Positions 1 through 56,627 of a stretch of 56,627 nt of DNA are shown piece by piece. The translations under genes and the position numbers were made by a program. The notes beneath the pieces are model-generated. The model was not told the DNA's origin, ran no database searches, and saw nothing but the letters and a program-made list of their open reading frames with translations. Location of the stretch: assembly GCA_964394835.1 (NCBI GenBank), contig CAYMZA010000002.1, forward strand, positions 1 to 56,627, written 5' to 3'. This DNA is from an uncultured Gammaproteobacteria bacterium. Lineage in GTDB: Bacteria; Patescibacteriota; Patescibacteriia; UBA1558; GWA2-36-10. Numbering within the stretch: the stretch's first letter is position 1; each line of letters begins with the position of its first letter.

Positions 1-6
1 TAATAT

Positions 7-81
7 TGGTGACCCTACGGGGAATCGAACCCCGGTTACCAGGATGAGAACCTGGCGTCCTAACCACTAGACGATAGGGCC
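7..81 (-). tRNA. tRNA-Glu, anticodon CUC, 3' CCA encoded
   Basis: Reverse complement gives a 75-nt cloverleaf: acceptor GGCCCTA/TAGGGTC, D-arm GTCT-AGTGGTTA-GGAC, anticodon stem CCAGG/CCTGG with loop TTCTCAT, T-arm CGGGG-TTCGATT-CCCCG, then ACCA. Confidence 0.9.
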
Positions 82-107
82 ATTCAGTATTAATAACAAA
101 AATATGA

Positions 108-1370
108 TTATTTATCAACCTTATCTACTAATAATTCATCTGCTTTCCAAGGTTTAGCCATAATTTCATAAACAACTTGTTCCATTTTAGAACCCCTTGA
201 ACCTTTTATTAAAATAATATCATTTTCTTTAATTCTTTCTTGTAAGAATATACCTGCTTCAGTTGTAAATGGAAAATGATATATATTATCTTCAGACATA
301 CCTGCTTCTTTAGCAGCCCTAGCTATATCTCTTGATCTTTCTCCTATTACAAATAAATAATCAATCTTAAGTTGTTTAACTTTTTTACCTACATTTCTAT
401 GACTTTCTTCACTGATATCTCCTAATTCTAACATATCACCAAATACGGCAAGTTTTCTACCTAAACTAGGCATTTCTGATAATATGTTTAAAGCTAATTC
501 AGAAGACTGTGGAGAAGCATTATATGTATCATCTATAATATATGAATTCTTAACACCTTTAACTAAATTAGTTCTACCCTTAGCTGGTATATATTTCATT
601 AAATTTTTAGATATATCTACTAAATTCATATCTAGAATTAAAGCAATACTACAAGCACAAGCTACAGATTGAGCATGTTGCCATCCCAAAACATTAGGTA
701 AAAATATTGGTATTACAGATCCTTGATATTTTATCTTAAAAGTAGTTCCATATGTATTATCTTTTTCAATTATCTTAATATCTTTAATACATATATCGCT
801 ATCTTCTTTTTGACCAAAAGTTTTAATATTACTTTTTATTTTATCTTTACTAGAATATAGTAACTTATCATCATTGTTTAAAACAACCCAAGCTTCTTTA
901 TTTAACTTTTTAGTAATATTTAGCTTTTCTTTAAGTATATTATTAATACTACCAAAGTTTTCAATATGACTATGCCCAATAGCTGTTAAAACAGCAATAT
1001 CTGGTTTAGCTATACTAGTTAAATAGTTAATATCCCCTTTTTTATCTGCCCCCATTTCTAGTATTAGAATATCAGGATATTCTTTATCTTTAAATATTAT
1101 TAATTTTAATGAAGATAATATTATGCTAAACCATTTAAATATATTTCTTTGTCCTGATTCTTTATTTAATATAGTTAAAGGAACACCTATTTCATTGTTA
1201 TAGTTTTTAATATTTCTTTGTATGTTAAAATTATCCTTTAAAACAGAAAAAATAGCTTCTTTTGTAGAAGTTTTACCAACACTACCAGTTATACCTATTA
1301 TTTTAGGATTATATTTAGTTACAACCTTAATAGATAGATATTTTAATATTATATATAATATTTTATTCAT
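108..1370 (-). CDS. murF: UDP-N-acetylmuramoyl-tripeptide--D-alanyl-D-alanine ligase (MurF)
   Basis: Mur ligase P-loop GITGSVGKTSTKE and NNEIGVPLT motif; last gene of a dcw-type cluster. Confidence 0.85.
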   Translation of the reverse strand: MNKILYIILKYLSIKVVTKYNPKIIGITGSVGKTSTKEAIFSVLKDNFNIQRNIKNYNNEIGVPLTILNKESGQRNIFKWFSIILSSLKLIIFKDKEYPDILILEMGADKKGDINYLTSIAKPDIAVLTAIGHSHIENFGSINNILKEKLNITKKLNKEAWVVLNNDDKLLYSSKDKIKSNIKTFGQKEDSDICIKDIKIIEKDNTYGTTFKIKYQGSVIPIFLPNVLGWQHAQSVACACSIALILDMNLVDISKNLMKYIPAKGRTNLVKGVKNSYIIDDTYNASPQSSELALNILSEMPSLGRKLAVFGDMLELGDISEESHRNVGKKVKQLKIDYLFVIGERSRDIARAAKEAGMSEDNIYHFPFTTEAGIFLQERIKENDIILIKGSRGSKMEQVVYEIMAKPWKADELLVDKVDK

Positions 1371-1405
1371 AACTATATGTTACAATGTTTTCAATATAAA
1401 TCAAG

Positions 1406-3205
1406 TTAACGATTAGATGGTATATTATAATATTTAAGAAGGAACTTAGCAATCTCACCAAATAAAGGAGCTGCTGTATCAGATGAGTATCTAGCTGCTG
1501 TAGGAGCGTCTAATTTAGTAATCATAGTAAACTTAGGATTATCATTAGGAGCAAAACCTACAAAATTATGTATAAACTTATTTTTATGCCATTTTTTAGT
1601 TTCTAAATCAACTAACTGAGCTGTACCTGTTTTACCAGCTACATAATATCCATCTACACCAGCTTTATCACCATGAATACTATCTACTACACTTACCATC
1701 ATAGCTGATACTGTAGCAGCAGTACCAGGATCTATGACCTTTATTATTTCCTTAGGCAAAAACTCTTCTTTTTCTCCATTACTATATTCTATTCTTTCAA
1801 CAATATATGGTTGCATTAATTTACCTTTATTAGCAATTACATTTATAGCATTTACCATTTGCAAAGGAGTAACAGTTACACCCTGACCATATGATGTTGT
1901 TGCTTTATATATATCCTTACCTTTAGCTAATTGACTAATGTCTCCCCTACTTTCTTGACTAATGCTAATATCTACTAATTTACCAAAACCAAACTTTTTT
2001 ATATATTCTTCAAATATTCTATTATTCACCTCATAGGTAGCAAATATTATCCCTGTGTTTATAGAAGAAGCTAAAACTTCTTTCATATCCACCCAACCAT
2101 ATATCTTTCCTCCAGCATTTTTAATAGGATAACCAGCATATTTAACTTCACCTGTATCTTCATAAAGAGTGTTAGGGTCTACCTTACCTTGATCTATAGC
2201 TATAGCCATAGATATGGCTTTCATAACAGAACCAGGTTCATAATTATGATATACTGCATTATTATTATATATATCACTGCTTTCAACCATATTATATTCA
2301 TTAGGATCAAAACTAGGATAATTACACATTGCCTTAATAGCTCCTGTATTTGTTTCTAAAATGATAACTGAACCTGATTCAGCATCATATCGAACAATAG
2401 CTTTTTCCAAAGCCTTACAAGCTGTATATTGTATTGTATTATCAATTGTTAAAAAAATATCAGCACCATCTTGAGCATCTATACCTTGATTACTAGATAA
2501 TAATCTACCAGCAGAATCTTTTTCTCCAATTATTTGTCCAATATTACCAGATAATTCATTTTCATAATACCCCTCTATACCATAACTACCTATTCTAGTA
2601 TGGCCATTACCATAACCTAAGAATCCAAGAATATGAGCACCGACTTCTTTATCAGGATATGATCGTAAAACATTTTTTTCAAAAAGAACACCAATTCCTG
2701 CAATATTCTTGGCTTGTTTATCAACTTCCCTATCTTTATTAATATCTAAACGTAAAACTTCTAATTTTTCTTCTAGTAAGGATACTTTATCTCTACCTAT
2801 GTTTTTAACTATAACCTCATGATATCTATTCTCTTTTTTAACTTTTTCTAAAACTACTTCTTCTTCTAATTCTAAAACTTCTATTAAAATATCAGTAATA
2901 TTCTGAGGCCTAGTAATCTTACTAGGATCCACTATTATATTATAGTAAACTTTATTAATAGCTAAAGGATGAACTACATCTTTAGATTCTAAACTTTCAA
3001 AAGCATAAATACCACCTCTTTCAGGTAAAATATCTTGCATTACAGCCCTTTGACTAAGGCCAATATTTAAATAATGTTCATGTTTAATTACTTGAACATA
3101 AAATAGACGTGAAATAATAAGCAGGAATAAGAAAAAAACGACCCCCTGTAGGGCCTTAATTCTTTTCACAGAAATATCATGATTGTTAAAACGAGAAAAA
3201 TACAT
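1406..3205 (-). CDS. ftsI: Class B penicillin-binding protein / FtsI-type transpeptidase
   Basis: N-terminal TM helix; SxxK (SVMK), SxN (SIN) and KTG (GKTGTA) motifs; sits after ftsL in the dcw cluster. Confidence 0.85.
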   Translation of the reverse strand: MYFSRFNNHDISVKRIKALQGVVFFLFLLIISRLFYVQVIKHEHYLNIGLSQRAVMQDILPERGGIYAFESLESKDVVHPLAINKVYYNIIVDPSKITRPQNITDILIEVLELEEEVVLEKVKKENRYHEVIVKNIGRDKVSLLEEKLEVLRLDINKDREVDKQAKNIAGIGVLFEKNVLRSYPDKEVGAHILGFLGYGNGHTRIGSYGIEGYYENELSGNIGQIIGEKDSAGRLLSSNQGIDAQDGADIFLTIDNTIQYTACKALEKAIVRYDAESGSVIILETNTGAIKAMCNYPSFDPNEYNMVESSDIYNNNAVYHNYEPGSVMKAISMAIAIDQGKVDPNTLYEDTGEVKYAGYPIKNAGGKIYGWVDMKEVLASSINTGIIFATYEVNNRIFEEYIKKFGFGKLVDISISQESRGDISQLAKGKDIYKATTSYGQGVTVTPLQMVNAINVIANKGKLMQPYIVERIEYSNGEKEEFLPKEIIKVIDPGTAATVSAMMVSVVDSIHGDKAGVDGYYVAGKTGTAQLVDLETKKWHKNKFIHNFVGFAPNDNPKFTMITKLDAPTAARYSSDTAAPLFGEIAKFLLKYYNIPSNR

Positions 3206-3208
3206 ATA

Positions 3209-3508
3209 TTATCTAAGAGCTACTTTATCACTATCACCCAAATGTTGTATCTCTTTAGCTTGTACCTTAACTAAATTTAATCTAGTGCTTTCTTTTTCTA
3301 TCCTTTCTATAGTCTGTAATTCACTTATCTTAGCATTTAACATTCTAGTAGTATCTTCTAAAATATTAATATCATTATTTAAATCATTTCTTAATAGTGT
3401 TTGATGATTAGAATAATTATTAAGCATTAAAGATCCCATCCATATTAATGTTATAAATGTGAAAAGAAATGGTTTTAATTTTTTAATTGATTTATTTTTT
3501 CTCTTCAT
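3209..3508 (-). CDS. ftsL: FtsL-like cell division protein (small bitopic coiled-coil protein)
   Basis: 99 aa, basic N-terminus, one TM, heptad-like region; canonical position between rsmH and ftsI. Confidence 0.6.
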   Translation of the reverse strand: MKRKNKSIKKLKPFLFTFITLIWMGSLMLNNYSNHQTLLRNDLNNDINILEDTTRMLNAKISELQTIERIEKESTRLNLVKVQAKEIQHLGDSDKVALR

Positions 3509-3513
3509 TTTGT

Positions 3514-4479
3514 TTATATTTTTTCTACTACCCTGAGTATAGCGCTACGACTACGAGGATTATTATCTAATTCCTCTTTACTAGGCTTTATACCCTTTTT
3601 ATTTATTATTTTAATTAACGGCTTGTAGCTACATGTGCATATAGGATCTTTAGGCGGACAAACACATGTTCTTGATATTTCTTTAAAATATTTTTTTACT
3701 ATCCTATCTTCTAAGGAATGAAATGATATAACAGCTAAACGTCCTCCTGAATGTAAAACATTAATAGCTTTAGGTAATACATCACTTACATTTTCTAACT
3801 CTTTATTAACAGCTATTCTTAAAGCTTGAAATACTTTTGTGGCAGGATATCTTCTAAACCTTGCCACGTTCTTTATATTCAAAATCCGGAGTATGACGGA
3901 AACAAACATGGAAGTTTTAACTAATTTTTGTTTTTGTTTGTCGCGTTCCCTCCAAGCTATAATACCAGTGGCAATACGCTTGGCTTGCCTTTCTTCGCCA
4001 TACTCACGGAAAATTTGACACAATTTATCTTCCGACCAAGTTAATATAATATCTGAAGCAGTAATATCTTGTATCTCAGGACTAAACCTCATATCTAAAT
4101 CACCAGTATCTTTAAAAGAAAAACCTTGATTGGATGAGTCTAATTGATACGATGACACACCTAGATCAATTACAATACCTGATATCTTATCAATCTTAGA
4201 CTTTAATTTCCCTATTTCTTTTTCTAAATGAACATAACTTTTATTAACTATATATATTCTATCTTTGTATTTTTCTAAATTCTTCTTTGCTGATTGTATA
4301 GCTGCTTTATCAAGTTCAAATGCTATAACTCTACCCTTTGGAGAAGTTTTTTCTAGTATGTCTTTAGCATGTCCTCCTCCACCCAATGTACAATCAATGT
4401 AATGTTTATTAGATTTAGGATTTAATAATTCAATAACCTCATCCTTAAGCACACTTATATGCTTATATTCAACAGACAT
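3514..4479 (-). CDS. rsmH: 16S rRNA (cytosine1402-N4)-methyltransferase RsmH/MraW
   Basis: TLGGGGHA SAM motif, FSFKDTGDLDMRF, HPATK..FQALRIAVN-type motifs; follows mraZ. Confidence 0.9.
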   Translation of the reverse strand: MSVEYKHISVLKDEVIELLNPKSNKHYIDCTLGGGGHAKDILEKTSPKGRVIAFELDKAAIQSAKKNLEKYKDRIYIVNKSYVHLEKEIGKLKSKIDKISGIVIDLGVSSYQLDSSNQGFSFKDTGDLDMRFSPEIQDITASDIILTWSEDKLCQIFREYGEERQAKRIATGIIAWRERDKQKQKLVKTSMFVSVILRILNIKNVARFRRYPATKVFQALRIAVNKELENVSDVLPKAINVLHSGGRLAVISFHSLEDRIVKKYFKEISRTCVCPPKDPICTCSYKPLIKIINKKGIKPSKEELDNNPRSRSAILRVVEKI

Positions 4480-4480
4480 A

Positions 4481-4912
4481 TTAAATACCTAAATCAACTA
4501 AACCTTCTGCTATATCATTACTATCTTTTTCAGAAACCTTTTGATATTTATTCCACATCTTTTCATCCCAAACCTCTAAACGATTATATAATCCAGCTAA
4601 AACTGTTTTTTTATTCAATCCAGCAAATACTTTTAAATAATCAGGTAATATAACTCTACCTTGTTTATCTAATTTAACATCCATAGCTCCTGCTAACATC
4701 ATACGAGAAAATGCTCTAGACTTAGCTTGACTAAAAGGTAAATTAGCTAGTTTATTAGCTAACTTATTCCATTCTTTTGCAGTGTATATAAAAAGACAAT
4801 TATCTAATCCTTTAGTTATAACTACTCCGTCCTTAAGCATTTTACGGAATTTAGTAGGCAAAGCTAAACGATTCTTATTATCTAAATTATATTTGTACTC
4901 TCCAATAAACAT
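4481..4912 (-). CDS. mraZ: Transcriptional regulator MraZ
   Basis: Two MraZ half-domains (LDNKNRLALP and LDKQGRVILP). I prefer the ATG at 4912 (MFIGEYKY..., typical MraZ N-terminus) over the TTG at 4933 in the ORF track. Confidence 0.85.
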   Translation of the reverse strand: MFIGEYKYNLDNKNRLALPTKFRKMLKDGVVITKGLDNCLFIYTAKEWNKLANKLANLPFSQAKSRAFSRMMLAGAMDVKLDKQGRVILPDYLKVFAGLNKKTVLAGLYNRLEVWDEKMWNKYQKVSEKDSNDIAEGLVDLGI

Positions 4913-4921
4913 AAAGTATTT

Positions 4922-4933
4922 AGTTATCCACAA
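4922..4933. promoter_or_regulatory. 12-mer AGTTATCCACAA containing a perfect DnaA-box consensus TTATCCACA (copy 1)
   Basis: Exact match 4924-4932, 9 nt upstream of the mraZ ATG. Confidence 0.5.
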
Positions 4934-4983
4934 GCAAGGTTATATTTCCCCCACTTTTCACCACCACTATGGTCATTACATAC

Positions 4984-5013
4984 ATTATACCCCACAGCAC
5001 TAGTCTGAGTCAA
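4984..5013 (-). promoter_or_regulatory. Candidate sigma70-type promoter of the mraZ/dcw operon
   Basis: On the minus strand TTGACT (5013-5008), 18-nt spacer, TATAAT (4989-4984), about 70 nt upstream of the mraZ ATG. Confidence 0.5.
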
Positions 5014-5019
5014 CACTTA

Positions 5020-5031
5020 AGTTATCCACAA
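5020..5031. promoter_or_regulatory. 12-mer AGTTATCCACAA containing a perfect DnaA-box consensus TTATCCACA (copy 2)
   Basis: Exact match 5022-5030, 6 nt upstream of the candidate -35; same orientation as copy 1. Confidence 0.5.
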
Positions 5032-5082
5032 CAAAAAATAACCTTAAAAAAGGATATTATTTACTTAAACTATATATTTTAC

Positions 5083-5511
5083 TTACTTTATAATACTAAA
5101 AGTAGGTTTTTTCTTACTAATTGTAATATTAGGTTTATGTTTATACTTTGCTATTAAAGGTTTAAACTTTTTTTCTTTGCTTAACTGTTTAATTAAACTG
5201 GGCAATATCTCTTCAAAGGGTTTAGTATAGTATAGTTTACTAATAACAGGGATATTAAAATTCCAAGCAATAGTATTAATTATACCTATTATAACCTTAA
5301 CTTGAACCAAACTAGTTTCTTTAACTCCCAAGATAATACCCTTAACATCTTTTAGTTTAATCTTACTATGTTTTAAAAAAGTATCTAATTCCAATAATAT
5401 AGTATCTTTATCTCTAGGCATCACAAAACTATAGTCTTTAACTATACTACCCTCCTCTACTAAATACCAAGTACCATTATTACGATCTAAAATGTTTAAG
5501 ATTATATTCAT
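5083..5511 (-). CDS. Hypothetical protein, weakly TsaB/YeaZ-like (degenerate)
   Basis: 142 aa. Segment KDVKGIILGVKETSLVQVKVIIGIINTIAWNFNIPVISK resembles the TsaB pattern (DLDaIaVg.GPGSFTGlRIG..aKgLA.a..iPl.gVS) but lacks the GPGSFTG motif. Confidence 0.3.
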   Translation of the reverse strand: MNIILNILDRNNGTWYLVEEGSIVKDYSFVMPRDKDTILLELDTFLKHSKIKLKDVKGIILGVKETSLVQVKVIIGIINTIAWNFNIPVISKLYYTKPFEEILPSLIKQLSKEKKFKPLIAKYKHKPNITISKKKPTFSIIK

Positions 5512-6088
5512 TTAATTGTTTCTTTTTAACTTCTGCTGATATCTTATCAACTACAACTATATTTTCATTAGACCAAATATCATATATAAACTTATCTGTA
5601 ATTTCTAAACGATACAAATAGTCTGCTTTAGACAAAAAAGTATACCTTAATTCATCTGCAAAACCTTCAGCTATACTATTTAAATACTTATCAAATTCCT
5701 TTCTATTAACCTTACCTACTATTAGAACATCAGTATCAGAAGGAGAATTAGTCAAAACACCCGTAAACATTAAAAGCTTTAAACCAGATATCTTAGACAT
5801 CTTTTCTGCTATTTGCATTTCTTCTAAGGCTATAGCTTTAAAAACTAAATTATATATTTCCTTGAACAAAGAGAATCCATTATTAACAAAATAATATTTT
5901 TTACCTTCCTTTTCTTCTGTGTTTAATAATCCAAACTTTTCTAAATTAGTAAGTTCTCTTCTTAAAGAATTGATTTGTAACCCTAGTCTTCTTGTTAATT
6001 GACGAATAAAAAACTTATCACGAGAATTAATACAAAAAAACTTTAATATTTTTATTCTAGCTGTAGAACTAAAAAGATACTCAAGCAT
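5480..6088 (-). CDS. Winged-helix (ArsR/MarR-like) DNA-binding protein with uncharacterised C-terminal domain
   Basis: N-terminal ARIKILKFF...FIRQLTRRLGLQINSLRRELTNLEKFGLL is a typical wHTH pattern. Confidence 0.55.
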   Translation of the reverse strand: MLEYLFSSTARIKILKFFCINSRDKFFIRQLTRRLGLQINSLRRELTNLEKFGLLNTEEKEGKKYYFVNNGFSLFKEIYNLVFKAIALEEMQIAEKMSKISGLKLLMFTGVLTNSPSDTDVLIVGKVNRKEFDKYLNSIAEGFADELRYTFLSKADYLYRLEITDKFIYDIWSNENIVVVDKISAEVKKKQLNEYNLKHFRS

Positions 6089-6149
6089 ATTAATATATAT
6101 TTACTAAAGATATTAAATATAGTATAATATTAAATAGAAGAAATGTAAA

Positions 6150-8219
6150 ATGCCAAATCTTAAAAATTACAAATTATTTATACACGATCATATTAACTCT
6201 AGAGAACTATCAGAAGTTTATTTAAGTGAAGAAAATAAACATGGTAAGTTATTTATTACACTAGAATCTTCTAAAACTAAGGTGGATCAGCAAGAAGCAA
6301 TTAATGAAATTATTAATCAAGTCTCTGTTATTTTCGATACTTCTCATGAAAAAGATTCTGAAATGCTATTAGAAGAGATATTAAAGAAAATTAATGACCT
6401 ATTACCAGAATTAAGCTCGGAACTTAAAATAAGGAGTTGGATTAATAAACTAGATATAGCGATTGGTATAATATCAGAAAATAATGTATACATGTCAGCT
6501 ATTGGTAATATTAATACACTGCTAATACATAATAATAAATACAAGTCTATACTAACAACTGAAGCTGAAATAAACCCTACTAAACCCTTCACAGATATTA
6601 CAAGTGGTCAATTAGATAAAGGAGATGCTTTAATTATTTCTACTAATTCTCTTTTTGACTATATTTCTAAAGAAAAAATAAAACAAATAATTACTAAATA
6701 TCCTCCTAGAACTAGTATCTTAGAAATGCAAAAACTTTTAGAATCTGTTCCTGACTTTGTAACATTTAATTCTTTAGTTATGAAAAATACGCAAGCTAAA
6801 GATATAGCTACAGATGAAGAAAATATAGAATCAGATAGTCTAAAAACTAATATTATACCTAAAGAATATACACAAGAAAAAAGAAAATCCAAATTAGTTT
6901 TAGACCTTAAAGCTGTAAATAATATAGGATTTATACAAAAGATAAGTAAGATTATTTCTTTATTTATATATTTCTTTCAAATTATATCTAAAATATTTAT
7001 ATATATATTTAATAAAATAAAGGTAATTATACTATTTCTATTCTCTAATAAATATAGGAATAACCAAGAAGAGAGAACATTACATCAAATTAAAGACAAA
7101 ATAAACGATAAATATACTTGGTATTATAAACTAAATAAAAAACAAAAAGTAACATTAGTATCATTATTCATAATAATACTAGTATTTTTAACTAATTTAG
7201 TATTTTTAACACAAGAAAAAGCTGTAAAAGAAACTAATAAAGAATATGCTAATGCATTATTATTAATAAATGAGAAATTAACAGAAGCAGAAGCTAAATT
7301 AATATACAGTGATGAACAAGCTTCTGAGTTAATACTTCTAGAAATACAAGATATAATTAATAATTTAAATATAACATCTCAAGAAAATCAAGAGGAAATA
7401 GATGAAATAGCATTAACAGTTAAACATAAATTAAATAAAGTAAGACATATTTATGAAGTAACTGATCCTACAGAATTATTTGATTTAAGTACTACTATTT
7501 TATCTAGCAAACAAATAGTACAAAAAGAAGGTATATTCTATATATTAGGAGATGAAAAACTATATAAACTAAAAGAAGATAGTTTAGAACATTTAATTGA
7601 TTTTCCAGGAGGAACATTATTAACAGACTGGCCTAAGAAAAATAAACTTATACTAGGTAATGAAGAACAATATTTTATTATAAACCTAGATAATAATGAA
7701 TTAGAAGCCTTTGACTTTACTAAAAGTGCTGGTAATACCTCTATACAAGATTTGAATATGTATAGTAATAACCTATATGTTTTAGATAAAGCTAATAATC
7801 AAATATTTAAATACCCTGAATACTATGATCTATTTGCTAATGGGTCTGCTTGGATTTCTGATGAAATAACCTTAGACAACTTTAATAGTTTTACTATAGA
7901 CGGTAATATATACATTATAGATAATGAAGGTAAAATAAATAAATTTAGTAAAGGTTCTTTAGAGATATTTAATTATCATGAATTAAGACCTAATATAGGA
8001 CCTAATAGTATTATAAAAACATTTAAAGATTCTGATTACTTATATATCATAGATCCAAGTAATCAAAGAATAGTTATTTTAAATAAAGATGGTAATATAG
8101 AAGATCAATATACTTCTGATAAGTTTGATAACCTTATAGACTTAGCTATAGACCCTGAAGAAAAAGCTATTTATCTACTAAATGGTAATAATCTTTATTT
8201 ACTAGCTATAAATGAATAA
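6150..8219 (+). CDS. Uncharacterised 689-aa membrane protein (degenerate PP2C-like N-domain, 2 TM, coiled coil, beta-propeller-like C-domain)
   Basis: Long intact ORF with hydrophobic helices near aa 265-295 and 335-355. C-terminal repeats such as LYVLDKANNQIFKY and LYIIDPSNQRIVILNKDG resemble NHL/propeller blades. Confidence 0.5.
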   Translation: MPNLKNYKLFIHDHINSRELSEVYLSEENKHGKLFITLESSKTKVDQQEAINEIINQVSVIFDTSHEKDSEMLLEEILKKINDLLPELSSELKIRSWINKLDIAIGIISENNVYMSAIGNINTLLIHNNKYKSILTTEAEINPTKPFTDITSGQLDKGDALIISTNSLFDYISKEKIKQIITKYPPRTSILEMQKLLESVPDFVTFNSLVMKNTQAKDIATDEENIESDSLKTNIIPKEYTQEKRKSKLVLDLKAVNNIGFIQKISKIISLFIYFFQIISKIFIYIFNKIKVIILFLFSNKYRNNQEERTLHQIKDKINDKYTWYYKLNKKQKVTLVSLFIIILVFLTNLVFLTQEKAVKETNKEYANALLLINEKLTEAEAKLIYSDEQASELILLEIQDIINNLNITSQENQEEIDEIALTVKHKLNKVRHIYEVTDPTELFDLSTTILSSKQIVQKEGIFYILGDEKLYKLKEDSLEHLIDFPGGTLLTDWPKKNKLILGNEEQYFIINLDNNELEAFDFTKSAGNTSIQDLNMYSNNLYVLDKANNQIFKYPEYYDLFANGSAWISDEITLDNFNSFTIDGNIYIIDNEGKINKFSKGSLEIFNYHELRPNIGPNSIIKTFKDSDYLYIIDPSNQRIVILNKDGNIEDQYTSDKFDNLIDLAIDPEEKAIYLLNGNNLYLLAINE

Positions 8220-8228
8220 TTAATATAA

Positions 8229-8261
8229 TAAAAAACACCCTAGTATTTAGAGTGTTTTTTT
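8229..8261. terminator. Bidirectional intrinsic terminator between convergent genes
   Basis: AACACCCTA-GTATT-TAGAGTGTT hairpin (one mismatch) flanked by an A-run and a T-run. Confidence 0.6.
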
Positions 8262-8273
8262 GTTTCTAAAACT

Positions 8274-8702
8274 TTATTTCAAAGTTACAGTAGCGCCAGC
8301 TTCAGTAAGTTTAGTTTTCATTTCTTCAGCTTCTTCTTTACTAGCACCTTCTTTAACAATTACAGGAGCTTCATCAGTCATATCCTTAGCTTCTTTAAGA
8401 CCTAATTCAGTAACTTCTCTAATAGCTTTAATAACATTGATTTTCTTTTCACCAATAGATGTTAATTCAACATCAAAAGAAGATTTTTCTTCTCCAGCTT
8501 CTTCAGCTGCAGCAGGAGCAGCAGCCATTGCTACAGGAGCAGCAGCACTAACGCCAAATTTATCTTCTAAGATAGATACTAATTCAGATAGATCTAATAC
8601 AGACATTTTTTCAATTTCTTCTACAATACTTTTGAATTTAGCCGGTACTTCAACTACCTTTTCTTCTTTAGTTTCTTCAACTTGTTTTTTTTCTTCTGTC
8701 AT
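8274..8702 (-). CDS. rplL: 50S ribosomal protein L7/L12
   Basis: Ala-rich hinge [16 protein letters not shown] and C-terminal domain [21 protein letters not shown]...EAGATVTLK; about 20 aa acidic N-terminal extension. Confidence 0.95.
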
Positions 8703-8729
8703 AATATTTTTTTTAATTATTTATTTAAA

Positions 8730-9251
8730 TTATTCTTTTTTATCTTTTATTGCACTTAATACTCCCACAAAATTACAAGTAGTACCACTTAATACTCCAA
8801 CCAGACCTGTTAAAGGAGAATTTATAGACCCTACTAACTTTGCTAATAATTCTTCTTTAGAAGGTAATGAAGCTAATTTTTTAATAACTTCAGGTAATAT
8901 ATATTCTCCTTCTAGAATACCACCACCTATTTCTAAACCTTCATTATCTTTAGCAAACTTACTTACTACTTTAACACCCTCTATTTCATCTTCATATGAG
9001 CAAGTAACGCCTAATGAACCTTGTAAATCTTTAATAGAATCTTCTTTAGCCAACTTATCATCAGCTAATTTTAACAATGTTTTTTTAGTAACAAAGTATT
9101 CTGATCCTTTTTCTCTTAACTCTTTTCTTAATTTTTCTACTGTTTTTACATCTAAGCCTGTATCACCACTAAAAACAATAGATTTACTTTTACCTAATTT
9201 ATCTTTAATTGATTTTAAGATATCTTTTTTTTGTTCTTTAGTTTTTGACAT
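8730..9251 (-). CDS. rplJ: 50S ribosomal protein L10
   Basis: L10-like sequence directly upstream of rplL. Confidence 0.9.
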   Translation of the reverse strand: MSKTKEQKKDILKSIKDKLGKSKSIVFSGDTGLDVKTVEKLRKELREKGSEYFVTKKTLLKLADDKLAKEDSIKDLQGSLGVTCSYEDEIEGVKVVSKFAKDNEGLEIGGGILEGEYILPEVIKKLASLPSKEELLAKLVGSINSPLTGLVGVLSGTTCNFVGVLSAIKDKKE

Positions 9252-9370
9252 AATTATATATTAAAAAATCTGCGCAGTTTATCGCAGACAAGAATATATT
9301 ATCTCGGTAGGATTTACTTTAGCTAATATTAGCTAAAACCCACTGTCTTTGATAAACATTATTTAATTAT
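9252..9370 (-). promoter_or_regulatory. rplJ 5' leader (L10-leader-like) with terminator-like hairpin
   Basis: Leader of about 120 nt downstream of the candidate promoter. Hairpin TCTGCG-N8-CGCAGA (9288-9269) is followed by U6 (9268-9263), 11 nt before the ATG. Confidence 0.45.
9318..9337. repeat. Perfect 20-bp palindrome TTTAGCTAATATTAGCTAAA, copy 1
   Basis: Exact self-complementary 20-mer inside the rplJ leader; 66 nt separate it from the rplJ ATG. Confidence 0.95.
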
Positions 9371-9376
9371 GTAAAG

Positions 9377-9405
9377 AGTATATACTATTTTAACTATTTT
9401 GTCAA
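9377..9405 (-). promoter_or_regulatory. Candidate sigma70-type promoter of rplJ-rplL
   Basis: Minus strand TTGACA (9405-9400), 17-nt spacer, TATACT (9382-9377). Confidence 0.55.
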
Positions 9406-10407
9406 TTAATCTAAATATTTAGCCTTATTTTCCAAGTGCTCTTCATATGTTTTACTGTATATAACAGTAGAATCTTCAGTAGTTAAAAAGTAATAGTATT
9501 CATTAGAAATAGGATAAATAACTGCCTTGATACTACTTAAACCAGGATTAGATATTGGACCAGGTGTTAATCCTCTATATTTATATGTATTATATAGCGA
9601 ATCTATCTTTAAATCTTCATAAGTAGGCTGAGCCATTCCTTTATTTGTTATGAAATTAATAGTAGCATCAGACTGTAATCCAATACCATCTCTTAATCTT
9701 TTTAAGAATATATCAGCTATCATCTTTTTATCTTCATCTTGAGGAACTTCTCTTTCTATTATAGATGCTAGGGTGATAACTTCAAATATAGTTTTATCTT
9801 GTTTATCTATTTCATCTCTTAATTCTTTATCTAATTTATTATCAAAATTATTTAATGATTTTATAATAATATCATCTAAACTAGTTTGACTATCTATATA
9901 ATATGTATCAGGAAAGATATACCCCTCTAAACTAGCATTACTACTAGCATCTTGAAGAAATGCATAATCCTCTTCCCATGATGTTTTACTAGAAGTTAAT
10001 TTAAGAAATTCATCTTTTGAAAAATTAAACTCTTCTAAATATTTAGATAACAAATTCCTATCCCAACCTTCTAACATTGTTAAAGAAGTCTGTGTATTTT
10101 CAGATCCTTGTGTAATAATATTTGTTAAGTTTTTAATAGATACATCTGAAGAAAAATAGTAAGTACCAGCTAATACTTTAGATTCTAACTTATTTATCCA
10201 AAGCCAAGTTTCAAAAACAAACTTATTCTTTATTAAATTAGCTTCATGTAAATTACTACTAATAGCATTAACACCCTCCCCTTTTTCTATTATAAAAATA
10301 GATTTTTCTTCTTGGCTATTACCAGATAATAATACAGAAAAAAACCATATAGCTACTATAATTCCAACAAATATTAATCTTTTAATTAATTTAAACATTT
10401 TTTTCAC
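9406..10407 (-). CDS. mltG: Endolytic murein transglycosylase MltG (YceG family)
   Basis: N-terminal TM and YceG-like motifs (LASIIEREV, SDATINF, YNTYKYRGLTPGPISNPG). Confidence 0.85.
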   Translation of the reverse strand: MKKMFKLIKRLIFVGIIVAIWFFSVLLSGNSQEEKSIFIIEKGEGVNAISSNLHEANLIKNKFVFETWLWINKLESKVLAGTYYFSSDVSIKNLTNIITQGSENTQTSLTMLEGWDRNLLSKYLEEFNFSKDEFLKLTSSKTSWEEDYAFLQDASSNASLEGYIFPDTYYIDSQTSLDDIIIKSLNNFDNKLDKELRDEIDKQDKTIFEVITLASIIEREVPQDEDKKMIADIFLKRLRDGIGLQSDATINFITNKGMAQPTYEDLKIDSLYNTYKYRGLTPGPISNPGLSSIKAVIYPISNEYYYFLTTEDSTVIYSKTYEEHLENKAKYLD

Positions 10408-10807
10408 TTGCTTCTTTAATTAATATAGAACTAGATCTTATCTTATCACCACCTACATTATCCACCATTTCAATATTATTTTCTCTACATATCTTAGATT
10501 CTGGTATCTCACCCTGGTGTCTATCACCACCATTAGCAAATATATCAGGATTAACCTCTTCTAAAGATTTACAGATACTTCTATCTTTGTCAATTGATAT
10601 AAACACTTCATCTACATATTTAATAGCTTTAACAATTTCTTTTCTATCTTCTAAACTCATAAAAGGTACACTACCCTTTAATTTAACTTGTTCATCATTG
10701 TTTAATATAACAACAAGATAATCACCTAATTCTTTAGCTTCTTTTAATAATCTAACATGACCTACATGCATTGGATTAAAATATCCACTTACAGCTACTT
10801 TTTTCAT
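10391..10807 (-). CDS. Cytidylyltransferase-family nucleotidyltransferase (RfaE domain II / TagD-like)
   Basis: GYFNPMHVGHVRLL (HxGH-type motif), 138 aa, envelope-gene neighbourhood. Confidence 0.7.
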   Translation of the reverse strand: MKKVAVSGYFNPMHVGHVRLLKEAKELGDYLVVILNNDEQVKLKGSVPFMSLEDRKEIVKAIKYVDEVFISIDKDRSICKSLEEVNPDIFANGGDRHQGEIPESKICRENNIEMVDNVGGDKIRSSSILIKEASEKNV

Positions 10808-11553
10808 TATATAAACTTAATAATTAAACTTAAAATTAATGTATATATAAAGAATAGATAAAAATAATCTTTCTTTATTAAACTCTTTAAAATAACTAAA
10901 GCTAAATATCCAACTAATATAGTTATACCAAAACCTAATAAATAATACCAGGAAAAAATTAAACTTTTAAAAGAAATAATACTTGCTGCTAATATAGCTG
11001 GAATAGCTAAAAGAAAAGAATAAACAAAAGCTTCTTTTTTGTATACTCCCATAATTAAAGCTGTAGCTATAACTACTCCACTACGAGATAACCCAGGAAG
11101 AACAGCAAACCCTTGCACTATTCCAAGTATACTAGCATGCTTCCAATTCAAATGTTTATCTTGTTTAGAAAATTTAACAGTAAAAAGTAACATAGCTGTT
11201 ATTAATAACCAATCAGAAACAGAAGATGTTGTACGAAAACTATTTATATTTAAATAGAATATATAACCTATAATACCTGTAAATATAGTACTTAATAGTA
11301 TGTAGGGTATCCAATTCTTTATATTATCATCCTTTTTATTAAAAAAAGATTTAATTACTTTTATAATATCATCTCTAAAAAATATAATAATAACTAAAAG
11401 ACTAGCTAAATGTAAAAAAATATCAAATCCTAAAGAAGCTTCTTTAATCTTTAACCAATTTTCTACTAATACTAAATGCCCAGAACTAGATACAGGTAAC
11501 CATTCTGTAATTCCTTGTATAATACTTAAATATGTTATTTCTAATATACTCAT
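10807..11553 (-). CDS. uppP: Undecaprenyl-diphosphate phosphatase (UppP/BacA)
   Basis: GITEWLPVSSSGHL and PGLSRSG motifs; polytopic membrane protein. Confidence 0.9.
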   Translation of the reverse strand: MSILEITYLSIIQGITEWLPVSSSGHLVLVENWLKIKEASLGFDIFLHLASLLVIIIFFRDDIIKVIKSFFNKKDDNIKNWIPYILLSTIFTGIIGYIFYLNINSFRTTSSVSDWLLITAMLLFTVKFSKQDKHLNWKHASILGIVQGFAVLPGLSRSGVVIATALIMGVYKKEAFVYSFLLAIPAILAASIISFKSLIFSWYYLLGFGITILVGYLALVILKSLIKKDYFYLFFIYTLILSLIIKFI

Positions 11554-11607
11554 TGAGTTTTACTTATTTTTTGCTATAATGTAATTATATACTATTAAAA
11601 TAAAATT

Positions 11608-12036
11608 ATGCAATATCAATTATTTCTAATCCCTATAATAGTGATGATAATAAACCAAATTATTAAAGTTATTGTTGAAATGTTTAAAGGTGAGTTTAGT
11701 TGGCCCTCATTATTAAGTTACGGTGGTATGCCATCTAGTCATGCAGCTATAGTTACATCTTTAACTATTGTTATGGGATATTATAATGAAATAAAATCTC
11801 CTGAATTTGCTATTACTATAATATTAGCCATATTAATTATTAGAGATGCTTCTGGTATAAGATTACAATTGGGTAATCATGGAAAAATACTTAACAAACT
11901 TATAAAAGAATTACCTGATAAAAAAGAATACAAATTTCCAGTTTTAAATGAAAGATTTGGTCATAAGAATATAGAAGTTGCTATTGGTATTATTATTAGT
12001 ATTATATTAACCAGTATAGCTATTAATATCTGGTAA
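11608..12036 (+). CDS. Divergent PAP2 family membrane protein (DUF212/YuiD-like)
   Basis: GGMPSSHAA and RDASGIR motifs; 142 aa; several TM helices. Confidence 0.65.
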   Translation: MQYQLFLIPIIVMIINQIIKVIVEMFKGEFSWPSLLSYGGMPSSHAAIVTSLTIVMGYYNEIKSPEFAITIILAILIIRDASGIRLQLGNHGKILNKLIKELPDKKEYKFPVLNERFGHKNIEVAIGIIISIILTSIAINIW

Positions 12037-13614
12037 TTAAATTAAAGAACTACTTGTCATTTCAGGTGGTTTTTTTAACCCCATTATTTTTAATATAGTT
12101 GGAGTAACGTCTGATAATACTCCAACAGGTGTAATACTACTTAAATCTTTACCAGACACTCCTGTTAAAACACTTTTACCTGTAAACTGCTGCCCTATTA
12201 TAAATAAAGGAACGGGATTATTAGTATGTTCTTTATCTATTATACCAGTTTGTAAATCATACAGTTTTTCAGCATTACCATGATCAGCAGTAATTAAAAC
12301 AACTCCATCATAAGACAATGTTGTATCAACTAATTCTCCTACTAATTGATCTAATATTTCTATAGCTTCAATAGTAGCTTTTATATTACCCGTATGACCA
12401 ACCATATCTGGATTAGCGTAGTTTATAACTATAAAATCATATAAACCCTCTTTAATAAATTGCATTGTCTTAGAAGTGATTTCACGAGCTGACATAGCTG
12501 GTTTTTGATCAAAAGAAGGAATACTAGGAGATGGTACTAATATTCTATCTTCTCCCTCAAAAATAGTTTCCTTACCTCCATTAAAAAAATAAGTAACATG
12601 TGCATACTTATTAGTTTCAGCAATATGTAATTGTTTTAAACCTGCATCAGATATTACCTTAGCTAAAGGTACATCTATTGACAATGGTTTAAATGCTACT
12701 ATAGCTGGTAAATCTTTTTCATACTCTGTCATAATAACCATTAGTAGGTTTTTATAGTAACTCTGTTCAAACTTTTCAAAACCAGGAACTATTAATGACT
12801 TAGTTAATTGTCTAGCTCTATCTGATCTAAAATTAAAGAAAATGACAGCATCATTGTCTTGTATAGTGCCTTTAGGATTATCATTTTCATCTGTTATAAC
12901 AATAGGCATAAATTGTTCATCATACACTGAATTATCATATGAATTTTGTATAGCTTGTAAAGGATTAGAAGATTTTTCTTTAGATTGACCATTAACTATA
13001 GCATTATATGCTAAAGAGGTTCTATCCCAATTATGATCTCTATCCATAGCATAGAAACGACCTGCTAAACTAGCTATACTACCTATACCAATTTCCTTTA
13101 TTTTGTCTTGTAATTTATTAATATATTCTAAAGCTCCATTATATATTGTATCTCTACCATCTAAAAAAGCATGAATATATACTTTTTCTATATTTTCTTT
13201 TTTAGCTAATTCTAAAATAGCATACAAATGTTCATTATAACTATGAATACCACCATCACTAACTAAACCCATAATATGTAAAGCACTATTTTTTTCTTTT
13301 GCATGATCACATGCTTTTAATAATCCTTCATTCTTAAAAAAATCTTTACTAATAATATCTTTAGTAATTCTAGGTAAGTATTGATATGGTATTAATCCAG
13401 ATCCTAAAGAAAGGTGTCCTACTTGAGAATTACCCATTTCTCCCCAAGGTAAACCAACTGCTTCACCACTAGCTGATAATGGCATAATTGGATAATTAGA
13501 AGCATACTTATCAAAATTAGGTGTTTTAGCTAAAGAAATAGCATTAGCTCTAGAAGAAGGAGCAATACCAAACCCATCTAATATTATTAATACAACTGGT
13601 TTAGGTCTATTCAT
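12037..13614 (-). CDS. gpmI: 2,3-bisphosphoglycerate-independent phosphoglycerate mutase, copy A
   Basis: LDGFG, GNSQVGH (catalytic Ser), SDGGIHS, DGRD, GRFYAMDRD, FNFRSDRARQ, KYAHVTYFFNGG, NPDMVGHTG and TADHGN motifs are all present. Confidence 0.9.
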   Translation of the reverse strand: MNRPKPVVLIILDGFGIAPSSRANAISLAKTPNFDKYASNYPIMPLSASGEAVGLPWGEMGNSQVGHLSLGSGLIPYQYLPRITKDIISKDFFKNEGLLKACDHAKEKNSALHIMGLVSDGGIHSYNEHLYAILELAKKENIEKVYIHAFLDGRDTIYNGALEYINKLQDKIKEIGIGSIASLAGRFYAMDRDHNWDRTSLAYNAIVNGQSKEKSSNPLQAIQNSYDNSVYDEQFMPIVITDENDNPKGTIQDNDAVIFFNFRSDRARQLTKSLIVPGFEKFEQSYYKNLLMVIMTEYEKDLPAIVAFKPLSIDVPLAKVISDAGLKQLHIAETNKYAHVTYFFNGGKETIFEGEDRILVPSPSIPSFDQKPAMSAREITSKTMQFIKEGLYDFIVINYANPDMVGHTGNIKATIEAIEILDQLVGELVDTTLSYDGVVLITADHGNAEKLYDLQTGIIDKEHTNNPVPLFIIGQQFTGKSVLTGVSGKDLSSITPVGVLSDVTPTILKIMGLKKPPEMTSSSLI

Positions 13615-15174
13615 TTATTTTTTAATTAAAGATTTTCCTGTCATTGATTTAGGCTTTTTTATATTTAAAATATCTAATATAGTTGGTGCTATATCAGCTA
13701 ATTTACCTATTTTCTCTAATTTATATTTATGCTTGTTGATTATAACAAAAGGAACTAAATTAGTAGAGTGTTTGGTTATAATTTCATTTGTTTCATTATC
13801 TATCATTTCTTCAACATTACCGTGGTCAGATGTTATTATAACAGTACCATTTTTCTTAAATACTGCTGATACAATTTTACCAACTTCTTTATCTACAATC
13901 TCAATAGCTTTAATAGCTGCTTCAATATTACCAGTATGACCAATCATATCCGGACTAGCATAGTTTAGGGTTATAAAATCAAATTTTTTATCTTTTATAG
14001 CTTTAACTACATTGCTAGTAACAAGTTTAACACTCATGCCTGGTTTTTGATCATATGTACTAATATCTTTAGAAGGAACAGATATTCTTTTTTCTTTTAC
14101 AACTGGATTATCATAGCCTCCATTGAAAAAATAAGTTACATGAGCATACTTTTCTGTTTCTGCAATATATAATTGCCTATACTCATTTAAAGCTGTTGTT
14201 AATGAGTTTGGTATGTCTATAGCTGGATAAGCTGTTAAAATATGATCTAATCCTGCACCAAAGTCTGTTAAAGCAGTAAAGAATAAATTTTTAACTTTTT
14301 TATTTCTTTTAAAAGAATTTTCATTCTCTTTTTCAAAGTTTTGCTGTGCAAATGTTTTACTCAGTTGTCTGGCTCTATCTGATCTTAAATTAAAAAATAC
14401 TATAGCATCATTATCATTTATTGGACCAATAGGTTTTTTATCTTTACCAACTATAACTGAAGGTAATATAAACTCATCACTCTCTCCCCTGTTATATGCT
14501 TGATTAACAGCTTCAATGCTATTAGGAACTGATACACCACTACCTTCTGTAATAGACTCATATGCTAATTTAGTTATTTTCCAATCTCTCTTCCTATCCA
14601 TAGCATAGAAACGACCTATAATAGTAGCTATTTTAACTCTTTTACTATTAAATACATCTTTATATTTATCTAAAATTTTTAAAGCAGAAAATATATGACT
14701 ATCACGACCATCTGTAAATAAATGAAGATAAATATTTTGTTTAGTATGTTCAGTAAAAAAATCAATCAAAGCTAATATATGATCATTATCTGAATGAGGG
14801 CTTTGATCTTCTGATAATAATCCCATTAAATGAATGTCTGATTTATTATCATTAACATGTTGAGCTGTTTGTAAAAAAGCAGGATTCTTAAAAAAAGTAC
14901 CATTCTTAATACTCTTATTTATTATAATAGAATCTTGAGGTATTATTCTACCTGCTCCAATATTCATATGACCAGCCTCTGAATTACCCGGTTGTCCGTC
15001 TGGTAAACCAACATAGTGTCCTGAAGCATGTAAGTGAGCATGAGAATACTCTTTGCATAATTTATCTATATTAGGTGTCTTAGCCAAAGCTATAGCATTG
15101 CCCCTTATTTCTTTACTAACACCCCAACCATCTAAAATAATTAAAACTAATGGTAAAATATTATTATTCTTCAT
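13615..15174 (-). CDS. 2,3-bisphosphoglycerate-independent phosphoglycerate mutase paralog, copy B (divergent)
   Basis: Same family motifs (LDGWG, GNSEAGH, DGRD, GRFYAMDRK, FNLRSDRARQ, KYAHVTYFFNGG, SPDMIGHTG, TSDHGN), but SDGG(V/I)HS is replaced by SEDQSPHS. Confidence 0.8.
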   Translation of the reverse strand: MKNNNILPLVLIILDGWGVSKEIRGNAIALAKTPNIDKLCKEYSHAHLHASGHYVGLPDGQPGNSEAGHMNIGAGRIIPQDSIIINKSIKNGTFFKNPAFLQTAQHVNDNKSDIHLMGLLSEDQSPHSDNDHILALIDFFTEHTKQNIYLHLFTDGRDSHIFSALKILDKYKDVFNSKRVKIATIIGRFYAMDRKRDWKITKLAYESITEGSGVSVPNSIEAVNQAYNRGESDEFILPSVIVGKDKKPIGPINDNDAIVFFNLRSDRARQLSKTFAQQNFEKENENSFKRNKKVKNLFFTALTDFGAGLDHILTAYPAIDIPNSLTTALNEYRQLYIAETEKYAHVTYFFNGGYDNPVVKEKRISVPSKDISTYDQKPGMSVKLVTSNVVKAIKDKKFDFITLNYASPDMIGHTGNIEAAIKAIEIVDKEVGKIVSAVFKKNGTVIITSDHGNVEEMIDNETNEIITKHSTNLVPFVIINKHKYKLEKIGKLADIAPTILDILNIKKPKSMTGKSLIKK

Positions 15175-15175
15175 A

Positions 15176-16447
15176 TTAATTTAATCCTTTTTCAATACTT
15201 AATAATCTATTATACTTAACTGTTCTTTCACTCCTCGATGTAGAACCTGTTTTAATATACTGAGCATTTACTGCTACAGCTAAATCAGCAATAGTAGTAT
15301 CTGATGTTTCTCCACTACGATGAGATATAATTATATCATAATTATTATCTTGAGCTAAACGAATAGCATTAAATGTTTCCGTTAAAGTACCTATTTGATT
15401 AGGCTTTATCAAAATAGTGTTAGCTACACCTAAATCAATGCCCTTTTGTAATCTTTGTATATTAGTAACAAATAAATCATCACCAATAATCTTAATATTA
15501 TTATCTTTAATATATTCATCTTTACTAAAGTCTTCCCAAGCTTTCCAATCTTCTTGATCAAGGGGGTCTTCTAAATATTGTAAAGGATATGTATGAATTA
15601 ATTCTAGATAGTAGTCTATTAACTCTTGTGAAGAAAAAGATTTATTTTCTAAACTAAAAAGATAATTATCATCCTCTATATTATATAGCTCAGAAGCACC
15701 CGCATCAATACCAAAAACTATATCTTCACCTAACTTATATCCACAACTTTCTACTGATTGAGCAATTAAATCAAAAGCCTGACCATGTGATTTAAGATTA
15801 GGAGCATAACCACCTTCGTTACCTAAATCAGTATCTAAACCAATACCATGTAATAGTTCACCTAACTTATGAAAGATTTCACTAACTTGTCTTAATCTTT
15901 CTTTAAATGTTTTAACTTTAATTGGTATAATCCAAAACTCTTGAATATTAATATTAGTACTAGCATGTACTCCTCCATTTATAACATTAACTAAAGGAAT
16001 GGGTAAATTAAAGTTTTTAAGCTTAGGATTATACAAATTACGCAAATATTCATACAAGGGAATATTTAAAGCTTTACTAGCTGTATGAGCTAAAGCCAAA
16101 GATACACCTAATATAGCATTAGCGCCTAACTTGCTCTTATTCTTAGTATTATCTAAATCAATCATTAATTTATCTATTTTTTCTTGATCTGTAACTTGTA
16201 ATCCATTTAATTCTTTATTTAAAATACTATTTACATTTTCTACAGCCCTTAAGACACCCTTGCCCTTATACCTAAGTAAATCATTATCTCTTAATTCAAA
16301 AGCTTCAAAACGACCCGTAGAAGCTCCAGAAGGAACAGATGCACTACCTATAATACCATTAGAAAGTATTATATCAACCTTAAGAGTGGGATTACCCCTA
16401 GAATCCAATATCTCTAATGCTTTTATTTCTTTTATCTTATTAGGCAT
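15176..16447 (-). CDS. eno: Enolase
   Basis: Full-length enolase (SRGNPT, SGASTG, IKPNQIGT, SHRSGETED-like SHRSGETSD). Confidence 0.95.
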   Translation of the reverse strand: MPNKIKEIKALEILDSRGNPTLKVDIILSNGIIGSASVPSGASTGRFEAFELRDNDLLRYKGKGVLRAVENVNSILNKELNGLQVTDQEKIDKLMIDLDNTKNKSKLGANAILGVSLALAHTASKALNIPLYEYLRNLYNPKLKNFNLPIPLVNVINGGVHASTNINIQEFWIIPIKVKTFKERLRQVSEIFHKLGELLHGIGLDTDLGNEGGYAPNLKSHGQAFDLIAQSVESCGYKLGEDIVFGIDAGASELYNIEDDNYLFSLENKSFSSQELIDYYLELIHTYPLQYLEDPLDQEDWKAWEDFSKDEYIKDNNIKIIGDDLFVTNIQRLQKGIDLGVANTILIKPNQIGTLTETFNAIRLAQDNNYDIIISHRSGETSDTTIADLAVAVNAQYIKTGSTSRSERTVKYNRLLSIEKGLN

Positions 16448-16448
16448 A

Positions 16449-17603
16449 TTACTTTTTTAACTTTTCTAAAGCTAACATCTTAGATTCTTGAAGAAAATAT
16501 AGCATAGCTCCTCCCCCTGTAGATATAAAGTATAGTTTATTATCTAAATTAATACTTTTAACTAATGCTACTGTTTCTCCACCACCTATTATAATCTTAG
16601 CTTTAGTTTTACTTAAAGCTTTTATTAATTTAACAGAACCTTTACTAAAAAAACTATTTTCAAAATACCCCAAAGGCCCATTCCATACTATTGTTTTAGA
16701 TTTACTTAAAATATTAATATATTCTTTAATTGTTTTACTTCCAAGATCTAAAATCAAAGAATTATTAGATATATTATCTATATCAACATTATTGCCTTTC
16801 TTACTTTTCAAACTTTTAACAATAACTACATCTGTAGGTAAATGTATTTTTTTACTTTTTATTTTATTAACCAAGGAAATACTTTTCTTATCATACAAAG
16901 ATTTACCAATACTATATTTCCTAGCTTTTAAAAATGTATTAGCTAATACACCTCCTAAAAGAATATCATTAGAAATATTATTGAATTTTTTAATCAAAGG
17001 AAGTTTAGTCTTAGTTTTAGCTCCACCTAGTATAACAGAAAGTCCTTTTTTAGTTTTTAATACATTACTTAACACCTTTACTTCTTCTAAGAGTAATAGC
17101 CCTGCATAGCTTGGTAAGTGCTCCGTTATACCTAAAACAGAAGAATGATTACGATGACATACGGCAAAAGCATCATTAATATATATATCACCTAGTTTAC
17201 TTAAAGACTTAGCTAATCTTTTACAATTTTTTTCTTCCCTATCATAGAAACGAATATTCTCTAACATAGATATATTACCATTAGCTAATCTTAAACTATC
17301 TTGATAATATCCTTTAAAATCATCAGACCAAAATTCAACACCTTGATTCAAAAGTTTAGATAAATACTGTGATATTGGTAATAGTGATAACTTATTATCC
17401 CTACCCTTAGGTCTGCCTAAGTGAGATATTATAATCACCTTAGCTTTTTTCTTTACTAAATACTGTATTGTAGGTAATGATCTTTCTATTCTCCAAGCTT
17501 CTTTTTTATTAATCTTACCGTCTAAAGGAATGTTTAAATCTAATCGCAATAGTACTCTTTTGCCTCTTAAAGATTTAATTGCTCTTAAGCTTTTTAATTT
17601 CAT
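16449..17603 (-). CDS. pgk: Phosphoglycerate kinase
   Basis: RLDLNIPL, ISHLGRPKG and GGGETV-type motifs; 384 aa. Confidence 0.95.
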   Translation of the reverse strand: MKLKSLRAIKSLRGKRVLLRLDLNIPLDGKINKKEAWRIERSLPTIQYLVKKKAKVIIISHLGRPKGRDNKLSLLPISQYLSKLLNQGVEFWSDDFKGYYQDSLRLANGNISMLENIRFYDREEKNCKRLAKSLSKLGDIYINDAFAVCHRNHSSVLGITEHLPSYAGLLLLEEVKVLSNVLKTKKGLSVILGGAKTKTKLPLIKKFNNISNDILLGGVLANTFLKARKYSIGKSLYDKKSISLVNKIKSKKIHLPTDVVIVKSLKSKKGNNVDIDNISNNSLILDLGSKTIKEYINILSKSKTIVWNGPLGYFENSFFSKGSVKLIKALSKTKAKIIIGGGETVALVKSINLDNKLYFISTGGGAMLYFLQESKMLALEKLKK

Positions 17604-17606
17604 ATT

Positions 17607-17984
17607 TTATTTCTTTTTTGGTGTTGGTATAAATACTGATTTAACATTAGATAACTCTACTAAAGGACATAAACTATCTTTAGGAATATCAGATTTAACA
17701 TAATCAAATAGCCAAGTACCATTATTTAAATTAATACCTAAATTATCTAAAGTTAATTTAATATTATCTTCTAATGGAAGCTTTTTAAAGCTAATAAAAG
17801 CAGATATTGTTTCTATATCTCTATCTAGTTCTAAGATTGAGGAAGATATTTTATTAACCTCACACTCTAATGTTGTACTTAAAGTTTGAGTAAAACTAGC
17901 ACCCTTTTTATTCATTAAGAATATAATACCAATTATTACACAAAAAATGATAATAAAAAAGAGAAAGAAATGTAATATTTTCAT
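17607..17984 (-). CDS. Hypothetical membrane-anchored protein, first gene of the pgk-eno-gpmI operon
   Basis: 125 aa, N-terminal TM helix, 3-nt gap to pgk; no family recognised. Confidence 0.5.
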   Translation of the reverse strand: MKILHFFLFFIIIFCVIIGIIFLMNKKGASFTQTLSTTLECEVNKISSSILELDRDIETISAFISFKKLPLEDNIKLTLDNLGINLNNGTWLFDYVKSDIPKDSLCPLVELSNVKSVFIPTPKKK

Positions 17985-18003
17985 ATATTTATATTATATA
18001 ACC

Positions 18004-18012
18004 ATTATACCA
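18004..18012 (-). promoter_or_regulatory. Extended -10 element (TGgTATAAT) for the glycolytic operon
   Basis: Minus strand TGGTATAAT, 19 nt upstream of the ATG at 17984. Confidence 0.5.
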
Positions 18013-18074
18013 CCTTTGAATAAGGAAATAAAGGGGTTGTTGTTTAAAATATACATGAAAATATATACAAAATC

Positions 18075-18094
18075 TTTAGCTAATATTAGCTAAA
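18075..18094. repeat. Perfect 20-bp palindrome TTTAGCTAATATTAGCTAAA, copy 2 (24-bp palindrome with flanks, 18073-18096)
   Basis: Exact self-complementary sequence between the divergent glycolytic-operon promoter and the RNA promoter. Confidence 0.95.
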
Positions 18095-18104
18095 GATATG
18101 CTAC

Positions 18105-18133
18105 TTGACAAGATTATATATATGTGCTAATAT
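18105..18133 (+). promoter_or_regulatory. Near-consensus sigma70 promoter driving the orphan RNA
   Basis: TTGACA (18105-18110), 17-nt spacer, TGcTAATAT (18125-18133). Confidence 0.6.
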
Positions 18134-18139
18134 AATATA

Positions 18140-18407
18140 TTGAACATTACAGGATACTTTGACTATGAGGATTCCGGAAAAGTAAGGGACAGTCGTAGTG
18201 CTGCGATTTCTAAGTTATTTTTTGCTATCAAGAGTGGCCCGTGCCCCGAAGATAGCTATCCTGGCCCCGGAGAAATAAATGGGTACTAAGATAACCTTAC
18301 TTTCCTCACCGTCAAACCAAAAAAGCAGATAACATCTGCCTAGTACCACTCACCAGTTGCCATAAATGCAACAAAGCTTAACAAAGACTGGTGGGTGGTC
18401 TTTTTTT
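18140..18407 (+). ncRNA. Unclassified structured small RNA candidate (about 270 nt)
   Basis: ORF-free gap. G+C is about 45% over 18161-18320 by my hand count, against AT-rich flanks. A 20-bp interrupted helix pairs 18158-18187 with 18295-18316. A terminal 13-bp hairpin (18347-18359 / 18388-18400) is followed by U7. The G.U pairs would be C.A mismatches on the other strand. Confidence 0.55.
18319..18339 (-). terminator. Intrinsic terminator of the histidine kinase transcript
   Basis: Minus strand GCAGAT-GTT-ATCTGC followed by TTTTTT; lies inside the 3' part of the plus-strand RNA candidate. Confidence 0.6.
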
Positions 18408-21186
18408 ATTTCTTTTCTAAATATACTGGTAATATAAATTGAAACACACTACCCCTTCCCCTACCATCACTTTCTGCCCAAATCTTACCACCATGCTCTT
18501 TTATAATCTTCTGTGCAATAAATAATCCTAAACCAGATCCACCAGTATGAATCTGAGCAACACCACTACCTCTAACAAACTTTCTAAAGAGTGTTTTAAC
18601 TTCATCTTTTTCTATACCTATGCCAGTATCTTTAACTTGAAAATTTAATATTTTTCTTGAACAAGAAACTAAAAGTGTTATTTTACCTTTTTGTGTATAT
18701 TTAATAGCATTATCTACTAAATTAAGTACAACATCTCTAATCTTGTCACTATCTGCTAAAATTAAAGGTACTTTTTTACATGACTGAGTATATTCTAGTT
18801 TAAGTTTTTTACTATTAGCTTGATTACTTAATTCTGAAATAACACTTTTAATCAACGGATCTATATCTAATGGTTGTTTATCTAATTTTAATCTTCCAGA
18901 TTCAATACGAGATACATTTAAAAATATATCTATTAATCTAGCCAAACGAGAAGAACTATCAAATAGATCATTAGCTACTTTTTTAATTTTTTTAGGTACC
19001 CTACCAAAATCTCCATCTAAAATCATAGAAAGATAACCTTTTATAGCAGAAACGGGAGTACGTAATTGATGAGAAGCTATAGACAAAAACTCAGATTTAG
19101 TTTTATCAAGAGTTCTTAAATTAACATTAGCTTCTTGCAATTCCTTATTAATAACTTGTAAATTATCATACAGTCTTAAATTACGATATATAATACCAAC
19201 TTGATCAGCTAAAGATGTCATTGTTTCAATATCTAAAGAAGAAATATTATCTTTCTTTTCTTTTAGAAGAAAATGGATTAAACCAATAACCTTACCTTCT
19301 GAAATAATTGGTACACCTATAACTATATTAGTATCTAAACTATGCTGTATTTTATCAATAATATTTTTATCAACTGGAGGACAAAAAAAGTCAGACATTT
19401 TATTAGAAGAATACATTTTATTATCTACTATAACTTTAGCACCTAAATTATATTGACTATCTAATTGAGCAAGAAATTTCTTTGGGTCTTTTTTCAATAA
19501 TTGTATAACTGGTTTAGTAATACTATTTTCTGTTAAAGCTACAGCTGAAAAAGTTTCTTTATCTTTATTTACAAAACTTAAAACTCCACCAACATACCCT
19601 AATTCTGAAGAAATACTATCCACAACTAATTGAATACCTTTGTTTAAATCAAGAATACGACTTAATTTATTAACTATATTCTGCATACCAGAAAGAAACT
19701 TATTACGTTTTTCTAAGGCAATATTAGCTTGTCCTAAACTCTTTGTTTTTTCTTTAACCTTAAATTTTAATTCTTTATTCAATTCTTCAACTTCTTCATA
19801 CAACTTAGATTTTTCAATAGAAGTAGCAATTTGAGGAGCTAAAACCTTAAAAAAATTAATATCTTCTTCATTATATAAATCTCCAGAATTTTTAGAAGAG
19901 ACTATAAGGATAGAATTTAATTTATTATTTTCAATAACAGGAATATACATTTCTGCTTTATTTTTTTCTGCTTCAATAATAAATTTATCAAGTTTTTTTA
20001 CTTCCACACTATCTAAATCAGTATACTCACCTTTTTTAATAATTAATTCTTCTAAAATAATAATATCTTTATTATTTTCTAAGTAACTTACAGTTTCTTT
20101 GGATAAACTAATTTTTTTAGAAGAACCATTGATATAGTTTAAATGATTATTAACCATCACAGCAATTGACACATTCTTTATTTTCAACTCTTTTGATAAA
20201 AATATACTTAATTTAGATAATAATGATTCTAGATTAATTTCACTAGCCATTACCATACCTGCTTTTTGTAAAACTAATTGATAATTTATCTTATCTTTAT
20301 AAAATATAGAATCCGTAACTTTGGCCCATACTTTTTTAACAGGATCTAAGAACAATACTAAAATTATACTATTAAAAATATAAACTAAAATCTTACCTGT
20401 TCTTGTATGAGCTCCTAGATAATTACCAGCTATAAATACCGATAAAGCAAAGAAACTAGCGACAGTACCAACTAAAATAGCATAAAGAACACTACGAGTA
20501 ATTACCAAACGAATATTCATTAAACGATATTTAATAATCGCATAGAATATAAATCCAAACATTATAATAGTAAAAAATGGACCAGCCCAAACATATCTAT
20601 AATTAAAAAATGGTAAAAATAAATTAAAAAAAGAACCAAATATTAAAGCAGTAGATGTTCCTATAAAAACATATTTCAATTTTAATCTACTTATCTTATC
20701 TGCTTCACGATATTTAATTAACCAGATTATAAAAGAAGCTACAATGTAAAATGTAAAATAAAAAACATAAAAGATATAAGCAGACCCTAAAGTAACATCT
20801 TTACCCCAATTCATAATAATTATTTGAGAAAAATGATAATTAGTAAAGTATAAGAAATAAATAATAAATAAAACTGGTATAAATGTTATAAACCTAAACA
20901 AGAAATTAACTTTTATTTTTTTAAAAGGAAAGTAAATAGAAAAAAATAAAAATTCATAAGCAATTAAAGCAGCTATTAAATAATAAAAACGAACAAAGTG
21001 TTTAGCTGTTTCTATATTATTAACATACAAAAAACCTAAAATACCAAAAGTCCATAAAGCACCACTAATAACTAATAAACCATACCAAATATTGGCAGGT
21101 GCTTTTTTATTCTTCATCCAAACAATTAAACCTAAAAATAGATTTAATAATCCAACAAGAAATAATAATATATTTATATTGATCAT
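18406..21186 (-). CDS. Sensor histidine kinase with N-terminal polytopic (7TM-type) domain, GAF-like domains, HisKA and HATPase_c
   Basis: About 8 hydrophobic helices in aa 1-290; H-box SIASHQLRTPV; N-box NLVDNAIKYT; G-boxes DTGIGI and GGSGLGL. Confidence 0.85.
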   Translation of the reverse strand: MININILLFLVGLLNLFLGLIVWMKNKKAPANIWYGLLVISGALWTFGILGFLYVNNIETAKHFVRFYYLIAALIAYEFLFFSIYFPFKKIKVNFLFRFITFIPVLFIIYFLYFTNYHFSQIIIMNWGKDVTLGSAYIFYVFYFTFYIVASFIIWLIKYREADKISRLKLKYVFIGTSTALIFGSFFNLFLPFFNYRYVWAGPFFTIIMFGFIFYAIIKYRLMNIRLVITRSVLYAILVGTVASFFALSVFIAGNYLGAHTRTGKILVYIFNSIILVLFLDPVKKVWAKVTDSIFYKDKINYQLVLQKAGMVMASEINLESLLSKLSIFLSKELKIKNVSIAVMVNNHLNYINGSSKKISLSKETVSYLENNKDIIILEELIIKKGEYTDLDSVEVKKLDKFIIEAEKNKAEMYIPVIENNKLNSILIVSSKNSGDLYNEEDINFFKVLAPQIATSIEKSKLYEEVEELNKELKFKVKEKTKSLGQANIALEKRNKFLSGMQNIVNKLSRILDLNKGIQLVVDSISSELGYVGGVLSFVNKDKETFSAVALTENSITKPVIQLLKKDPKKFLAQLDSQYNLGAKVIVDNKMYSSNKMSDFFCPPVDKNIIDKIQHSLDTNIVIGVPIISEGKVIGLIHFLLKEKKDNISSLDIETMTSLADQVGIIYRNLRLYDNLQVINKELQEANVNLRTLDKTKSEFLSIASHQLRTPVSAIKGYLSMILDGDFGRVPKKIKKVANDLFDSSSRLARLIDIFLNVSRIESGRLKLDKQPLDIDPLIKSVISELSNQANSKKLKLEYTQSCKKVPLILADSDKIRDVVLNLVDNAIKYTQKGKITLLVSCSRKILNFQVKDTGIGIEKDEVKTLFRKFVRGSGVAQIHTGGSGLGLFIAQKIIKEHGGKIWAESDGRGRGSVFQFILPVYLEKK

Positions 21187-21926
21187 TTTTTACAACTTAC
21201 AACCCAAGCTTGATCAGCAAAAGTTTTTTTAAACTTAATATTTTTAAAACCAATTCTTAATAATATACTTTCTATCTTATCTTTTTCATAAAAATGATAT
21301 AAACCTTCCTTACCTTTTCTTTGTATTTCTAAGGCATGTTTTAATATCATTGGACCATAATATAGTCTTTTATAATTCTTTAAATCAAGCATATCTTTAC
21401 CAGAGGCAATAAAAACTTTTAAAAAACTAACATCTTTAATTGGCGTAGACCAAACAAAAGAACCATTTACTTTTAATACTCTATACATATCAGATAATAC
21501 ACCTTCTAGAGCTTCTTCTCCAAATTCACCTTCATGTGTAGTAATATATGTTAAAACTAAATTAGATATTATTTTATCATACTTTTCATCTTCAACTTTT
21601 AATTTATATGATAGGTCATGAAGTACTAAATTCACCTTATCTTCTAAAGTATCGTCTATATCTTTTAACTTATCTTTTATATGACTTAACATTACTTCAC
21701 TAACATCTAAAGCATCTATATTAGCTACATGTTTTTCATTTTCAAGAATTTTTTTAACAATTAAACCTGATCCTGCACCACAATCTAATATATTATCATT
21801 AACATTAAAAGTTAAGAAATCAAAAATACTATCAATTAAATTATGATAAGGAGTGGAACATTCAAGATATGGATATATAGATCCATACTTTGGTCCCCAG
21901 AACTTTATATCATTCTTAGTAATCAT
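21183..21926 (-). CDS. Class I SAM-dependent methyltransferase
   Basis: Motif I ILDCGAGSG; 247 aa; its stop overlaps the kinase start (ATGA). Confidence 0.75.
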   Translation of the reverse strand: MITKNDIKFWGPKYGSIYPYLECSTPYHNLIDSIFDFLTFNVNDNILDCGAGSGLIVKKILENEKHVANIDALDVSEVMLSHIKDKLKDIDDTLEDKVNLVLHDLSYKLKVEDEKYDKIISNLVLTYITTHEGEFGEEALEGVLSDMYRVLKVNGSFVWSTPIKDVSFLKVFIASGKDMLDLKNYKRLYYGPMILKHALEIQRKGKEGLYHFYEKDKIESILLRIGFKNIKFKKTFADQAWVVSCKK

Positions 21927-21962
21927 AACTACATTGTAGCATAAATTAAGGAAAGTTTTAAG

Positions 21963-22763
21963 TTATTTATATGAGTTTATAAAATTTAGTATTTTAGTAT
22001 ACACAAAATCTTTTCTAGAACCCTCTGCTAAACTATGTTTAGCTTTGTTTAATATAAATAAATCTTTATCTTTAGTACCTAAATTCTTAAATACAAACTC
22101 AGAACTATGAGGATTAGAAATATAATCATGACGAGCATGAATAAGCAAAGTAGGTGTATTAACTAAAGAAACATTTTTTTTAGTATGATTATCTATGAAA
22201 TTATAGAAATTAACTATACTTTTAATAGGTATGTGACTATGTTTACCATATTCTTCTAATTTACCTTTATGTTTTTTACTAATCCACTTTTTACGATAAT
22301 TCCTTTTAAATATTCTAGCTAAAGGTAATAATAGTCTAATATATTTTTCTTCTTGTAAATAAATAGGTATTCCTAAGGAAATAATACCCTTAATCTGATT
22401 AAACTTTAAACAAGCTTCAAAACCAAGATTAGCTCCAAATGAATACCCTACTATAAATATACTGTCATATTTATCAACATTACTTTCTATAACCTCTTTT
22501 AGAGAAGTGTACCAATCAACATAACTAGTATTTTTTAAACTTTCTAAACTACCACCATGACCTTTTAAAAGTATGGTATTAATATCAAAACCATTGGAAA
22601 ATAAATAATCAGATAAATTATGCATATCATACGGAGATCCAGTAAAACCATGTATTAAAATAATTAAACTATTATAATCTTCTGAAATAATATTAAAAGG
22701 CCTAGCCTTTTCAGCCACACCTTGTTTATCTATATATATTTTCTTAACTCCTTTATTAACCAT
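21963..22763 (-). CDS. Alpha/beta hydrolase (carboxylesterase / lysophospholipase-like)
   Basis: HGFTGSPYDM oxyanion region, nucleophile elbow GYSFGA, C-terminal H in KHSL. Confidence 0.7.
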   Translation of the reverse strand: MVNKGVKKIYIDKQGVAEKARPFNIISEDYNSLIILIHGFTGSPYDMHNLSDYLFSNGFDINTILLKGHGGSLESLKNTSYVDWYTSLKEVIESNVDKYDSIFIVGYSFGANLGFEACLKFNQIKGIISLGIPIYLQEEKYIRLLLPLARIFKRNYRKKWISKKHKGKLEEYGKHSHIPIKSIVNFYNFIDNHTKKNVSLVNTPTLLIHARHDYISNPHSSEFVFKNLGTKDKDLFILNKAKHSLAEGSRKDFVYTKILNFINSYK

Positions 22764-22765
22764 AA

Positions 22766-24148
22766 TTATATTTTCAACAATACTGCTTTTTGACCTTGTT
22801 TAGAATCTTTAACTTCTACTCCTAATATTTCTAATTCGTCTCTTAACTTATCAGACTCTTCCCATTCTTTATTATCCCTAGCTTCTTGTCTTTGTTTTAA
22901 TAATTCTTTAGCTTCTTCAGGAATATTTAAAATCTTTTTTCTTAAATTATCTAAATCTAAACCTAATATTTTATCCATCTTTAATATAGTTTCTAACTTA
23001 GCTTCACTAGGATAATCGGAATCAATTACAGCTTGTAACACAGATAATGCTTTAGAAGTATTCAAATCATCACCCAGAGCTTCATAAAACTCTTTTTCAA
23101 ACTCTGCACAACCTATCTTAGGATTATCATAATAGGCTATTTCTTTAACTATATTAATTAATCCTTTTTGAGCAGATTCTAAAGATTCCCAAGTAAAATT
23201 TAAAGATTTTCTGTAATTATTCTGTAAAACAAGTAATTTATATGCTAATGGAGAGTATCCTTTTTCTTTAATATTTTCTAAAGTTACAAAACTACCAGAA
23301 GACTTAGACATTTTCTTTCCATCTACTTTATTAAAAGCATTATGTAACCAATGGTTAGCTTGTAATTTACCAGTTACAGCCTTACTCTGAGCCATTTCAT
23401 TAGGATGATGCACTGTTAAATGATCTTCACCACCAGTATGTATATCAAAGGTATCACCTAATTCCATTCTACTCATTACAGAACATTCTAAATGCCAACC
23501 AGGAAATCCTTTACCCCAAGGAGAACTCCATTCCATATCTCTTTTACTATCTTCAGGAGAAAACTTCCATACAGCAAAATCATACTTACTCTTTTTTTCT
23601 TTATTCTTTTCTACTCTAGCACCTTCTTCTAAATCAACGTTCTGTAAATTAGCTAAAATACCATAATCATCTATCTTGGAAGTATCAAAATACATACCAT
23701 CACTAATTTTATACAAATACCCTTTTTCATCTAATTCTTTAACAAAATCAATTTGTTCTTGAATAGTGTCAGTAGCTCTTAAAAACTTACTAGGCTCTAA
23801 TATATTAAATTCTTTAAAATTATCTTTAAATACTTTGATATAGTGTTCAGCTAACTCCCAAGCATCTTTACCAAATTTTCTTTTACCAACCTCCATCTTA
23901 TCCTCTCCTTCATCAGCATCAGAAACTAAATGACCAACATCAGTTAAATTCATAATATGATTTACATCATATCCTTGAGAAATTAAAAACTTTTTCAAAA
24001 CATCCCAGTAAATATATGCTAAAATATTACCAATATGTGGAGCATCATATACTGTAGGACCACAAGTATATAATCCTACTTTATTCTTATCAATACTCTT
24101 AAACTCCTCTTTTTTCTTAGTTAAGCTATTGTATAATTCTATTTTCAT
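22766..24148 (-). CDS. cysS: Cysteine--tRNA ligase
   Basis: Class I signatures HIGN and KMSKS; 460 aa. Confidence 0.95.
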   Translation of the reverse strand: MKIELYNSLTKKKEEFKSIDKNKVGLYTCGPTVYDAPHIGNILAYIYWDVLKKFLISQGYDVNHIMNLTDVGHLVSDADEGEDKMEVGKRKFGKDAWELAEHYIKVFKDNFKEFNILEPSKFLRATDTIQEQIDFVKELDEKGYLYKISDGMYFDTSKIDDYGILANLQNVDLEEGARVEKNKEKKSKYDFAVWKFSPEDSKRDMEWSSPWGKGFPGWHLECSVMSRMELGDTFDIHTGGEDHLTVHHPNEMAQSKAVTGKLQANHWLHNAFNKVDGKKMSKSSGSFVTLENIKEKGYSPLAYKLLVLQNNYRKSLNFTWESLESAQKGLINIVKEIAYYDNPKIGCAEFEKEFYEALGDDLNTSKALSVLQAVIDSDYPSEAKLETILKMDKILGLDLDNLRKKILNIPEEAKELLKQRQEARDNKEWEESDKLRDELEILGVEVKDSKQGQKAVLLKI

Positions 24149-24186
24149 ATATTTAATTATATACTATATATTAACATAAAAGCAAC

Positions 24187-24216
24187 TAAAAAACTACTTC
24201 AATCAAGAAGTAGTTT
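24187..24216 (-). terminator. Intrinsic terminator after gap
   Basis: Minus strand AAACTACTTC-TTGATT-GAAGTAGTTT followed by a T-run. Confidence 0.65.
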
Positions 24217-24227
24217 AATAATATATC

Positions 24228-25229
24228 CTAATTAATTTCATTAATCATGTCTACCAAAGTATTAGCATAACCCCACTCATTATCATACCAAGCTATAATC
24301 TTAACCATATTACCTCCTACTACTTTAGTTAAAGATAAGTCTACAATAGATGATCTAGGATCTCCTATAAAATCAGAAGAAACAACTGGTTCATCTGTAA
24401 CTCCTAATATATCTTTTAAGTTAGTTTTACTAGCTTTAATCAATGCATTATTAACCTTCTCAACAGTAACATCTTTTTTTAATACAAAGGTAAAATCTGC
24501 TAAAGAAACCACAGGTGTAGGTACTCTAATTGATAGTCCATCAAATAATCCTTCTAGCTCAGGTATTACCTTAGCAGTAGCTAAAGCTGCTCCTGTAGTA
24601 GTGGGCACAATATTCTGTCCTGCAGTCCTACCTCTTCTAGAGTCTTTATGTGGTCCATCTACCAACTTCTGCCCTGCGGTATATGAATGTATAGTAGTCA
24701 TCATAGCTTTATCTACACCAAAAGCATTAACTAAAACTTGAGCAACTGGTGCTATACAATTAGTAGTACAAGATGCATTAGATATAACTTTTTGTTTATT
24801 ATATTCCCCTTCATTAACACCTAGTAAAAAAGTATCAATATTACCACCTTTAGCTGGAGCAGAGATTATAACTTTTTTAGCACCTGCTTTAATATGATCT
24901 TTAGCTTTACCATCTTTAACAAATCTACCAGTACACTCTAAAACAACATCTACTTTTAACTTTTTCCAGGGTAATTTAGAAGGTTTAGGCTCTGCTGTAA
25001 TCCTATATTTTTTATTATTTACTATAATATCATCTTCAGTGCTACTTACCTTTTCAGGATAAATACCATAAACAGTATCATATTTAAGAAGATAAGCTAA
25101 ACTTTCATTAGGAGCCAAATCATTAATGCCAACTACTTCATAATTCTTTTCATCTAAAAGTATTTTAAAAGCAGCCCTACCTATTCTTCCAAAACCATTT
25201 ATACCTACCCTTATTTTTTTCTTTGCCAT
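24228..25229 (-). CDS. gap: Glyceraldehyde-3-phosphate dehydrogenase
   Basis: NGFGRIGR and SNASCTTNC active-site motifs. Confidence 0.95.
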   Translation of the reverse strand: MAKKKIRVGINGFGRIGRAAFKILLDEKNYEVVGINDLAPNESLAYLLKYDTVYGIYPEKVSSTEDDIIVNNKKYRITAEPKPSKLPWKKLKVDVVLECTGRFVKDGKAKDHIKAGAKKVIISAPAKGGNIDTFLLGVNEGEYNKQKVISNASCTTNCIAPVAQVLVNAFGVDKAMMTTIHSYTAGQKLVDGPHKDSRRGRTAGQNIVPTTTGAALATAKVIPELEGLFDGLSIRVPTPVVSLADFTFVLKKDVTVEKVNNALIKASKTNLKDILGVTDEPVVSSDFIGDPRSSIVDLSLTKVVGGNMVKIIAWYDNEWGYANTLVDMINEIN

Positions 25230-25252
25230 ATTTTTATTTTAATTACAATAAT

Positions 25253-25261
25253 ATTATATCA
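25253..25261 (-). promoter_or_regulatory. Extended -10 element (TGATATAAT) upstream of gap
   Basis: Minus strand TGATATAAT, 23 nt upstream of the gap ATG. Confidence 0.45.
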
Positions 25262-25291
25262 AAAAAACTAATTAATTGCTAACCAGTTTTA

Positions 25292-26173
25292 TTATTTAGA
25301 ATCACAATTTCCATTACAATCTCCACACTCTTCTTTTATATTCCCCTCTAAAAATGGATACTCAACTATATTGCCATCTATACTTAACTTTACTACATTC
25401 CTTAAAGCACGAACACCAATAACCTTACCCTTGCCTGCTTTTGTCTTAATTACATCACCTACTTTAGGTAAATTACCTAAATGATATCTATATGTTTCTT
25501 CTTCATATCGTAAACAACACTTTAATCTACCACATACTCCAGTGAGTCTATCAGAACCTCTATGTATTAATTCTTGATCTTTTATATATTCAGGACTTAC
25601 ATTACCCAAGGTACTTAACCAAGATTTACAACACAACTGCAAACCACAAGAACCTGTACCACCTAAACACTTAGCCTCATCCCTTACTCCTATTTGTTGT
25701 AATCTAATCTTTCTGTTAAACTTCTTAGCTAAATCTCTAACTAATTCTCTAAAATCTACACGAGAAGAAGCAATAAAGTAGAAAGTAAGTCTTTGCTGAT
25801 CAAAAGATTCAGAAACATCTATTAATTTCATATTATCTAAACTATGTTGCTTGCATAATTCTCTATATTCTTTTAAGTAATCAGAATATCTTTCAGTAAT
25901 TTCTGCTAATTGTTTCAAGTCTTTTTCATTAGCCTTTCTTAATAGTGGTTTAATATCACCAATCTTAGCTTGAGGAATAGTGCCACTTTTATTTTCTTCT
26001 TTTTTATCCTCTTGAAAATCAGATAATGCTACAATCTTACCCAAATCTTGACCTAATATAGTTTCAACTAAAACTATATCTCCCACCTTAATTTCATCAC
26101 TACTTTGTTTAAATTCAGGTAAAAAGAAATATGATTTATCTGCTTTATGGAATTGTACTTTAACTACCTTCAT
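25292..26173 (-). CDS. PSP1 domain protein (YaaT/RicT-like)
   Basis: PSP1-type Cys pattern (CGLQLCC, GVCGRLKCCL) plus a Cys-rich tail ECGDCNGNCDSK. Confidence 0.7.
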   Translation of the reverse strand: MKVVKVQFHKADKSYFFLPEFKQSSDEIKVGDIVLVETILGQDLGKIVALSDFQEDKKEENKSGTIPQAKIGDIKPLLRKANEKDLKQLAEITERYSDYLKEYRELCKQHSLDNMKLIDVSESFDQQRLTFYFIASSRVDFRELVRDLAKKFNRKIRLQQIGVRDEAKCLGGTGSCGLQLCCKSWLSTLGNVSPEYIKDQELIHRGSDRLTGVCGRLKCCLRYEEETYRYHLGNLPKVGDVIKTKAGKGKVIGVRALRNVVKLSIDGNIVEYPFLEGNIKEECGDCNGNCDSK

Positions 26174-26877
26174 TTAACTTTTGTTCCAATATTATTCTTT
26201 AAAGCAGCTTTAACTATATTTTCAGGGCTATATTTAAATACAGATAATTTTAAATTATTATCTTGAGCTAAAGCAAAAGCAGTAGAATCCATTATTTGCA
26301 AGTCTTTTTCTAAAGCTTCATAATAACTTAATGTTTTATATAGTTTAGCATTTTTATCTTTTCTAGGGTCAGCACTATATACCCCATCAACTTGAGTAGC
26401 TTTCAATACTCTAGAAGCACCAACCTCTAAAGCTCTTAATATAGCGGCAGTATCAGTAGTAAAATATGGATTACCAGTACCACCTGCGAATATAACTATT
26501 CTATTATTCTCTAAGTGATTTATAGCTCTTTCATATCCATAATCTTCAGTTACACCAGGTAAAGAAAAAGAAGATAACACCCTAGCTTCTTGCCCTACTT
26601 TTTCTAAAACTGATCGTAATGCTAATGCGTTAATAATGGTTGCCATCATACCCATATGATCTGCTGCTACTCTATCTATTTCCATACCCTTAACCATACG
26701 AGCTCTAAATATATTACCAGCGCCTACAACTATACCTAGCTGATATTTAGCCTTACTTATCTTTTTTAAATTAACAGCTAATTTTTTAATCTTAGCAAAA
26801 TCTAAATTAGCTTCATTATCACCAGACTCTAAAGTCTGCCCTGATAACTTTAATAATATTCTTTTTGTATTTTTCAT
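26170..26877 (-). CDS. pyrH: UMP kinase
   Basis: Amino-acid kinase fold motifs (LKLSG, VVGAGNIFR, FAGGTGNPYFTTD). Confidence 0.95.
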   Translation of the reverse strand: MKNTKRILLKLSGQTLESGDNEANLDFAKIKKLAVNLKKISKAKYQLGIVVGAGNIFRARMVKGMEIDRVAADHMGMMATIINALALRSVLEKVGQEARVLSSFSLPGVTEDYGYERAINHLENNRIVIFAGGTGNPYFTTDTAAILRALEVGASRVLKATQVDGVYSADPRKDKNAKLYKTLSYYEALEKDLQIMDSTAFALAQDNNLKLSVFKYSPENIVKAALKNNIGTKVK

Positions 26878-26930
26878 ATATTTTATTTACTACATAAGTA
26901 TGCCAAAATAATATAAAATTAGCAAGAAAT

Positions 26931-26962
26931 AAAAAAACAGCTATACCATATAGCTGTTTTTT
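26931..26962 (-). terminator. Intrinsic (bidirectional-looking) terminator after tsf
   Basis: ACAGCTATA / TATAGCTGT stem flanked by an A-run and a T-run. Confidence 0.6.
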
Positions 26963-26965
26963 GTT

Positions 26966-27739
26966 TTAAAGTGAATAATATTTAAATTCTTTTATACTCC
27001 CACCATTACTTTCCAATAACTGTTCAATATTCTTCTTGTCATCTTTAACAAATACTTGTTTTAATAAACATACCTCAGTGTAGTATTTATTAATCTTACC
27101 CTCTAGTATCTTTTCAATAACTTCATCAGGCTTATCTTCTTTCTTTAATTGTTCTGTATATATTTCTTTTTCTTTAGCTATCTCTTCTTCTGGAACATCT
27201 TCTGGTTTCAAATACTTAGGTGCCATAGCAGATACATGCATAGCAATATCTTTAGCTAATTCTACACTGCCTTTTTCTAAAACAACAACAGATGCTACTT
27301 TTCTATTAGAATGAAGATATGTACCTATAATATCACCTTCAATAACATTAAAATCACCTAATTGTAAATTCTCACCTATTTTAACAATCAAATCATTCTT
27401 TATCTTATCCTCAGACCATTGTTTAAATTCTTCTTCTCCTACTTCTAGTAATTTTTTACCTAAATCATCAACAGCTTGAATGTAATCTTCATTACGAGCT
27501 ACAAAGTCAGTTTCACATTTTAATGCTACAACACCTACTTTATCACCCTCTTCTAGAACAGTTATACAACCTTCACTAGTATCTCTATCTGATTTTTTAG
27601 CAGCTATCTTAGTTCCAGCTTTACGTAATATTTCAATAGCTTTTTCTTCATCACCTTGAGCTTCGTCTAATGCTTTTTTAACATCACTAATACCAGCCCC
27701 AGTGATCTTTCTCACTTTTTTTATAATCTCAAAAGACAT
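26966..27739 (-). CDS. tsf: Elongation factor Ts
   Basis: UBA-like N-terminus VRKITGAGISDVKKALDEA; position after rpsB. Confidence 0.95.
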   Translation of the reverse strand: MSFEIIKKVRKITGAGISDVKKALDEAQGDEEKAIEILRKAGTKIAAKKSDRDTSEGCITVLEEGDKVGVVALKCETDFVARNEDYIQAVDDLGKKLLEVGEEEFKQWSEDKIKNDLIVKIGENLQLGDFNVIEGDIIGTYLHSNRKVASVVVLEKGSVELAKDIAMHVSAMAPKYLKPEDVPEEEIAKEKEIYTEQLKKEDKPDEVIEKILEGKINKYYTEVCLLKQVFVKDDKKNIEQLLESNGGSIKEFKYYSL

Positions 27740-27751
27740 AATTGTATATAA

Positions 27752-28453
27752 TTAATTATTAGTTTTAACAACTGAAGACTTAGCTTTAGAAATAGTTTTA
27801 GAAATTAAACCTGTAATTATTTTAATAGACTTAATAGCATCATCATTAGCAGGTATACTATAATCTACTAACTCAGGATTAACATTAGTATCTGTCATAG
27901 CTACAACAGGAATCTTCATTTTCTTAGCTTCACTAACGGCTGTACTTTCTTTTTTAATATCTACTACAAATACTGCTTGGGGTAATTTCTTCATCTTTCT
28001 AATACCACCTACTGTATCTTGTAGTTTATTAAGTTCTTTTCTAAAGGTAACTTGTTCTTTTTTAGTATATAACTCCCAACCACCTTCTTGCTCTTCTTTA
28101 TCTAACTTTTCTAATTTCTTAGTTAATTTAACAATATTATTAAAATTAGTAAAAGTTCCACCTAACCAACGACCAATAATATATGGCATGCCACATTCAT
28201 CTGCAGCATCTTTAACTATTGATTTAGCTTGTTTTTTAGAACCTATAAACAAAATATTGCCACCTGATTTGGCAATTTTCTCTACAAAAGGCAAAGTCTT
28301 TTCTAAACCTTGAACTGTTTTTTGTAAGTCAATTATATGTACACCACTTCTTTGTGAATGTATATATTTCTCTGCTTTAGGATATCTCTTTGATGTTTTA
28401 TGACCAAAATGTACCCCATTTTTTAATAATTCCTCTAAACTTGGAATATTCAT
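27752..28453 (-). CDS. rpsB: 30S ribosomal protein S2
   Basis: LLKNGVHFGH.., PYIIGRWLGGTFTNF motifs. Confidence 0.95.
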   Translation of the reverse strand: MNIPSLEELLKNGVHFGHKTSKRYPKAEKYIHSQRSGVHIIDLQKTVQGLEKTLPFVEKIAKSGGNILFIGSKKQAKSIVKDAADECGMPYIIGRWLGGTFTNFNNIVKLTKKLEKLDKEEQEGGWELYTKKEQVTFRKELNKLQDTVGGIRKMKKLPQAVFVVDIKKESTAVSEAKKMKIPVVAMTDTNVNPELVDYSIPANDDAIKSIKIITGLISKTISKAKSSVVKTNN

Positions 28454-28662
28454 AACTCTTTTTCCTTTCTAACCCGTATTTTACATATTGTCTTAAAGCT
28501 ATATATAGCCAGGAAAAGACATATGATTAGTAAAATACTTGATTTCTTACTTAATTAAAAACAAGAATACTCTAACATAATATTTAATTTTAATCAAGTA
28601 GTATATATTACTATTGACTAATTATACTTTTTTTGCTATTGTTTCAGAGTAAAAAAATAATT

Positions 28663-28998
28663 ATGAAGAAAAAAATACATCCAAACTATCATCCAGAAGC
28701 TACAGTAAAATGTGCTTGTGGTAATACATTTACAGTAGGATCTACTGTTGAGAAAATAGACACTGAAATATGTTCAGCTTGTCATCCTTTTTATACTGGA
28801 AAAGAGAAGCTAATTGATACAGCAGGTCGTGTAGATAGGTTTAAAAAGATTAAAGAATTAAAAGAAAAAACTAGCAAAACTAGGAAGGGTAAAGCAGTTA
28901 AGAAAAAGAAAGCAGCTCAAAGAAAGATAGATAAAGAAAAAGAGAAAATAAAGAAAGAAATCAAAGAAGCTGATGCAAAAGCAAACACTAAAAAATAA
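28663..28998 (+). CDS. rpmE: 50S ribosomal protein L31 (Zn-ribbon type) with lysine-rich C-terminal extension
   Basis: [11 protein letters not shown]..., CxC and [10 protein letters not shown] motifs. I prefer the ATG at 28663 to the upstream TTG at 28633. The tail from about aa 68 is K/E-rich. Confidence 0.9.
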
Positions 28999-29012
28999 CT
29001 AAGCTAACTTAA

Positions 29013-29041
29013 AAACTCTTTTTAATACAAAGAGTTTTTTT
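29013..29041 (+). terminator. Intrinsic terminator after rpmE
   Basis: AAACTCTTT-N7-AAAGAGTTT followed by TTTT. Confidence 0.65.
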
Positions 29042-29053
29042 ATACACAAATAT

Positions 29054-30112
29054 ATGATAAAAGAAAAAGAAAAATTAAAAGAAAAAATACAAAATCTGGA
29101 AAAAGAAATGCAAAAACCAGATGTTGTTTCTAATAGTAAAAAAATGGGTAAAATTAGTAAGGAATACAATATTGCTAAAGATACCTTAAAATTAGTAGAT
29201 AATATACTAAAAAATACAGAAGAAGCAGATAAATTAAAAGCTTCACTACAACAAGAACAAGATCAAGAGATGATTATCTTAACTAATGAAGAAATACAAG
29301 TACTAGAAGATAGGATAGAAGAAGATAAGGAAAAGTTAGAAGAAATACTTCATCCTCAAGACCCTAATGATAGTAAAAATATAATCCTAGAAATACGAGC
29401 TGGTACAGGTGGAGAAGAGTCTGCATTATTTGCATCTAACCTATTTAGAATGTATTCAAGATTTTCTGAAGAAATGAACTTTAAAATAAATATATTATCT
29501 AGTAATAAAACAGAGATAGGTGGATTTAAAGAAATAATTGCTGAAGTAACAGGAGAAAATGTATATAAGTATTTTAAGTTTGAAAGTGGTGTACATAGAG
29601 TACAAAGAGTGCCAGAAACAGAAAAATCAGGAAGAGTACACACTTCAGCAGCTAGTGTAGCTGTAATGCCTGAAGCAAAAGAAATAGATTTAGAAATAAA
29701 TAATAATGATTTAAAGGTAGATACATTCTGTTCTTCTGGTTGTGGAGGACAATCAGTTAATACTACTTACTCTGCTGTTAGAATAACTCATTTACCAACT
29801 AATACTGTTGTTTCTTGCCAAGATGAAAAATCACAAGGTCAGAATAAATTAAAAGCTATGCAAATACTTAGATCTAGAGTATTAGCTAAGATGGAAGAAG
29901 AAAAGCATAAAGAATTAGCAGAAAAAAGAAAAACACAAATAGGTACAGGAGATAGAAGTGAAAAAATCAGAACATACAATTATCCTCAAGACAGAATAAC
30001 TGATCATAGAATAAAATTAAGCTTACATGGATTACCCAAGATAATGGATGGTGAATTATTGCCATTAATTACAGAATTAGAAAAAGAATTAAAAAAACAA
30101 AGTAAAGAGTAA
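29054..30112 (+). CDS. prfA: Peptide chain release factor 1
   Basis: RF1-type tripeptide PET in VQRVPETE and a GGQ motif (GCGGQSVN). Confidence 0.9.
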
Positions 30113-30939
30113 TGACTATACAAGAAATTTTAACTAAAACATATTCTAAAAAACTTAACATAGATAATACGGAAGTAGATAAGCTACTTGCTTTAGCATT
30201 ACATAAGAAAATAGAATATATATATAAAAATCCAGAAAAAGAAATAAATAGATCTAGTATTCAAACATTTAATAAATATATAAGGAAAAGATTAGAAAAT
30301 TACTCTTTTGCACATATTGCTAAAGAAAAAGAATTCTACAATTTAAAGTTTTTAGTTAATTCAAATACATTAATACCTAGAGCAGATAGTGAATTACTAG
30401 TTGATATTACCTTAAATTACCTTAAAGAAAATAATCTTAAAAATCCTAATATAATAGACATAGGTACAGGTACAGGTTGTTTAATACTATCCATAGCCAA
30501 TAACCACCCTAAAGCTAATTACTATGCGACAGATATATCAAACAAAGCATTAAAAGTAGCTAAGACAAATGCTAGAAAACTAAAACTTAAAGATACTATT
30601 ACTTTTAAACAATCTAATCTATTAAATAATATTAAAAACACTACATTTGATATTATAGTCTCTAATCTCCCCTATCTGACCAAGGGACAAATGAAAGAAT
30701 ATAGTATTCAAAAAGAACCTAAAACAGCACTTTTAGGAAATAAAGATGGATTAGAATACTATACTAAACTACTTAAACAAATAAATAACTACACAAAAGA
30801 AAAACACTTAATACTTTTAGAAATAGACCCTCAACAAAAAGATAAAATAAAAGAAATTATACAAAAATACTTACCTAAAGGTAAAATACAATTTCATAAA
30901 GACCTACAAGGCAATACACGAGTAGTAGAGATAAAATAA
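30112..30939 (+). CDS. prmC: Release factor glutamine N5-methyltransferase PrmC/HemK
   Basis: DIGTGTGCL SAM motif and an NLPY variant of the NPPY motif; overlaps the prfA stop (TAATG). Confidence 0.85.
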   Translation: MTIQEILTKTYSKKLNIDNTEVDKLLALALHKKIEYIYKNPEKEINRSSIQTFNKYIRKRLENYSFAHIAKEKEFYNLKFLVNSNTLIPRADSELLVDITLNYLKENNLKNPNIIDIGTGTGCLILSIANNHPKANYYATDISNKALKVAKTNARKLKLKDTITFKQSNLLNNIKNTTFDIIVSNLPYLTKGQMKEYSIQKEPKTALLGNKDGLEYYTKLLKQINNYTKEKHLILLEIDPQQKDKIKEIIQKYLPKGKIQFHKDLQGNTRVVEIK

Positions 30940-30940
30940 A

Positions 30941-30965
30941 AAAGAGTCAGTAATGATTCTTTTTT
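30941..30965. terminator. Bidirectional-looking terminator between prmC and the convergent gene
   Basis: AAAGAGTC-AGTAAT-GATTCTTT (one G.U) followed by a T-run. Confidence 0.5.
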
Positions 30966-30968
30966 AAG

Positions 30969-31976
30969 TTATTCAATTATTAATTTTTCAGAGCTGTCTA
31001 TAATCTCAATCCAAGTTTTACCAGGAATTAAATTAATTTCCTCACCTTGTTTAGTATAATATCTTGTAATATTATCTACTACCTTCCATTCACCTTCTTG
31101 TTTTCCTAAAGAATTAAATACATACACTTCACCACCTTGTTTAGTTTTCATTCCCCTTCTTTCTTCATCGATATAGTAAGAATCAACTATCTGTACTATT
31201 ATATTATCAGCTACGGTTTGATCACCTGTATTGTAGATAAACTTATCTCCCCCTTGATATCTTTGATATACATCTAATGTATTATTATACTTCCACTCAA
31301 CTAAGTAATATTTATTAGAAAAGTTAATTTTAATATTTTCAACAATATCTTCTTTTACTTCTTTTTCAACAAAGTTTAAAGTACTAGTCGTAATATTCCC
31401 CACCTCTTTTAACTCACCTGCTCTTAAATAATTAGCTGAAGATGTAAATACATTATGAGGTGGATACAATTTATTATCTCTCCAAAAATATATTTCTCCA
31501 GCACCTATTTGATTAACATCTTTAAAATTATAAGTATGTATATCACACAAAGCTTGAGGACTACCACCTACATGCATATACAACCCATTATATTCTTCTG
31601 CCCAATCCATAAAATATCCACGAGCAGACCTTACGGGACCTATTTTACTAACTTCAGTATTACTATTGAATACAGCTAATAGTCTAGTTATATTAGCTTC
31701 CACCAAAGCTTCATAGATAATATCTGCTTTATTTAACCCAACTTGAGGCCAAATATCATAACTATTATCTATTGCTACAACAACAGGGAAAAAATCTATA
31801 CTCTCTACTATACTGCCATTTAATGGATGTCTTAAAACATCTTCATGTTTTATCTCTTCTTTAATTATTTCATTATTTTCACTATTATCTTTAGAAGTAG
31901 AATATATAGAAAGTAAAATAACTGCTATACAAATAGCAGCTATAATTACATATATTTTCATTCTAGATAAGAACAT
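30969..31976 (-). CDS. DUF3048-like secreted/membrane-anchored protein (YerB-like)
   Basis: N-terminal TM/signal anchor; PVRSARGYF and YFWRD-type segments recalled from DUF3048 proteins. Confidence 0.55.
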   Translation of the reverse strand: MFLSRMKIYVIIAAICIAVILLSIYSTSKDNSENNEIIKEEIKHEDVLRHPLNGSIVESIDFFPVVVAIDNSYDIWPQVGLNKADIIYEALVEANITRLLAVFNSNTEVSKIGPVRSARGYFMDWAEEYNGLYMHVGGSPQALCDIHTYNFKDVNQIGAGEIYFWRDNKLYPPHNVFTSSANYLRAGELKEVGNITTSTLNFVEKEVKEDIVENIKINFSNKYYLVEWKYNNTLDVYQRYQGGDKFIYNTGDQTVADNIIVQIVDSYYIDEERRGMKTKQGGEVYVFNSLGKQEGEWKVVDNITRYYTKQGEEINLIPGKTWIEIIDSSEKLIIE

Positions 31977-32680
31977 TACTTGTCTTCTTTATTTTCTTCA
32001 CCCTCTTTTACTTCTTCTCCTTCTTTCTTTTCTTCACCTTCTTTTACTTCTTCTCCTTCTTTCTTTTCTTCACCTTCTTCACCCTCAACAACTTCTTCTT
32101 CTGGTTCTTCTTCAATAATTTCTAATTTTCTAGGTATAACAACACCAGCTACAGGATCATTAGGATTATTTAACACTTTAACATTTTCATAAACATCTAA
32201 TTGACTAATTAAAATCATTTGACCTATATCTTCTAATTTAGATATATCAACATTAATTTGAGAAGGTAAATTACCAGGCAAACATTTAATATTAACTTCA
32301 TTATTTTTAATATCCAACTTAGCACCTAACTCTTTAATAGCTTTAGAGGCACCCACAAACTCTAAAGGAACAACAGTTGTTATTTCTCTATCTTCTGTTA
32401 TAGCCAAAAAATCAATATGAATTAATTTATCAGTAACAGGATGTTGTTGATAATCTCTAACTATAGCTTTTACTTCTTTCCCATCTAAATCTAAAGATAT
32501 AATATTACTTTTACCTGCTTGTTTTAACACATTAAGCAAAGCATTGTAATCTATATCAATAGCTTGACCTTCTTTTTTGTAACCATAGATAATACCAGGA
32601 ACCCTATCTTCTATCCTAGCTTTAGTTAACATACTATGTTTACCAATTTCTCGTTTTTCTACTTTTAGTGTAAATTTCAT
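31976..32680 (-). CDS. rplY: 50S ribosomal protein L25 / general stress protein Ctc with acidic repeat tail
   Basis: L25/Ctc N- and middle domains (RVPGIIYG, QQHPVTDKLIHIDF); C-terminal E/G/K repeats. Confidence 0.85.
   Translation of the reverse strand: MKFTLKVEKREIGKHSMLTKARIEDRVPGIIYGYKKEGQAIDIDYNALLNVLKQAGKSNIISLDLDGKEVKAIVRDYQQHPVTDKLIHIDFLAITEDREITTVVPLEFVGASKAIKELGAKLDIKNNEVNIKCLPGNLPSQINVDISKLEDIGQMILISQLDVYENVKVLNNPNDPVAGVVIPRKLEIIEEEPEEEVVEGEEGEEKKEGEEVKEGEEKKEGEEVKEGEENKEDK
31996..32085. repeat. 36-bp tandem repeat, about 2.5 copies, inside the rplY 3' end
   Basis: 31996-32031 and 32032-32067 differ at one base; a partial third copy follows. Encodes EGEEKKEGEEVK units. Confidence 0.9.
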
Positions 32681-32743
32681 AAAATATTACTTAAATAACT
32701 GCTTTATTTAATCACAAATACAAGCTAAAGTCAAGAGAATACT

Positions 32744-33838
32744 CTAAGTATTCCTAATATGAATACTTTGAACTATACCTAACACTATCATAACAGACCA
32801 TAATGAACTACCACCCGCAGAAACTAATGGCAATGGAATACCTGTAATTGGTGATATACCCATATTCATACCTATATTTACATATAGTTGTACTAAAAAC
32901 ATAGCTATTGTTCCTAGTATAATGTAAGAAGCAAAATCATCTTTACTCTTGTTCATAGTTAAAAACATACGATAGAATACGAATAAAAATAATAAAAGTA
33001 AAAGAATAACTCCGATAAATCCAAGCTCTTCCGCTATAACAGCAAAAATAAAGTCAGTACCTGGTTCTGGTAAAAACCTTAAACTACTTTGAGAACCTAA
33101 TGATAATCCTCTACCAAGGAACTGACCAGAACCTACAGCAGTGGTAGATTGTATTACATTATACCCTCTAAACGTAGGATCTAAACCAGGATTAATAAAT
33201 GTTGTAATCCTAGCTTTTTGATAATCAGACAAAACAAAAGACCAGAGTATAAAAGAAAGGAAGACAAAGGTAGACAATAGTATTAGTAAATGTTTTTTTT
33301 GAATACCAGTAAATAGTAAAATGATAGCCCAAATACCAAGAAGAACTAAAGCAGATCCTAAGTCAGATTGTAAAATAACCAAAACAACAAAAATAGCAGT
33401 AAAAAATCCTGAAATAAGAATATGTTTAAATAGAAAAAACTCAGAAGCATTTTTAGAAAAATACCTAGCTAAAAATATAATTAAACCTATTTTAATAAAC
33501 TCTACTGGTTGAATACTAAAAAAACCAAAACTTAACCAACCTGTAGTACCTTTAATTTCAGTACCAAATAATAGTACAATTAAAAGAATTAGAAAAGAAA
33601 AAATATAAATTATTTTAGCGTAAGTTGACCAAAGAGAATAATTAATACTAGAGAAAAGAAAAAATAGAATTAACCCAGAAAAAACAAAAATTACTTGCTT
33701 ATTAGAAACAAGGAAATCACCATTCTGTATATTTAAGTTTAAACTATATAAAATTGATAAAGAAAAAGATACAATAAGCAATACTGCAAATAGTAATAGC
33801 CAATCAATCTTACGCCATTTAGCTAAATAATCTATCAT
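32744..33838 (-). CDS. SEDS family peptidoglycan glycosyltransferase (FtsW/RodA)
   Basis: About 10 TM helices; QPVEFIKI, LPEPGTDFIFAVIAEELG and PLPLVSAGGSS motifs. Confidence 0.85.
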   Translation of the reverse strand: MIDYLAKWRKIDWLLLFAVLLIVSFSLSILYSLNLNIQNGDFLVSNKQVIFVFSGLILFFLFSSINYSLWSTYAKIIYIFSFLILLIVLLFGTEIKGTTGWLSFGFFSIQPVEFIKIGLIIFLARYFSKNASEFFLFKHILISGFFTAIFVVLVILQSDLGSALVLLGIWAIILLFTGIQKKHLLILLSTFVFLSFILWSFVLSDYQKARITTFINPGLDPTFRGYNVIQSTTAVGSGQFLGRGLSLGSQSSLRFLPEPGTDFIFAVIAEELGFIGVILLLLLFLFVFYRMFLTMNKSKDDFASYIILGTIAMFLVQLYVNIGMNMGISPITGIPLPLVSAGGSSLWSVMIVLGIVQSIHIRNT

Positions 33839-34725
33839 AATATAACTCTACTACCACTACCAGGTTTAATTTCTAAATCTTTGTAATTATCATAATCTAA
33901 CCAGTTTAATATAGGAAAAACTTCTGTTTTAGATATTCTTGGTAAATCTTCAAGCCAAGGAATTTTAAAATCTCTTTGCTCTAAAGAAATAAAATTACTA
34001 GCATTTATTTCCTGAACACCTACTACTTTACCACCACTAAATAAAACAACTTGAAACCCAACATCCCAAAAATGATGTAATGATAAATTTTCTGCAGCCC
34101 AATTAACATGAGCTGGTATTTCTTCTGTTTTTTTATCTACTGTTTTACGAGTAACAGGATAAAATTTGAGATTACTAATACCCCAGTTTATTACAGGCAC
34201 ATTATTATCAAATCTTCTCCACTTAATATTATCTAACTGCACTTCTAAATCTTTAATTGCTTCTTTTGATTTATAACCCAACTTAAGAAGCATTCTTTTT
34301 TCTCCAGGATTTAAAAAACCTTTTTCAGATTCTATGGCTTGTCCGTTTATTATAAAAGTATAATCGAACTCTGTGATTGACCAATCATTGTTTTGATTTT
34401 CTATAAAAGCAATTAAATTATACTTTTTATTACCAAGAGGTAAAACAGAAGTATTAGATGCTTCTAAAAGTATTGGCTGTCTTTGATTATGATAAGTATT
34501 CCAATCCTCTTTATTACTCAAACTTAAAGCTAAAGCTTGATAATCAGAACTTTTAACAATACCAACAACACCCCAAACTATGGTTGAATAAAAAATAACT
34601 AAAGAAAGTATAGAAACAATCAACGCCACCTTCCTATAAAAAGCCTTGTGAGTTAAAAAGAAATAACCTCTTTCTAATTGTTTTTGTGTTAATGGTGTAT
34701 AATCATTCATATTACTATTATACAA
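33835..34725 (-). CDS. Hypothetical bitopic membrane protein, translationally coupled to the SEDS gene
   Basis: 296 aa, one TM near aa 33-57, 4-nt overlap with the downstream SEDS gene; no family recognised. Confidence 0.5.
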   Translation of the reverse strand: MYNSNMNDYTPLTQKQLERGYFFLTHKAFYRKVALIVSILSLVIFYSTIVWGVVGIVKSSDYQALALSLSNKEDWNTYHNQRQPILLEASNTSVLPLGNKKYNLIAFIENQNNDWSITEFDYTFIINGQAIESEKGFLNPGEKRMLLKLGYKSKEAIKDLEVQLDNIKWRRFDNNVPVINWGISNLKFYPVTRKTVDKKTEEIPAHVNWAAENLSLHHFWDVGFQVVLFSGGKVVGVQEINASNFISLEQRDFKIPWLEDLPRISKTEVFPILNWLDYDNYKDLEIKPGSGSRVIL

Positions 34726-34811
34726 TAATTATGATAATAAATCTACTATTTGGCATAATTAACTTAATTATGATATAATTAACAAGAATTAAAAAGTAAA
34801 ATAAAAATAAA

Positions 34812-35108
34812 ATGTTAGAAACTTCAAAGGATGTTTTAAACTTACTAATCGGTTTTTCAATACTTTGGATAGCTCTATGGCTTTCTTGGATACTTTACCA
34901 TGTTGGAAAAACATTAAAAGGTGTTAATCAAACAATATCAGGAGTACAAAAAATAGTAGACTCAGTACAAGAAGGTATTAATACAATGAGAAAGAAAACT
35001 AATTCTGCTGCAGCTTACTTCACTGTATTATTAAAAAGTAGCCAACAATTTCTAAAGTTGATTCAAAAAAAGAAAACTCCTAGAAAAAAAACAAAAAAAC
35101 AAAAATAA
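34812..35108 (+). CDS. Small membrane protein with coiled-coil and lysine-rich tail (DUF948-like?)
   Basis: 98 aa, one N-terminal TM, basic C-terminus KKKTPRKKTKKQK. Confidence 0.4.
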   Translation: MLETSKDVLNLLIGFSILWIALWLSWILYHVGKTLKGVNQTISGVQKIVDSVQEGINTMRKKTNSAAAYFTVLLKSSQQFLKLIQKKKTPRKKTKKQK

Positions 35109-35186
35109 AAAAGTCTAGTTACTAGACTATATCCCGATACTTAAAAACAAGTTAAATATGTTATCGGGTTTTATTATTCAAAAACT

Positions 35187-38100
35187 ATGCATATACACCT
35201 ACATAATCACTCTCACTATAGTCTTCTAGACGGTTTAAGTACTGTTGATCAATTAGTGAATAAAGCTAAAGAGCATGGAGCTAATGCCGTAGCTTTAACT
35301 GATCATGGTGTTATGTATGGAGCTATTGAATTCTACAAAAAATGTAAAAAAGAAAACATAAACCCAATTATAGGTTTAGAGGCATATATCACTCCAGGGT
35401 CTTTACATGATAAAAAAAATAGAATTAAACCATATCATTTAATACTTTTAGCTAAAAATAATGAAGGATATAGAAATCTATTGAAACTAACTAGTATAGC
35501 TCATCTAGAAGGATACTACTATAAACCTAGAATAGACTGGGAAACTTTAAAAAAATACAGTAAAGGAATAATAGTAACTACAGCTTGCCTTAATGGTCCA
35601 ATATCTAGACATTTAAATGAAGGAAATGATAAAAAAGTTGAAGAAAACTTAAACATACTTTTAGATACATTTACTAAAGATAATATATATTTAGAACTAC
35701 AGCCAAGGAATATGCCAGAGCAAGAACCTGTTAATAAAAAAATGATTGCTCTAGCAAAAAAGTTTGACTTACCATTAATAGCTACTAATGATGTTCATTA
35801 CACAAATAGTGAAGATGATGAAGCTCATGATATTTTAATTTGTATTCAAACAAAACAAAAAAAAGCAGATACAGATAGAATGAGCTATTTAGGGGAAGAC
35901 TATTCTTTCTACAGTCCAGAAAAGATGGAAGAACTATTTAAAGATACACCTGAAGCTATAACCAACACTCAGAAGTTAGCAGATCGGTGTAATGTAGAAA
36001 TAGAATTAGGAAATATACAATTACCAGAATATAAATTAGAAGAAGGAACAGCAGATGAAGAATTAAGAAGGTTGAGTCTAATTGGTATAAAAAAAAGATA
36101 TAACCATGATGAAGATAGTATTCCACAAGAAATGAAAGAAAGACTAGACTATGAATTAAGTGTAATTAAAGAAACTGGTTATGCTACTTACTTTTTAATT
36201 GTTCAGGACTTTGTTCAATGGGCTAAAGAACAAAATATAGTTGTTGGACCTGGTAGAGGATCAGCAGCAGGAAGTTTAGTATCATATGCTATAGGAGTAA
36301 CTAATATAGATCCATTAAAATATGGGTTAATCTTTGAAAGATTCTTAAACCCAGAAAGAATATCAATGCCTGATATTGATTTAGACTTTGCAGATATAAG
36401 AAGAGATGAAGTACTGAAATATGTAGAAGAAAAATATGGTAAGGATCATGTCTCACAGATTATAACATTCGGTACAATGGCCGCTAGAGCTGCCCTAAGA
36501 GATGTTGGCAGAGTTTTAGGATATAGCTATTCTTTCTGTGACCAAGTAGCTAAACTAATACCAATGTTTACTACTCTAGACAAAGCATTAGAAACAGTAG
36601 AAGAATTAAAAAAAATATACGAAGAAGATGGAGAAGCTCAAAGACTAATAGATATGGCTAGAAAACTAGAAGGATTAATAAGGCATAGTTCTACTCATGC
36701 TTGTGCTGTTTTAATTACAAAAAGTCCTTTAAGTGATAATACTCCCCTACAATATGCTAGTTCTGATGATAAAACAATTATATCTCAATACTCAATGAAT
36801 CCCGTAGAAGATCTAGGACTATTAAAAATGGATTTCTTAGGTTTAAAAAACTTAACTATACTAGAACAATCAATTAAAATTATAAAAGCAACTAAAGGTG
36901 TAGATGTAGATATAGACAAAATACCTGTAGACGATAAAAAAACATTCAAACTATTAGCAAAAGGACAAACAACAGGAGTATTTCAATTAGAATCAGGGGG
37001 TATGAAAAGATATTTAAAACAATTAAAACCTTCTGAAATTGAAGATATAATAGCTATGGTAGCATTGTATCGTCCAGGACCAATAGAATTCATACCAGAT
37101 TTTGTAAAAAGAAAGTTTGGAAAAAAGAAAATAGAATATATACATCCTAAACTAGAACCAATACTAAAGAATACATACGGTATAGCTATATATCAAGAAC
37201 AAATAATGAGAATAGCTAGAGAATTGGCTGGTTTTAGCTATGGACAAGCTGATATTTTACGTAAGGCTGTAGGAAAGAAGATAAAAAAATTACTTGATGA
37301 GCAAGAAGAAAAAATAATTCAAGGAATGATAGACAATGGAATAGAAAGAAAAATAGCTACTAAGATCTGGGAATTCATAGTACCTTTTGCAAGTTATGGT
37401 TTTAATCGTTCTCACGCTGCTTCCTATGCAATGATAGCCTATCAAACAGCATATTTAAAAAGTAATTACCCAGCTGCATTTATGGCTGCTCTTTTAACTT
37501 CTAGCCAGAATAATATAGATAGAGTAACTATAGAAATAAATGAATGCCATAATGTGGGTATTAAGGTATTACCACCAGATATTAATGAGAGTTTTGCTAA
37601 TTTTTCAGTAGTAGAAAAAAAGGGAGAAAAAACAAGAATAAGGTTTGGTCTTAATGCAATAAAAAATGTAGGATATAATATTGTAGATGTAATAGTAAAA
37701 GAAAGAAAAGAAAATGGAGCATATAATTCACTAGAAGATTTTTTAAACAGAATTAAAGATAAAGATTTAAATAAAAAAAGTTTAGAAAGTTTAATAAAAG
37801 GTGGCGCTTTAGATTCACTAATAACAAGAGGAAAGGCTTTAGGTAATTTAACTACATTATTAGACTTTAACAAGAAAATACAAAATGAACATAAAACTGG
37901 TCAAAGTAATCTTTTTACTGGCCTACCATTAGATAATCTTAGCTTTTCTTTAAAGCTAGATGAGTTTGAAGATATTTCTTCTAAACAAAAACTTTCTTGG
38001 GAAAAAGAATTATTAGGACTTTACTTAAGTGATCATCCATTTAAAGAATATTTACCTCTTTTTAAGAAAAGTATTACAACTATTAATAATTTAAAAACTA

Positions 38101-38609
38101 AAGAAGGACAAAATGTTACCCTAGCTGGAATTGTAACAAATATACATAAAATTGTGACTAATAAAGGTAAACCTATGATGTTTATCACAATAGAAGATTC
38201 AACAGGTAGCGTAGAATTACTGATATTCCCCAAACTATTAGAAACAACGCATAGTATATGGGAAGATGAAAATATGATAATAGCAGAAGGAGAAGTATCA
38301 GAAAAAGATGGAAATCCTAAAATATTAACAGAAAAAGTAAAAAAAATAGATCAAAAACTAATAGATGAATTAGACACAAAAAGATTATCAAATCATAAAT
38401 TATGGTTAAACATACCACATGAATTTTCTAAAGATAAAGTAGATAAATTAAAAGAATTATTAACAAGAAGTAAAGGATTAACACCTGTGTATATAAAAAC
38501 AAGTAAAGGAAAAAAGATAAAAACAAATTTAAAAGTATTACCTAATTCAAAATTATTAAAAAAAATAAGTAAATTTTTAGGAGAAAAACTCTGGAAAATA
38601 GAAAAATAG
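35187..38609 (+). CDS. dnaE: DNA polymerase III alpha subunit
   Basis: PHP domain HLHNHSHYSLLDG, polymerase core (PDIDLDF), OB-fold region; 1140 aa. Confidence 0.95.
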   Translation: MHIHLHNHSHYSLLDGLSTVDQLVNKAKEHGANAVALTDHGVMYGAIEFYKKCKKENINPIIGLEAYITPGSLHDKKNRIKPYHLILLAKNNEGYRNLLKLTSIAHLEGYYYKPRIDWETLKKYSKGIIVTTACLNGPISRHLNEGNDKKVEENLNILLDTFTKDNIYLELQPRNMPEQEPVNKKMIALAKKFDLPLIATNDVHYTNSEDDEAHDILICIQTKQKKADTDRMSYLGEDYSFYSPEKMEELFKDTPEAITNTQKLADRCNVEIELGNIQLPEYKLEEGTADEELRRLSLIGIKKRYNHDEDSIPQEMKERLDYELSVIKETGYATYFLIVQDFVQWAKEQNIVVGPGRGSAAGSLVSYAIGVTNIDPLKYGLIFERFLNPERISMPDIDLDFADIRRDEVLKYVEEKYGKDHVSQIITFGTMAARAALRDVGRVLGYSYSFCDQVAKLIPMFTTLDKALETVEELKKIYEEDGEAQRLIDMARKLEGLIRHSSTHACAVLITKSPLSDNTPLQYASSDDKTIISQYSMNPVEDLGLLKMDFLGLKNLTILEQSIKIIKATKGVDVDIDKIPVDDKKTFKLLAKGQTTGVFQLESGGMKRYLKQLKPSEIEDIIAMVALYRPGPIEFIPDFVKRKFGKKKIEYIHPKLEPILKNTYGIAIYQEQIMRIARELAGFSYGQADILRKAVGKKIKKLLDEQEEKIIQGMIDNGIERKIATKIWEFIVPFASYGFNRSHAASYAMIAYQTAYLKSNYPAAFMAALLTSSQNNIDRVTIEINECHNVGIKVLPPDINESFANFSVVEKKGEKTRIRFGLNAIKNVGYNIVDVIVKERKENGAYNSLEDFLNRIKDKDLNKKSLESLIKGGALDSLITRGKALGNLTTLLDFNKKIQNEHKTGQSNLFTGLPLDNLSFSLKLDEFEDISSKQKLSWEKELLGLYLSDHPFKEYLPLFKKSITTINNLKTKEGQNVTLAGIVTNIHKIVTNKGKPMMFITIEDSTGSVELLIFPKLLETTHSIWEDENMIIAEGEVSEKDGNPKILTEKVKKIDQKLIDELDTKRLSNHKLWLNIPHEFSKDKVDKLKELLTRSKGLTPVYIKTSKGKKIKTNLKVLPNSKLLKKISKFLGEKLWKIEK

Positions 38610-38626
38610 ACTTTAATATGTACTTT

Positions 38627-38635
38627 TGATATAAT
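38627..38635 (+). promoter_or_regulatory. Extended -10 element TGATATAAT upstream of the 38661 gene
   Basis: Exact TGATATAAT, 25 nt before the ATG. Confidence 0.45.
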
Positions 38636-38660
38636 AAAAAGTGATAAATAATATAAATAT

Positions 38661-39782
38661 ATGACTAAAAAGAGTAAAAAAAATACTACCTATACTAAAA
38701 TTGTTGGATTCTTCCTTTTCTTAACTACCATAGCTATTTTTACTGTTATGCACTTTGCTTTAGCAAAGGTAACTATAAAAATATACGGAAAAGTAGATAC
38801 TAAAACAAAAGATATACTAGTGGAAATGGAATCAGAAAATACTTTAGACAAGAAAGAAGATGGTATTCTTGGTAAAATAATAAAAACAGAATTTGATTTA
38901 GAAACCCATGTTACTAGTAATAAAGAAACAGTAATGGGTGAAAAAGCTGGTGGCTACGTAACTATATACAATAAATATTCTCAAAATCAAATATTAGTAG
39001 CTACTACTAGATTATTAACACCGGATAATAAACTATACAGAATAACCGAAAGAGTTAATATACCATCTGGTGGACAAGTAGAAATATGGGCAGAAGCAGA
39101 TCAAAATGGTAAAGAATATAATATACCAGCTACCTCTTTCATAATCCCAGGACTATGGAAAGGATTACAAGATAAAATATATGCAGAAAGTAAAGATGGT
39201 ATGAATATGCAAGGAACACCTAAATATTTAGTAACTCAAGAAAGTATTAATCAAGCTCAAAAAAATATTAAACAAGAAGCAGAAGAAAAAGCATTAGAAA
39301 CTATTAATGAAAAACTTTCTAAAAATTTAAAAATAAATACTAAAAAACTATTTTTAAAATTTGAAACATTAGAATCAAGTAATCTCAATGAAGAAAGTGA
39401 AACAACAATACTAAAACAACATGTAACTGCATATGGTGTAGTTTTTTCTCAAGAAAGCTTAGAAAAGATGGCTAAAGAAAAATTTACTAAAGAACTACCA
39501 GATAATCAATCTTTAATTAAATTCTTTGATAATAAATTTAGCTATGAAATTATAGATATTAATCCAGAAAAAGAAACTTCTGTACTAAGTGTATCATTAC
39601 AGGCTGATATTAATTCTAAGGAAGGAACATGGGATATAGATAAAAATAAGATTATAGGTTTAACTAAACATGATATAGAACAATACTTAAAAGAATTAAA
39701 AATTGAAAAATTTGAAATATCTTTCTTCCCTGCATGGGTTAATAAAGCACCAGATTTAAAAGACCATATTATCATAGAATAA
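38661..39782 (+). CDS. Hypothetical membrane-anchored protein
   Basis: 373 aa, N-terminal TM (FFLFLTTIAIFTVMHFAL); no family recognised. Confidence 0.5.
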   Translation: MTKKSKKNTTYTKIVGFFLFLTTIAIFTVMHFALAKVTIKIYGKVDTKTKDILVEMESENTLDKKEDGILGKIIKTEFDLETHVTSNKETVMGEKAGGYVTIYNKYSQNQILVATTRLLTPDNKLYRITERVNIPSGGQVEIWAEADQNGKEYNIPATSFIIPGLWKGLQDKIYAESKDGMNMQGTPKYLVTQESINQAQKNIKQEAEEKALETINEKLSKNLKINTKKLFLKFETLESSNLNEESETTILKQHVTAYGVVFSQESLEKMAKEKFTKELPDNQSLIKFFDNKFSYEIIDINPEKETSVLSVSLQADINSKEGTWDIDKNKIIGLTKHDIEQYLKELKIEKFEISFFPAWVNKAPDLKDHIIIE

Positions 39783-39784
39783 CT

Positions 39785-39813
39785 TTGACATTTTTAAAAG
39801 ATAAATATATAAT
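39785..39813 (+). promoter_or_regulatory. Consensus sigma70 promoter of the thrS leader
   Basis: TTGACA (39785-39790), 17-nt spacer, TATAAT (39808-39813). Confidence 0.65.
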
Positions 39814-39819
39814 AAAATT

Positions 39820-39975
39820 GTTTTTAGTGATTGGAATAGCTACCAACTATTCTCTGTAAAGATTTCTTTAGAAACTAAACTAAGAACAATAAAAGAAGAG
39901 ATTATGAATATTCATAATAACTTGGGTGGAACCGCCCTTCAAGGGTCCCAGGACTAAGCTGTCTTGGGCTATTTT
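39820..39975 (+). promoter_or_regulatory. T-box riboswitch leader, threonine specifier (ACC)
   Basis: T-box sequence AACTTGGGTGGAACCGCCC (39919-39937). Candidate specifier ACC followed by A at 39842-39845 in a GAATAG/CTATTC-closed loop. Terminator CCCAGGAC-N6-GTCTTGGG (39947-39968) plus a U-rich tail, directly before thrS. Confidence 0.8.
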
Positions 39976-39987
39976 AATTAAAAATAT

Positions 39988-41739
39988 ATGAAAAAAGAAA
40001 AAATTAACATTTCTAGACATTCCTTAGCACATATTTTAGCTATAGCTGTCATAAAAAAGTACCCTGATACTAAATTAGGTATTGGTCCTGTAGTAGAGAA
40101 TGGATTCTACTATGACTTTCTTTTACCAGATAAAATTACAGATTCTGATTTACCTAAATTAGAAAAACAAATGAAAAAAATCATACAACAAAGTATAGAT
40201 TTTAAAAAAGAAGTTGTAGATAAAGAAAAAGCTTTAGATAAATTTAAAGATAACAAATTTAAAATAGAATTAATTAATGAATTACCAGAGGATGAAGATA
40301 TTTCTTTCTACAATTCAAGTAAGTTTACAGACCTATGTGCAGGACCCCATGTTAAAAATACCAAAGAAATAAATATTAATGCTTTTAAATTAACTACTAT
40401 AGCAGGAGCATACTGGAAAGGTAATCAAGAAAATAAAATGCTAACTAGAATATATGGTGTAGCATTTGAAACTAAAGAAGAATTAGATCAATACTTAGAA
40501 ATGCTAGAAGAAGCTAAAAAAAGAGATCATCGTAAACTAGGAAAAGAACTAGACCTATTTACTTTTTCAGAACTAGTAGGATCTGGTTTACCAATGTGGT
40601 CACCTAAAGGAACTATACTTCGTGATGAAATAGATAACTTTGTTTGGGAATTAAGAAAAGAATATGACTACAAAAAAGTAACAATACCACATATTACTAA
40701 AAAAGCTTTGTATGAAAAAAGTGGGCATTGGGAAAAATTCTCTGAAGAACTATTTAGAATAAAAACAAGAGAAGGTACTGAATATGCTCTTAAACCAATG
40801 AATTGTCCTCATCATACACAAATATATGATCATTTACCTAGAAGCTATAGAGATTTACCTCAAAGATATGCAGAAACTTCAATGGTATATAGAGACGAAC
40901 AAAGCGGTGAATTAATAGGACTATCAAGAGTATTAAGTATTACTCAAGATGATGCTCATGTATTTTGTAGAGAAAAACAAATGAAAGAAGAAGTTCTAAA
41001 AATAGTAGATATTGTACAAAACTTTTACAAACCATTTAACTTTGACTTAGAAATATTCCTCTCACTTCATGACAAGGATAATATGGATAAATACTTAGGA
41101 GAAGAAAAAGTATGGAAAAAAACAGAACAAGATTTAAAAGATCTATTAAAAGAAAGGAAAATTAAATTCACAGAAGCTATTGGTGAAGCAGCTATGTACG
41201 GACCTAAGATAGACTTTATGGCTAAAGATTCTCTAAATCGTAAATGGCAAGTAGCTACAATACAATTAGATAGACAAATGCCAGAAAGATTTAAACTTAC
41301 TTGTACTAATGAAAAAGGAGAAGACGAACAAGTAGTTATGATACATGCAGCTATAGCCGGTGCATTAGAAAGATTCATAGCTATATTAATAGAACATTTA
41401 GGTGGTAATTTCCCTACATGGCTGTCCCCTGTTCAAATTAAGATATTAACTGTAGGAGAAAAACATATTGAGTTTAGTAATAAATTAAAAGAAGAATTTG
41501 AAGAATATAATCTAAGAGTAGAATTAGATGATTCTTCAGAAACTTTAGGTAATAAGATAAGGAAGGGAGTTAAAGAAAGAATTCCATATACTTTAGTAAT
41601 TGGTGACAAAGAAATGAATTCTAATGATTTATCTATTCGTGTAAGAGGAAAAAAGGATATTCTAAGTATTAAAAAAGATAAATTTATCACTCAAGTTAAA
41701 GAAGGGGTTAAAAAAAGAAAATTAAATTTAATTAAATGA
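39988..41739 (+). CDS. thrS: Threonine--tRNA ligase (lacks N-terminal TGS domain)
   Basis: Starts at the editing/SAD domain (RHSLAHILA), followed by the class II core and anticodon-binding domain; 583 aa. Confidence 0.95.
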   Translation: MKKEKINISRHSLAHILAIAVIKKYPDTKLGIGPVVENGFYYDFLLPDKITDSDLPKLEKQMKKIIQQSIDFKKEVVDKEKALDKFKDNKFKIELINELPEDEDISFYNSSKFTDLCAGPHVKNTKEININAFKLTTIAGAYWKGNQENKMLTRIYGVAFETKEELDQYLEMLEEAKKRDHRKLGKELDLFTFSELVGSGLPMWSPKGTILRDEIDNFVWELRKEYDYKKVTIPHITKKALYEKSGHWEKFSEELFRIKTREGTEYALKPMNCPHHTQIYDHLPRSYRDLPQRYAETSMVYRDEQSGELIGLSRVLSITQDDAHVFCREKQMKEEVLKIVDIVQNFYKPFNFDLEIFLSLHDKDNMDKYLGEEKVWKKTEQDLKDLLKERKIKFTEAIGEAAMYGPKIDFMAKDSLNRKWQVATIQLDRQMPERFKLTCTNEKGEDEQVVMIHAAIAGALERFIAILIEHLGGNFPTWLSPVQIKILTVGEKHIEFSNKLKEEFEEYNLRVELDDSSETLGNKIRKGVKERIPYTLVIGDKEMNSNDLSIRVRGKKDILSIKKDKFITQVKEGVKKRKLNLIK

Positions 41740-43154
41740 TTATAAAAACAGCATTAACCTATGATGATGTATTATTAGTGCCCAAAAAATCTAGTATCAC
41801 ATCTAGGCAAGATGTTAATACATCAACTAAGCTAACATCTAATATTGATCTTAAAATACCTCTAGTAAGTGCTAATATGGATACTGTTACTGAAAGTAGT
41901 ATGGCTATAGCAATGTCATTAGCTGGTGGTATAGGGATAATACATCGTTTCTGCGATATAGAAACACAAGTTAAGGAGGTAAGTAAAGTAAAAAGAAAAC
42001 AGAATATTATAATATACAAACCATTTACTGTTTCTCCAGATAATACGTTAAGGGAAGTAAGAGAAAAAATTAAAGAACATAATTGTACTAGTTTTTTAGT
42101 TACTAAAGATAATAATAAACTTTTAGGTATTATAACAAACAGAGATATTACTTTTATCAAAGATGATGAAAAATTGGTTAAAGATTTAATGACACCCAAG
42201 GGTAAACTAATTACCGCACCCTATGATATTAATACAGAACAAGCTAAAGAAATATTAAAAAATAATAAGATAGAAAAACTTCCTTTGGTTGATAATGATT
42301 TTAATATTAAAGGATTAATAACATCTGCTGATATAATTACAAACTATAATAATGTAAATGCTAGTAAAGATAAAAAGGGAAGATTGTTAGTAGGTGCAGC
42401 TATAGGAGTAAGACAAGATTTTCTAGAAAGAGCTCAAGCATTAATAAGTGCTGAAGTTGATGTTCTAGTTATAGATATAGCTCATGGACACTCCTTAAAC
42501 GCTCTTAACGCTATAAAACAAATAAAAGAAGAATTTCCTAATACAGAATTAATAGCTGGTAATATTGCCACAGCTCAAGGAGCTAAAGATTTGATTGAAG
42601 CTGGTGCTAATGCTGTTAAAGTGGGTATAGGACCTGGATCTATCTGTACAACAAGAATAACTACAGGATTTGGTGTACCCCAACTCTCTGCAATAATAAA
42701 CATCTCCCCTACTTGTAAAAAATACAATATACCATTAATAGCTGATGGAGGAATCAGAAATCCATCTGATATAGTTAAAGCTTTAGCAGCAGGAGCTAAT
42801 ACAATTATGATAGGAGGACAATTTGCAGGAACTAAAGAAAGTCCAGGACCAACGATAAACTATAAGGGAAGACAATATAAAATATCTAGAGGTATGGCTT
42901 CTTTAAGTGCTGCTCTGTCTAGACCTGATGCTAAAGAAAAAATTAATCAAATTACACCAGAGGGTATAGAAGCTAGAGTGCCATATATTGGTCCAGTTAA
43001 AAATATAATCACTCAATATGTGGGTGGCCTAAGATCTGGTATGAGCTATGGTAATGCTAAAAATATTAAAGAACTAAATGAAAGTGCTGAGTTCATAAGA
43101 ATAACATCAGGAGGTATAAAAGAGTCTAATTCTCATGATAATGATGTGCTTTAA
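41736..43154 (+). CDS. guaB: IMP dehydrogenase
   Basis: CBS pair insert and catalytic loop GIGPGSICTTR. Confidence 0.95.
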   Translation: MIIKTALTYDDVLLVPKKSSITSRQDVNTSTKLTSNIDLKIPLVSANMDTVTESSMAIAMSLAGGIGIIHRFCDIETQVKEVSKVKRKQNIIIYKPFTVSPDNTLREVREKIKEHNCTSFLVTKDNNKLLGIITNRDITFIKDDEKLVKDLMTPKGKLITAPYDINTEQAKEILKNNKIEKLPLVDNDFNIKGLITSADIITNYNNVNASKDKKGRLLVGAAIGVRQDFLERAQALISAEVDVLVIDIAHGHSLNALNAIKQIKEEFPNTELIAGNIATAQGAKDLIEAGANAVKVGIGPGSICTTRITTGFGVPQLSAIINISPTCKKYNIPLIADGGIRNPSDIVKALAAGANTIMIGGQFAGTKESPGPTINYKGRQYKISRGMASLSAALSRPDAKEKINQITPEGIEARVPYIGPVKNIITQYVGGLRSGMSYGNAKNIKELNESAEFIRITSGGIKESNSHDNDVL

Positions 43155-43165
43155 TACTTAAAAAG

Positions 43166-43174
43166 TGATATAAT
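43166..43174 (+). promoter_or_regulatory. Extended -10 element TGATATAAT downstream of guaB
   Basis: Exact TGATATAAT. If used, palindrome copy 3 lies in the 5' UTR of the 43293 gene. Confidence 0.4.
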
Positions 43175-43202
43175 CTAAGTAATATAAAAGTACATAAGTT
43201 AC

Positions 43203-43222
43203 TTTAGCTAATATTAGCTAAA
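43203..43222. repeat. Perfect 20-bp palindrome TTTAGCTAATATTAGCTAAA, copy 3
   Basis: Exact. The 25-mer TTACTTTAGCTAATATTAGCTAAAA is shared with copy 1. 70 nt separate it from the ATG at 43293. Confidence 0.95.
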
Positions 43223-43292
43223 AATACGTGTAATAATATAGTATAATATCCGTCATACTATATGCTTGTCATAATAATAATTAAAAAAATAT

Positions 43293-44603
43293 ATGAAAAA
43301 ACTATTATTACTTTTTTTTATAGCATTATTAACATTTAATATAGCTATAAAACAAGCTAATGCTCAAACAAATACATTAGAACTACAATCAATGTCTGCT
43401 GAATTTGAAGCTGATAATATAACAGCTGAATCATTGAGCATAGAAGAACCTACTAAATTACCTGGTGATAAAGGATATTGGTGGACTAATTTCAAAAGAA
43501 ACACAAATATGTTCTTTACTTTTAACAAAGCAAAGAAAGCAGAAAAAGAATTAAAAATAGCTAATACTAAACTATTAGAAGCTAAAAAAATAGCTGAAAA
43601 AAAAGATAACTTAAAGAATGAACAATATTTAGAAGAAACATTAGAAAAATATAAAAAAAGAATAGCAAATGTAACAGATAGAGTTAAAAGTATTCCAGAA
43701 GAGAATAAAGAAAAATTTAAAAATGTTTTAAACAATATTGATAGAGACTATTTAAAACAACAACAAATATTAAGAACAATAGAACATAAACTTCCTGTGT
43801 CTAAGAAAGAATGGATAGAAAGAATACGTAAAGATTCTACAAATAAATGGTATGAAGCTAACAAAGAAAGTGTAAAAGAAAGATTAGAAACAGCTATTGA
43901 ACAAAATAATACCGGAAGTAATTTTAAACAATTACGTAATATAGCTACTTTAGAAGAAATAGAAGAAATATTACCAATAGAAGCAACTATTGAAGTCAAG
44001 GAAGCAAGAATAAGGGCTGAAGAAAAATTAAAAAGTAAACTAGATAATATTAATGACGAAGAAAAAATAAAAATAAATAAATATATTGATAATATTAAAT
44101 TAAAAGATGTTAGAAAACTTGAATTAATGAATCGTTTAGAAGATTCTGAAGAAATGCCGACTATTATAAAAAATAGAATCGTTGAAATTAAAAAAACACA
44201 TTTAGAAAATATAGGAGCAAACTTTAATGCAATGTCTAAAGAAAGAAAAGAAAAATGGTTAAGCACATTTGAAAAGTATGGATCTATCTCTAGAATCAAA
44301 ACATTAGAAAATCTTAAGTATTCTCCAGAATATAAAGAAAGAATACAATCACTCATAAAAAGCCAGGAAATATTAATAAAAGAAAATATTAGAAAAATTC
44401 CTTGGAAAAACATCAAAGAATTAGAAAAAATGGAAATAAGATTAAACGGAAAATCTACATTAACAAATGAAATAAGAGCAGCTAAGATAAGGATTACACC
44501 CAAACCACAACCAAGTTTAAGAAGACAAGGAACATTAGAACCAATAGATCCCACTCCTCCACCACATCAACCAAGTTTAAGAAGACAAGGAACATTAGAA
44601 TAA
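43293..44603 (+). CDS. Secreted K/E-rich coiled-coil protein (DUF5667-like?) with duplicated C-terminal module
   Basis: Signal peptide MKKLLLLFFIALLTFNIAIKQANA; LPGDKGYWW...FFTFNK segment recalled from DUF5667 proteins; C-terminal QPSLRRQGTLE occurs twice. Confidence 0.45.
   Translation: MKKLLLLFFIALLTFNIAIKQANAQTNTLELQSMSAEFEADNITAESLSIEEPTKLPGDKGYWWTNFKRNTNMFFTFNKAKKAEKELKIANTKLLEAKKIAEKKDNLKNEQYLEETLEKYKKRIANVTDRVKSIPEENKEKFKNVLNNIDRDYLKQQQILRTIEHKLPVSKKEWIERIRKDSTNKWYEANKESVKERLETAIEQNNTGSNFKQLRNIATLEEIEEILPIEATIEVKEARIRAEEKLKSKLDNINDEEKIKINKYIDNIKLKDVRKLELMNRLEDSEEMPTIIKNRIVEIKKTHLENIGANFNAMSKERKEKWLSTFEKYGSISRIKTLENLKYSPEYKERIQSLIKSQEILIKENIRKIPWKNIKELEKMEIRLNGKSTLTNEIRAAKIRITPKPQPSLRRQGTLEPIDPTPPPHQPSLRRQGTLE
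44508..44600 (+). repeat. Exact 33-bp direct repeat (44508-44540 and 44568-44600) at the 3' end of the CDS
   Basis: CAACCAAGTTTAAGAAGACAAGGAACATTAGAA occurs twice, separated by a 27-bp Pro-rich linker. Confidence 0.95.
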
Positions 44604-44610
44604 AAACTTA

Positions 44611-44634
44611 AAGCCTGTACAATACAGGCTTTTT
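44611..44634 (+). terminator. Intrinsic terminator
   Basis: AAGCCTGTA-CAA-TACAGGCTT followed by TTTT. Confidence 0.7.
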
Positions 44635-44637
44635 GTG

Positions 44638-44666
44638 TTGCTTTTTTTAAATTATTTAGCTACAAT
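44638..44666 (+). promoter_or_regulatory. Candidate promoter of miaB-miaA
   Basis: TTGCTT, 17-nt spacer, TACAAT; the -10 ends 8 nt before the ATG. Confidence 0.45.
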
Positions 44667-44674
44667 ACTGCTAC

Positions 44675-45982
44675 ATGAAAATAGATAAGAAAAAAAAGAA
44701 ATATTTTCCATTAGTATTTGGTTGTCAAATGAATTATTCTGATTCAGAAAGATTAAATACTGTATTAAAAAAAATAGGGTATACTAAAACAAAAAATGAA
44801 AAAGATGCAGATTTAATAATAGTTATAGCATGCTCAGTTAAACAAAGCGCTGTTGATAGAGTAATAGGAAAATCAAAAAACTGGCAAATTATAAAAGAAA
44901 AAAAACCATTAATAACCATACTTTCTGGATGTGTATTACCAGAAGATAAAAAAAAGCTAGAACATCAATTTGATTTATTTATTGATATTAAAAACTTAGA
45001 TAATCTAGCTAATGATTTAAAATCTTTACATCCTAAAGAAAGTCTATCTTTCCCAACTTTTTTTAATATTAAACCAGAATATGAATCTAAATACAGAGCA
45101 TTTGTACCAATAATGACTGGATGTAACAAGTTCTGTACATATTGTGTTGTACCACATACAAGAGGAAAGGAAACATCTAGACAGTCTAAAGATATTATTA
45201 AAGAAATAAAGGAATTATTAAATAAAGATTACAAAGAAATAATATTACTAGGACAAAATGTAAATAGCTATGGATTAGACAAGGATAATGAAATTAAATT
45301 TCCTGAACTACTAAAAAAGATAGATAACTTAAATAATAATAACTGGTGGTTAAAATTCATGACTAGCCATCCATATGATTTATCTGATGATTTAATCAAG
45401 ATAATGAAACAAGGAAAACATATTAATAAATATCTTCATCTTCCAGTACAATCAGGGTCAGAAAGTATGTTAAAAAGAATGAACAGACATTATAGTATTA
45501 AAGATTATAAAAAATTAATAAAAAAAATAAGAAAAGAAATTCCTAATATAGCTATTTCAACTGATATTATAGTAGGTTTTTCTAAGGAAACAAAAAAAGA
45601 ATTTGAAGATACCAAAAAATTAGTAAATGATTTAAAATTCAATCTATCTTTTACTTCTCAATATTCTGAAAGAAAAGGTACTACAGCCAGTAGATTATAT
45701 AAAGATGATATACCAAAGGAGATAAAAAAAGAAAGGTGGAATGAAATTAATAATATTATTAAAGAAAATTCATATCAATTTAATAAATCATTAATAGGTA
45801 AAGAATTAGAATATTTAGTAGATGTAGTAAAAAAAGAAAAAGATAAATATAATAATATAGGTAAGTTAGCAAACTATATTTCTGTTCATTTAATAAATAA
45901 TAAACCTTTAGGAATTGGAAAAATCTATAAAATAAAAGTAATAGAATCTAAAAATTGGGGCATTAAAGCAATATTAATATGA
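44675..45982 (+). CDS. miaB: tRNA-2-methylthio-N6-dimethylallyladenosine synthase MiaB
   Basis: UPF0004 N-domain Cys residues, radical SAM CNKFCTYCVVP, C-terminal TRAM-like domain. Confidence 0.9.
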   Translation: MKIDKKKKKYFPLVFGCQMNYSDSERLNTVLKKIGYTKTKNEKDADLIIVIACSVKQSAVDRVIGKSKNWQIIKEKKPLITILSGCVLPEDKKKLEHQFDLFIDIKNLDNLANDLKSLHPKESLSFPTFFNIKPEYESKYRAFVPIMTGCNKFCTYCVVPHTRGKETSRQSKDIIKEIKELLNKDYKEIILLGQNVNSYGLDKDNEIKFPELLKKIDNLNNNNWWLKFMTSHPYDLSDDLIKIMKQGKHINKYLHLPVQSGSESMLKRMNRHYSIKDYKKLIKKIRKEIPNIAISTDIIVGFSKETKKEFEDTKKLVNDLKFNLSFTSQYSERKGTTASRLYKDDIPKEIKKERWNEINNIIKENSYQFNKSLIGKELEYLVDVVKKEKDKYNNIGKLANYISVHLINNKPLGIGKIYKIKVIESKNWGIKAILI

Positions 45983-46884
45983 TAAAACAAAATAATAAAA
46001 TAATAGTAGTATTAGGCTCTACTGCTACTGGTAAATCAGATTTAGCTGTACAAATAGCTAAAAAATTTAATGGCGAAATAATTTCATCAGACTCAAGACA
46101 GATATATAAGAAATTAAATATAGGAAGTAATAAAATTACAAAAAAAGAACAAAGAGGTATTAAACATCACCTTTTAGACATAGCAGAACCAAATGAAGAA
46201 TTTACACTTTATGATTGGCAAAAAAAATGTTTTCAAACTATTAATAAAATACTTAAAAAAAAGAAATTACCGATTATAGCTGGAGGAACAGGTTTATATA
46301 TCTCCTCTATTTTACAAAATTATCAAATACCTAAAGCTAATTCACAATTAAAAAAAGAATTAAATAAAAAAAGCTTAAAAGAATTAACAGAAAAATTAAA
46401 AGAAGTTGATAAACATTCTTTTAAAAAAATAGATACTAAAAATAAAAGAAAAGTTATAAGAGCATTAGAATATTCTTTAAGTTTTAATAATAGTTTAATT
46501 AAAGAACAAAAAACAACTGAATGCCCATATGAATATTTAGTTTTAGGATTAGATATGCCTAGAGAAATATTATATAAAAAAATAAATAAAAGAGTTAACC
46601 AAATGATGAAAATAGGATTATTAAGAGAAGTTAAAAAAATAAATAAAAAATATAAAGATAACAATTATCCTTCATTGTCTGGCATTGGATATAAAGAAAT
46701 AATAATGTATTTAAATAAAAAAATAGACTTACTAGAAGCTATTGAATTAATAAAAAAGAATACAAGAAACTATGCTAAAAGGCAGAAAACTTGGTTTAGA
46801 AGAATGGAAAAGCAAGGTATTAAAATAGATTGGAATAAAAGTTTTCCTCAAACTGTTAAATTAATAACTAATTTTATAAAATAA
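45979..46884 (+). CDS. miaA: tRNA dimethylallyltransferase MiaA
   Basis: P-loop GSTATGKS, DSRQIYK, HHLLD motifs; 4-nt overlap with miaB. Confidence 0.9.
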   Translation: MIKQNNKIIVVLGSTATGKSDLAVQIAKKFNGEIISSDSRQIYKKLNIGSNKITKKEQRGIKHHLLDIAEPNEEFTLYDWQKKCFQTINKILKKKKLPIIAGGTGLYISSILQNYQIPKANSQLKKELNKKSLKELTEKLKEVDKHSFKKIDTKNKRKVIRALEYSLSFNNSLIKEQKTTECPYEYLVLGLDMPREILYKKINKRVNQMMKIGLLREVKKINKKYKDNNYPSLSGIGYKEIIMYLNKKIDLLEAIELIKKNTRNYAKRQKTWFRRMEKQGIKIDWNKSFPQTVKLITNFIK

Positions 46885-48384
46885 CTATTTTAATTTATTT
46901 AATAAAATGTCTTCAATTATATTAGGATTAGCCTTTCCTTTGCTTTCTTTCATTACTTGGCCTATAAAAAACTTAAGCAAACTATCTTTACCTGATTTAT
47001 ATTCTTCAACTTGTTTTTTATTATTCCTTAAAACTTTTTCTACTAAATCTTCTGATAAACTCTCATCTTCTATTTGTAATAAATCTTTTTCTTCAGCAAT
47101 ATAAGAAGGATCACTACCTTTAATAAACATTTCTTTTAATATCGTTTGACCAGCAGAAGAAGAAACCTTTTTTGTATATATCAAATATATTAATTCAGCC
47201 ATGTTCTCAGGATTTATTTTTAAATCTTTGAAAATAAAAGTATTATTTAATAACCCAAATAATTCAGAAATTAACCAATTAAAACTTAACTTAGATAATA
47301 CTTTCTTATTTTCTTGCCACAATTTCTCAGCATTACTCTTTTTAATGTCTCCAGATTTAAATAACCATGCCCTTAATTCAGACATTACATCTTCATAATA
47401 GTCTGACCATTCCTTATAATTTATTAACAATGCAGCTTCTTTAATATCTAGGGAATATTCTTTTACAAATCTATCTTTTTTATCTGCAGGAAGTTCTGGC
47501 ATAGAAGACTCTATAAACTTAATCAACTTATCTGTTAACATAATTGGTGGTATATCTGGTTCAGGAAAATAACGATAATCAGCTGAACCTTCTTTACTAC
47601 GATGCATAATAGTTTTCTTTTTTTTCTCGTCCCATCCTCTAGTAGTAGTAATCTTAGGAGCATTATTATCATCCCATAACTTTTTTTGTCTTTTAACTTC
47701 AAACTCTAAAGCTTTTTCTACAGCTTTAAAAGAATTTAAGTTTTTAATTTCAGTTTTAGAATAATATTTATTATCACCTTTGGGCCTTAAAGATATATTA
47801 GCATCACATCGTAAATGACCCTTTTCCATATCAGCATCACTAATATCTAAATACCTAGATATTAATCTTAGAGATTGTAAAAACTCTTTAGTTTGTTTAG
47901 GACTTCTAAAATCAGGTTTAGTAACAATCTCAGCTAAAGGTGTACCTCCTCTGTTATAATCAATTAAAGTTTTATCACTATGATGTATATTCTTAGCAGC
48001 ATCTTCTTCCAAATGTATTCTTTCTAAACCAATATGTTCTTTTTTATTATCTAAATATACTACTAAATATCCTTCACTTACTATTGGTTCATCAAACTGA
48101 GATATTTGATACCCCTTAGGAAGATCAGGATAAAAATAATGTTTCCTATCAAACTTTGACTTTTTATTAATCTGACAATTTAAAGCTAAACCCAAAGCAA
48201 TAGCTTGGTTAATAGCTTCTTTGTTTGGTGTTGGCAATGTTCCTGGGTGACCTAAACAAATAGGACAAACAAGACTATTTTGTAATTTATCATCAGTATT
48301 ATTTAAACAAGAACAAAACATTTTTGTTTTAGTGTTTAACTGTAAATGTATTTCCAAACCAATTATTATTTCATATTTACTCAT
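46885..48384 (-). CDS. gatB: Asp-tRNA(Asn)/Glu-tRNA(Gln) amidotransferase subunit B
   Basis: YEIIIGLEIHLQLNTKTKMFC N-terminus and GatB/YqeY C-domain. Confidence 0.95.
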   Translation of the reverse strand: MSKYEIIIGLEIHLQLNTKTKMFCSCLNNTDDKLQNSLVCPICLGHPGTLPTPNKEAINQAIALGLALNCQINKKSKFDRKHYFYPDLPKGYQISQFDEPIVSEGYLVVYLDNKKEHIGLERIHLEEDAAKNIHHSDKTLIDYNRGGTPLAEIVTKPDFRSPKQTKEFLQSLRLISRYLDISDADMEKGHLRCDANISLRPKGDNKYYSKTEIKNLNSFKAVEKALEFEVKRQKKLWDDNNAPKITTTRGWDEKKKKTIMHRSKEGSADYRYFPEPDIPPIMLTDKLIKFIESSMPELPADKKDRFVKEYSLDIKEAALLINYKEWSDYYEDVMSELRAWLFKSGDIKKSNAEKLWQENKKVLSKLSFNWLISELFGLLNNTFIFKDLKINPENMAELIYLIYTKKVSSSAGQTILKEMFIKGSDPSYIAEEKDLLQIEDESLSEDLVEKVLRNNKKQVEEYKSGKDSLLKFFIGQVMKESKGKANPNIIEDILLNKLK

Positions 48385-48998
48385 ATTTTTTCTATTATCC
48401 CTTGTATTTTTTTAGCAATCTCTTCTATCTCACCTACTCCATCTACTATTTCCCAATTATTATTACTTTCTGCTTGTTTTATAAAACCCTTTCTTACAGC
48501 CTCATGAAATTCTTTAGTCTCTCTATCTAATCTATCATGTTTATCATCTCTTCTTCTTTTATCTGCTTCCTCAGGTGTAATATCTACATATACAACTAAA
48601 TCTGGCTTTAAATTATCCTTAGCACAATTATTCATTTCTTTAATTTCTTCTAAATCTAATTTTCTAGCAACACCCTGATATGCAAAAGTAGAACCATCAA
48701 ATCTATCACATAATACTATTTTACCCTCTTCTAATGCTGGTTTAACTGTTTCTTCTACATGTTGTGCTCTAGAGGCTAAAAATAGTAATAATTCAGTTCT
48801 AGCATGCATTTCTTTATGATCTTTGTTTAATATTATTCCCCTTATTTTCTCAGCAATAACTGAATTAGTACCACCAGGCTCTCTAGTTAATAGTACTAAA
48901 TTACCTTTATTTTCTAAATAATCTTTAAGTAAATTAATCTGAGTTGTTTTCCCAGACTTGTCACCACCCTCAAAGACTATAAATTTACCTTTTTTCAT
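48381..48998 (-). CDS. tmk: Thymidylate kinase
   Basis: P-loop FEGGDKSGKTT and DRF motif. Confidence 0.9.
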   Translation of the reverse strand: MKKGKFIVFEGGDKSGKTTQINLLKDYLENKGNLVLLTREPGGTNSVIAEKIRGIILNKDHKEMHARTELLLFLASRAQHVEETVKPALEEGKIVLCDRFDGSTFAYQGVARKLDLEEIKEMNNCAKDNLKPDLVVYVDITPEEADKRRRDDKHDRLDRETKEFHEAVRKGFIKQAESNNNWEIVDGVGEIEEIAKKIQGIIEKI

Positions 48999-49027
48999 AG
49001 TATTAATATATCATAATCTTAATTATA

Positions 49028-49055
49028 TAAAAAGCCCCTGAAATATTCAAGGGCT
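49028..49055 (-). terminator. Intrinsic terminator after tdk
   Basis: Minus strand AGCCCTTGAA-TAT-TTCAGGGGCT (one G.U) followed by TTTTT. Confidence 0.65.
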
Positions 49056-49064
49056 ATACAAAAC

Positions 49065-49634
49065 TTACGTTTTTTTACTTTTCTTAGACCAACAACCACG
49101 ACACAAAGCGATATATTTATCACTACCACCCACATCAATCACTTTTTCAGATCCTGACAAACGAAAAGAATGAGAAGCTAATCCTCCACATTCTATACAA
49201 ATAGCATGAAGTTTTTTCAAAACATCTGCCTCTGCTAATAGTTCAGGAATTCCTTTAAAGCATGGTCCTGCTGAAGTCTTATCTAATACTGCTATAATTA
49301 CTTTTTTACCTTGCCGAGCTAATTCAATAGCTAAATATCGTAATTCATCTACTGCTAAAAACTGAGCCTCATCAATACCTACAATATCAACCTCATTATT
49401 ATCTACATAATCTGTAATTTCTTTAATTTGAGATATAACAATAGCATTTAAACCATCACCATTATGAGATACAACCTTTTCTTTATCATAACGGTCATCA
49501 ATACTAGGTTTAAATAATATAGTTTTTTGTTTAGCAATAATAAAACGACGTAATGTTCTAATTAATTCTTCTGTTTTACCAGAAAACATAGAACCTGTTA
49601 TAACCATAATAAAGCCACTTTTAAATTTTTCCAT
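49065..49634 (-). CDS. tdk: Thymidine kinase
   Basis: P-loop GSMFSGKTEEL and C-terminal Zn Cys pairs (CIECG, CRGC). I prefer the ATG at 49634, preceded by GGAAGGA, over the longer track ORF. Confidence 0.9.
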   Translation of the reverse strand: MEKFKSGFIMVITGSMFSGKTEELIRTLRRFIIAKQKTILFKPSIDDRYDKEKVVSHNGDGLNAIVISQIKEITDYVDNNEVDIVGIDEAQFLAVDELRYLAIELARQGKKVIIAVLDKTSAGPCFKGIPELLAEADVLKKLHAICIECGGLASHSFRLSGSEKVIDVGGSDKYIALCRGCWSKKSKKT

Positions 49635-49685
49635 CTCTTTTCCTTCCTGTTGTTGATTATATTTAACGAACAATAATTTTATACA

Positions 49686-50108
49686 CTAATAACCCGAATC
49701 TCCAAATCCACCCCCACCTCTTTCTGTGCTATCTAAGTCTTCAACTTCTTCTAAAACTATCTCATTTACCTCTTGTATTATCATCTGGGCTACTCTATCT
49801 CCTTGTTTAACACTATATTCTTCTTTAGAAAGGTTTATAATAACTATTTTAATTTCTCCTCTGTAATTAGAATCTACTACACCAGCCATAGTATGTAACC
49901 CATGTTTAACAGCCAAACCAGACCTATCTCTAATATTACCAAAATATCCTTGAGGTATAGCCATAGAAATACCAGTATCAATCAAAACTCTTTCTCCTGG
50001 CTGTATATTAATATCTATACAAGAATATATATCTAAAGCCGCATCTCCTTTATGCATACTCTTTGGTATAATAGCATTATCTTTTAATTTTTTAATCTTT
50101 ATTTTCAT
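49686..50108 (-). CDS. dut: dUTP diphosphatase
   Basis: dUTPase motifs (GDAALDIY, RDRSGLA, GVVDSNYRGEI, RGGGGFGDSG). Confidence 0.9.
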   Translation of the reverse strand: MKIKIKKLKDNAIIPKSMHKGDAALDIYSCIDINIQPGERVLIDTGISMAIPQGYFGNIRDRSGLAVKHGLHTMAGVVDSNYRGEIKIVIINLSKEEYSVKQGDRVAQMIIQEVNEIVLEEVEDLDSTERGGGGFGDSGY

Positions 50109-50593
50109 TTTTCTAATTCTACAAATGTATATTTAATACCATTTTCTTCAAATGGTCCTTCTTTTTTTATAACCTTACCAAACTTAGAATAGTCTGGAAA
50201 GTAAGTATCTGCTTTAAATACTTTATCCATTAAAGTTAAGTATAGTTTATCTGCAAACTCTATAGCTTGTTTATATATACTAGCTCCTCCTATAAAAAAG
50301 ATTTCTTTTTCTTCCTTTTCTTTAGCAAATTCTAAAGCTTCAGGTATATTATTAAAAATAAAACAATCTTTAGCATTAAAATCAGAATCTAAAGATAATA
50401 TTATATTAATCCTATTGGGCAAGGGAAAACCAATAGATTCATAGGTTTTTTGACCCATTATAACAACATGATTACTAGTAATCTTTTTAAAATGCTTAAG
50501 ATCATTAGGTAAATGAATTAATAACTTATTATCCATACCTATACCTCTATCTTTAGCTACTGCACAAATTATACTTATCTTAACTTTCTTCAT
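50105..50593 (-). CDS. folA: Dihydrofolate reductase
   Basis: [31 protein letters not shown] pattern; 162 aa. Confidence 0.85.
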
Positions 50594-51486
50594 ACTGCTA
50601 TTGGAGCTTTAATTCCTGGATATGGATCATATCCAGCTAATTCAAAATCTTCATATTTAAATTCTTCTATATCCTTAACTTCTCTATTAATATTCATGGT
50701 AGGCAATTCCCTTGGTTCTCTTGATAGTTGTTTTTTAACTTGCTCAAAATGATTACTATATAAATGTGTATCACCCATAGTATGTACAAACTCACCAGGT
50801 TCTAATCCTACTATCTTAGATATCATTATTAACAAAAGAGAATATGAAGCAATATTAAAAGGAACACCTAAGAATGTATCACAACTTCTTTGATACATTT
50901 GTAATGATAATTTACCATCAGCTACATAGAATTGATAAAAACAATGACAAGGAGGTAACGCCATTTTAGGTATTTCAGGAGGATTCCAAGCAGACACTAT
51001 CATTCTCCTGTCATTAGGATTTTTTTTAATTCTTTCAATAATATCCATTAATTGATCTACTCCACCAAAATCTCTCCACTGCTTTCCATACACAGGGCCT
51101 AAGTCTCCCCACTTTTTAGCAAACTCTTCATCTTCTTTTACCTGAGTAATATATTTATTCATTTCTTCTTTCCACTCTTCTGTATATTTAGGATACTTTT
51201 TATCTAAATTATTCTTTTCTAAATAGCTTTGAAAAGGCCATTCATTCCAAATATTAACTCCATTCTCTACTAAATACCGTATATTAGTATCTCCTCTTAC
51301 AAACCACATTAATTCATGTATTATACCCTTTAAAAAAACTTTCTTTGTTGTTAATAATGGAAAGCCTTTACTTAAATCAAATCTTAATTGTGCACCAAAT
51401 ATACTACGAGTACCAACTCCAGTTCTATCACCCTTGTCTACACCCTCATCCATTATTTTTTGTAGTAGGTTTAAATATTGTTTCAT
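50590..51486 (-). CDS. thyA: Thymidylate synthase (ThyA type)
   Basis: [19 protein letters not shown] (catalytic Cys), MYQRSCD and GDTHLY motifs. Confidence 0.95.
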
Positions 51487-52019
51487 ACTATTTTATCTAA
51501 TTGTTTATGTAATTCTTCTAAGGAAGTATTATTAGTTATTGTAATATCTGCATTTTTAATTAATTCTGGTATATACTCTTCTGTTTCTTTTTTATGATCT
51601 TCTAAAAATTCTTCCCAAGTTTTAGTTTTATCATCTGTATTCTCTGTTCTTTGTATTAATCTTTCATACCTTATCTTCTCATCTGTGTCTACGGCTACTA
51701 ATTTAAATCCTGGTATATCTTTTAAATACTTAATATCATCTGGCCTTCTTACACCATCTACTATTATTAATTCACTATCTGTATCTTTAATATCTTTAGC
51801 TATAATCTTGGCTAAAAGATCTTGACCAAATGTTTCTCTCATTAATATTGATATTTTTACAAGATTATCTCTACTATGTGGTAAATATGCTCTATCTAAT
51901 ATATCTCTTAATATTTTAGAAAACTTAAAAGATACAGCTCCATATTCTTTAACAAGATACTTACAAGCTGTACCCTTACCACTAGATATTAATCCTGTAA
52001 ATCCTAATATTTTTTTCAT
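51483..52019 (-). CDS. P-loop nucleoside/nucleotide kinase-like protein (CoaE / dNMP-kinase-like), function unassigned
   Basis: Walker [10 protein letters not shown], 178 aa; embedded between dCMP deaminase and thyA with overlapping stop/start. Confidence 0.4.
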
Positions 52020-52492
52020 TACTTTATTTCTAATTTTTTATCTGATTTATACTGACGTAATTTAACACCAGCTAATTCAAACATCTTTCTACTTGCTTTA
52101 GCTTCTTTTGTATCTTTATATTTATCACTTTTATATATAACCTCCTTTACACCATTTTGTATTATAGCTTTAGCACATTCATTACAAGGAAATAATGTGC
52201 AATACAAACGAGAACCCCTTACTTTTGTTATTGAATTATATACTGCATTAGCTTCTGCATGTACTACATAGGGGTATTTAGTATCTAACCAATCTCCTTC
52301 TCTGTCCCAAGGTAAATCTGATTGATCTATGCCTCTAGCCCAACCATTATATCCCATACCTAAAACTATATTATCTTTACTAACAATAACTGAACCTGCT
52401 TGTGTAGAGGGATCTTTAGATCTTTGAGATATGATCTGGGCTAAAAACATAAATGTATCATCCCAGGATAAATAATTTTTTCTATATTTCAT
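52019..52492 (-). CDS. dCMP deaminase (ComEB-type)
   Basis: Zn motifs HAEANA and PCNECAK; 157 aa. Confidence 0.85.
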   Translation of the reverse strand: MKYRKNYLSWDDTFMFLAQIISQRSKDPSTQAGSVIVSKDNIVLGMGYNGWARGIDQSDLPWDREGDWLDTKYPYVVHAEANAVYNSITKVRGSRLYCTLFPCNECAKAIIQNGVKEVIYKSDKYKDTKEAKASRKMFELAGVKLRQYKSDKKLEIK

Positions 52493-52529
52493 ATTATTAT
52501 CTTATCATAATTATATTATTTAACAATAC

Positions 52530-53084
52530 TTAAATATTTTTTAATTGTTTCTTTTTTTCTTTAAAATCAGGTATTTCTTTAGAAACTAAATTCCAAAAAT
52601 TACTAGAATGATTTAATTCTATTAAATGACATAGCTCATGGACTATAATATAGTTTGAAAGAGATGGGGGTAATAGACAAAGACGGTAATTAAAGTTTAG
52701 ATTTTTTTTAGAAGAACAACTACCCCATCTAGTTTTTTGATTACGAATACTTATTCTATTATACTCAACACTATATATTTGAGTATAGCATTCTAATTTA
52801 TTTAATACTAACACTCTTGTTCTTTCACTGTATTCTTTTATTTCTTTTTTACTATGTTTAATACTTAAAATACTATTACTATCCTCTCTTTTTTTAATAT
52901 TCTCTTTAATCCAATCAAACTGTTGAATGATATATGTTCGTATTAAGAATAATGGATATAGTTTAGGTGCTGTAATAACTATTGAACCATCAGATTCAAT
53001 AGCTAAACGAACATACTTAACTCTAGACCTTCTTTTAAGTTTATATATGTATTCTTTATTTTTAATTTTTATTCTCTTTTCCAT
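52530..53084 (-). CDS. YgjP-like (DUF45 / M48-related) metal-dependent hydrolase
   Basis: TRWGSCS...NLNFNYRL...IIVHELCHLIELNHSSNFW signature. Confidence 0.8.
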   Translation of the reverse strand: MEKRIKIKNKEYIYKLKRRSRVKYVRLAIESDGSIVITAPKLYPLFLIRTYIIQQFDWIKENIKKREDSNSILSIKHSKKEIKEYSERTRVLVLNKLECYTQIYSVEYNRISIRNQKTRWGSCSSKKNLNFNYRLCLLPPSLSNYIIVHELCHLIELNHSSNFWNLVSKEIPDFKEKKKQLKNI

Positions 53085-53445
53085 TTATATTTTCTAAAGA
53101 TTCTTTACCTGATTTAGTATATGCTCTAATTAATCCTCCTATACCTAATTTAATACCACCAAAGTATCTAATAACTACAAGAAGATGATTATTTAACTCT
53201 TTTTTTTGTAATAGGCGTAGCAATGGTTTACCAGCAGAATTAACTGGTTCTTTATCATTATATGCTTTTTCTTTATTACCTAAACGATATGCATAAACAA
53301 TATGTTTCGCTTTTTTATATCCCACCTTTAAATTGTTTAATATATCTTCTACGTCTTTTTCTTTAGAGATATAAAAAGCAAAGCCCAAGAACTTGGACTT
53401 TTTAACTACTACTTCGTTACATATATATTTACTATTGCTCATCAA
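53062..53445 (-). CDS. IMPACT/YigZ family protein (N-terminal UPF0029 domain only)
   Basis: KKSKFLGFAF..., HIVYAYRLG, NSAGKPLL and RYFGGIKLGIGGLIRAY motifs. Confidence 0.7.
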   Translation of the reverse strand: MMSNSKYICNEVVVKKSKFLGFAFYISKEKDVEDILNNLKVGYKKAKHIVYAYRLGNKEKAYNDKEPVNSAGKPLLRLLQKKELNNHLLVVIRYFGGIKLGIGGLIRAYTKSGKESLENINGKENKN

Positions 53446-53674
53446 CCACTTTATGATTACTCTTATTTTTTTTCTTTAAATCCCCTATTCCATTCATTTT
53501 AAAGATATCAAAACCAAATGTTTTATCAATCTGTTTCTTTTTCTTTAATAGTTTAATACCTAATATTATGAAAAGAAGTGGAAAGAGATATGAAAAAAAA
53601 CTTCCATCTATCAATCCCATTTCTTTTAATAACATTAAACCACCTATTATTATAAATAAAATACCAATATTCAT
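53432..53674 (-). CDS. Small two-TM membrane protein (LiaF-N / DUF5668-like?)
   Basis: 80 aa, two hydrophobic helices, basic tail. Confidence 0.35.
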   Translation of the reverse strand: MNIGILFIIIGGLMLLKEMGLIDGSFFSYLFPLLFIILGIKLLKKKKQIDKTFGFDIFKMNGIGDLKKKNKSNHKVVDEQ

Positions 53675-53747
53675 ATAATTATATTAATTACTCATATTAT
53701 ACAATAAAAAAGAAAAAAGCTCCAGAAACTAAAATAAATAAACGAAT

Positions 53748-53777
53748 AAAAAAGCGGCTAATTAGAATTAACCGCTT
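53748..53777 (-). terminator. Intrinsic terminator after the 69-aa ORF
   Basis: 12-bp stem that is fully paired (one G.U) only on the minus strand, followed by a U-run. Confidence 0.6.
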
Positions 53778-53787
53778 TAATCACATA

Positions 53788-53997
53788 CTATTCATAAGAA
53801 TTAATCAGATGAACAATTCTAGTAATCTCAGTAGCAAAACAATGCTGTGTTTTAATAACTTCATATGCTGGTTTGAGATCTTCTACAGAAATCTTACAAA
53901 TATCTTCTTCTGTAATTTTAAAAAATCTCTTTTCACAAACCAGAAAATTATAAATAACACGTACCATAGTCTCTTTGGAAACTTCATGTTCTGACAT
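53788..53997 (-). CDS. Hypothetical 69-aa protein with a strong Shine-Dalgarno
   Basis: AGGAGGTGA is followed after 5 nt (CCATT; 8 nt after the AGGAGG core) by the ATG at 53997. The track start at 54006 is a GTG inside the SD. It has its own terminator; no family recognised. Confidence 0.5.
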   Translation of the reverse strand: MSEHEVSKETMVRVIYNFLVCEKRFFKITEEDICKISVEDLKPAYEVIKTQHCFATEITRIVHLINSYE

Positions 53998-54097
53998 AAT
54001 GGTCACCTCCTTTTTGTCTTACCCTTTTGAAAAGAACTTAAAAGTATGATATATTCAAACTATAAGATTACTTATCTTATATAATAAACAAAGAAAA

Positions 54098-54547
54098 ATG
54101 TCAACCTTAGCAAAAAACAAGAAGGTACACTATGATTATCAAGTCATAGAAGAATTTGAAGCTGGTCTAGTATTAACTGGAGCAGAGGTCAAATCAATTA
54201 AATTAGGTCATTTAAGTCTAATGGGTGCTTTTGTTTCCTTAAAAGATGGTAAGGCTATATTAAAAAATATGTATATTTCACCATATATTAAAGCTGGTGC
54301 TGATCAAAGTAAATACGATCCAGAACAAGAAAGAAAGTTACTCTTGAATAAAAAAGAAATACTACATTTAACTAGTAAAATGAAGGATAAAGGCTTGACA
54401 ATCATACCCATTTCAGTGTATACTACTCGCAGACTAATAAAAGTCAAAATTGCCTTAGTTAAGGGCAAAAAGAAGTACGATAAGAGACAGGACATTAAAA
54501 AGAAAGATATTCAAAAGAATATCAGGAATAAATTAAAAAGTTATTAG
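54098..54547 (+). CDS. smpB: SsrA-binding protein SmpB
   Basis: Typical SmpB sequence (NKKVHYDY.., GAEVKS.., KLLLNKKEI); adjacent to the tmRNA. Confidence 0.95.
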   Translation: MSTLAKNKKVHYDYQVIEEFEAGLVLTGAEVKSIKLGHLSLMGAFVSLKDGKAILKNMYISPYIKAGADQSKYDPEQERKLLLNKKEILHLTSKMKDKGLTIIPISVYTTRRLIKVKIALVKGKKKYDKRQDIKKKDIQKNIRNKLKSY

Positions 54548-54552
54548 AATAT

Positions 54553-54931
54553 GGGGATGTTTCATATTCGATGCTTGGTGAAATAATAATAAGCAAGTAA
54601 AGTTCACGATTCTTTAAAATCGTATAAAATAATTGCAAAAAACATATTTGCTAAAGCTAAAGAGCTTTTCAAAGTTCCGCAGCTTTCACCAGTCTTAGCA
54701 TAAAATTGCTTTGACCGTTTCTAGGTAATTTGCCTGAAATTATCCATGAAACGTCATAAACTCAGGCTCGAGATATTTAGTGTTGATATGAATATCTGAC
54801 ATTTAATCAACTTAGATTACTGACTTTTTGTTAATTTTAAAGTTTTTAATTAAATCATCAAATTAACTAAACTTGTAGAAAATTATTAAGCAGCTTAGTA
54901 GACAGGGGTGTGATTCCCCTCATCTCCACCA
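54553..54931 (+). ncRNA. ssrA: tmRNA (SsrA)
   Basis: 5' GGGGATGTTTCATATTCGATG and 3' GGACAGGGGTGTGATTCCCCTCATCTCCACCA form a tRNA-Ala-like domain with a G3.U70 pair. The tag ORF at 54635-54700 encodes AKNIFAKAKELFKVPQLSPVLA, followed by TAA. Confidence 0.9.
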
Positions 54932-54993
54932 TAGACCAGCTGTTCATATAACATGGACATTTGATTTATGTAATTAATTATTAAGTAAAATAT

Positions 54994-55524
54994 ATTAGAA
55001 GTAAAAGAAGAAGTAAAAAGAAAATTGTTACCAAAAAATACTGGATTAATAAACAAATTAGAGCAGAAGAAGTTAATGTAATAGATGATAACAATGAAAG
55101 AGTTGGTGTAATATCACTAAATCAAGCTTTAGCATTAGCACAAAGTAAAAATTTAGATTTAGTTGAAGTTTCACCCTTGGCTAAACCCCCTGTTTGTAAA
55201 GTACTAGACTATGGTAAATTCCTTTATCAACAAAACCGAACACAACAAAAAAGTAAAAGTAAAAAAACAGAAGTTAAAGGAATCAGAATTTCATTAAAAA
55301 TTGGGGAACATGATATACAATTTAAACAAAAACAAGCAATTAAATTCTTAGATCAAGGTCATAAAGTAAAAGTAGAATTAAGATTAAAAGGAAGAGAAAG
55401 AGCTTTTAAACCACAAGCAAGAGAAAAAGTAAGAGAATTCTTAAATACATTAGACTTTGAGTATAAAGAAGATAAAAAGATAGAACAACAAGGAAATACA
55501 ATAACTACAATTATAACTAAGTGA
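54994..55524 (+). CDS. infC: Translation initiation factor IF-3 (non-AUG start, probably AUU)
   Basis: The reading frame is open from 54985 and encodes a conserved IF-3 N-domain (INKQIRAEEVNVIDDNNERVGVISLNQALALAQSKNLDLVEVSP) upstream of the track start at 55177. There is no ATG/GTG/TTG in that stretch; ATT occurs at 54994 (alternative ATT at 55024). Confidence 0.85.
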   Translation: MRSKRRSKKKIVTKKYWINKQIRAEEVNVIDDNNERVGVISLNQALALAQSKNLDLVEVSPLAKPPVCKVLDYGKFLYQQNRTQQKSKSKKTEVKGIRISLKIGEHDIQFKQKQAIKFLDQGHKVKVELRLKGRERAFKPQAREKVREFLNTLDFEYKEDKKIEQQGNTITTIITK

Positions 55525-55525
55525 T

Positions 55526-55720
55526 ATGAAACTTAAAACAAAGAAATTATTAAAAAAGAGAGTAAAGATTACTAAAAAGAAAAAGGTACTTATCCGCACA
55601 GGTGGACAAAATCATTTTAATTCTAGAGAATCTGGTAAAGTAAAAAGAAATAAAAGATCTGATAAACATATATCTAAATCTAATGTTAAAAACGTTAAAC
55701 AACTTTTACCTTATTTATAA
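55526..55720 (+). CDS. rpmI: 50S ribosomal protein L35
   Basis: 64-aa basic protein between infC and rplT. Confidence 0.9.
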   Translation: MKLKTKKLLKKRVKITKKKKVLIRTGGQNHFNSRESGKVKRNKRSDKHISKSNVKNVKQLLPYL

Positions 55721-55729
55721 TACAAACAT

Positions 55730-56074
55730 ATGCCAAGAGTAAAAAGAGGAACAACACATACTAAAAGAAGAAAAAATATCCTTAAACAAACTAAAGGATA
55801 TAAATGGGGTCGTAAGAAAAACATTAAACAAGCTAAAGAAGCTATTCTTCATGCTGGAACACATGCTTTAAGAGATAGAAGAAAAAAGAAAAGAGTACAA
55901 AGACGTCTTTGGCAAACTAAACTTAATGCAGCATTAAGACAATTAGATTGGAAATACTCTAGTTTCATAGATGCATTAAAAAAGAAAGACTGCGAATTAG
56001 ATCGTAAAGTACTTTCTCAAATAGCAGAACATAAACCTAAAGTATTTAAAAATATAGTTAAAAATTTCAAATAA
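55730..56074 (+). CDS. rplT: 50S ribosomal protein L20
   Basis: MPRVKRGT..RRKNILK..KGY N-terminus typical of L20. Confidence 0.95.
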   Translation: MPRVKRGTTHTKRRKNILKQTKGYKWGRKKNIKQAKEAILHAGTHALRDRRKKKRVQRRLWQTKLNAALRQLDWKYSSFIDALKKKDCELDRKVLSQIAEHKPKVFKNIVKNFK

Positions 56075-56080
56075 ATATAA

Positions 56081-56111
56081 AAACAACCTATGAACAACAA
56101 GGTTGTTTTTT
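56081..56111 (+). terminator. Intrinsic terminator after rplT (overlaps the 3' end of the convergent gene)
   Basis: AAACAACCT-N10-AGGTTGTTT followed by a T-run. Confidence 0.65.
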
Positions 56112-56498
56112 AATTTTCTTAAGTATTCTTTCCCCTACTTTACACTTATACACCCATATAGCTAAATACACACCTATAGAATCAATTAGAATGTCTTTAG
56201 CACTACCATATCTATTTAACACTGTTGATTGATGTAATTCATCAATAAAAGCATAAGCAATACCTACTAAAATAACAAAGTATAAATATTTTCTTTTACA
56301 ACTTACTAAACTATTAGCTATTAAATATGTTAATACAAAAAATACAAATATATGAGCAAGTTTCCTTAAGATAAAATCTTGCCAAGAAGGTAAACTACTT
56401 TTTAAATCAGGAATAGAAGATAAATAAAAAATAAATAACCCCCAAAATATAGCTAATAATAAATATATTAATTGTTTTTTTTCTTTCTTTTTTAACAT
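56088..56498 (-). CDS. VanZ-like membrane protein
   Basis: 4 TM helices; KLAHIFVFFVL and FIDELHQ motifs typical of the VanZ family. Confidence 0.7.
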   Translation of the reverse strand: MLKKKEKKQLIYLLLAIFWGLFIFYLSSIPDLKSSLPSWQDFILRKLAHIFVFFVLTYLIANSLVSCKRKYLYFVILVGIAYAFIDELHQSTVLNRYGSAKDILIDSIGVYLAIWVYKCKVGERILKKIKKQPCCS

Positions 56499-56547
56499 AC
56501 TATTAGTATATCATAACTAAATAATATGGTATAATATATTTATGAAT

Positions 56548-56573
56548 AAAAAAACTTATCTAGATAGATAAGT
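56548..56573 (-). terminator. Intrinsic terminator after tRNA-Asp
   Basis: Minus strand ACTTATCTA / TAGATAAGT stem followed by T7. Confidence 0.6.
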
Positions 56574-56575
56574 AA

Positions 56576-56627
56576 TGGCGGGATCGACGAGACTCGAACT
56601 CGCGACCTCCTGCGTGACAGGCAGGCG
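56576..56627 (-). tRNA. tRNA-Asp (anticodon GUC), 3' part only; the 5' end runs off the window
   Basis: Reverse complement: anticodon stem CCTGC/GCAGG with loop CTGTCAC, T-arm GCGAG-TTCGAGT-CTCGT, acceptor CGATCCC, then GCCA. Confidence 0.85.

Follow-up and report, generated by a model that had tools for sequence, protein, structure and literature searches.

A perfect 20-bp palindrome, TTTAGCTAATATTAGCTAAA, occurs exactly three times in the window, by which we mean the whole 56,627-nt stretch of DNA analyzed here, and in distant Patescibacteria (CPR), the group to which the source of the window belongs, it recurs upstream of the same gene families. Its occurrence is non-random, it is conserved at orthologous sites, and its sequence is constrained in a lineage-specific manner. 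As a tentative best explanation, we propose that some Patescibacteria use the palindrome as a conserved cis-element, which may act as a DNA operator for a predicted dimeric regulator.

Occurrence and anatomy of the palindrome

The exact copies lie at 9318-9337, 18075-18094, and 43203-43222 (copies 1 to 3), as a preliminary description of this DNA had reported. Shuffled sequences contained 0.08 matches on average, none of 100 shuffles reached three, and 2.9 million viral contigs returned no match; these results rule out chance or composition as the origin. The copies are the only 18-mers present at least three times in the window, whose other palindromes of at least 14 bp stay at chance level (14 observed versus 10.8 expected). 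Allowing up to three mismatches added no match in the window, a window scan with up to seven mismatches revealed no copy with one to four, and the further 10 kb of the source contig hold no copy. A supposed looser relative in the rpsB leader (28497-28510) has only the GCTA/TAGC arms in common with the 20-mer and, with 9 of 20 positions mismatched in register, is chance-like. All three copies share a 21-mer (C plus the 20-mer), and copies 1 and 3 share the 25-mer noticed earlier.

The 20-mer contains two 8-bp palindromes (TTAGCTAA) spaced one helical turn (10 bp) apart, and its size and dyad symmetry suit a dimeric helix-turn-helix or ribbon-helix-helix protein. As RNA, it folds into a hairpin of –6.5 kcal/mol, stronger than all of 200 shuffles, with a 7-8 bp stem, only two G-C pairs in the core stem, and an AUAU loop; TTTGGCCAAAATTGGCCAAA is a pairing-preserving variant of it. 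The observation that no copy lies inside a gene is correct for all three copies and yet uninformative: the palindrome carries stop codons in all six frames (TTT AGC TAA / TTA GCT AAT ATT AGC TAA / TAG, and the same on the other strand), so that an intergenic location is automatic.

The three copies and their surroundings

The copies lie 66 nt upstream of the start codon of rplJ, 90 nt upstream of that of a 125-aa ORF heading the pgk-eno operon, and 70 nt upstream of that of the ORF starting at 43293, exactly the distances first given. The features around copy 1 are as follows:

9318..9337, either strand: palindrome copy 1 (exact match), apical helix and loop of the predicted rplJ leader hairpin
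8730..9251, minus strand: rplJ (ribosomal protein L10; NF000955, 147.5 bits), ATG at 9251
9254..9370, minus strand: L10 leader (RF00557), with a terminator-like hairpin GUCUGCG...CGCAGAUUUUUU just before rplJ
9377..9405, minus strand: predicted rplJ promoter from a consensus scan, TTGACA (9405-9400), 17-nt spacer, TATACT (9382-9377)

Against RF00557, the leader of the window reaches 30.8 bits (E=0.0016), short of the gathering score of 44 bits, and the orthologous leaders of six comparison loci (L049, L158, L097, L160, L159, and L036; L-numbers such as L007 or L094 denote loci fetched for the analysis) score above it, at 44.7-54 bits. Like members of this family, the leader is located directly upstream of rplJ on the same strand, and it shows the conserved hairpin base (GACAG.GGG ... 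CCUACCGAG) as well as, on its 3′ side, a terminator hairpin with a U-run. The predicted fold, GUGGGU[UUUAGCUA-AUAU-UAGCUAAA]G...CCUAC, has a z-score of –3.6, and its outer helix is 100% paired across eight leaders. In this model, copy 1 is the apical helix of what is probably an L10 leader. Within the RF00557 alignment it falls into a variable insert of the P1 hairpin. Unlike the family, in which the apex varies, the window carries a fixed 20-mer there. The 20-mer is also found outside L10 leaders, at copies 2 and 3 and at numerous CPR loci, and it is retained in L022, whose leader shows no recognizable L10-binding consensus.

In the rplJ transcript, the predicted promoter would place copy 1 at about +33 to +52. 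The distance from the –10 box to the 20-mer is 39-41 nt (40-42 nt to the 18-mer core), a geometry also found in L094, L036, and L049, and the apex of these three leaders and of L022 is identical to that of the window. The element is thus present in the rplJ leaders of the window, L094, L036/L134, L049, and L022/L151. Four of these rplJ lineages, in which L10 identity is 40-65%, show 0 of 20 changes in the 20-mer. Between L097 and L158, 7 of 20 positions have changed even at 74% L10 identity, and in their sister clade, which also includes L160, L159, and L098, the palindrome drifts by compensatory changes. An invariant sequence in four lineages and a drifting one in the sister clade point to a sequence-specific reader in some lineages.

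Around copy 2, the following features were identified:

18072..18097, either strand: palindrome copy 2 (20-mer at 18075-18094), a 26-bp perfect palindrome ATC...GAT, RNA hairpin of –12 kcal/mol
18105..18133, plus strand: strong sigma-70-type promoter TTGACA-17-TGcTAATAT, with the palindrome centered about –55 from its start site
18140..18315, plus strand: unclassified structured RNA, a long irregular hairpin (fold –55 kcal/mol, z-score –2.15)
17607..17984, minus strand: 125-aa ORF heading a pgk-eno-gpmI operon, ATG at 17984

The perfect symmetry of copy 2 had been described as 24 bp and actually extends over 26 bp. As reported before, the copy ends 10 nt before the TTGACA –35 box (18105-18110) of the RNA promoter. 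The RNA matches no Rfam family at E≤1 and has no homologue in any fetched locus. Relative to a promoter-like site of the 125-aa ORF, TTCAAA-16-TATAAT (18020-17993), copy 2 would be located at about –98. The suggested association with the glycolytic operon is not conserved: orf122/141-pgk-eno synteny is found in L097 and L159, both lacking the palindrome at this site, and copy 2 is lineage-specific. Its minus strand reads TTGTCA-17-TAATAT and is flagged as terminator-like (a 26-nt hairpin followed by UUUUGUAUAUA); the kinase gene upstream already has its own terminator at 18341-18323.

Copy 3 lies between two putative promoters:

43166..43174, plus strand: extended –10 promoter-like site TGaTATAAT, 12 nt past the stop codon of guaB
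43203..43222, either strand: palindrome copy 3 (exact match) in the guaB-DUF5667 spacer
43229..43256, plus strand: ECF-sigma-type promoter-like site TGTAAT-N16-CGTCAT, 6 nt downstream of copy 3
43293..44603, plus strand: gene for a secreted DUF5667 protein (PF18915, E=8.9e-11)

If the extended –10 site starts a transcript, copy 3 would occupy about +23 to +42 of it. We regard the second site as a probable ECF-type promoter from its sequence; TGTAAT-N16/17-CGTCTA is found in L115 and upstream of ECF sigma genes in L020/L102, L033, and L079, and L033 and L102 have a DUF5667 gene downstream of the ECF sigma gene. At the orthologous site of L115/L121 (73% nucleotide identity), copy 3 is present without a single change, and its flanks in L115, including that of the 25-mer, have diverged.

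Recurrence in Patescibacteria

The genome scan gave 96 matches, about 46 of them in CPR-like loci, and most matches in a metagenome set, of which the window's own contig was not a part, were likewise in such loci. By an arithmetic estimate, roughly 10-30 of the 96 genome matches could be due to chance in AT-rich genomes, and we therefore give weight to recurrent contexts only. Exact copies number at most three per genome in the collection scan, with one to three in most matched CPR genomes.

Besides rplJ, the recurrent contexts include a gene encoding a Sigma70_r4+HARE-HTH protein, which is preceded by the element in at least 10 loci. Here the –10 box and the 20-mer are 29-31 nt apart in six lineages, including genomes of 52-54% GC; among four leaders of this gene collected without bias, two lack the motif. 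In four loci, an HTH_17 gene is divergently oriented to it. The same 18-20-mer is found upstream of the ECF-sigma/DUF5667 operon and of tRNA genes in CPR genomes; it also precedes infA (three loci) and tuf, for which two lineages agree in a spacing of 35 nt to the –35 box. Protein identity between lineages sharing such a context is only 30-45%. The sites are concentrated in 5′ regulatory regions, in front of genes that form a coherent set, and are conserved at orthologous regions, a placement to be read with the exclusion of the element from coding sequence and its heterogeneous promoter-relative positions in mind. The search of relatives suggested earlier returned the same gene families across distant Patescibacteria instead of the random scatter of a REP-like repeat. 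A literature search for the 16-mer or 18-mer found no paper containing either.

Degenerate copies exist as well: CPR loci hold 19 non-ascertained copies with one to four mismatches, compared to about 1.4 expected, and in most of these copies pairing is not maintained. Upstream of tRNA genes in L016, L095, and L017, tandem or partial copies are phased by 10 bp, and in L064 and L054 the site lies just past a canonical terminator and just before a promoter. Convergent gene contexts account for at most 3 of 59 sites (two miscalled cases discounted), and a stop codon lies within 22 nt upstream in 14 of 44 co-directional sites. In 12 of 73 sites, the distance to the –35 box clusters at 9-16 nt; given the short intergenic regions this is not clearly above expectation, and with no helical phasing we do not claim a fixed activator-like position at about –55.

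Operator, RNA hairpin, and other readings

The preliminary description had left the choice between a DNA operator and an RNA hairpin. The element is non-random, is no REP-like repeat, and is constrained beyond pairing; both alternatives are viable. Sequence constraint beyond base pairing implies a sequence-specific trans-acting reader, and sites beyond terminators, 10-bp-phased arrays, and non-pairing degenerate copies favor recognition as DNA. We infer that this reader is a sequence-specific, probably dimeric (or dimer-of-dimers) DNA-binding protein that may activate or repress the adjoining genes. Such an operator would mark central genes of gene expression, namely rplJ at its leader, tuf, infA, rpoB, nusG, tRNA clusters, the Sigma70_r4+HARE-HTH factor gene, and the ECF-sigma/DUF5667 unit. 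At rplJ it would sit in the apex of the L10 leader, the sole part tolerating any helix, where a bound protein would block elongation and the RNA hairpin could still serve L10 autoregulation. At copy 3 the operator would lie between a sigma-70-type –10 box and the ECF-type promoter that precedes the DUF5667 gene; at copy 2 it would directly precede the –35 box from which a small RNA is transcribed.

That this sequence can work as a protein-binding DNA site is shown, by analogy, by an identical 18-mer (TTAGCTAATATTAGCTAA) in 21 loci of Phd/YefM-PIN/VapC type II toxin-antitoxin systems from Proteobacteria, Campylobacterota, Bacteroidota, and others. There, a PhdYeFM_antitox gene lies 0-40 nt downstream of it, with a PIN gene next, and its dyad of two 8-bp palindromes is as expected for two bound dimers. 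The difference is that the toxin-antitoxin element overlaps the –10 box, whereas the CPR sites show neither core-promoter overlap nor a nearby toxin or antitoxin; the window likewise has no antitoxin or toxin homologue, and we rejected a Phd/YefM-PIN operator there. Global growth-related regulators of the Fis/CRP type, which act at promoters of stable RNAs and translation genes and at the gene of the regulator itself, offer another parallel: the targets of the palindrome include tRNA clusters, tuf, infA, rplJ, and rpoB, some promoters have several phased upstream sites, positions range from before the –35 box to beyond the start site, and a candidate regulator has a site on its own gene. The palindrome differs in being long, perfect, rarely degenerate, and present in few copies per genome, and a Fis or CRP homologue is not implicated. 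The CIRCE operator of HrcA, TTAGCACTC-N9-GAGTGCTAA, acts on DNA and influences mRNA as a hairpin. It is also an inverted repeat that starts with TTAGC and ends with GCTAA; its arms and spacing differ from those of the palindrome, it is longer (27 bp versus 20 bp), and no chaperone gene adjoins the element in the window or the fetched loci.

As to the binder, the Sigma70_r4+HARE-HTH protein and the small HTH_17 protein are leads only. The local wHTH protein proposed earlier (5480-6088, 202 aa) has no significant family match, and its orthologue is equally present in L098 and L159, whose rplJ leaders are without the palindrome. An SOS/LexA regulon of Patescibacteria has reportedly been described in a 2017 paper in Environ Microbiol; LexA is an unlikely reader here because the gene set contains no SOS genes.

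Several findings count against an operator. No binder gene adjoins any of the three copies; the window holds perfect copies only and no graded series, which is unusual for a transcription-factor motif, and most matched CPR genomes have just the one to three exact copies. The best-conserved contexts (rplJ, Sigma70_r4+HARE-HTH, and possibly copy 3) are transcribed leaders, where substitutions are mostly wobble-compatible or compensatory (L097, L156, L160, and L158), as an RNA helix predicts. To these we add the variable, helically unphased promoter-relative positions, the co-directional sites abutting a stop codon, and the two Sigma70_r4+HARE-HTH leaders lacking the motif.

The main rival, which we consider rather unlikely, is a hairpin read in RNA by a sequence-specific RNA-binding protein or nuclease, at 5′ leaders, intercistronic spacers, and 3′ ends, for attenuation, processing, or stability of mRNAs of the expression machinery and of tRNA precursors. 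Copy 1 is an RNA helix in the L10 leader. Across L10 leaders, this helix shows compensatory and G-U changes, with 4 of 8 pairs changing on both sides and 93.7% of cells paired, and L156 retains it via two G-U pairs with its DNA symmetry lost. The constant position after the –10 box in Sigma70_r4+HARE-HTH leaders, the possible location of copy 3 inside a sigma-70 transcript, copies between co-oriented tRNA genes, the many copies directly 3′ of stop codons, and a folding energy that beats every shuffle fit the same reading. It is weakened by copy 2 and the sites of L007, L130, L030, L058, and L064, which lie upstream of the nearest –35 box, some just past a terminator; by degenerate copies in which pairing is mostly broken; and by phased arrays, which cannot all fold. 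A purely structural role can explain neither the unchanged 20 positions over deep divergence nor an AT-rich sequence kept in genomes of 52-54% GC.

Returning to the operator, one could go further and envisage a global regulatory code of Patescibacteria, not described before, in which a CPR-specific factor reads the nearly invariant palindrome in response to one signal; we think this unlikely. The code would couple genes for ribosomal proteins and for elongation and initiation factors, tRNA clusters, genes of sigma-like factors, and possibly origin-proximal DnaA-box regions. A possible candidate for this factor is the ubiquitous Sigma70_r4+HARE-HTH protein, whose own leader carries the element. 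At rplJ the operator would be part of the L10 riboregulator, at its apex, and one stretch of 20 bases would serve both as DNA operator and as RNA helix.

It is improbable that only copy 1 is functional, as an L10 leader apex without a sequence-specific reader, and that the others are REP-like or hairpin-targeting duplicates or insertions that regulate nothing. The five flanking bases that extend copies 1 and 3 to a 25-mer would fit such an origin, as would copies that fill intercistronic gaps exactly or supply the stop codon (L052, L041, L050, L073, and L149) and presence that varies at orthologous sites (between the window and L041/L050/L149 and, for copy 2, between the window and L097 and L159). 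Against this stand at most three exact copies per genome with none in the adjoining 10 kb, a window free of near-copies, a copy 3 that stayed exact in L115 while its flanks diverged, the same gene families in lineages at 30-45% protein identity, the rarity of 3′-3′ convergent contexts, and the lack of an adjoining transposase. With REP/BIME elements the palindrome shares short length, intergenic location, hairpin formation, and some copies directly after stop codons; it differs in a copy number orders of magnitude lower, identity across phylum-level divergence, and conservation at orthologous 5′ sites. A selfish repeat of this type would be expected in tens to hundreds of copies per genome, many of them diverged, with a preference for 3′ ends and convergent genes. 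Since neither copy number (at most three exact copies) nor gene context (at most 3 of 59 sites convergent, although 14 of 44 co-directional sites lie near an upstream stop codon) agrees with this, we rejected it.

It is highly improbable that the element itself is a core signal of transcription, whether a –10 box (TAATAT) used in both directions or an intrinsic terminator or insulator: the TAATAT center is indeed a –10 box in the toxin-antitoxin loci (perfect TTGACA 17 nt upstream in 8 of 21) and copy 2 has its minus-strand TTGTCA-17-TAATAT and terminator-like flag, but a perfect –35 box at the right spacing is found in 0 of 74 CPR sites (five of six matches in five sites only), which rules out a core –10 role there, and an intrinsic terminator, flagged only on that strand, is rejected with no U-run at copies 1 and 3, two G-C pairs in the stem, and canonical GC-rich terminators adjoining the palindrome in L064, L054, L073, and L152. 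A parS centromere was also dismissed; on the 1.1-kb contig of L111, a variant (TGTTCCACGTGGAACA) of canonical parS (TGTTNCACGTGAAACA) occurs together with the palindrome.

Bacteria of the candidate phyla radiation (CPR) are tiny, uncultivated, and symbiotic and have very few regulators, and to our knowledge hardly anything has been learned about how they control transcription. A motif frozen across lineages at the expression machinery is a testable entry point to CPR regulation, with a defined 20-mer and a short list of candidate binders, and the sister clades in which the constraint was lost are a natural experiment. The comparison also documents a very widely conserved operator of the Phd/YefM-PIN toxin-antitoxin family and provides an example of what may be a cis-element within the free apex of a ribosomal-protein leader.

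The palindrome and its three copies in the window

The 20-mer TTTAGCTAATATTAGCTAAA has exact matches in the window starting at 9318, 18075 and 43203 (copies 1, 2 and 3), and all three copies have a 21-mer in common. No further match was found at up to three mismatches, and a scan of the window at up to seven mismatches gave no site with one to four. Shuffled sequence never gives three matches, all 18-mers occurring at least three times in the window derive from the element, and other palindromes of at least 14 bp are at chance level. A second perfect palindrome of 18 bp, ATTATGAATATTCATAAT, lies at 39901-39918 in the 205-nt gap upstream of gene 39988-41739 and is possibly the operator of another regulator.

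The preliminary description was correct about the distances to the start codons (66, 90 and 70 nt) and the 10-nt gap that separates copy 2 from its neighbouring promoter, whose TTGACA begins at 18105. The palindrome around copy 2 measures 26 bp (18072-18097) instead of the 24 bp reported, and an alleged looser relative in the rpsB leader, with 9 of 20 mismatches in register, was disregarded. Copies are indeed absent from genes, as had been observed, but this is no evidence: the element contains stop codons in all three frames on both strands and therefore could not lie inside a gene. None of the three downstream genes shows a recognisable Shine-Dalgarno sequence upstream of its start codon (9252, 17985, 43292).

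The window has 27% G+C and, read with genetic code 11, long ORFs. Part of a 70-kb contig in JGI metagenome 3300009008 matches it at 99.6% identity, and L094, a metagenome-assembled genome contig, at 89% (L numbers denote loci or contigs fetched from other genomes or metagenomes). Patescibacteria, Komeilibacteria and Parcubacteria genomes are syntenic with it at 67-71% identity, and L10 homologues carry these same names. The relatives keep the gene order orf-pgk-eno-gpmI-gpmI ... mltG-rplJ-rplL ... mraZ. The pgk-eno operon contains two tandem paralogous cofactor-independent phosphoglycerate mutase genes (12037-15174, minus strand; 525 and 519 aa), a duplication kept in all relatives examined.

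Features next to the three copies
9405-9377: predicted rplJ promoter, TTGACA-17-TATACT, placing copy 1 at about +33 to +52
18105-18133, plus strand: near-consensus extended -10 promoter of the orphan RNA, TTGACA-17-TGcTAATAT
18140-18315, plus strand: orphan structured RNA of ~175 nt, long irregular hairpin, -55 kcal/mol, z-score -2.15
43166-43174: extended -10-like TGaTATAAT upstream of copy 3
43229-43256: ECF-type promoter-like TGTAAT-N16-CGTCAT downstream of copy 3

Genomic context of each copy

Copy 1 falls within a stretch that matches RF00557, the L10 leader, at 30.8 bits in the window, below the gathering score; the alignable leaders of six relatives exceed that score (44.7-54 bits). As had been proposed for the rplJ leader, the element can form an RNA hairpin here: copy 1 is the apical helix of the main leader hairpin, flanked by GACAGUGGGU and AAAUCCUACCGAG. 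The L10 leader is a known family that gives copy 1 its context; the element as such does not belong to the definition of the family. In an alignment of eight leaders, the apical helix is paired in 93.7% of cells; both partners vary in four of its eight pairs, and G-U intermediates occur. Apex variants are TTTGGCCAAAATTGGCCAAA in L158, TTTGGCTAAAATTGGCCAAA in L160 and TTTAGCTAgTATTAGCTAAg in L097; L098 and L159 carry unrelated hairpins. Since pairing is maintained through sequence change, the apex position, as RNA, needs just a helix. All 20 positions are nevertheless identical in four rplJ lineages (window/L094, L036, L049 and L022) whose L10 proteins are 40-65% identical, whereas L097 and L158 differ at seven of 20 positions despite 74% L10 identity. 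In L022, the palindrome is kept and the surrounding L10-binding consensus is unrecognisable. Base pairing alone cannot account for a frozen 20-mer in some lineages beside drifting apices in others, which implies that something reads the sequence itself in the former.

Copy 3 starts 48 nt past the guaB stop codon. L115 and L121 (73% nucleotide identity) share the order guaB, palindrome, secreted protein, miaB with the window, and there the 20-mer is intact with both flanks diverged. In the Komeilibacteria loci L020/L102, L033 and L079, TGTAAT-N16/17-CGTCTA precedes ECF sigma genes, with the palindrome upstream as well and a DUF5667 gene following the sigma gene; in the window, the gene downstream of copy 3 also encodes a DUF5667 protein. 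Because palindrome, ECF-type promoter and DUF5667 gene stand together in Komeilibacteria and the window alike, their association is old. We infer that TGTAAT-N16/17-CGTC is an ECF-type promoter. Its longer form, TGTAAT-N16/17-CGTC(T/A)TA, is common to the window (43229-43256), L020, L033, L079, L102 and L115, upstream of CPR ECF sigma and DUF5667 genes, and is probably the promoter type of the ECF sigma itself. If so, DUF5667 proteins would belong to the ECF sigma regulon.

On one side of copy 2 is the divergent orf125-pgk operon, on the other the strong orphan RNA promoter. The orphan RNA has no Rfam match and no homologue among the fetched loci; it may be a 6S-like RNA that has diverged, or a small RNA specific to the lineage. 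Neither palindrome nor orphan RNA was found upstream of orf-pgk in the relatives L097 and L159; copy 2 is lineage-specific, and the suggested tie to the glycolytic operon finds no support. A promoter-like -10 box ends just 8 nt before the orf125 ATG, so this mRNA may be leaderless.

Distribution outside the window

The 18-mer core of the element gave 96 matches in 185,579 species genomes and the 20-mer 54 in metagenomes; viral contigs gave no match. About half of all matches are CPR-like loci, the others lying in non-CPR bacteria. Searching genomes and relatives, as the preliminary description had advised, revealed recurrence before the same gene families.

Among CPR loci, at least 10, from five to six lineages and some of them in genomes of 52-54% GC, have the palindrome before a ~370-aa Sigma70_r4+HARE-HTH gene, where a clear promoter is present and its -10 box lies 29-31 nt upstream of the element. 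Among leaders picked on protein similarity alone (L154-L157), L157 and L156 carry two- and four-mismatch versions at the same position; no motif was found in L154 and L155. The palindrome also lies upstream of rplJ in five lineages and of tuf in two, both with 35-nt spacing to the -35 box and one being the window's sister genome. Recurrent neighbours further include ECF sigma/DUF5667, an inositol-monophosphatase gene, infA (three loci) and tRNA-Arg/tRNA-Ala clusters, where additional partial copies are set in 10-bp register; rpoB, nusG, adk, HU and ssb are single cases. CPR loci hold 19 copies with one to four mismatches against 1.4 expected, most of which break pairing. In L001/L110, L025, L111 and L125, the palindrome lies within clusters of DnaA-box-like AGTCCAC-N6-GTGGACT, GTGGATAAG (e.g. 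L111:900-1010), which may be replication-origin regions; in L111, it is 850 nt away from a canonical parS. In L052 (6639-6656), L041, L050, L073 and L149, the gene before the palindrome ends on a stop codon provided by it, and in L052 the palindrome occupies the entire 21-nt gap separating two operon genes.

In 21 non-CPR loci, a PhdYeFM_antitox gene with a PIN gene behind it starts 0-40 nt downstream of the 18-mer. The central TAATAT of the 18-mer serves as the -10 box, with a perfect TTGACA 17 nt upstream in eight of the 21; this is a classical operator arrangement. In this Phd/YefM-PIN toxin-antitoxin family, the same exact 18-bp operator covers the -10 box in L008, L015, L018, L023, L024, L026, L038, L047, L048, L059-L061, L075, L077, L083, L085, L087, L089, L091, L093, L112, L131 and L148. 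With hosts from several phyla and 27% to 67% GC, antitoxin and operator are an unusually invariant pair. In one further non-CPR locus, L108 (5427-6461, plasmid-like contig), a ParA-type ATPase gene begins 14 nt downstream of the palindrome, which may be a partition-operon operator or centromere; the 86-aa product of the following gene is ribbon-helix-helix-like by eye, with no Pfam match.

DNA operator or RNA element, and candidate readers

Between the operator and RNA hairpin originally considered, we tentatively favour a DNA operator as the most economical single explanation, the helix being shown for copy 1. An operator would fit the copies upstream of a -35 box (copy 2, L007, L130, L030, L058, L064, L054), some directly past canonical terminators, and the 10-bp-phased arrays. 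It would likewise fit degenerate copies that lose pairing, Sigma70_r4+HARE-HTH leaders with constant promoter and variable start-codon distance, an AT-rich element kept in GC-rich genomes, and the operator arrangement of the identical sequence in other phyla. Recognition by an RNA-binding factor is somewhat less likely, yet a serious rival: conservation is best at leader sites, the variants in leaders mostly remain wobble-compatible, some copies separate co-oriented tRNA genes, and 14 of 44 co-directional copies adjoin the stop of the preceding gene. Few sites are in convergent contexts (at most three of 59), which is a weak test. A dual reading would be natural, with a DNA operator located at a place that permits or requires a hairpin. 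No phasing of element positions relative to promoters was found, so we claim neither activation nor repression from geometry. Membership tests rejected REP, terminator and parS readings, comparison a CIRCE element, and a toxin-antitoxin operator was rejected for this genome.

No candidate reader is encoded beside any of the three window copies. The local wHTH protein (5480-6088, 202 aa) proposed as binder has no family match and occurs equally in relatives without the palindrome. The commonest palindrome neighbour is the Patescibacteria-wide Sigma70_r4+HARE-HTH family (>3000 matches), and a neighbour gene carrying the element is the usual signature of autoregulation. Its helix-turn-helix bears the canonical sigma-70 region 4.2 recognition helix TRERVRQIE; this helix reads TTGACA-like sequences. 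Genomes without the motif in their leaders have the family too. In four Komeilibacteria loci, the gene for an HTH_17 protein of 99 aa is divergently coupled to the palindrome. Both proteins are leads, not findings, as readers. The former, with N-terminal Sigma70_r4 (L029, L051, L106, L119, L126 at 808-1929, L141, L143, L080, L154-L157), could be a sigma mimic or delta-like RNA polymerase factor. In all five loci with called genes listed (L154-L156 and two further contigs), a DUF8128 gene and one for a TraG/VirD4-like coupling protein come after its gene; secDF comes before it in L154, L155 and L157.

A search of the literature library turned up no paper with the element sequence. To our knowledge, regulation in CPR organisms is essentially undescribed, and in this group the element would be a conserved palindromic cis-regulatory motif with a putative reader.

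Follow-up and report, generated by a model that had tools for sequence, protein, structure and literature searches.

The 421-nt intergenic gap at positions 17985 to 18405 of the window (the whole 56,627-nt stretch of DNA analyzed) holds a candidate RNA gene, which is very probably (probability of roughly 0.85) a real plus-strand gene for a structured RNA of a new family. Its product would be a clade-specific structured small RNA of ~265 nt, transcribed independently in an uncultured marine Patescibacterium. The ends of a core of ~160 nt are predicted to pair as a closing stem (P1-P1b-bulge-P2) that opens to a three-way junction. A preliminary description of this DNA had proposed an RNA gene on the plus strand, transcribed independently from its own promoter to its own terminator, and the three alleles compared here bear this out; the coordinates and strings given in that description were all correct against the sequence.

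The gap lies between a glycolytic operon (ORF125, pgk, eno, and two iPGM genes) and a gene for a HisKA_7TM/GAF histidine kinase, both on the minus strand (Table 1). The operon can also be written as ORF125-pgk-eno-gpmI, and ORF125 has no Pfam match. ENA marine metagenome scaffolds carry a sequence identical to that of the window, and the sample names suggest Cariaco-type anoxic marine water columns as the source waters. Among named homologues of PGK, the closest belong to Patescibacteria/Parcubacteria, and the source is therefore a CPR bacterium.

The RNA locus (18142-18407, plus strand) is the most GC-rich intergenic stretch of the window, which has 27% GC overall. When G+C content was calculated over 150 nt at a time, it was 0.447 for 18150-18299, and likewise for 18200-18349, compared with ~0.2 to 0.3 in the surroundings, in agreement with the island of ~45% G+C in an AT-rich window reported previously. 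The highest GC content over 100 nt (0.51, at 18174) exceeds that of every other intergenic gap of the window, including the gap that holds the transfer-messenger RNA (tmRNA), where the best value is 0.41. The gap had also been described as lacking a credible ORF, and this is the case: the ORFs of 49 aa (plus strand) and 44 aa (minus strand) have no conserved counterparts in L004 and L005. The possibility of a small protein was dropped because no ORF is common to the three alleles.

Table 1. Positions of the RNA gene, its predicted structural elements, and neighboring features. Positions refer to the window, except those of the L004 and L005 alleles, which refer to their own loci.
Feature	Position	Strand	Remarks
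Glycolytic operon (ORF125, pgk, eno, two iPGM genes)	17984-12037	-	Flanks the gap on one side
HisKA_7TM/GAF histidine kinase gene	18406-21186	-	Flanks the gap on the other side
Whole intergenic block	17985-18405		Found only in the window/L004/L005 clade; holds RNA gene, kinase terminator, and operon promoter
ORF125-pgk operon promoter region	17993-18020	-	TTCAAA-16-TATAAT, 10/12; divergent from RNA promoter
RNA gene, window allele	18142-18407	+	
RNA gene, L004 allele	3646-3891	-	Identical in L006-L008
RNA gene, L005 allele	371-625	-	
RNA promoter (TTGACA, 17-nt spacer, TG-extended TAATAT)	18105-18133	+	Promoter scan, 10/12 plus TG
Octamer GAACAUUA	18142-18149	+	Predicted single stranded; invariant in three alleles
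P1 (UUUGAC) and P1b (UGAGG), 5' strands	18158-18170	+	Pair with 18304-18316 (UUUGAC 18158-63 with GUCAAA 18311-16; UGAGG 18166-70 with CCUCA 18304-08)
5' bulge AUUCCGGA	18171-18178	+	6-8 nt; position conserved, sequence not
P2, 5' strand AAAGUAAGG	18179-18187	+	Pairs with CCUUACUUU, 18295-18303
Junction GAC and hairpin P3 (AGUCGUA-GUGC-UGCGAUU)	18188-18208	+	Covarying
P4, 5' strand UCUAAGU	18209-18215	+	Within invariant UUCUrAGU; pairs with 18285-18291
Variable apical arm	18216-18284	+	In the window, a GC-rich insertion including a GCUAUC...GAUAGC hairpin
P4 3' strand ACUAAGA, junction UAA, P2 3' strand CCUUACUUU	18285-18303	+	Includes invariant GAUAACC
P1b (CCUCA) and P1 (GUCAAA), 3' strands	18304-18316	+	
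Small hairpin, then U run on the minus strand	18323-18341	-	Terminator-like site in scan
RNA gene terminator (hairpin and U7)	18345-18407	+	Fold energies, three alleles

The material searched contained only three distinct alleles of the RNA, those of the window, L004, and L005, which represent related marine metagenome lineages. The lineage is thinly sampled, and the adjacent 125-aa protein forms three clusters among 5.8 billion proteins and occurs in one GTDB genome. The 80 loci obtained in a PGK search of JGI metagenomes, with a best match of 49% identity, were of no use for finding RNA homologues. Protein searches with PGK and the kinase, combined with contig look-ups, recovered syntenic relatives, all of which lack the RNA. 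No further copies were found by nhmmer and a covariance model (R2) over ~0.56 Mb of related and unrelated loci.

The promoter of the RNA gene is the best-scoring site of a promoter scan in which promoter-like sites are not rare (10 found versus 7.5 expected). Its -35 block, ACTTGACAA, does not vary among the three alleles, while the -10 hexamer is TAATAT in the window, TACAAT in L004, and TAGAAT in L005. The 17-nt spacing between them is kept in all three despite substitutions in the spacer. The near-consensus plus-strand promoter of the preliminary description thus has both the top score of the scan and a geometry that is retained among alleles. The octamer GAACAUUA begins 8 nt after the -10 hexamer in each allele, and the next ~8 nt vary between alleles. 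This octamer is probably the 5' end of the transcript, where we infer that transcription starts.

The plus-strand RNA (18140-18407) has a predicted folding energy of -81.1 kcal/mol (z score of -4.2, equaled by 0 of 200 shuffles), compared with a z score of -2.6 for its complement. The L004 copy folds at -77.8 kcal/mol (z score of -6.6) and its complement at -66.9 kcal/mol (z score of -3.0). The minimum-energy folds of L004 and L005 share one architecture: P1 (8 bp), P1b, a 5' bulge of 6 to 8 nt, and P2 lead to a three-way junction made up of GAC, hairpin P3, an arm formed by P4-P5-P6, and a closing UAA. The minimum-energy fold of the window allele is a rod, and the three-way junction is reachable at +1.9 kcal/mol. 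The core is 146 to 162 nt long, and the junction strands GGGACAG, UUCUrAGU, and GAUAACC are invariant in the three alleles. The apical arm of the window allele cannot be aligned helix by helix with P5-P6 of L004 and L005.

These folds retain part of the structure proposed in the preliminary description. Its three outer helix segments correspond to P1, P1b, and P2, which have the best covariation support in the structure, being kept through compensatory changes in three alleles. Its continuous interior rod is replaced in L004 and L005 by the three-way junction with a covarying side hairpin. The pseudoknot that it suggested between the bulge and CCGGA (18267-71) is confined to the window, since the bulges of L004 (ACAUAA) and L005 (AAAAAAA) differ in sequence. 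On inspection, a kissing interaction between the P3 and P6 loops is possible over 3 bp in L004, broken in L005, and absent from the window. A hammerhead-like or TPP-like reading of CUGAGU...GGAUAA was also rejected; the window has CUAAGU, and Rfam gave no support.

Plain sequence alignment and structure-fitted alignment both indicate conserved pairing. RNAalifold on a plain MAFFT alignment recovered P1 and P3, with 13 pairs showing compensatory change. A covariance model built from L004 and L005 alone recovers the plus-strand copy of the window with 32.9 bits (E value of 2.8e-6). When the three alleles were fitted to the model, 98.5% of cells were paired, and 16 of 50 pairs had changed on both sides, a count that comes from a structure-fitted alignment of three sequences only and so has little statistical power. 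Slid control alignments gave at most 5 such changes, and 0 of 500 shuffles reached the observed values. In the fitted alignment, both partners changed in 4 of the 12 pairs of helix 1 (P1/P1b) and in 5 of the 8 pairs of helix 2 (P2); every cell of these two helices is paired. The seven pairs of helix 4 (P4) are mostly invariant, with 95% of cells paired. P1 is formed by UUGGUCGC and GCGGCCAA in L004 and by UUGGUUGC and GCAACCAA in L005. P3 is the clearest case of compensatory change: four of its seven pairs changed on both sides and two on one side (the L004 hairpin is AGCUAUG-GCGU-CAUAGCU), and the flanking GGGAC and UUCU are invariant. A GGA/UCU extension of P3 may compete with P4.

The plus strand is favored by G.U pairs, fold energies, and the orientation of the signals. 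The preliminary description had also argued for this strand from G.U pairs. The strand assignment stands, with one detail put too strongly: the three main helices contain no G.U pair in the window allele, in which such pairs occur in the terminator stem and hairpin P3. There are 2 to 5 G.U pairs per allele in the core, 2 or 3 in the terminator stem, and 2 to 4 over the whole 3' module.

Downstream of P1, a linker of 25 to 30 nt with its own hairpin leads to the terminator of the RNA gene. The 13-bp hairpin followed by U7 that had been described in the window (arms at 18345-57 and 18387-99, U7 at 18401-07) is part of a 3' module that is kept in three alleles, with a stem of 13 to 15 bp, an A-rich loop of 28 to 38 nt, and an invariant U7. 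Most positions of the stem differ between the window and L004, with pairing retained. Predicted energies of the 3' module in the three alleles are -32.3, -29.2, and -31.0 kcal/mol on the plus strand (z scores of -4.9 to -6.2) and -29.5, -25.3, and -26.7 kcal/mol on the minus strand. The small hairpin at 18323-18341, with GCAGA/UCUGC invariant in three alleles, is internal to the RNA on the plus strand. Read on the minus strand (18341-18323), this terminator-like hairpin is likely the intrinsic terminator of the histidine kinase mRNA, as expected from the earlier proposal that the 3' part of the RNA overlaps the kinase terminator and that the two transcripts converge. Because the RNA gene encloses the kinase terminator, the two transcripts should be complementary over ~88 nt. 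Few parts of the locus are as well conserved as the overlap block (CAAACCAAAwAAGCAGA...AUCUGC).

The RNA would act in trans through its three-way-junction core, as a platform for a protein or a small ligand. This reading follows from the closed ends, the invariant junction, and the freely varying stems, which together form the pattern of RNAs that act by their fold, and we place it ahead of the alternatives, tentatively and at somewhat less than even odds. The octamer GAACAUUA and the A-rich linker may provide additional contact or base-pairing sites, and the geometry of the locus suggests that the last ~88 nt of the RNA could pair with the 3' untranslated region (UTR) of the convergent kinase mRNA. 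The raiA motif RNA, an orphan noncoding RNA, is similar in its independent transcription, multihelix junction with invariant nucleotides, covarying stems, lack of an ORF, and lack of an obvious cis target. The new RNA differs from it in having no sequence or covariance-model similarity (in the Rfam comparison), in belonging to another phylum, and in its far narrower distribution and simpler fold. A bolder version of the fold-dependent reading, which we consider doubtful, is that the RNA is the founding member of a new fold-dependent class in Patescibacteria, either a ribonucleoprotein scaffold or a ligand sensor, that was born or captured as an insertion rewiring the kinase-glycolysis string; fast stems around an invariant junction would then reflect selection for changing specificity.

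A trans-acting small RNA that pairs with mRNAs is the strongest competitor, although we consider it unlikely. The octamer GAACAUUA would seed the pairing, possibly together with the A-rich linker or the large terminator loop, and the junction domain would serve only to stabilize the molecule. Its own promoter, intrinsic terminator, and lack of an ORF give the locus the layout of most bacterial small RNAs, and most small RNAs with such a gene layout act by base pairing rather than by their fold. The octamer is invariant while the nucleotides after it vary; its complement, UAAUGUUC, contains AUG, and its sole sense-strand match in the window falls on the overlapping stop and start codons of the L25 and DUF3048 genes (31971-31978). 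However, this match covers only 8 or 9 bp and is not significant, with ~0.2 start-codon matches estimated to occur by chance among 7, and at such divergence it would be only mildly surprising to find eight positions unchanged. A seed alone also leaves the 20-bp closing stem and the junction with its invariant strands unexplained.

The history of the locus bears on a second alternative. Three sets of relatives (L091, L092-94, and L095), with PGKs 62 to 65% identical to that of the window, have the same gene order as the window: methyltransferase (absent in L095), kinase, ORF123, pgk, eno, iPGM, iPGM. Only 3 to 8 nt separate the kinase stop from the ORF123 start in each of these relatives, and the 421-nt block is therefore a clade-specific insertion. 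It split an ancestral kinase-ORF-pgk string, supplying the operon with a new promoter and the kinase with a terminator in addition to the RNA gene. As a recent insertion of this clade, the RNA is a young, narrowly distributed gene rather than a missing housekeeping RNA at its ancestral locus. The operon promoter region contains a conserved TGGTATAAT at 18012-18004, and the block ATTATACCAC is invariant in alignments. The latter is also found in L098, within a 113-nt spacer that has the GTGGTATAAT promoter block and no RNA gene. One syntenic relative shows a possible intermediate state; the others are "empty."

The insertion might accordingly matter as an insulator, ending kinase transcription and restarting the glycolytic operon, with the RNA regulating the kinase in cis, through either transcriptional interference or pairing with the 3' UTR of the kinase mRNA. 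The separation of a once-contiguous kinase-ORF-pgk string, the position of the kinase terminator inside the RNA gene with ~88 nt of complementarity, and the conservation of the overlap block would all fit. GadY, which lies opposite gadX in Escherichia coli, is likewise arranged tail to tail with a protein gene and is complementary to its 3' UTR. In contrast to GadY, the overlap here consists of two nested unidirectional terminators, and most of the RNA, including the junction core, lies outside it. The pair of terminators explains the conservation of the overlap equally well, and antisense action needs no covarying junction domain of 160 nt upstream of it. In L098, the operon promoter spacer occurs without the RNA, and uncoupling of the two transcription units therefore does not need the RNA. 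A role in cis is for these reasons somewhat less probable than base pairing in trans.

The rate of sequence change raises the question of whether the RNA has any function. Between the window and L004, identity is 53 to 55% in the RNA core, compared with 72 to 78% at third codon positions of the flanking genes (kinase, ORF125, and pgk), whose proteins are 79 to 91% identical; between L004 and L005, the core is 85% identical and third positions are 82 to 85% identical. The stems thus change at least at the rate of synonymous sites, yet pairing is kept and the junction strings are fixed. Such fast change of the stems possibly reflects episodic selection or replacement of alleles by recombination, and divergence at or above the synonymous rate could indicate weak constraint rather than function.

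In the latter case, the locus could be a functionless remnant of inserted or mobile sequence, its hairpins serving only as terminators and its structure reflecting drift among close relatives. The very narrow distribution, the recent insertion, the divergence at least at the synonymous rate, and the existence of three alleles only are in line with this idea. It is nevertheless improbable, as all 16 double substitutions keep pairing (at most 5 in slid controls), the promoter geometry is retained, and invariant blocks persist amid fast-changing stems. An origin as a mobile-element or phage-borne RNA, such as a MITE, an intron, a retron, or an omega/bridge RNA, was also rejected, on evidence that counts against a remnant as well. 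There are no convincing terminal repeats flanking the block and no second copy of the RNA in the window or in 88 loci; a motif-pattern search of viral contigs gave no match, blastn found no match to the RNA in phage genomes or plasmids, and the neighbors are kinase and glycolysis genes.

An orphan riboswitch, in which the junction is the aptamer and the terminator, as its expression platform, controls antisense read-through into the kinase gene, is very improbable. An aptamer-like invariant junction is indeed followed by an intrinsic terminator, beyond which lies only the antisense strand of the kinase, so that there is no plus-strand gene downstream. However, inspection of the sequences revealed no antiterminator pairing common to the three alleles, the terminator is strong and is parted from P1 by a 25- to 30-nt linker with its own hairpin, and no known aptamer class matches. 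EutX/Rli55, with its adenosylcobalamin (AdoCbl) aptamer, is similar in combining an aptamer-like junction with a terminated small RNA beside a sensor kinase gene. The locus described here differs in that it has no match to a known aptamer, no visible ANTAR-type pair of hexaloop hairpins, no adjacent response regulator, and no conserved switching helix that could be seen.

Known RNA families do not account for the locus. At gathering scores, Rfam models detected a tmRNA (54553-54931, 95.9 bits) and two tRNAs in the whole window and nothing at the RNA locus; nothing was found in five related loci. When the three alleles were searched singly at an E value of ≤10 in a search space of 400 to 500 nt, there was no match to 6S RNA, signal recognition particle (SRP) RNA, RNase P RNA, or a riboswitch, including RF00013, RF00169, RF01854, RF00010, and RF00011, for any allele. 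The matches that did occur were at chance level (microRNA and snoRNA models, MicX, and a PyrG-leader terminator look-alike). Identification as 6S, SRP, or RNase P RNA is therefore unsupported. The preliminary description had likewise seen no RNase P, SRP, or tmRNA match; it had left 6S RNA or a new class as options, and of these the second is consistent with the absence of the family from Rfam.

Structural features lead to the same result. 6S RNA is a rod of ~180 nt in which a large, two-sided central bubble resembles an open promoter; it binds sigma-70 holoenzyme and templates pRNA synthesis. In the new RNA, the junction has just 3 nt (UAA) on its 3' side and the covarying hairpin P3 on its 5' side. 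Helix 8 of SRP RNA is capped by a GNRA tetraloop and has conserved symmetric and asymmetric loops, while the apical loops here are GACG, GACA, and AGCU, on an apical arm that is not conserved among alleles. RNase P RNA is 330 to 400 nt long and has the P4 pseudoknot and the CR-I to CR-V strings; the core of 146 to 162 nt contains, on reading, no GAGGAAAGUCC-type string and no P4 or CR-I strings. tmRNA combines tRNA-like ends with a tag reading frame; the tmRNA of the window lies elsewhere, and ARAGORN finds nothing at 18140-18407. The locus does have the features of a stand-alone small RNA gene, namely, a promoter, an intrinsic terminator, no conserved ORF, and retention in relatives.

The closest general likeness is to 6S RNA, which is also a GC-rich, stable product of a stand-alone gene with a strong sigma-70-type promoter, has ends paired in an irregular closing stem of ~20 bp and a second irregular stem beyond an interruption, and evolves fast in sequence while keeping its structure. 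The new RNA differs from it in lacking the two-sided bubble and an RF00013 match, in the length of its core, and in being known from three lineages, whereas 6S RNA occurs in nearly all bacteria. A divergent housekeeping RNA (6S, SRP, or RNase P) that Rfam models miss in a CPR lineage would fit the strong promoter, the GC-rich stable fold, the superficially 6S-like succession of a ~20-bp closing stem, a region that is unpaired or forms a hairpin, and another irregular stem, and the frequent divergence of CPR RNAs, but it is the least probable of the explanations considered, given the lack of a match at an E value of ≤10 in three alleles, a junction with 3 unpaired nt on its 3' side and hence no two-sided central bubble, the short core without a GNRA-capped helix-8 motif or P4/CR-I strings, and a locus that is empty in syntenic relatives.

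Patescibacteria (CPR) are a large bacterial group with tiny genomes and few regulators, and a full-text literature search found no work characterizing their regulatory or structural RNAs. The main, moderate interest of the locus is that it is a rare documented RNA gene in CPR bacteria and a gene gain that can be dated. It represents a new family within a familiar general kind of small RNA, and the family's known range is three closely related lineages; this range and the lack of a functional handle limit its present importance. The locus has an unusually readable history: the block that splits an ancestral gene string carries a GC-rich, covarying RNA with a strong promoter. If the junction core binds a protein or metabolite, the RNA would represent a new RNA class; if it does not, the locus would still be a datable case of the gain of a small RNA gene.

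Between the window allele and that of L004, a related marine metagenome lineage, the RNA core (18158-18318) has outpaced third codon positions of the flanking genes in divergence: it is 53 to 55% identical, compared with 72 to 78% at those positions, and pairing is nonetheless kept. L004 (CAYZIE010000001.1) is the GTDB representative metagenome-assembled genome that carries the RNA locus, and its title reads “uncultured Gammaproteobacteria.” This title is probably a taxonomic mislabel, because the relatives of its PGK and kinase sequences are Patescibacteria without exception.

The complement of the invariant octamer at the probable 5' end of the RNA, UAAUGUUC, falls exactly on the TAATG stop/start overlap of the L25 and DUF3048 genes, and this match of 8 to 9 bp is not statistically significant. 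Elsewhere in the window, Rfam identified a tmRNA (95.9 bits, 31% GC), whereas ARAGORN reported none for the same window. Two paralogues of cofactor-independent phosphoglycerate mutase lie in tandem after enolase, and L091, L092, and L095, which are more distantly related, keep this duplication as well.

Coordinates of features in the window and of the kinase-ORF spacer in relatives
Feature	Location	Strand	Remark
Spacer, 3-8 nt	L091 8029-8033; L092 9626-9628; L095 3651-3658		
Spacer, 113 nt	L098 1371-1483		GTGGTATAAT promoter block, without RNA
Spacer, 421 nt	window clade		RNA gene inside
ORF125	17607-17984	-	hydrophobic N-terminal helix
Perfect 26-nt palindrome, ATCTTTAGCTAAT|ATTAGCTAAAGAT	18072-18097		8 nt upstream of RNA -35 hexamer
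Octamer complement	31971-31978	-	
L25 gene	31976-32680		TAATG overlap with DUF3048 gene
DUF3048 gene	30969-31976		TAATG overlap with L25 gene
tmRNA	54553-54931	+	
Phosphoglycerate mutase paralogues	12037-13614; 13615-15174	-	

ORF125 had no Pfam match, and its homologues form only three clusters in 5.8 billion proteins, in every case with the kinase on one side and pgk on the other. Gene callers place the start 23 codons further in (102 or 100 amino acids); comparison with the relatives lends support to the longer predicted form. The spacer between the kinase and the ORF shows graded lengths across relatives, and that of L098, one of these relatives, may represent an intermediate step of the insertion.

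The palindrome is sited between two divergent promoters, those of the RNA gene and the ORF125-pgk operon. It is part of a stretch of approximately 40 nt found in the window allele only and missing from both L004 and L005 (the latter a second related marine lineage), and it was also detected by the terminator scan as a weak hairpin on the minus strand. The palindrome resembles an operator for a dimeric regulator.
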